Assembly (NCBI GenBank): GCA_037441385.1
Contig: JBBISH010000109.1
Location: forward strand, 1 to 21,576
Direction of reading: 5' to 3'
Origin: Myxococcales bacterium
GTDB lineage: Bacteria > Myxococcota_A > UBA9042
Length of the DNA: 21,576 bases
Made by a program: the position numbers and the translations under genes. The notes under the pieces were generated by a model. That model ran no database searches, was not told where the DNA came from, and saw nothing but the letters and a program-made list of their open reading frames with translations. Below are positions 1 to 21,576 of the stretch, in pieces. How positions within the stretch are numbered: position 1 is the stretch's first letter; each line of letters starts with the position of its first letter.

Positions 1-1766
1 CCTCGAAGGGCAGGCGCCGAAGCAGGGCTGTGAGATGCACGGAGCGCTCGCGATGGATCTGCCTGTGGCGGTGCGGGCGGAGGCGGCGGCGGCTCCTTGT
101 TGATCAGCCAACCACCGATGCCGAGCATGGCCAGCACGAACAACACCAGCGCGCCAATCAGCACACCCTTCATCTTGGACGGGGCGGCCTGCGGAGCCTC
201 GGGCTCGGCCAGTTCCTCGAAGAAGAGGTGCTCTTGCACCTTGGCCGCCTGGGTGCGCTCGGTGACCTTGGGACCGCGGCCAGACGCCGGCGCCGGCTTG
301 GGCTCGACGGCGGCGGTCTTGCTCATGTCCACGCGAACGCTGGACATCGTCGACTTCTCGGGCTCGGCCTTGGCAGGCTCGGGCTTGCTCGCCTCGACCT
401 TGGCCGGCTCGATCTTGGCCGGCTCGATCTTGACGGGTTCGATTTTGGCCGGCTCGATTTTGGCGGGCGCCATCTGCAGCGGCGCGGGCTTGGCGGGATC
501 GGTCTTGAGGGGCCCCGAACCCATCTGCAAGGTCTGACGGTCGCGGCTCTTCTTCTTGCCCTTCTTGCCCTTTTTGCCGGCAGGCGCGCCCGGTGCTTCC
601 TCTTCTTCCTCGTCGTCGTCGGCTTCGGCCGGGGCGGCGTCGGGCAGGGTCGCCACGGCGGCCGGCTCGATCTTGGCGGACTCGGGCGTGGCCTGAGCCG
701 GCTCCGCCTGGGCGGGTGCGGAGGTGACCGGCTCAACGGGGTCGGCCTCGACCTTGGCGGGCTCGGTCGGGGCCACCTCGACCGCCGCGACCTTGACCGT
801 TTCCGCCGGCGCCTCAGGTTCTTGCGCTGGTTGCGCGGCAGCCGGTACCGGTTCGGCCGCCGCAGCGATCGGTGCCGGCGTGCGGACTGGGGCCTCCGCG
901 GCAGCGCCGCGCCGTTCGACGGCCGGATTGTCGGCCGAAGCGCCATCGGACCAAGTCGCCCACAGAGCCGCGACGGCCGCCGCCCAAGCGTCGGTACTGG
1001 GGCGCTTGGCCGGATCCTTGTCCAGCGCCTCGCCCAGCAGACCTTGCAAGTCCTTGACACCCTTGAGACCGGGCTTGACCAAGTCCAGGCGCAGCGGCTT
1101 TTCGACCGACTGCCGCTTGATGGTCATGTGCGGCTGGCTCGAGGTGAACGGCGCCTTGGTCGCCGCCAACGCCCACACCACGGTCGCCGCCGAATACAAG
1201 TCCGACATGGCGCTGCCGGCCTGCAGTTTGCAGATCTCGGCCGCCAGGTATTCGGGCGTACCGTAGAAAACTTCTTGATTTGCCGTGGTAAGTGCCGGAA
1301 GCAGGCGCCACCAGCCAAAGCCAAAGGCGCGCACGGGGCCGCCCAGCGCCTCACCATCGGCCCACAGGCGGTGCGGCCCCAGGTCCAAGTGCAGCACGCC
1401 GGCCGCCGCAGCCGCCTGCAGCGCGCGAGCGGCGACGCTAGCGACCCGTAGAATTTGCGGCATTTCCAGCTTGTCGCGGCGCTTGATGGCCTCTTCGACC
1501 ACAAAGCCGGTGCTCGCTTCGCAGGCCAGCCAAGCCACGCCGCCATCGCGGCCGCTGGCATAGGTCAGCAGCACATCGCTGGATCCGGTCAGCTTCTGGT
1601 TGTCGCCCACAATCTCGGCCAGGACCGCGTCCCCCGGATCGCGGGTCAGCTGCAAAAGCAGGGCCGCCGCGCCCGTCTGATCGTCTACGGCGTGCGCCAG
1701 GCTGCCGAGCTTGCTCTGCTCGACAACGCGAACTGCCGAGAATCGTTGGGCAAATTGGTCACTCAT
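1..1766 (-). CDS. Ser/Thr protein kinase-like (probable pseudokinase) membrane protein, runs off the window start
   Basis: Manual translation from ATG at 1766 (MSDQFAQRF...) is open to position 1, so the ORF track misses it. It keeps kinase C-lobe motifs (GVLHLDLGP, FYGTPEYLAAE, SDLYS, ALDKDPAKRP), followed by a long Pro/Ala/Glu/Lys linker and a TM helix (GVLIGALVLFVLAMLGIGGWL). Confidence 0.85.
   Translation of the reverse strand, partial: MSDQFAQRFSAVRVVEQSKLGSLAHAVDDQTGAAALLLQLTRDPGDAVLAEIVGDNQKLTGSSDVLLTYASGRDGGVAWLACEASTGFVVEEAIKRRDKLEMPQILRVASVAARALQAAAAAGVLHLDLGPHRLWADGEALGGPVRAFGFGWWRLLPALTTANQEVFYGTPEYLAAEICKLQAGSAMSDLYSAATVVWALAATKAPFTSSQPHMTIKRQSVEKPLRLDLVKPGLKGVKDLQGLLGEALDKDPAKRPSTDAWAAAVAALWATWSDGASADNPAVERRGAAAEAPVRTPAPIAAAAEPVPAAAQPAQEPEAPAETVKVAAVEVAPTEPAKVEADPVEPVTSAPAQAEPAQATPESAKIEPAAVATLPDAAPAEADDDEEEEEAPGAPAGKKGKKGKKKSRDRQTLQMGSGPLKTDPAKPAPLQMAPAKIEPAKIEPVKIEPAKIEPAKVEASKPEPAKAEPEKSTMSSVRVDMSKTAAVEPKPAPASGRGPKVTERTQAAKVQEHLFFEELAEPEAPQAAPSKMKGVLIGALVLFVLAMLGIGGWLINKEPPPPPPAPPQADPSRALRASHSPASAPALR
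393..467 (-). repeat. Five in-frame 15-bp tandem repeats encoding P(A/V)K(I/V)E
   Basis: + strand units: ctcgaccttggccgg / ctcgatcttggccgg / ctcgatcttgacggg / ttcgattttggccgg / ctcgattttggcggg. Confidence 0.9.
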
Positions 1767-1931
1767 GGCCACTCATCCGTAGCAGGTGGTTCGCCTGCAG
1801 TTGCGCGATGATAGGTCCGCAATCCCGCCAGAGCAAGGACGCGGGTGCGAGCGGATCGGTTGGCGATTGCGCCAGTCTCCAGCAGGTGTTTACAAAGGCA
1901 AACGATTGGGTGGGCGAGCAGGAGCGCACGG

Positions 1932-1976
1932 GGCAGCCCAGTCTGCGGCAGCCCAGTCTGCGGCGGGCCAGTCTGC
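1932..1976. repeat. Intergenic 15-bp tandem repeat x3
   Basis: ggcagcccagtctgc, ggcagcccagtctgc, ggcgggccagtctgc, then a degenerate fourth unit. Confidence 0.85.
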
Positions 1977-2013
1977 GGCGGGCTAGGCCCAGTCCACGGA
2001 CCACCGCCCGACT

Positions 2014-2436
2014 TCAGGCGGTACGGCGCCCCTCGGCATCAAACGGAAAGTGCGACAGCCCAATGCGATTACCTTCCGGATCACGGACATACACGGTCCA
2101 CGGGCTTTGGTAGACGACTTCGACGCCGCAATGCGCCAAATGCGCCAACCAGGTCGCGCGGTTGCCCCAGTGGATCTCCAGCGCCAGCAAGTGCAACCCA
2201 GGCTCGGGCGAGCGCCACGGCGGCGGGTCCGGCTGGCCTTCGCAGACCTCTAGGGCCACCACGCCGGTACCCAAACGCACCCAAACCGCGCGATCGCCCT
2301 TGCCATCTTCGGCCGGCCAGCGCCGCTCGACCCGCAGGCGCAGGACCCGCTCGTAGAACCGCACCATCGCGGGCAGATCGCGGCACTGGATCGCCAAGTG
2401 GTGGACGCCAAACGGCGCAATCGGAGGTACGGCCAT
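2014..2436 (-). CDS. VOC (glyoxalase/bleomycin resistance) family protein
   Basis: GVHHLAIQCRDL..MVRFYERVL, GLHLLAL and VYVRDPEGNRIGL motifs; 140 aa. Confidence 0.9.
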   Translation of the reverse strand: MAVPPIAPFGVHHLAIQCRDLPAMVRFYERVLRLRVERRWPAEDGKGDRAVWVRLGTGVVALEVCEGQPDPPPWRSPEPGLHLLALEIHWGNRATWLAHLAHCGVEVVYQSPWTVYVRDPEGNRIGLSHFPFDAEGRRTA

Positions 2437-2531
2437 GGGATGCTCGCGGCGGCCGCAAGTGCAGCGCGCCGTGGTTATCCACCGGGCGGGCGGCCCCGGT
2501 CAACCCAGCCGACCGCGCCGGACGCCGCTAC

Positions 2532-2561
2532 TTGACGGATCCACGAAGCGGCACCTAGTCT
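2532..2561 (+). promoter_or_regulatory. Putative sigma70-type promoter for the lipoprotein gene at 2617
   Basis: TTGACG-N18-TAGTCT about 55 nt upstream of the ATG. Confidence 0.4.
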
Positions 2562-2616
2562 TGGCTGTGACGCGACCGGTTCGCGGCGCCATGATCTTGC
2601 CTCGGGGGGTAGCCAG

Positions 2617-3186
2617 ATGCCGACGTCGATCCACGAAAGCCAGAAAGTTCGCTCGGTTGGCATCAAGCTGGCTGCGAAAACGCTGCGCGGGCTGTTGGCT
2701 GCGGCGACCCTGCTGGCCACGTTGGCGTTGAGCGGCTGCGGCAACGATGAGTTCGACCAAGTCCGCAGCTACAAAGAGTTCTTGGTCAAGGCCAAGCCCT
2801 CGCTGCAGTCGATGAACAAGGTGCGCGAAGAGCTGTACAACGCCGACGGCGTCGAAACGATGATCGTCAAGTTCGAAGTCGGCCTGCTGCCCAACATCCA
2901 AACGCTGCACGATCTGACCGAGACCGAGCAAGTGCCCGAGGGCAAGCTCAAAGAAGTCCATGACCAGCTCAAGACGACCATGGACGCCTACCTGACGGCC
3001 ACCAAGACGCTGGTGACGGCGCTGAAGGGCGCCAAGGCCGCCAGCAAGGGCGACGACGCGGTGTACTACAGCACGGTCGAAAAGGCTTTGCTGGAATGGG
3101 GCTCTAAGGACAAGGACTTTGGCGACAAGATGTCGAACCTGGTCAACGACTTGAACGCCTACTTGGACAAGCTGGTCAAGTCGTAG
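2617..3186 (+). CDS. Hypothetical alpha-helical lipoprotein
   Basis: Basic N-region, hydrophobic stretch and lipobox LSG-C; strongly GC3-biased codons; helical Lys/Glu-rich mature part. Confidence 0.8.
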   Translation: MPTSIHESQKVRSVGIKLAAKTLRGLLAAATLLATLALSGCGNDEFDQVRSYKEFLVKAKPSLQSMNKVREELYNADGVETMIVKFEVGLLPNIQTLHDLTETEQVPEGKLKEVHDQLKTTMDAYLTATKTLVTALKGAKAASKGDDAVYYSTVEKALLEWGSKDKDFGDKMSNLVNDLNAYLDKLVKS

Positions 3187-3225
3187 GCCGCGATCGCCGC
3201 GGCCCACACGCGCGCGCCAGCCCTT

Positions 3226-3281
3226 CCCAACAGGACAATCCCAACCGGGCAATCCAAGCAGGGCAATCCAAGCAGGGCAAC
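3226..3281. repeat. Four 14-bp imperfect direct repeats upstream of the bolA promoter
   Basis: cccaacaggacaat / cccaaccgggcaat / ccaagcagggcaat / ccaagcagggcaac. Confidence 0.85.
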
Positions 3282-3288
3282 TGCGGAA

Positions 3289-3342
3289 TAATCGGACCTT
3301 AGTAGTCCTATATCTTGCTCCGGCGCGCGGGCCGCCTATTCT
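3289..3342 (+). promoter_or_regulatory. Putative bolA-grxD promoter with adjacent IscR/Rrf2-like operator
   Basis: TAATCGGAC-CTTAGTA-GTCCTATAT (GAC-N7-GTC dyad, 3289-3313) directly followed by TTGCTC(3315)-N16-TATTCT(3337-3342). Confidence 0.55.
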
Positions 3343-3382
3343 GGCTGGGCTGCGGCCGCGGGTGGCCCAGCATGGGGATGCG

Positions 3383-3607
3383 ATGCAGAACTGGATCGAG
3401 ACGACGCTGACGGCGGCCTTCCCCGGCGCCGACGTGCGGGTGACGGACACCACCGGGGGCCAGGATCACTTCGAAGTCGAGGTGATTGCCCCCCAATTTG
3501 CCGGCAAGACGCCGATCCAGCAGCACCGCATGGTGTACGCCGCCCTGGGCGAGCAAGTGGGCTACGAAATCCACGCCTTGGGTCTGAAGACCCGCGCCAA
3601 GGTCTAG
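3383..3607 (+). CDS. bolA: BolA/IbaG family iron-sulfur metabolism protein
   Basis: DHFEVEVIAPQFAGK..IQQHRMVYAAL...IHAL motif; directly upstream of a monothiol glutaredoxin; ATG 3383 preferred over GTG 3362. Confidence 0.93.
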   Translation: MQNWIETTLTAAFPGADVRVTDTTGGQDHFEVEVIAPQFAGKTPIQQHRMVYAALGEQVGYEIHALGLKTRAKV

Positions 3608-3625
3608 TCCGACACGGGAGCTAAC

Positions 3626-3949
3626 ATGCGAGATATTCAGAAAGAAATCGATGATCTGGTGAAATCCAAGCCGGTGGTCCTGTTCATGAAGGGCACGCCG
3701 TCGATGCCGATGTGCGGCTTCTCGGCCCGCACCGTGGAGGCCATCAAGGCCTGCGGCGTGGCGTTCTCGTCGGTCAACGTGCTGGCCGATCCCGACATCC
3801 GCGAAGGCGTGAAGGAATACGGCAAGTGGCCGACCATCCCGCAGCTCTACGTGGGCGGCGAGTTGGTGGGCGGCTGCGACATCACGCTGGAAATGTACCA
3901 GAGCGGTGAGCTGGAGCCCATGCTGAAGCAGGCCACCGCGCAGAGCTGA
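3626..3949 (+). CDS. grxD: Monothiol glutaredoxin (Grx4 family)
   Basis: VVLFMKGTP..PMCGFS, WPTIPQLYVGGELVGGCDI; RBS gggag. Confidence 0.97.
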   Translation: MRDIQKEIDDLVKSKPVVLFMKGTPSMPMCGFSARTVEAIKACGVAFSSVNVLADPDIREGVKEYGKWPTIPQLYVGGELVGGCDITLEMYQSGELEPMLKQATAQS

Positions 3950-3952
3950 GTT

Positions 3953-4615
3953 TTGGCAAGCAACGTGCTGAGTCTTGGCGGGCCAGAGGCATTCGTGACC
4001 GATTACTTTGAAGTTTCGCGCACCACGCGCCCGGCCGACTGGTTCGAGCGCATCCTACCGTCGCTAGCGCTCCGGCTGCCAAACACCAGCCTGGACTACT
4101 GGTCGGTCTACCACATCGACGGCGTGGGCAGTTGGTCGGTGGGGCTGCAGGGCGGCAAAGTAGCGGTCAAGAAGGGCCTGGCCGAGCCGGTGGGCGTGCA
4201 AATTCGCATGAGCGCTGGCCATTTCCGCGAGGCGATGTTCGGGGCCCTGCGCGATCGCCTGGCCGAGGTGCTCAAACGCCTGGGCAAGCCGCAAGCGTTG
4301 CCCGATGCCTCGCGGCTGGTCATCGACGCCAAGCAGATCGCCGCCACCGTGGCAGTGGGCGGGAATTTGGCCGTAGTTCTGCGGGATCGCAGGATGGGCG
4401 ACGAATACCAGTTCGCCATGACCATCGGGGCCGCGCCAGCCGGGCCGCCCACCACCACCATCGTCGCCGATCTGGACGACTTGGTGGCGCTGGCGGTGGC
4501 CCGCACCCCGCCGCACAAGCTGCTCACAGGCGGCAAGTTGCGGATCAGCGGCGACTTGGACCGCCCGGCCAAGCTGCTGACGGCTCTGCTGGCATCGGCG
4601 AAATCGGCCGCGTAG
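3953..4615 (+). CDS. SCP2 sterol/lipid-binding domain protein (possibly two SCP2-like units)
   Basis: TTG start 3 nt after grxD; SCP2-like segments GSWSVGLQGGKVAVKKG..VQIRMS and TTTIVADLDDLVALA...LLTGGKLRISGDL. Confidence 0.65.
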   Translation: MASNVLSLGGPEAFVTDYFEVSRTTRPADWFERILPSLALRLPNTSLDYWSVYHIDGVGSWSVGLQGGKVAVKKGLAEPVGVQIRMSAGHFREAMFGALRDRLAEVLKRLGKPQALPDASRLVIDAKQIAATVAVGGNLAVVLRDRRMGDEYQFAMTIGAAPAGPPTTTIVADLDDLVALAVARTPPHKLLTGGKLRISGDLDRPAKLLTALLASAKSAA

Positions 4616-4687
4616 CCCACCTGGGTCGCTGCGGCGCCTTGACGTCGCGGCGCTGCGTGCTTGCATGTTGGGCCGCCAGGAGGCCCC

Positions 4688-6553
4688 ATGAGCACCCCGT
4701 ATCTTGAAGAAGACGACGACCTGGACGACCGCGAGTTCGAGCCAGAGACCGACCAAGGCGCCCATCGCTACGCGCCGCAGATCGGCCCGGCTTGGGATCC
4801 GTACGAGAATCGCCCCGAAGAGCGTCACCAGGTGCTCGCGCCCCTGCTGTCGGCCGATCAGACCAACCTGCACCACGTTCCAACCGAACTGCAGGGCGGA
4901 AGCGCCGCGAGCAAGCTGGAATACCTGCTGAATCTGCCGCACCCAGCCGAGGTGGTGACGGCGTTGGCACCCGAGGAGTTCGTGTTCCTGGTCACCGAGA
5001 TCGGCAAAAGCGATGCCGCCGAGCTGCTGGCCCTGGCCTCGCCGCGGCAACTGCAGGCCTGCCTGGACCTGGACGCCTGGCACGACGACAGCCTGGACCT
5101 GGACCGCATGCTGCACTGGCTGACGGTGGCGCGCAGCGAGGGCCCCGAAGTGCTGGATCGGATGGTGGCCGCGCAAGAAGATGGCCTGCTGTGTCTGGCG
5201 CTGGGGCAAGTCCTCAAGGCCGTGCCGATCCGCGAAGAGATGGACAACGAGGTGCCGGACGACGCCGAGACCTTCGATTCGCCCGACGGCAGCTTCCGCC
5301 TGTACGGCGAGCTGGACAGCGCCAGCATGGACGGCCTGCGCGCGCTGGTGCAATCGCTGTACCGGACTGATTTGCTGCGCGGTCGTGCGGTGTTGCGGGC
5401 CCTGACCGCCGAACTGCCCAGCCAGCTCGAAGACGATCTGCTGGCGCTGCGCAACGCGCGCCTGGCCGACTTGGGGATGGTGGGCCGCGATGAAGCCCTT
5501 GAAATCTATGCCTACCGCGATCCCAATGCGTTTGCGACCGAATTGCGCGACCAGTGGCGCGGCACGGCCATGCAAACGGACCTGAACCACCTGCAGCGCA
5601 GCCCGCAACCGTACCTGCCCCTTGAGGAACAGGCGCGCCTGGGCCTGGCGCTGCGCGACCGCGATGCCGAGGGCAGCTTCTTGGGCGCCGTGTACGCCAG
5701 GCTGCCCAGCCATGTGCAAGAGCGCGTGCAAACTGGGTTGCTGCATCTGGCCTACCGGGTGCAATGCGCCCGTGCCGACACCGCAGCCGCGGTGGACGAA
5801 CTGCCGCGCTGGTCGCGCCACGCGCTGCGGACCTTGGCCATGGGCCTGCAGCACCTGTGCGACGACGATCTGGATTATGCGGCCCTGTTGCTGGCGCACG
5901 TGCCCGCCATCGAACTGTTTCGCGCTGGGCACTCGCTGGTGGTCATCGAAGTTCACCGCGCGCGGCGGCTGCGCAGCAGTTTGGGCGGCGCCGCGGGGCT
6001 GGCGCTGCTCGAACCCGAGGATGCCCGCGTGGTGGCGTCGCTTTTGGCGCGTCATCCGGCGCACGTGGTCGGCGAACTGCAGCGCCCCTTCGAGACGTTG
6101 GCCGAGCTGGCGGCAGTGCGGCTGCGCCTGCGGGCACTGACGGCGCGGGTGTCGTGGATGGCCAAGCTGGCCGCGGGCGATCTGCAGGCCCTGCTGGCGG
6201 CGCTGCCGACCAAGGAGCGTCCGCGGCTGCAAGCGCTGTTCAACACCGCGCTGGCTTGGCAGGTAGTGGCCGGCCGGCCGCAGCTGCAGCCGATGACTGG
6301 GCTGGATCTGCGCGAGTTCTTGGGCCGGGCCTTTGCCGCGGGCCGGTTGGCCGAAGAGCTGCGCGCTGGGGTAACCGCGGCCGTGCTCGCCGACATCGAA
6401 CTCACCGACGAAGTGGCGACTGCGCTTGCGGAATTCGTTGATGAGAGCTTGGATCGCTTGGCCGAGGATCTGGGCGGCCTGGCGGATGCGGCCCAGGTCG
6501 ACGTGCGCTTTGTCGGCGACGCCCTGTGGGTAACGGCCGAACTGCCGAGCTGA
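4688..6553 (+). CDS. DUF6178-like conserved deltaproteobacterial protein
   Basis: RBS AGGAGG before ATG 4688; ELLALASPRQLQACLDLDAW and RNARLADLG..EALEIY segments recalled as typical of DUF6178. Confidence 0.65.
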   Translation: MSTPYLEEDDDLDDREFEPETDQGAHRYAPQIGPAWDPYENRPEERHQVLAPLLSADQTNLHHVPTELQGGSAASKLEYLLNLPHPAEVVTALAPEEFVFLVTEIGKSDAAELLALASPRQLQACLDLDAWHDDSLDLDRMLHWLTVARSEGPEVLDRMVAAQEDGLLCLALGQVLKAVPIREEMDNEVPDDAETFDSPDGSFRLYGELDSASMDGLRALVQSLYRTDLLRGRAVLRALTAELPSQLEDDLLALRNARLADLGMVGRDEALEIYAYRDPNAFATELRDQWRGTAMQTDLNHLQRSPQPYLPLEEQARLGLALRDRDAEGSFLGAVYARLPSHVQERVQTGLLHLAYRVQCARADTAAAVDELPRWSRHALRTLAMGLQHLCDDDLDYAALLLAHVPAIELFRAGHSLVVIEVHRARRLRSSLGGAAGLALLEPEDARVVASLLARHPAHVVGELQRPFETLAELAAVRLRLRALTARVSWMAKLAAGDLQALLAALPTKERPRLQALFNTALAWQVVAGRPQLQPMTGLDLREFLGRAFAAGRLAEELRAGVTAAVLADIELTDEVATALAEFVDESLDRLAEDLGGLADAAQVDVRFVGDALWVTAELPS

Positions 6554-6669
6554 GCAGGCAAGAATCACAATCCTTTGATCTTAAATCCTATTTCTAGCCG
6601 CTTGAAGTTGCCGCAGGCCCGCCGCACACTGGGGACTGCACTGAGCTTCGTCTTGGTCGGCAGATCGCT

Positions 6670-7623
6670 ATGCAGCCGCAGCCGCAGCAGCCCACCGAAC
6701 CGTTTGTTGTTGAACCCCTTTTGGCGCGTCACCCGCGGACCTGGCCGCGCCTGTTGCTGCTGCTGGCGGTCGCTTCCGCCACACTCTACTGCTCGGGTGC
6801 CCCACAGCGGCGCAGTTCGCGGACCCAAGTGACCGTGAGCGGCGGCTACGCCCAGGCGACGCAGAATCACTACGGCTGCGGCGGTGAATTGATCAGCAGC
6901 GAGACGCAGTTGCAGGCCAGCGGCAGCGCCGAGGTCTTGCACGAAAACGAGGCGGGCTGGATGGCCGGCCTAGAAGTCAGCGCCCAGCGTGCCGAAGTGC
7001 AGCAAGTGCGCGCGTCGGGGCAGCTCGCGCTGGAGGGCACCAGCGAGCATCCGCTGACCACCTACTGGCAGCGGGCCGCCACGGTGCGCTTGGGTTGGGA
7101 TTTTGCCTACTTCGGCTTCGACGGTGGCGCGAGCTTCTACACGCAGGGCACAACCGCCAGCCCGTACCTGGCCTTGCGCGGTGGTTCGATCCACAACGGG
7201 TTCTACGCGGAATTGCAGGGGGGCTCGCGGCACCCGCTCTGGGACCCCACTTTGGTGAGCGCCGGCGTGCACTTCCGCGACGAGCGATTTCGCGCCGGAC
7301 TCGCGCTCGCATCTACCGCGCGGCGCATGCTGACCCACCACGTCAACAACGGCGCGCTGGTGACCGACGGTTACCAATGGGGTTCGGTACTCAACGGGGG
7401 CGACCCAGCCGTGATCGGCTATGCCGAAGTGTGGCCGCAGAGCAACGCGGCGATCCGCTTCACGGGCGTAGGGGCCGAGACCTGGGGTGCGACGATCAGC
7501 CTCATCCTGGGCCTTGGCGGCGATCCAGAACCCGACGAGCCCGAGTGGCGCGGACGCGCCGCGCCTCTGCCCGACGCACCCCCCGAGCCCTTGCCGCCCG
7601 AGGCGACGCCGATCGCGCGTTGA
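6670..7623 (+). CDS. Hypothetical exported protein, possibly outer-membrane beta-rich, with Pro-rich tail
   Basis: Hydrophobic signal-like segment (RLLLLLAVASA); amphipathic Gly/aromatic beta-like strands (ATVRLGWDFAYFGFDGGASF). Confidence 0.65.
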   Translation: MQPQPQQPTEPFVVEPLLARHPRTWPRLLLLLAVASATLYCSGAPQRRSSRTQVTVSGGYAQATQNHYGCGGELISSETQLQASGSAEVLHENEAGWMAGLEVSAQRAEVQQVRASGQLALEGTSEHPLTTYWQRAATVRLGWDFAYFGFDGGASFYTQGTTASPYLALRGGSIHNGFYAELQGGSRHPLWDPTLVSAGVHFRDERFRAGLALASTARRMLTHHVNNGALVTDGYQWGSVLNGGDPAVIGYAEVWPQSNAAIRFTGVGAETWGATISLILGLGGDPEPDEPEWRGRAAPLPDAPPEPLPPEATPIAR

Positions 7624-8595
7624 TCAAGCGTTGGCAAAGTCCTGGAACAGGATGCTCGACAGGTAGCGCTCACCGGCGTCGGGCAACACGGCCACGATAC
7701 GCTTGCCCACATTTTCGGGGCGGCGCGCCAGCTTGAGGGCCGCGGCCACATTCGCGCCGCAGCTGATCCCGGCCGTGATGCCCTCTTCGCGGTGCAGCCG
7801 GCGCGCGGTCTCCACGGCCTCGTCGTTGGTGACGGTGATGACTTCGTCGACCAGATCCAGGTCCAGCACGTCGGGCTTGAAACCAGCGCCAATGCCTTGA
7901 ATCTTGTGCGGACCCGGCTTGGGCGGCTGACCGGCCTTGATGGCGGTGAGCACGGGCGAGTCGGCCGGCTCGACGGCGACTGCCTTGACATTCAAGCCCT
8001 TGGCTTGCTTGAGGTAGCGCGCCACGCCGGTGATGGTCCCGCCGGTACCGACGCCGGCGACAAAGAAGTCGACCTGGCCGTCCGTGTCGTCGAAGATCTC
8101 GGGGCCGGTCGTGTCAAAATGGACCTGCGGGTTGGCAGGGTTCTTGAACTGCTGCGGCATGTAATAGCGCTCGGGGTCCGACGCGACGATTTCTTCGGCC
8201 TTGGCGATGGCGCCCGGCATTCCGCGCGGGCCTTCGGTCAGCACGAGCTGGGCGCCAAAGGCCAGCAGCATACGCCGCCGCTCCAGGCTCATGGTCTCGG
8301 GCATCGTCAGGATCAGCGGGTAGCCGCGCGCCGCCGCCACATAGGCCAGGGCAATGCCGGTGTTGCCGCTGGTCGGCTCGACGATCGTCACGGCGCGCGA
8401 ACCAGGAACCAACTTGCCGGCGCGTTCCGCAGCCCAGATCATCGCTGCGCCGATGCGACACTTGACCGAGTAGGCGGGGTTGCGGCCCTCGATCTTGACG
8501 ACGACCTCTGCGCCGGTGCCGGCCGACAAGCGGTGCAAGCGCACCAGCGGGGTGCGGCCGATGCTGAGGCTGTTGTCGTCGAAAATGCGAGCCAT
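7624..8595 (-). CDS. cysK: Cysteine synthase A (O-acetylserine thiol-lyase)
   Basis: [11 protein letters not shown] (PLP Lys), [42 protein letters not shown]. Confidence 0.98.
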
Positions 8596-8730
8596 GCTGG
8601 TCTCCTAGAGGGTGAAAGGGGTGCTGTGTCCCAACCCAGGTTGCGGGTCCGGTGTTTGGCTGCGGGCACCATAACCCAAGCGCTTTGAAACGAAAAGTCC
8701 GCCGCCAGCACTGTAGGCGGCACGCCGTTC

Positions 8731-8778
8731 ATCGTGCCCAATCCGCCCAGCAATGTCAATCCCTATCGGAAAACTAGG
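8731..8778 (-). promoter_or_regulatory. cysK sigma70 promoter with adjacent palindromic operator
   Basis: Minus strand: perfect TTGACA (8759-8754)-N17-CACGAT (8736-8731); dyad CCTA-N9-TAGG at 8762-8778 directly upstream of the -35. Confidence 0.6.
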
Positions 8779-8841
8779 CAAATCGATCTACGGCGTACCC
8801 AGGTGAAATTGAGCATGATTTCCTGGACCCCTTTGGACCGA

Positions 8842-10335
8842 TCAGCCACCCAGGGCGCCCAGCCGCGCCAGCCCCTGCAGGTCGGGATCGCTGCGATAGG
8901 CGACGTGCAGGGCGCGGGTCGTGTCGGCCGGGGTGACGGTGGTGCGGCCGGCACGATCGGCCAGATCGGCGGCCAACGCTTCGGCCAGCAGCAACCGCCG
9001 CACCAACTGCCCCAGCCCGGCATCCAAGTGCCCCAGCGCCACTTGCACCGGCAGATCGTTGGCCACGATGTCGTGCAGGTGCCGAGCGGCCATCGGCTCC
9101 AGCACAATCGGCCGCCCAGCACGCCCGGCCATTTGCGCGCGCAGGCCGCGAGCCAGGTCCTGCAACCGCCGGGCATCGCTCCGCTCCCCCCGCTGCTGCA
9201 ACGCCACGGCGCGCTCGTCCAGTTGGGCCGCGTAGGTGTGCAAATCACCAAGATCGTACATGGCTTCGGGAGCTTGCAGGGCCTGAACCAGCTCACCCAA
9301 GCGGTCGGGCAAGACCAGTTCGGGTCCTTCGGCCAGCTCGGCGGCGCGCTGGTCGATGGCCGCCTGTGCCCGTTTCAAGACGGCAGCCAGCCAGCCCTTG
9401 GCATCGGCTTGGTCGGGCTCCAAGGCAAAGAACTCGTCGCAGAGACTCCACCATGCGCCCTGCGCCACCGGCAGACCCGCCGTCCACTCAAAGGGCAGTG
9501 CGGCCTTGACGGGGGCCGCGCCTTCCGCGAGCAGCGTGCGCACCTCGCCCTCGCGGCCCGGCCACGCCTCGGCCGCATCGCGGGCCTTGTCGTAGCCGTC
9601 GCAGGCCAAAAGGAGCGACACGTGCACACCGCGCGGACTGCGATGCAATCGCAAGGGAAACAGGCGACAGGCCATGGGCTTGGCGGCGCTACCGTGCTCG
9701 CGGTGGATGTCGCAAAGCCGATCGTCGCCTTGGGCCTGGCAGCGGCCGTCGTGGCCGCGGGCCATGCCAACATGCGTCACGCCAGCCACTTCCACGGTCT
9801 CGAAGAGCTCCGTCGCAGCGATGTCGCCACCCGGCCCCAAGCGCACCACGTGGTCGGCGTGGCCCGGATGCTTGCGAACCCGCGAGCCAAAGCGCAAGCC
9901 GGCGACCCGCCGCTGATCGGCTTGGGTCAGCGGTCCCAAGAACGTCGCGCCACAGCAAGTGCCCGTGCCGACGCAGGCGTGCTGCGGCGGATGCTTGCCC
10001 ATGGGCCATTGGAGCGGCTCGTCGGCGGCCGGATGGTGGCACTGGCGGGCGAACGCTTCGCGCTCCACCTGCAGCTTGATCCGAGCCTGGGCGCGCTTGC
10101 CCTGCACCAGGTACATGCGAGCCAACCCGTGAATACGACTAGTTAATTCCTCTGGCTGCAGCTCGGTCTTGCGGGCCAGCGCGGCAATCGAACCGCCTTG
10201 CGCCAGCGCCCGCACCACCCGGGCATCGACTTCGCCCAGCCGAACCCGCCGGGACAGCAAGGGATCGACAGCGAACCACTCGCCGGTCGGAGCGCGCTCC
10301 AGGTGCACATCACCCCGCAAGCGGTAGACCGACAT
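8842..10335 (-). CDS. YkgJ/FliB-like cysteine-cluster (Zn/Fe-S chelating) protein with N-terminal PqqD/RRE-like domain
   Basis: HACVGTGTCC, GRCQAQGDDRLCDIH, KPMACRLFP and a further LACDG; RBS GGAGAAG. Confidence 0.75.
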   Translation of the reverse strand: MSVYRLRGDVHLERAPTGEWFAVDPLLSRRVRLGEVDARVVRALAQGGSIAALARKTELQPEELTSRIHGLARMYLVQGKRAQARIKLQVEREAFARQCHHPAADEPLQWPMGKHPPQHACVGTGTCCGATFLGPLTQADQRRVAGLRFGSRVRKHPGHADHVVRLGPGGDIAATELFETVEVAGVTHVGMARGHDGRCQAQGDDRLCDIHREHGSAAKPMACRLFPLRLHRSPRGVHVSLLLACDGYDKARDAAEAWPGREGEVRTLLAEGAAPVKAALPFEWTAGLPVAQGAWWSLCDEFFALEPDQADAKGWLAAVLKRAQAAIDQRAAELAEGPELVLPDRLGELVQALQAPEAMYDLGDLHTYAAQLDERAVALQQRGERSDARRLQDLARGLRAQMAGRAGRPIVLEPMAARHLHDIVANDLPVQVALGHLDAGLGQLVRRLLLAEALAADLADRAGRTTVTPADTTRALHVAYRSDPDLQGLARLGALGG

Positions 10336-10513
10336 CGGCTGCTTCTCCAGTTGAGGGTCGGCCCACGCTGTGCCGAGATCCCTGCGGAACGGGGTGAGAG
10401 CCCGCGGCGAAAAGTGGTGAGGGCGCTCCCTTGGGCTGCCGCCGCTGCATCACTCGGGCCGGCGCGCGGGCCGCCAACCGGATCGACATGACCCGGCTGG
10501 CACCCGAGTTGCG

Positions 10514-11287
10514 CTACACCTTGCTCTTGTCGCCGACGTCGACGCCAATGTCCGGAATGGCGAAGTCGTCGTCGCTGAGGCTGGGCGCCTTGAGCGCGGG
10601 CGTGGAAGCCGGCGGAACCAGACCCATCTTGGCCTTGAGCGCCAGCAGGGCGTCCGACGGGCCCTTGGTCTGTTCCAGCTTCTTGAAGCGGTCTTCCAGG
10701 CTGGCGCCCGAGATGTCGGACGAAAGCTCACCCGCCGCGGCCGCCTCGGCCTCCATCTGGTCGACCTTCTCGCTCATGCGACCAAAGGCATCAAAAGCCG
10801 AGTTGTCGTTCAGGCCGGCCATGGTGTTCTGGATGGTCTTTTGCGCCTCGGCGCGCTTGGCGCGGGCGATCATCAGATCCTTCTTGCGCTTGGCCTCGTC
10901 GATCTTCTCGTTGAGCTGGACCAGGGACGAGCGCAGCGCCTCGGCGGCCGCTTTCTGTTGCTGCCACTGGCCCTTCCATTGCTCGGCGAGCTGGGCTTCG
11001 CTCTGCTGACGGCTCAGCGCCTCTTGGGCCAGACCGTCGTCGCCGGCCTGCACCGCGAGCATGGCCTTGCGCTCCCACTCGGCGGCGTTCTGCTGCGAAG
11101 TCAGCATCTTGGCGTACAGCCGCTTCTCGTCGGCGATGGCGACGGCGACCATCTTCTTGGCCTCGATGAACTGGTCGCGCATGTCGATCAGCAGCTGATT
11201 CAGGATCTTCTCGGGGTCCTCGGCCGCGCTGACCATGGAGTTGATGTTCGAGCGCAGCAAGAGGCCGATACGGTCAAAAATGCTCAT
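10514..11287 (-). CDS. pspA: PspA/IM30 (Vipp1) family protein
   Basis: True start MSIFDRIGLLLRSNINSMVSAAEDPEKILNQLLIDM at 11287 (RBS AAGGAAAG); coiled coil; AFDAFGRMSEKVDQMEAEA; LEDRFKKLE. Confidence 0.95.
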   Translation of the reverse strand: MSIFDRIGLLLRSNINSMVSAAEDPEKILNQLLIDMRDQFIEAKKMVAVAIADEKRLYAKMLTSQQNAAEWERKAMLAVQAGDDGLAQEALSRQQSEAQLAEQWKGQWQQQKAAAEALRSSLVQLNEKIDEAKRKKDLMIARAKRAEAQKTIQNTMAGLNDNSAFDAFGRMSEKVDQMEAEAAAAGELSSDISGASLEDRFKKLEQTKGPSDALLALKAKMGLVPPASTPALKAPSLSDDDFAIPDIGVDVGDKSKV

Positions 11288-11339
11288 GATACTTTCCTTG
11301 TAGCGTAGAGTTTGCCGTGGGTTGCGGGCGGTGCCGGCA

Positions 11340-11741
11340 TTAGTCCTTGAGCAGTCCAAGCAGCTCGTCGCGGTGGTCGACGATCGCCAGGCTGAGCGAG
11401 TCGATGGCCGCCACGAACTCGTTTTGGTCCAAATTCTCCAGCTGCATGACCTCGACGGCGACGACGGAGCTGCCTTCCAGCGCGTAGGCGCCTTGCAGCA
11501 TGTCGGTGGCGTTGAGTTGCAGCAGGCGGCCGTACAGCGCCGCGCGCTTGGTGTCGCCCAGATTGGCGGGGATTTCGGCGAGCTTGACGCGGAAAACCAC
11601 CAGCGGATCGGACACATGCACCACGATTTGCGCACCGCCCCAGCTGGGGTCGTGCAGCAGCCAAGTGGTCGAGCCCGCCTGCTCCGACGGAATCTCGCTC
11701 GAAATTACGTAGTTTTCAAAATCGTCCAACGTTCGCGCCAT
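11340..11741 (-). CDS. CesT/Tir-chaperone-like (YbjN-like) protein upstream of pspA
   Basis: Start MARTLDDFENY at 11741; 133 aa and acidic; LVVFRVKLAEIP..LYGRLLQLNATDMLQGAYALEG..LENLDQNEF fits this fold; CesT-PspA operons are known. Confidence 0.75.
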   Translation of the reverse strand: MARTLDDFENYVISSEIPSEQAGSTTWLLHDPSWGGAQIVVHVSDPLVVFRVKLAEIPANLGDTKRAALYGRLLQLNATDMLQGAYALEGSSVVAVEVMQLENLDQNEFVAAIDSLSLAIVDHRDELLGLLKD

Positions 11742-11969
11742 GTCGGAGCCCCAACGCAGCTGCACCGCGCAGCCAAAAATCCGTCTGCAAACGGCGGCGA
11801 AGACCACCACGGCTCCGCCCGTGCCGCTGCCTATCCGGCGAGTGTAGGGGCGCGCTGGCCGTTTCGCAACCATGCCTTGCCCGCGCAAACACTTGGTCAA
11901 ACTTGCTGTGGGCGGGCCCGCGCAGTAGCCTGCGGCAGGCGCCGAAGGCGCGGCAAGAGGTCTGGAACG

Positions 11970-12839
11970 ATGGCAAAAGACAAAGCACGGCCCGCGACCG
12001 GCACCCGCTACGACAGAGTGCTGCTCGGGAGCGTTTGTGCCGCAATTCTAGGGAGCTGCCAGGTCGCACCTCCGCCGCCCCCGGGCCCGGTGCCGCTGGC
12101 CCAAGTGCTCGCGGCGGTCCAAAGCGAGAACAAGGCGTTCGAGGATCTCTACGCCACGGGTCCAGCTTCGGCGCAGGCATTGGGCGCCCTGAATGGCAAG
12201 CTGCAGTCCGTTGGCTACTTTCGCCGCGTGCCCACGCAGCCGGCGACCGAGTTGCTCCAAAGCGGCCTGAGGCGGCTCGCGGCGCAAAAGGGCTTGGTGG
12301 TCAAGTCGATCGAGGTTCAGGCCCCGGCCGAGCGCCCCGTGCCGCCGTCGCAGAAGTTGGCCCCCGGCGAGCGCTGGCAGCCGCAGCTGGACGACTTGCG
12401 CGGCGTGTTGCAGCTGCGCATGGATCTCGTCGGGGCGCCCAAAGACATTGCGGCGTACATCGACTCACTGCCCGAGCAGGTCGACCGTTTGGTGGTGGTC
12501 ACCGAGCGCGAGACCTTCAGCAACGGCGCGATCTTGAAGCTGGAAGCCTACTTCGAGCGGCAACTGCCGGCGCCCGAAGTGCAGGTGAGCTGGCCGACTC
12601 TGGCGGACCGGCTGCGCGCGGCAGGCTATGCCGAGGGCGATCCAGCGGTGCAGAGCGCACCGGAGTACGCCAAGCTGAAGGCCCAGGTCGAGCTTGGCCA
12701 AAAACGCCTGCCCGACGTGCGGCGCTTGGTGCAAATCAGCGCCGACTTCCCGCGCTGGTTGCTCCGTTGGCAGTTCTTTGAAGAGCGCGGCCGGGCCGAG
12801 ACCGCCGTGCACGGCAGCCAGGTCATGGGCCTGAAGTAG
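11970..12839 (+). CDS. Hypothetical lipoprotein with PilO/GspM-like domain
   Basis: Start MAKDKAR at 11970; lipobox LGS-C; LRRLAAQKGLVVKSIEV...LRMDLVGAPKDIAAYIDSL..RLVVV resembles the PilO ferredoxin-like core. Confidence 0.65.
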   Translation: MAKDKARPATGTRYDRVLLGSVCAAILGSCQVAPPPPPGPVPLAQVLAAVQSENKAFEDLYATGPASAQALGALNGKLQSVGYFRRVPTQPATELLQSGLRRLAAQKGLVVKSIEVQAPAERPVPPSQKLAPGERWQPQLDDLRGVLQLRMDLVGAPKDIAAYIDSLPEQVDRLVVVTERETFSNGAILKLEAYFERQLPAPEVQVSWPTLADRLRAAGYAEGDPAVQSAPEYAKLKAQVELGQKRLPDVRRLVQISADFPRWLLRWQFFEERGRAETAVHGSQVMGLK

Positions 12840-13138
12840 CGCTACCCACAGCAGAATCTAGAGACCAGACCAATTACAGTACACTCGTTCAGCTCTTGGA
12901 TGTTCTGGTCAGGTCTCTCGCTGCTAGGTGGGTCGCAGGCTCGCCCGGTGGTGACTCGCCGCTCCAATTCCGACGGGTCCGGCGCGGCGAAGAACTCAAA
13001 TTGATCCGCTCATATCAGTTCCGTCCGAATCGGATCGAAAACTCGGGCAATTCTCTGGGCCCGAACCGGGGTCCCCGCCTGATTCTCGCCAGTTGCACAA
13101 CGGGTCAGAAGAAGCGTATAGGCGTGAATCAGGTGGGG
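12839..13138 (+). ncRNA. Candidate highly structured non-coding RNA of unknown family
   Basis: Long hairpin 12839-12936, four-way junction 12944-13070 with three inner hairpins, long hairpin 13073-13138; G-U wobbles favour the + strand; fills a convergent intergenic gap. Confidence 0.6.
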
Positions 13139-13147
13139 TGCGTATCA

Positions 13148-14404
13148 CTAGAACTGAATCAGGACACCGCCGGTACCCGGAGCGTACTGCGGCGAGGCGG
13201 GCTGGGCGGTCGGCGCCAGGGCATAGGCGGCGGCCGAGCCACCCACCACGGCGACCACGATCGTCCAGAACCACCAGCGCTTGTAGATGGGCTTGGCCTG
13301 GACTTCGCCGGGCACGTCGGGCGCGACGATGGTGCGCGGCTTGAGGACCTCGTCGACCATCTTGTCGATCTGCTCGCGGGTCTCTTTGTCGCGATTTTCC
13401 CATTTGATGTCGCGGGTGACCTGGTTGATCACCTGGCGACTGTCCAAGTTGGCCAGCGCCATCTCGACGCGCATCTTTTCGCGGGTGCCACTGGCGCGCA
13501 GGAGCAACACGTACGGAGTGCCGGTCAGACCGCCCACCGAGCTGAGCGAATCAGGGCTGTTCTCGCCGGCCACGACTTTGATCAGGCCCTTGGCGACCGA
13601 GTCGAACGCCACTGCGCGCTGGGCGGCCTCTAGCCGCTCGTCGACGACTTGGCCGGCCTTGTCGATCGACACCTTGCGCGCCTTGCGCTTGAACCCTTGC
13701 TTGCTGATCGCGATCAGCTGGTCGCCCTTGGTCGAGGTAGCGAAGGTGGGCGTCAGGCCCATGTAGCGGCCGTTGACGTAGACGCGGGCGTTGGGCGGGT
13801 CGGTGCGGATCTCGAAGTCGACTTCTTCGCGGCCCGACACGTTCTTGCGCGCCGTGTCGAGCGCGGCCTGCGCCTTGGGCGAATATTCGGACACGTCGAG
13901 CGGCGTCTTCTGGTCGGCCTGGACCGCCTTTTCAAAGTTCTTGGCCGCGCCCTTGGGGTCGCCCGACAAGAACAGCGCCGCGCCGAGCAGCGCCATCGTC
14001 TTGGGCACTACGGTGGAGTCGCTAAGGACCGCGTAGGCAATCAGGTAGTTGCCCACGGCGTTGTCAAAGTCTTCGGCTGCGTCCTCGGCGTTGCCGGCTT
14101 TGAGCTTGGCGAGGCCAGACTTGACGAGTTGTTCGGCCGTCTTGGCACTGGACGTCTGGATTTCCTCGCCGCCCAAGTTGAGCGCGGCATCGAAATCGGC
14201 GTAGCGTACCTGCTTGCTTTTCTTCAGGGCCCGCGCCGTGTCGAAGGCGATCTCGCGCGTCGCCGCCTCTTCGGGCGACAGGTCGATCAGCGACAACAAC
14301 ATGCTGTCGTCGGCCGCAGCGGGCCGCGCCACCGTGCCGCCCAGCAGCATCAGCAGCAGCCACGCCGTGGCGCGCAACAACGCAGGTGTCCGGAGCATGG
14401 GCAT
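13148..14404 (-). CDS. PEGA-domain / TPR-like exported protein with C-terminal membrane anchor
   Basis: Start MPMLRTP at 14404 (RBS GAGGAAG); signal peptide ending AAA-DD; TPR-like helices; PEGA FEIRTDPPNARVYVNGRYMGLTP; C-terminal KPIYKRWWFWTIVVAVVGG. Confidence 0.85.
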   Translation of the reverse strand: MPMLRTPALLRATAWLLLMLLGGTVARPAAADDSMLLSLIDLSPEEAATREIAFDTARALKKSKQVRYADFDAALNLGGEEIQTSSAKTAEQLVKSGLAKLKAGNAEDAAEDFDNAVGNYLIAYAVLSDSTVVPKTMALLGAALFLSGDPKGAAKNFEKAVQADQKTPLDVSEYSPKAQAALDTARKNVSGREEVDFEIRTDPPNARVYVNGRYMGLTPTFATSTKGDQLIAISKQGFKRKARKVSIDKAGQVVDERLEAAQRAVAFDSVAKGLIKVVAGENSPDSLSSVGGLTGTPYVLLLRASGTREKMRVEMALANLDSRQVINQVTRDIKWENRDKETREQIDKMVDEVLKPRTIVAPDVPGEVQAKPIYKRWWFWTIVVAVVGGSAAAYALAPTAQPASPQYAPGTGGVLIQF

Positions 14405-14490
14405 CTTCCTCGCAGGTCCCCGCGGACGGGACCGCTGCATTGTGAGGCGAAGCGGCCGGATTGTCCAACGGATAGCCGCGGACTCGGGGA

Positions 14491-15681
14491 CTACTTCCAC
14501 GCGGTGCCTGCGTTCCACAAGCCCGAGAAGTAGGCCTTGAGGTCGCTGACCGCCTGATTGTTGCTGAACTTGGCGCCAACTTCGTGGTACGAGACAAAGC
14601 CGCCATACCCCCAGTTGTTGCTGCCCAGGACAACCGTATTGTCGACAATCAAGAACTTGGCGTGGGTCACTTGGGCGGAACTGGCCACCTTGACATCGGC
14701 TCCCAAGCTTTTCAAGTAGTTGGCCGCTGCCTGGTTGATGCTGTCGCTGCCGTCGCCGGGCTCGTAGCTCATGTCCAAGACGACCTGGACGGTAACGCCG
14801 CGCTTGACCGCCGCGCCGATCTTGCCCACGGTCTTGGTGACGACCGAGCCCGTGTCGCTGGGGTCCACGTTCATGCCGTAGGTGCAGAGTTGGATGGTGC
14901 TGCCCGACTTGGCGGCATCCAGCGCCGCCCCGGCCAGGGCCGCGTAGCCGCCATCGGCGTAAAGTGTGGCCACGGACGTGCTGCCCGAGGGCATGCTGAC
15001 GTTCAAGTTGGGCGTTTTCCAAAGCTTGTCGAGCCACGTGTGCAGTTGCCCAGTTAGACCGGCGTCGCGCACCAAGATGTTGGTCTCGTTGTTCTTCTCG
15101 ATGGACGAGCTGGACCAATTGGTCGAGCCGATGACAAAACCCTGCTCGCTGGCGACGATTTTGGCGTGGGTGCGCAGCTTGTTGCTGTCGATCATCACCG
15201 TCACACCGGCGGCTTTCAGGGTCGCCATGGTGGTCTGGTTGTAAGTAACCTCTTGATCCAGCAAGACCTTGACATCAACACCGCGGTTCTTGGCGGCGAT
15301 CAGCGCTTGCACCAGATTGTCGGGCGCGTAGCCGATGCCCGTCTCGAACTGGACGATGCGAAGCTTTTGCTGCGCGGTCTGGATGACCTCGTTGGCGCGG
15401 CTGAAGTATTTCTTGTTGGTGACGAGCTCGATGGCCGGTCCCTGCGACAGGGTACTGGCCGGCGGTTGCCCCTGAGTGTCGGCGCCGGGGGCCGGGCCGC
15501 TGTCGTCCCCGCCAGTGCCATCGGCCGTGGCGAAGCTGCCCGAATTGTTGCCCGTCGCCGCGGGACAGCCCGGCAGCAAGGCCAGCAAGAAGAGGAAGAG
15601 CAAGGCGAATCGCCGCCAGCGGGGCTGACGTGGCGAGCGATCGGACAGTGGGGAAAGTACGGAGGGGGCGGCGCGGTCCAT
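14491..15681 (-). CDS. Phospholipase D-superfamily lipoprotein (two HKD-type domains)
   Basis: Lipobox LPG-C; THAKIVASE..IGSTNWS..NNE and THAKFLIVD..LGSNNWG..YHE. Confidence 0.9.
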   Translation of the reverse strand: MDRAAPSVLSPLSDRSPRQPRWRRFALLFLFLLALLPGCPAATGNNSGSFATADGTGGDDSGPAPGADTQGQPPASTLSQGPAIELVTNKKYFSRANEVIQTAQQKLRIVQFETGIGYAPDNLVQALIAAKNRGVDVKVLLDQEVTYNQTTMATLKAAGVTVMIDSNKLRTHAKIVASEQGFVIGSTNWSSSSIEKNNETNILVRDAGLTGQLHTWLDKLWKTPNLNVSMPSGSTSVATLYADGGYAALAGAALDAAKSGSTIQLCTYGMNVDPSDTGSVVTKTVGKIGAAVKRGVTVQVVLDMSYEPGDGSDSINQAAANYLKSLGADVKVASSAQVTHAKFLIVDNTVVLGSNNWGYGGFVSYHEVGAKFSNNQAVSDLKAYFSGLWNAGTAWK

Positions 15682-15759
15682 GCTCCGCAGCTTGCCTGAC
15701 GCGGCCGTTGCGGCGCAAGGGGGAAGCGGCGCAGCGCCGGCCGGCTCCAGCGGGCGAAC

Positions 15760-16167
15760 TCAGGCGGCGGGGAGCTTGTCCTTGCGGAAGCGCTTGGCCA
15801 GCGCCTCAAGCCGGTCGAGCAACTCGTCGATCAGGAAGGGCTTGTCCAGGTGATCGTCGGCGCCGTAGAGCGGGGCGGTCATTTCGTTCAGGTTGGGCCC
15901 AATGGCGGTGAGCATGAGGATGCCGACATCGTCGAAGTCCCGGCGCGAACGGAGGGTTTTGCAGACTTCCCAGCCGTTCATCTGCGGCATCATCACGTCC
16001 AGCACGACCAAGTCGGGCTTGTGGCCCAGGGCCGAGCGCAAGGCTTCCTCGCCGTCGTACGTGAGCGCAATGCGGTAGCCCGCCGACGTGAGTGTTTTGC
16101 GCAGAAGACCGGCGATTTCAAGGTCGTCTTCGGCCACCAACACGTGAATGCCATTGTCTTTGGGCAT
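15760..16167 (-). CDS. Stand-alone response regulator receiver domain protein
   Basis: Start MPKDNGIHVLVAEDD at 16167; PDLVVLDVMMPQMNG (phospho-Asp), MLTA, GADDHLDKPF; no output domain. Confidence 0.92.
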   Translation of the reverse strand: MPKDNGIHVLVAEDDLEIAGLLRKTLTSAGYRIALTYDGEEALRSALGHKPDLVVLDVMMPQMNGWEVCKTLRSRRDFDDVGILMLTAIGPNLNEMTAPLYGADDHLDKPFLIDELLDRLEALAKRFRKDKLPAA

Positions 16168-16367
16168 GTCGCAACGCTCGCAAGCGCCCGCGGCGGGGCG
16201 CGCAGTTCGGATGGGTCGGGTGGCGGCAGCGCCGGCCCGCTGGGGCGAGTCTGCAACAATCGTCCGCGGAATTGAAGCGGGGAGGTGACGCAGACGGGCC
16301 CGGCAAGGCGGAAGTCCGCGGCCCGGTGCAGGGCGTGCGGAGCCGGCGCAGCAAGTCGCAGGTGGCG

Positions 16368-18431
16368 CTACTCTTCGCCGCGGCCGGCGGCAGACGCCTT
16401 CTTCAGGATCTCTTTGGCCTTCTGCGCCAGCGGATCCGAGCCAAGGATCTTGTCGGCCCGCGCCGCGAGTTCCTTGGCCTTGGCCGACTGGCCGGCGGCG
16501 AGGGCTTGCTCCGCTTGCTGCAGCAGGTTCTTGCCGTCGGCTTTGCAGCCGTCGATCACGGCCTTGGCGTCGGGGTGGCTGCCGGTCGCCGAGTAGTCGT
16601 TGGCGACTTCGGCGTTCTCGACCGCTTCGCCGCAATTGCCCGCAGCGCGCGCTGCCTTGGCGGCGTTCACGTAGGCCTTGATCACCTGGTCGGTCAAGAA
16701 CGCCTTGTGGTGGCCGTCGACCTCGCTGTCCGCCTCGCGAGCGTCTTTCCAAGCGGCGCCGGCCGCCTTGCCCGAGGCACCTTGGGCCTTGTTCCACGCG
16801 GCCTCTACGCGCTTGATGCCCGCGACGTAGGCGGCCGCCTTCTTCTTTTCGTCCTTGCTGTACGGACCGTTGGCGATGGCTTCAAAGGTTTGAATCGCGG
16901 TGGACCACTGGCGCGCGCCGTAGGCCGCAAGTCCGGCCGCAAAGTCGGCCTTTTTGCCCGGCGCCGCGGCGGCTTCGGCGGGCTTGGCCTCGCCTGGTTT
17001 GACCTCAGCGGGTTTGACCTCGGCGGGTTTGACCTCGGCCGGCGGGGTGGGCACCGCGACAGGTGCCGCGGCATCCGGGCTGGCGCCCGCATCGGGGCCT
17101 GGGGCCGGCACCGGGGCCGCACCCGCGAGTTGCCCTTGGAGCATCTTGGCATCGCCGTTGTCGGGTTCGATTTCCAAGATGACCTTGATAGCCGCGTCGG
17201 CCTTGGGGCTTTCGCCGGCGGCGAGCGCCTTCTTGGCCTCTTCCAGCTTGGCGGCGACCAGCGCTTTCTTCACGTCGACGAGCAATTGGTCGGCCTCGGC
17301 GCGGAACACGGACTCCTTGCCGATGTCTTCCGAGCTGAGCTTGGCCAGCGCCTCTTCGTTGTTGCCGGCTTCCTTTGCATCTTTGCCCTCTTGCAGGGCC
17401 TTCTGCGCGGTCGCCTCTAGGCCGGCCTGACGCTTGAGCGGCGCGATCTCCGGTGCGGACTTGTCCAGCTCCTGCGCCTTCTTCAAAGTCGCCATCGCGC
17501 CGGCGAACTCCTTGTCGGCCATCTGCTTCTTGGCCTTTTCAAGGAGCGCGCCCACGTCGCCATCGGCCTCGCTTCCGGCGGCGGTCTTGTCGACGGACTT
17601 CTTGCCCATGACGAGCCAGGCGGTCACGCCGCCACCGACCAAAAGCAGGACCAGCACGGCGGCGATCGCAATGATCTTGCCGGGACCGCCGCTGCTGCCG
17701 CCCTGATTCTTGGGCGCCATGCGGGGTTCGGCGACCTGCCGCATCGGCCGATCGTCGTCGCGAGGAGCGGCGCGACCGCTCTCTTTGCGCTTGCCGACGC
17801 CGTCGACCTGATACTCGAGCACGGACATGCCGATCTCGATCTGATCGCCGGGTTCCAGGATTTGCCGGGCGCGCTTGTCGCCGTTGACCTTGGTGCCGTT
17901 GGGGCCGCCCAAGTCTTCGAGCACGACTTGGTCGCCGCTGCGGCGCAGCTGGAAGTGCTTGCGCGACACCGCTGGATCCGCGAGCACGATCTGGCAGTCC
18001 AGACCGCGGCCGACGAGCGAGTCGCCTTCACCGATGTGGTGAACCTTGCCGCGATCGGGGCCAGAGACGACCTTGAGGTCCAGGGCGCGGCCCACCGGCT
18101 GCGGCGCGCGGGCCACCGGCGCGGGCAGGTCATCGGGCATCGCGTCGAGCATGCGGGTGGCCGCTTCTTCTTCGTCGCCGTGGCCCATCGACGCGGGGGG
18201 CGGCGGTGCGGGTCGCCCCATCGGTCGCGGTGCTGGGCGGCCACCGGGGCGCGGCGCGGGCGCGGGGCTGCGCACGTATTCGGTGGGCGGCGGATCCACG
18301 TCCTCGATGGACATGGCGCGCGTCGACTCGCCGTTGTCGTCGTCGTAGTCCGCGCCGCTAGAGCGCGCCCCCGAATCGACTCTGCGCTGATTGCCAAAGC
18401 CAATGCCGCCGCGGCGGTCGTCGTTGCCCAT
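16368..18431 (-). CDS. FHA-domain transmembrane protein with periplasmic TPR-like helices
   Basis: FHA motifs VGRGLDC..DPAVSRKHF..DLGGPNGTKVNG; TM IIAIAAVLVLLLVGGGVTAWLV; Ala/Lys-rich helical repeats; RBS GAGGAG. Confidence 0.92.
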   Translation of the reverse strand: MGNDDRRGGIGFGNQRRVDSGARSSGADYDDDNGESTRAMSIEDVDPPPTEYVRSPAPAPRPGGRPAPRPMGRPAPPPPASMGHGDEEEAATRMLDAMPDDLPAPVARAPQPVGRALDLKVVSGPDRGKVHHIGEGDSLVGRGLDCQIVLADPAVSRKHFQLRRSGDQVVLEDLGGPNGTKVNGDKRARQILEPGDQIEIGMSVLEYQVDGVGKRKESGRAAPRDDDRPMRQVAEPRMAPKNQGGSSGGPGKIIAIAAVLVLLLVGGGVTAWLVMGKKSVDKTAAGSEADGDVGALLEKAKKQMADKEFAGAMATLKKAQELDKSAPEIAPLKRQAGLEATAQKALQEGKDAKEAGNNEEALAKLSSEDIGKESVFRAEADQLLVDVKKALVAAKLEEAKKALAAGESPKADAAIKVILEIEPDNGDAKMLQGQLAGAAPVPAPGPDAGASPDAAAPVAVPTPPAEVKPAEVKPAEVKPGEAKPAEAAAAPGKKADFAAGLAAYGARQWSTAIQTFEAIANGPYSKDEKKKAAAYVAGIKRVEAAWNKAQGASGKAAGAAWKDAREADSEVDGHHKAFLTDQVIKAYVNAAKAARAAGNCGEAVENAEVANDYSATGSHPDAKAVIDGCKADGKNLLQQAEQALAAGQSAKAKELAARADKILGSDPLAQKAKEILKKASAAGRGEE
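16983..17042 (-). repeat. Four in-frame 15-bp repeats encoding PAEVK x3 + PGEAK
   Basis: tttgacctc(a/g)gc(g/c)gg x3 plus cttggcctcgcctgg on the + strand. Confidence 0.9.
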
Positions 18432-18877
18432 CTTCTTGCTCCTCGCGGCGCGCCGGTGGTGGCCGTTGCAGCGCGGTCGCGACCGCGGCGATCAGTACCA
18501 CACCTACACCGGACCGGCAATTTCTCGATCCGATTCGGGATCGAGCCTGCCAGCGCTGCGGCGAATTCTCTGGGGGCCTCGCAGCACGTTTCTGCTTCGG
18601 GTTTGCCTGGGCAGGTGAGCGCGGGCCGAGGTGGATCGCAGACCCGTGGCGGGGTGCGTGCTGCTGAAGAGCCGCAGGACGCAGCGCAGGGCTGAGCGAC
18701 CGGGCAACCGCTCTTGCGGGCGGCTTAGACGCGGGGGGACCGATCGAAAACCCGTACCAGCGGGCGATCGTCACAGCCGTTCGCGATGGCGTCCGCGAGC
18801 GACCCACAGAGCACCGATGCGGCTTCTCGCGCCAATCGCCTTGCTGCGCGCGAGCTTCGCGGTCGATGCCCGGCGAA

Positions 18878-19132
18878 CTAGGCCTGGGGAACCACGTGCA
18901 CGGTCTTGCGGCCGTGGTACATGCCGTATTCGACCACGCCCGGAGCGGTGGCGAACAGGGTGAAGTCCTTGCCAGTCATCACGTTCTTGCCAGCGTGCCA
19001 CACCGAGCCGACCTGGCGGACGATGATCGCGCCCGAGCCGACGGCCTGGCTGCCGTAGACCTTGATGCCGCGGAACTGCGGGTTGGAATCGCGGCCGTTG
19101 CGCGACGAACCTTGACCTTTTTTGTGAGCCAT
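18878..19132 (-). CDS. rpmA: 50S ribosomal protein L27
   Basis: [39 protein letters not shown]. Confidence 0.99.
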
Positions 19133-19263
19133 CTGGGACTCCAGGGCGACCAGCCGCAGGCGCGGCAGCCCGATGAGGGTAGATCCAGCCGATGTTCAGC
19201 CGGAGCTCCAACAGGAACCCGCGGCGCGAATCCAGCAGCAAGCGACCGTGCGGCCGCTGCGGG

Positions 19264-19596
19264 CTAGGCTTCGATGGTCTGGATGCGCACGCGGGTGATC
19301 CACTGGCGGTGACCAATGGTCTTGCGGCTGTTCTTGCGGTGACGGTACTTGTGCACCAGGATCTTGTTGTCGCGGGTCTGCTCGACCACGGTGCCGACGA
19401 CGCGCGCACCGGCGATGGCCGGCTGACCGAGGCGGACGGTGGTGCCGTCGCTGACCATCAGCACTTCGTCGAAGGTGACGTTTTCGCCGGTGTTGACCGG
19501 GAGTTTCTCGACGGTGACCTGCTGACCGGCGCTGACGCGGTACTGCTTGCCACCCGTCTTGATGATGGCGTAGGGGCTCGAAAGGCTGCTGGACAT
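19264..19596 (-). CDS. rplU: 50S ribosomal protein L21
   Basis: YAIIKTGGKQYRV..VEKL..GHRQWITRVRI; ATG 19596 with RBS GGAGAG. Confidence 0.98.
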   Translation of the reverse strand: MSSSLSSPYAIIKTGGKQYRVSAGQQVTVEKLPVNTGENVTFDEVLMVSDGTTVRLGQPAIAGARVVGTVVEQTRDNKILVHKYRHRKNSRKTIGHRQWITRVRIQTIEA

Positions 19597-19647
19597 GGGA
19601 CTCTCCGGACGCATGGGCGGGTACGGCGCACCCGCTTCGGGCCGCGC

Positions 19648-19676
19648 AGTGTGCCTCGTCGGTGGCGATTGGTCAA
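19648..19676 (-). promoter_or_regulatory. Putative sigma70 promoter of rplU-rpmA
   Basis: Minus strand TTGACC(19676-19671)-N17-CACACT(19653-19648). Confidence 0.55.
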
Positions 19677-19761
19677 GTGGAAAACCGATCTGGGTGCGCG
19701 GGCTTGCGCGGTGCAGGGCTGATCCGGCGCAAAGCACCCTGGTGTCAGATCAATGATTTTG

Positions 19762-20232
19762 TTAGATATTTGCACCCATATACGCTTCGAAGGCGGCCAT
19801 GGTGATGCTGGGATCGCGGACCTTCTCGACCAGATCGGCCAGGGTGGTGTGATCGAGAATTTGCAGGGTGGCGTTGTGCACGTCGGCCAGGAGCACCCGG
19901 ACTGCGCAGCGTTCTTCGTCCTTGCAGTCACCGCAGCGCTGGTAGGCGGTCTTGGATAGGCAGGGGAGCGGCGCGAGCGGACCGGTCAGGACGCGGATCA
20001 CTTCGCCCAACAGGACGTCTTCGGGCTTGGCCAAGAGCTGGTAGCCGCCGTTCTTGCCGCGCCGGCTCGACAGGACGCCGGTGTTGCGGAGTTCGAGGAG
20101 GATGGCCTCCAGGAACTTGCGCGGGATGCCTTCGGCGTCGGCCACCGTAGAGATGAGCACGGGCCCGTCGCCTTGGTGCTGGGCGAGGTACACCAAAGCT
20201 TTCAAGGCGTAGCGCGACTTCATCGGCAGCAT
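19762..20232 (-). CDS. Rrf2 family transcriptional regulator (Cys-rich, probable Fe-S binding)
   Basis: RYALKALVYLA, IPRKFLEAILLELR..G.LSSRRGKNGGYQL, GPLAPLPC-x8-C-x2-C-x5-C, TTLADL. Confidence 0.95.
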   Translation of the reverse strand: MLPMKSRYALKALVYLAQHQGDGPVLISTVADAEGIPRKFLEAILLELRNTGVLSSRRGKNGGYQLLAKPEDVLLGEVIRVLTGPLAPLPCLSKTAYQRCGDCKDEERCAVRVLLADVHNATLQILDHTTLADLVEKVRDPSITMAAFEAYMGANI

Positions 20233-20407
20233 GGGGATCCTCTACTTGGTCGTACGGGACGGCATCCGCCGCTGGGCGATTGTGCGGAAAAACGCCGTGC
20301 GCGCAAGCTTGGAACGCAGGGGCGGTGTCGTGTAGCATCGGCGGCGCGGCAGCCGCAAGGCAAGCACCGGTCACGGCGACGCGGAGCCAATCCGTTGGGG
20401 AGTGAAC

Positions 20408-20899
20408 ATGAAATTCAAGTGCGACCACCGTTTTGGGCCGATCAGCCTGGCGGACTACGAAAACCTGTACTTTGACGAGGACTTCAACATCGCCCTGTGC
20501 AAGACTGTGGGCCTGCACCGCGAGCTGGTGTCGCGCGAAGTCAAGGATGGACGCCTGCGCCGGGTGGTGCGGGTCGCTCCGGATCGCGAGGTCCCCGGGC
20601 CGGTCGCCAAGGTGATCGGCTCCAATCGCTTGGAGTACACCGAGACCGTGGACTACGTATTGGGCAGCGGCCGCGGCACCTGGAGCACGGCGTCGTCGGT
20701 GATGACGGACAAGGTGGATTCGCGCGGCACGTTCGCGTTTGCCGCCTCGGGCGACGGCGTAGTGCGCACCATCGAGGGCGACATCAACGTCAAGATCACC
20801 TTCATCGGCGGCGTGGTCGAGAAGTTCATCGTGGACGACGTGGTGAAAAGCTACGAGCGCGCCGCGGAATTCACCCGCAACTGGCTCGCCAAGAAGTAG
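20408..20899 (+). CDS. DUF2505 (SRPBCC-like) domain protein
   Basis: MKFKCDHRF..LYFDEDFN..EYTETVDY..RTIEGDINVKITFIGGVVEKFI..SYERAAEFTRNWL. Confidence 0.75.
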   Translation: MKFKCDHRFGPISLADYENLYFDEDFNIALCKTVGLHRELVSREVKDGRLRRVVRVAPDREVPGPVAKVIGSNRLEYTETVDYVLGSGRGTWSTASSVMTDKVDSRGTFAFAASGDGVVRTIEGDINVKITFIGGVVEKFIVDDVVKSYERAAEFTRNWLAKK

Positions 20900-20902
20900 G
20901 CG

Positions 20903-21576
20903 TTGCAGACGGAGCGGAACACCCACATCGACGGACTGCGCGGGCTCGCGATGCTCGGCGTGGTGGCGATTCACTTGGCGGCGCGGGTGCCGGCGGACAG
21001 CGCCTGGCAGGGCGGGTCGCAAGTCGTCGATCATCTTGGGCGTTTTGGCGTGCCCCTGTTCCTGGCGGTGCTGGGTTGGGGGGCGGCGCAGCCCGGACAC
21101 CGGCGGCCGGTGGCGTCGCTGAGTTGGCTGGGGGCGCGGCTGCGGGCCGTGGTGCCGGCGTACCTGGCGTGGGCGCTGCTGTACGCGGTGCTGGCGCCGT
21201 GGGATGGCGACGCGTTGGCCGGCAGTTGGCAACCGGGCGACGGCCTGAGCGAGCGGTTGTGGCGGACGGCGGCTGGCTACAGCGCCGAGCAGCTGTGGTA
21301 CATGCCAGCGTACTTGAGCCTGTTGCCGCTGGTGGCCCTGGTGGCGGCCCTGCCGCGGCGGCTGGCGGCGATCGTGGCGGGCGCGGCGTTGCTGGGGATG
21401 TTCGGGCTGCTGGGGCACCTAGAGGCCGTGGTGGCCGCCGATACCACGCCGCCGCCGCTGGCGGGCTGGATCCTGCGGAGCGAGGGGCGCTTGCCGCTGC
21501 CGTGGCTGGGCTTTGTCGCGGCGGGGGCGCTGCTGGCGCGGGCGCCGCTGGCGGTGGGCCCTGGGCCCGTGCGGGT
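20903..21576 (+). CDS. Acyltransferase-3 family membrane protein, 3' truncated by the window end
   Basis: Manual translation from TTG 20903: MQTERNTHIDGLRGLAMLGVVAIH, RFGVPLFL, RLRAVVPAYLAWALLY, QLWYMP; multiple TM segments; no stop in the window, so absent from the ORF track. Confidence 0.85.
   Translation, partial: MQTERNTHIDGLRGLAMLGVVAIHLAARVPADSAWQGGSQVVDHLGRFGVPLFLAVLGWGAAQPGHRRPVASLSWLGARLRAVVPAYLAWALLYAVLAPWDGDALAGSWQPGDGLSERLWRTAAGYSAEQLWYMPAYLSLLPLVALVAALPRRLAAIVAGAALLGMFGLLGHLEAVVAADTTPPPLAGWILRSEGRLPLPWLGFVAAGALLARAPLAVGPGPVR

Follow-up and report, generated by a model that had tools for sequence, protein, structure and literature searches.

The 308-nt gap between two convergent genes in the window (the whole stretch of 21,576 nt that was analysed) is, judging from comparison with related genomes, probably a recent lineage-specific insertion in which two or more units of dispersed repeats are joined, the repeats being intergenic, non-coding and hairpin-forming, like REP/BIME, BOX or MITE elements. 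A sequence-only reading of this stretch had put forward a single noncoding RNA of about 300 nt with three domains, naming a small non-autonomous structured element as its third alternative, and it is this third alternative that fits the evidence best, given the empty sites in relatives and the recurrence of the units. The proposal of one three-domain RNA fared poorly, as the entire stretch is missing from the corresponding gap of both closest genomes and only a 123-nt sub-part of it recurs, at a different locus in the closest genome and with part of the junction's stem deleted. The insertion would be a mosaic in which a diverged unit of one repeat family (B-type) supplies most of hairpin 1 and a unit of a second family (C-type) contains hairpin 3 (Table 1).

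The gap lies between the stop codon of a plus-strand gene (TAG at 12837-12839) and that of a minus-strand PEGA gene (13148-13150). The plus-strand gene had been labelled PilO-like, a label that Pfam does not support, with no family found at E<=0.01; the C-terminus of its product is intact and matches that of the closest genome. The G+C content is below that of the flanks, in agreement with the earlier hand count (0.597 for positions 12800-13099 versus 0.63-0.70 in the flanking sequence). Upstream of this gene, approximately 680 nt (about 11285-11963) separate the likely starts of a PspA/IM30 gene (minus strand) and the lipoprotein-like gene (plus strand), a stretch without a stop in the lipoprotein frame and about 84% identical to the closest genome, the gene starts being approximate. 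Elsewhere in the window, 15-nt tandem repeats run within ORFs at 361-487, 649-781, 1932-1986 and 16975-17034, located in a kinase-domain ORF region, an unnamed ORF and an FHA-domain ORF, where they probably encode pentapeptide repeats.

Table 1. Features of the gap, its flanking genes, and copies of the B-type family in related loci; window coordinates are positions in the 21,576-nt stretch.
Feature	Sequence	Coordinates	Strand	Remarks
Upstream flanking gene, predicted lipoprotein-like, no assigned family	window	11964..12839	+	start approximate
Whole intergenic spacer, stop codon to stop codon	window	12840..13147		308 nt; lineage-specific insertion relative to L001 and L002
Hairpin 1, long imperfect inverted repeat with lower-G+C loop	window	12844..12933		z -3.62 (+), -4.20 (-)
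Diverged B-type unit	window	12862..12971	+	R1 25.9 bits, model positions 10-103
"Four-way junction"	window	12944..13070		in MFE fold, weakly supported
C-type repeat unit	window	13019..13141		element positions 180-302; includes hairpin 3 and two small hairpins
Hairpin 3, inverted repeat with 18-nt arms, within the C unit	window	13073..13138		z -4.99/-5.13
Downstream flanking gene, PEGA/TPR-domain protein	window	13148..14437	-	start approximate, C-terminus intact
B copy	L008	1623-1772	+	
B copy	L008	3061-3211	-	
B copy	L008	4546-4648	-	cut by contig end
B copy	L006	5240-5390	+	second tandem unit starts at 5380, cut by contig end
B copy	L013	2118-2268	+	
B copy	L003	5309-5450	-	

For the comparison of orthologous gaps, 25 PEGA protein homologues were aligned and 26 loci from species-representative genomes were compared, all of them from MAGs of uncultured Myxococcota or 'Deltaproteobacteria'. 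The PEGA gene was found by tblastn in 25 of the 26 loci, and the convergent lipoprotein gene adjoins it in 18 of these 25; the gap-length set leaves out L006 and L008, whose contigs end 200 and 137 nt past the PEGA stop, respectively, and L007, L010, L011, L014 and L018, which have no match to the lipoprotein gene anywhere in the locus. Stop-to-stop gaps in the 18 loci measured 0, 0, 0, 11, 13, 18, 29, 36, 47, 48, 54, 61, 61, 69, 82, 161, 163 and 195 nt, the gap of the window being longer than any of them. Whether orthologous loci lack the insert was among the checks that the sequence-only reading had proposed, and it is missing from both of the closest genomes, L001 (assembly JACRCU01, gap of 18 nt) and L002 (CAISBR01, 36 nt), whose flanking sequence can be aligned to that of the window as far as each stop codon and in which both reading frames end identically. 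Nucleotide identities in the PEGA gene (0.891 for the window and L001, 0.843 for the window and L002, and 0.857 for L001 and L002) place the window and L001 as sisters with L002 as the outgroup; absence of the insert from both relatives thus calls for one gain on the branch of the window, the alternative requiring two losses. On this sequence comparison, the 308-nt gap is a gain in the lineage of the window.

No direct repeat indicative of a target-site duplication was found at the insert junctions, and the empty site of L001 shows no clear one; the only direct repeat in 12800-13200 (12826-12835/13056-13065) lies away from the insert ends. A terminal inverted repeat is weak (8 of 10 bases complementary between 12840-12849 and 13133-13142, aligned by eye with ends that are not defined to the base), and this pair was not reported by an inverted-repeat search at seed 6.

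The C-type unit was delimited by its copy at L001 1907-2025, with which it shares 77% identity (blastn E 1.6e-21, nhmmer E 9e-14). This copy sits between an FHA-domain gene and a response-regulator gene, in a gap that measures 284 nt in L001 with the copy and about 74 nt in the window without it; each of the two sister genomes has a C unit at a site that is empty in the other. Hairpin 3 is kept in the L001 copy with its mid-stem register shifted, four bases of the closing stem of the junction are deleted, the TCGGGC/GCCCGA hairpin is mismatched, and the 291-nt region around the copy folds no better than its shuffles (z +1.31). A consensus fold of the two sequences gave the minus strand a slight advantage, reaching -30.6 kcal/mol with two compensated pairs there and -24.9 kcal/mol with none on the plus strand. 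Homology between the window and L001 upstream of 13019 was considered and rejected, its local score of 21.5 being matched by 37 of 300 shuffles. In 230 kb of related sequence, the copy in L001 was the only further C-type copy, and another copy of hairpin 1 as such was not found; nor was there a second copy of the element in the 21.6-kb window (repeat search, blastn with word size 7, and nhmmer --max) or a match to the 308 nt among 72,556 plasmid and 50,697 phage records (sensitive blastn). Downstream of the C copy, L001 1790-1906 holds two further GGTGGGGTG...GCAGG motifs, which by eye resemble the 3' ends of hairpins 1 and 3 of the window and the start of the B core, a resemblance that hints at an end motif shared by B and C units.

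The B-type family, with units of about 150 nt, came to light through weak blastn matches that positions 71-127 of the element gave in the L003, L006 and L008 gaps. It comprises six full or cut copies, plus a second tandem unit of which the beginning is seen, and its copies lie either way round with respect to adjacent genes. Three of the copies occur within one L008 contig of 4,648 nt. The second of these is cleanly inserted, adding about 140 nt that L005 and L006 lack at this site, the segments flanking it being 81-86% identical to L005 and 79-85% identical to L006. The contigs of L006 (end at 5436) and L008 (end at 4648) stop inside B copies, as is expected if such repeats break metagenome assemblies, and the ends of the B units carry a recurring CCTAAGG-like motif. 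Across the family, the 5' hairpin and the inner hairpin covary, with both-sided changes in 7 of 10 pairs of the former and in 4 of 6 of the latter, and the core between these two hairpins is nearly invariant. In the alignment, 89% of cells are paired versus 39-46% when the partners are slid, and the covariation score was reached by none of 500 shuffles, a result to be read with the caveat that the structure was derived from the same alignment. The core stem retains G-U pairs, which would be A-C on the other strand. Two further stretches that blastn matched to the L003 gap, L003 605-676 and L009 491-570, were rejected as members because the core is missing and neither nhmmer nor the covariance model recovered them.

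A covariance model of 151 positions (R1) built from the six B copies of L003, L006, L008 and L013 identified the diverged B-type unit in the window as its only non-training match with E<0.01 in 230,247 bases (rough E 1.3e-3; E 3.5e-6 within 601 nt), and nhmmer matched 12915-12970 with an E-value of 1e-3. The match to the family is modest: the 5' hairpin is kept along with the conserved core (GTGGGTCGCAGGCTCGC ... GACTCGCCGCTCC), the hairpin loop is much longer, deletions relative to the model remove the inner hairpin (helix 3), and nothing is matched beyond model position 103, the 3' third (104-151) being absent. From the extent of this match, the inner part of hairpin 1 and the start of the second domain would constitute a degenerate B unit, the core of which is paired with other partners in the minimum free energy (MFE) fold of the window. 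B-type sequence is thereby present in the lipoprotein-PEGA gap of the window, L003, L006 and L008, with the L006 copy inverted and in tandem. In L003 (5257-5346) and L009 (5256-5346) the same gap also contains a further module common to both, 70% identical across 91 nt (E about 5e-9), that carries a duplicated GGACAGGT motif and is unrelated to the insert of the window; the gap has the look of a recurrent landing site.

Both families appear to be undescribed, given that no Rfam match was obtained and that nothing was found in the literature on REP elements or MITEs of myxobacteria, as far as the text covered by a full-text search for REP elements in Myxococcus and MITEs in myxobacteria extends. 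As the sequence-only reading had supposed, the element does not belong to a known RNA family: the whole window had no Rfam 15 match at the gathering score, and at E<=10 the best matches in 12700-13300 scored 13.6-20.3 bits versus thresholds of 44.5-95, with a best E-value of 0.83. A tRNA/tmRNA scan likewise recovered neither class, and searches of six related loci against Rfam returned nothing relevant. Remnants of a retron, an integron attC site or a group II intron were rejected on the grounds that the 28 scanned ORFs had no Pfam match to a reverse transcriptase or integrase and that there was no Rfam match. Seven ORFs of at least 20 aa overlap the gap, two of them continuing into the PEGA gene in antisense or in another frame. 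That the sequence is made up of repeats and hairpins argues against a coding role for these ORFs.

The fold itself was borne out in part. Every helix listed in the sequence-only reading was located, and the MFE fold of 12839-13138 resolves into its three domains (hairpin 1, a multi-branch domain and hairpin 3), with an overall stability that none of 200 dinucleotide shuffles equalled on either strand (z -3.76 on the plus strand and -3.32 on the minus strand). The description of the element as almost fully base-paired was too generous, the MFE fold pairing 60% of bases. The four-way junction proposed for 12944-13070 does occur in the MFE fold, yet its stability is near chance (z -2.00 on the plus strand, with 5 of 200 shuffles as good, and -1.24 on the minus strand, with 25 of 200) and it is lost in the L001 copy. 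The excess stability stems from a pair of long inverted repeats, hairpins 1 and 3, both of which were recovered by the inverted-repeat search (arms 12853-12872/12906-12925, 20 nt and 80% complementary; arms 13073-13090/13121-13138, 18 nt and 89% complementary). Relative to 71 non-overlapping 300-nt windows on the plus strand (mean z -0.32, sd 1.07, minimum -3.53, from 20 shuffles each), the element falls only just within the extreme tail. The background minimum belongs to 15301-15600, inside a PLD-like gene, and was obtained from 20 shuffles only. The similarity of the fold scores on the two strands is as expected for DNA inverted repeats. G-U wobbles had been taken to favour a plus-strand transcript, an argument that fails given that the MFE structure of each strand contains seven G-U pairs (-124.6 kcal/mol on the plus strand versus -121.4 kcal/mol on the minus strand).

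The stability of the whole plus-strand fold, together with the prospect that an RNA lacking an Rfam match would be new, is what recommends a small RNA gene of its own, or an RNA processed from a 3' UTR, acquired by the lineage of the window and functional in its three-domain fold, an explanation that we nevertheless regard as unlikely. The covariation of the two B-family hairpins, the G-U pairs of the core stem and the strand preference of the B unit in the window, which folds 8.3 kcal/mol better on the plus than on the minus strand, also speak for it. However, covariation of hairpins is equally expected for DNA hairpins that are recognised by a transposase, B copies are found in both orientations relative to their neighbours, and the strand asymmetry, which amounts to -8 to -11 kcal/mol in two short B copies, is small in the five full-length copies (0.0, +0.6, -3.9, -3.4 and -1.3 kcal/mol). 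The site is moreover empty in the sister genome and the next relative, the junction domain is close to chance and missing from the only related copy, where the surrounding region shows no excess stability, and neither a promoter-like site (consensus scan for sigma-70-like promoters) nor a terminator-like site was found in the gap.

A bidirectional terminator or insulator that evolved locally for the convergent genes, rather than mobile DNA, would account for the position between convergent genes and for the placement of the long G+C-rich hairpins, the first of which begins 5 nt past the stop codon of the plus-strand gene and the other, on the minus strand, 10 nt past the PEGA stop codon. It is just as improbable as a small RNA in our estimation. 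U-tracts are absent, as had already been pointed out in the sequence-only reading, with no site of a stem plus U-tract in 12840-13147; the single terminator-like site in 12500-13500 is at 13367-13382, versus 0.9 expected by chance. Furthermore, relatives get by on gaps of 0-36 nt, one part of the element recurs in L001 between co-directional genes, which is not a terminator position, and another part matches the dispersed B family.

We hold it to be slightly less likely again that the element is ancestral and has been lost by separate deletions in L001, L002 and other lineages. B-type sequence does occupy the same gap in the same orientation in the window, L003 and L008, and a few bases at each end of the window gap are, by eye, loosely like the 18-nt spacer of L001; from its presence in the same gap of four genomes, B-type sequence could be an old resident element that has been repeatedly lost. 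Against this, at least two losses would be needed in the clade of the window, L001 and L002 versus one gain, the L006 copy differs in orientation and arrangement, the gap of L005 is 11 nt long though its PEGA gene shares 86% identity with that of L008, and the C unit occupies a different site in L001. An assembly artefact, in the form of a chimeric join or a mis-placed repeat in a metagenome contig, is very improbable: the window is apparently the entire 21,576-nt contig and related contigs do break at such repeats, but the gene order and both frame ends are intact and the flanks are continuous with L001 to both stop codons.

Under the reading that we prefer, a recent insertion of dispersed repeat units, these units would have spread as DNA, their hairpins recognised by a putative transposase or recombinase, and the gap between convergent genes would tolerate them. 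No transposase or IS was seen near any copy. Within the gap the units would be read as 3' UTRs of both genes, as each long hairpin starts 5-10 nt past a stop codon, and their effect, if any, would be exerted through hairpins that act in termination or as barriers to 3'-exonucleases, as in REP/BIME and SPRITE. From the arrangement of the hairpins, the most plausible such effect is as a barrier, at the transcript end or to exonucleases, that serves the two convergent mRNAs, and the short gaps of the relatives imply that a barrier role, if there is one, is dispensable. The three-domain fold of 300 nt would then be a by-product of the juxtaposition of units and not the selected architecture of a single RNA.

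The conserved G-U pairs of the core stem and the strand asymmetry in the short B copies leave room for a function at the RNA level. In its boldest form, which we think has a slim chance of being correct, the B and C units would be a mobile family of structured RNA modules in uncultured freshwater Myxococcota, guide-like or regulatory and linked to a transposon, and the element of the window would be a two-module composite produced from the 3' UTR of the upstream gene. The covarying hairpins and the nearly invariant core would then serve that function, and the units would travel with, or be left behind by, a transposon.

The finding would not be very surprising to a specialist. It does carry a caution in that a strong fold score combined with the absence of an Rfam match can mimic a new RNA, the patchwork of repeats that come and go being revealed by the sister genomes. 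Repeat families from MAGs of uncultured Myxococcota could additionally mark genome plasticity, explain contig breaks in those MAGs, and point to a mobilising enzyme.

Small interspersed repeats are described as over-represented between convergent genes, tightly folding and modular (excerpts of PMC3049150 and PMC3184786), and the element can be set beside several of their classes. It differs from SPRITE and other intrinsic-terminator-like repeats in that a U-rich tract follows neither of its hairpins. REP/BIME elements of enterobacteria and Pseudomonas are likewise G+C-rich imperfect palindromes arranged singly or in mosaic clusters (PMC3184786, in excerpt), and are biased to gaps between convergent genes and linked to the stability of mRNA 3' ends (excerpts of PMC3184786 and PMC3733652); a REP is 20-40 bp long and tagged on one side by GTAG or CGTC, versus hairpins of 66-90 nt and units of 120-150 nt in the element. 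The BOX element of Streptococcus pneumoniae (boxA-boxB-boxC) is similarly a composite intergenic element with separable modules, which would fold tightly if transcribed, is present or absent among relatives and is enriched between convergent genes (PMC3049150, in the portions available). It has no sequence relation to the element described here and belongs to another phylum; two or three module types are seen here, and the pairing of terminal inverted repeats with each other that is a property of BOX is weak here, as assessed by eye. In comparison with MITEs (Correia/NEMIS, RUP and ERIC), the defining terminal inverted repeats are weak, a search for target-site duplications found none, and the composition is rich in G+C and not AT-rich. 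MITEs resemble the element in being shorter than 400 bp, non-coding, highly base-paired and intergenic, and in inserting at sites that are empty in relatives (PMC3184786 and PMC3049150, both in excerpt), and the same presence or absence at orthologous sites was observed here in the gap of the window relative to L001 and L002, in the gap between the FHA-domain and response-regulator genes of L001, and at L008 3061-3211.
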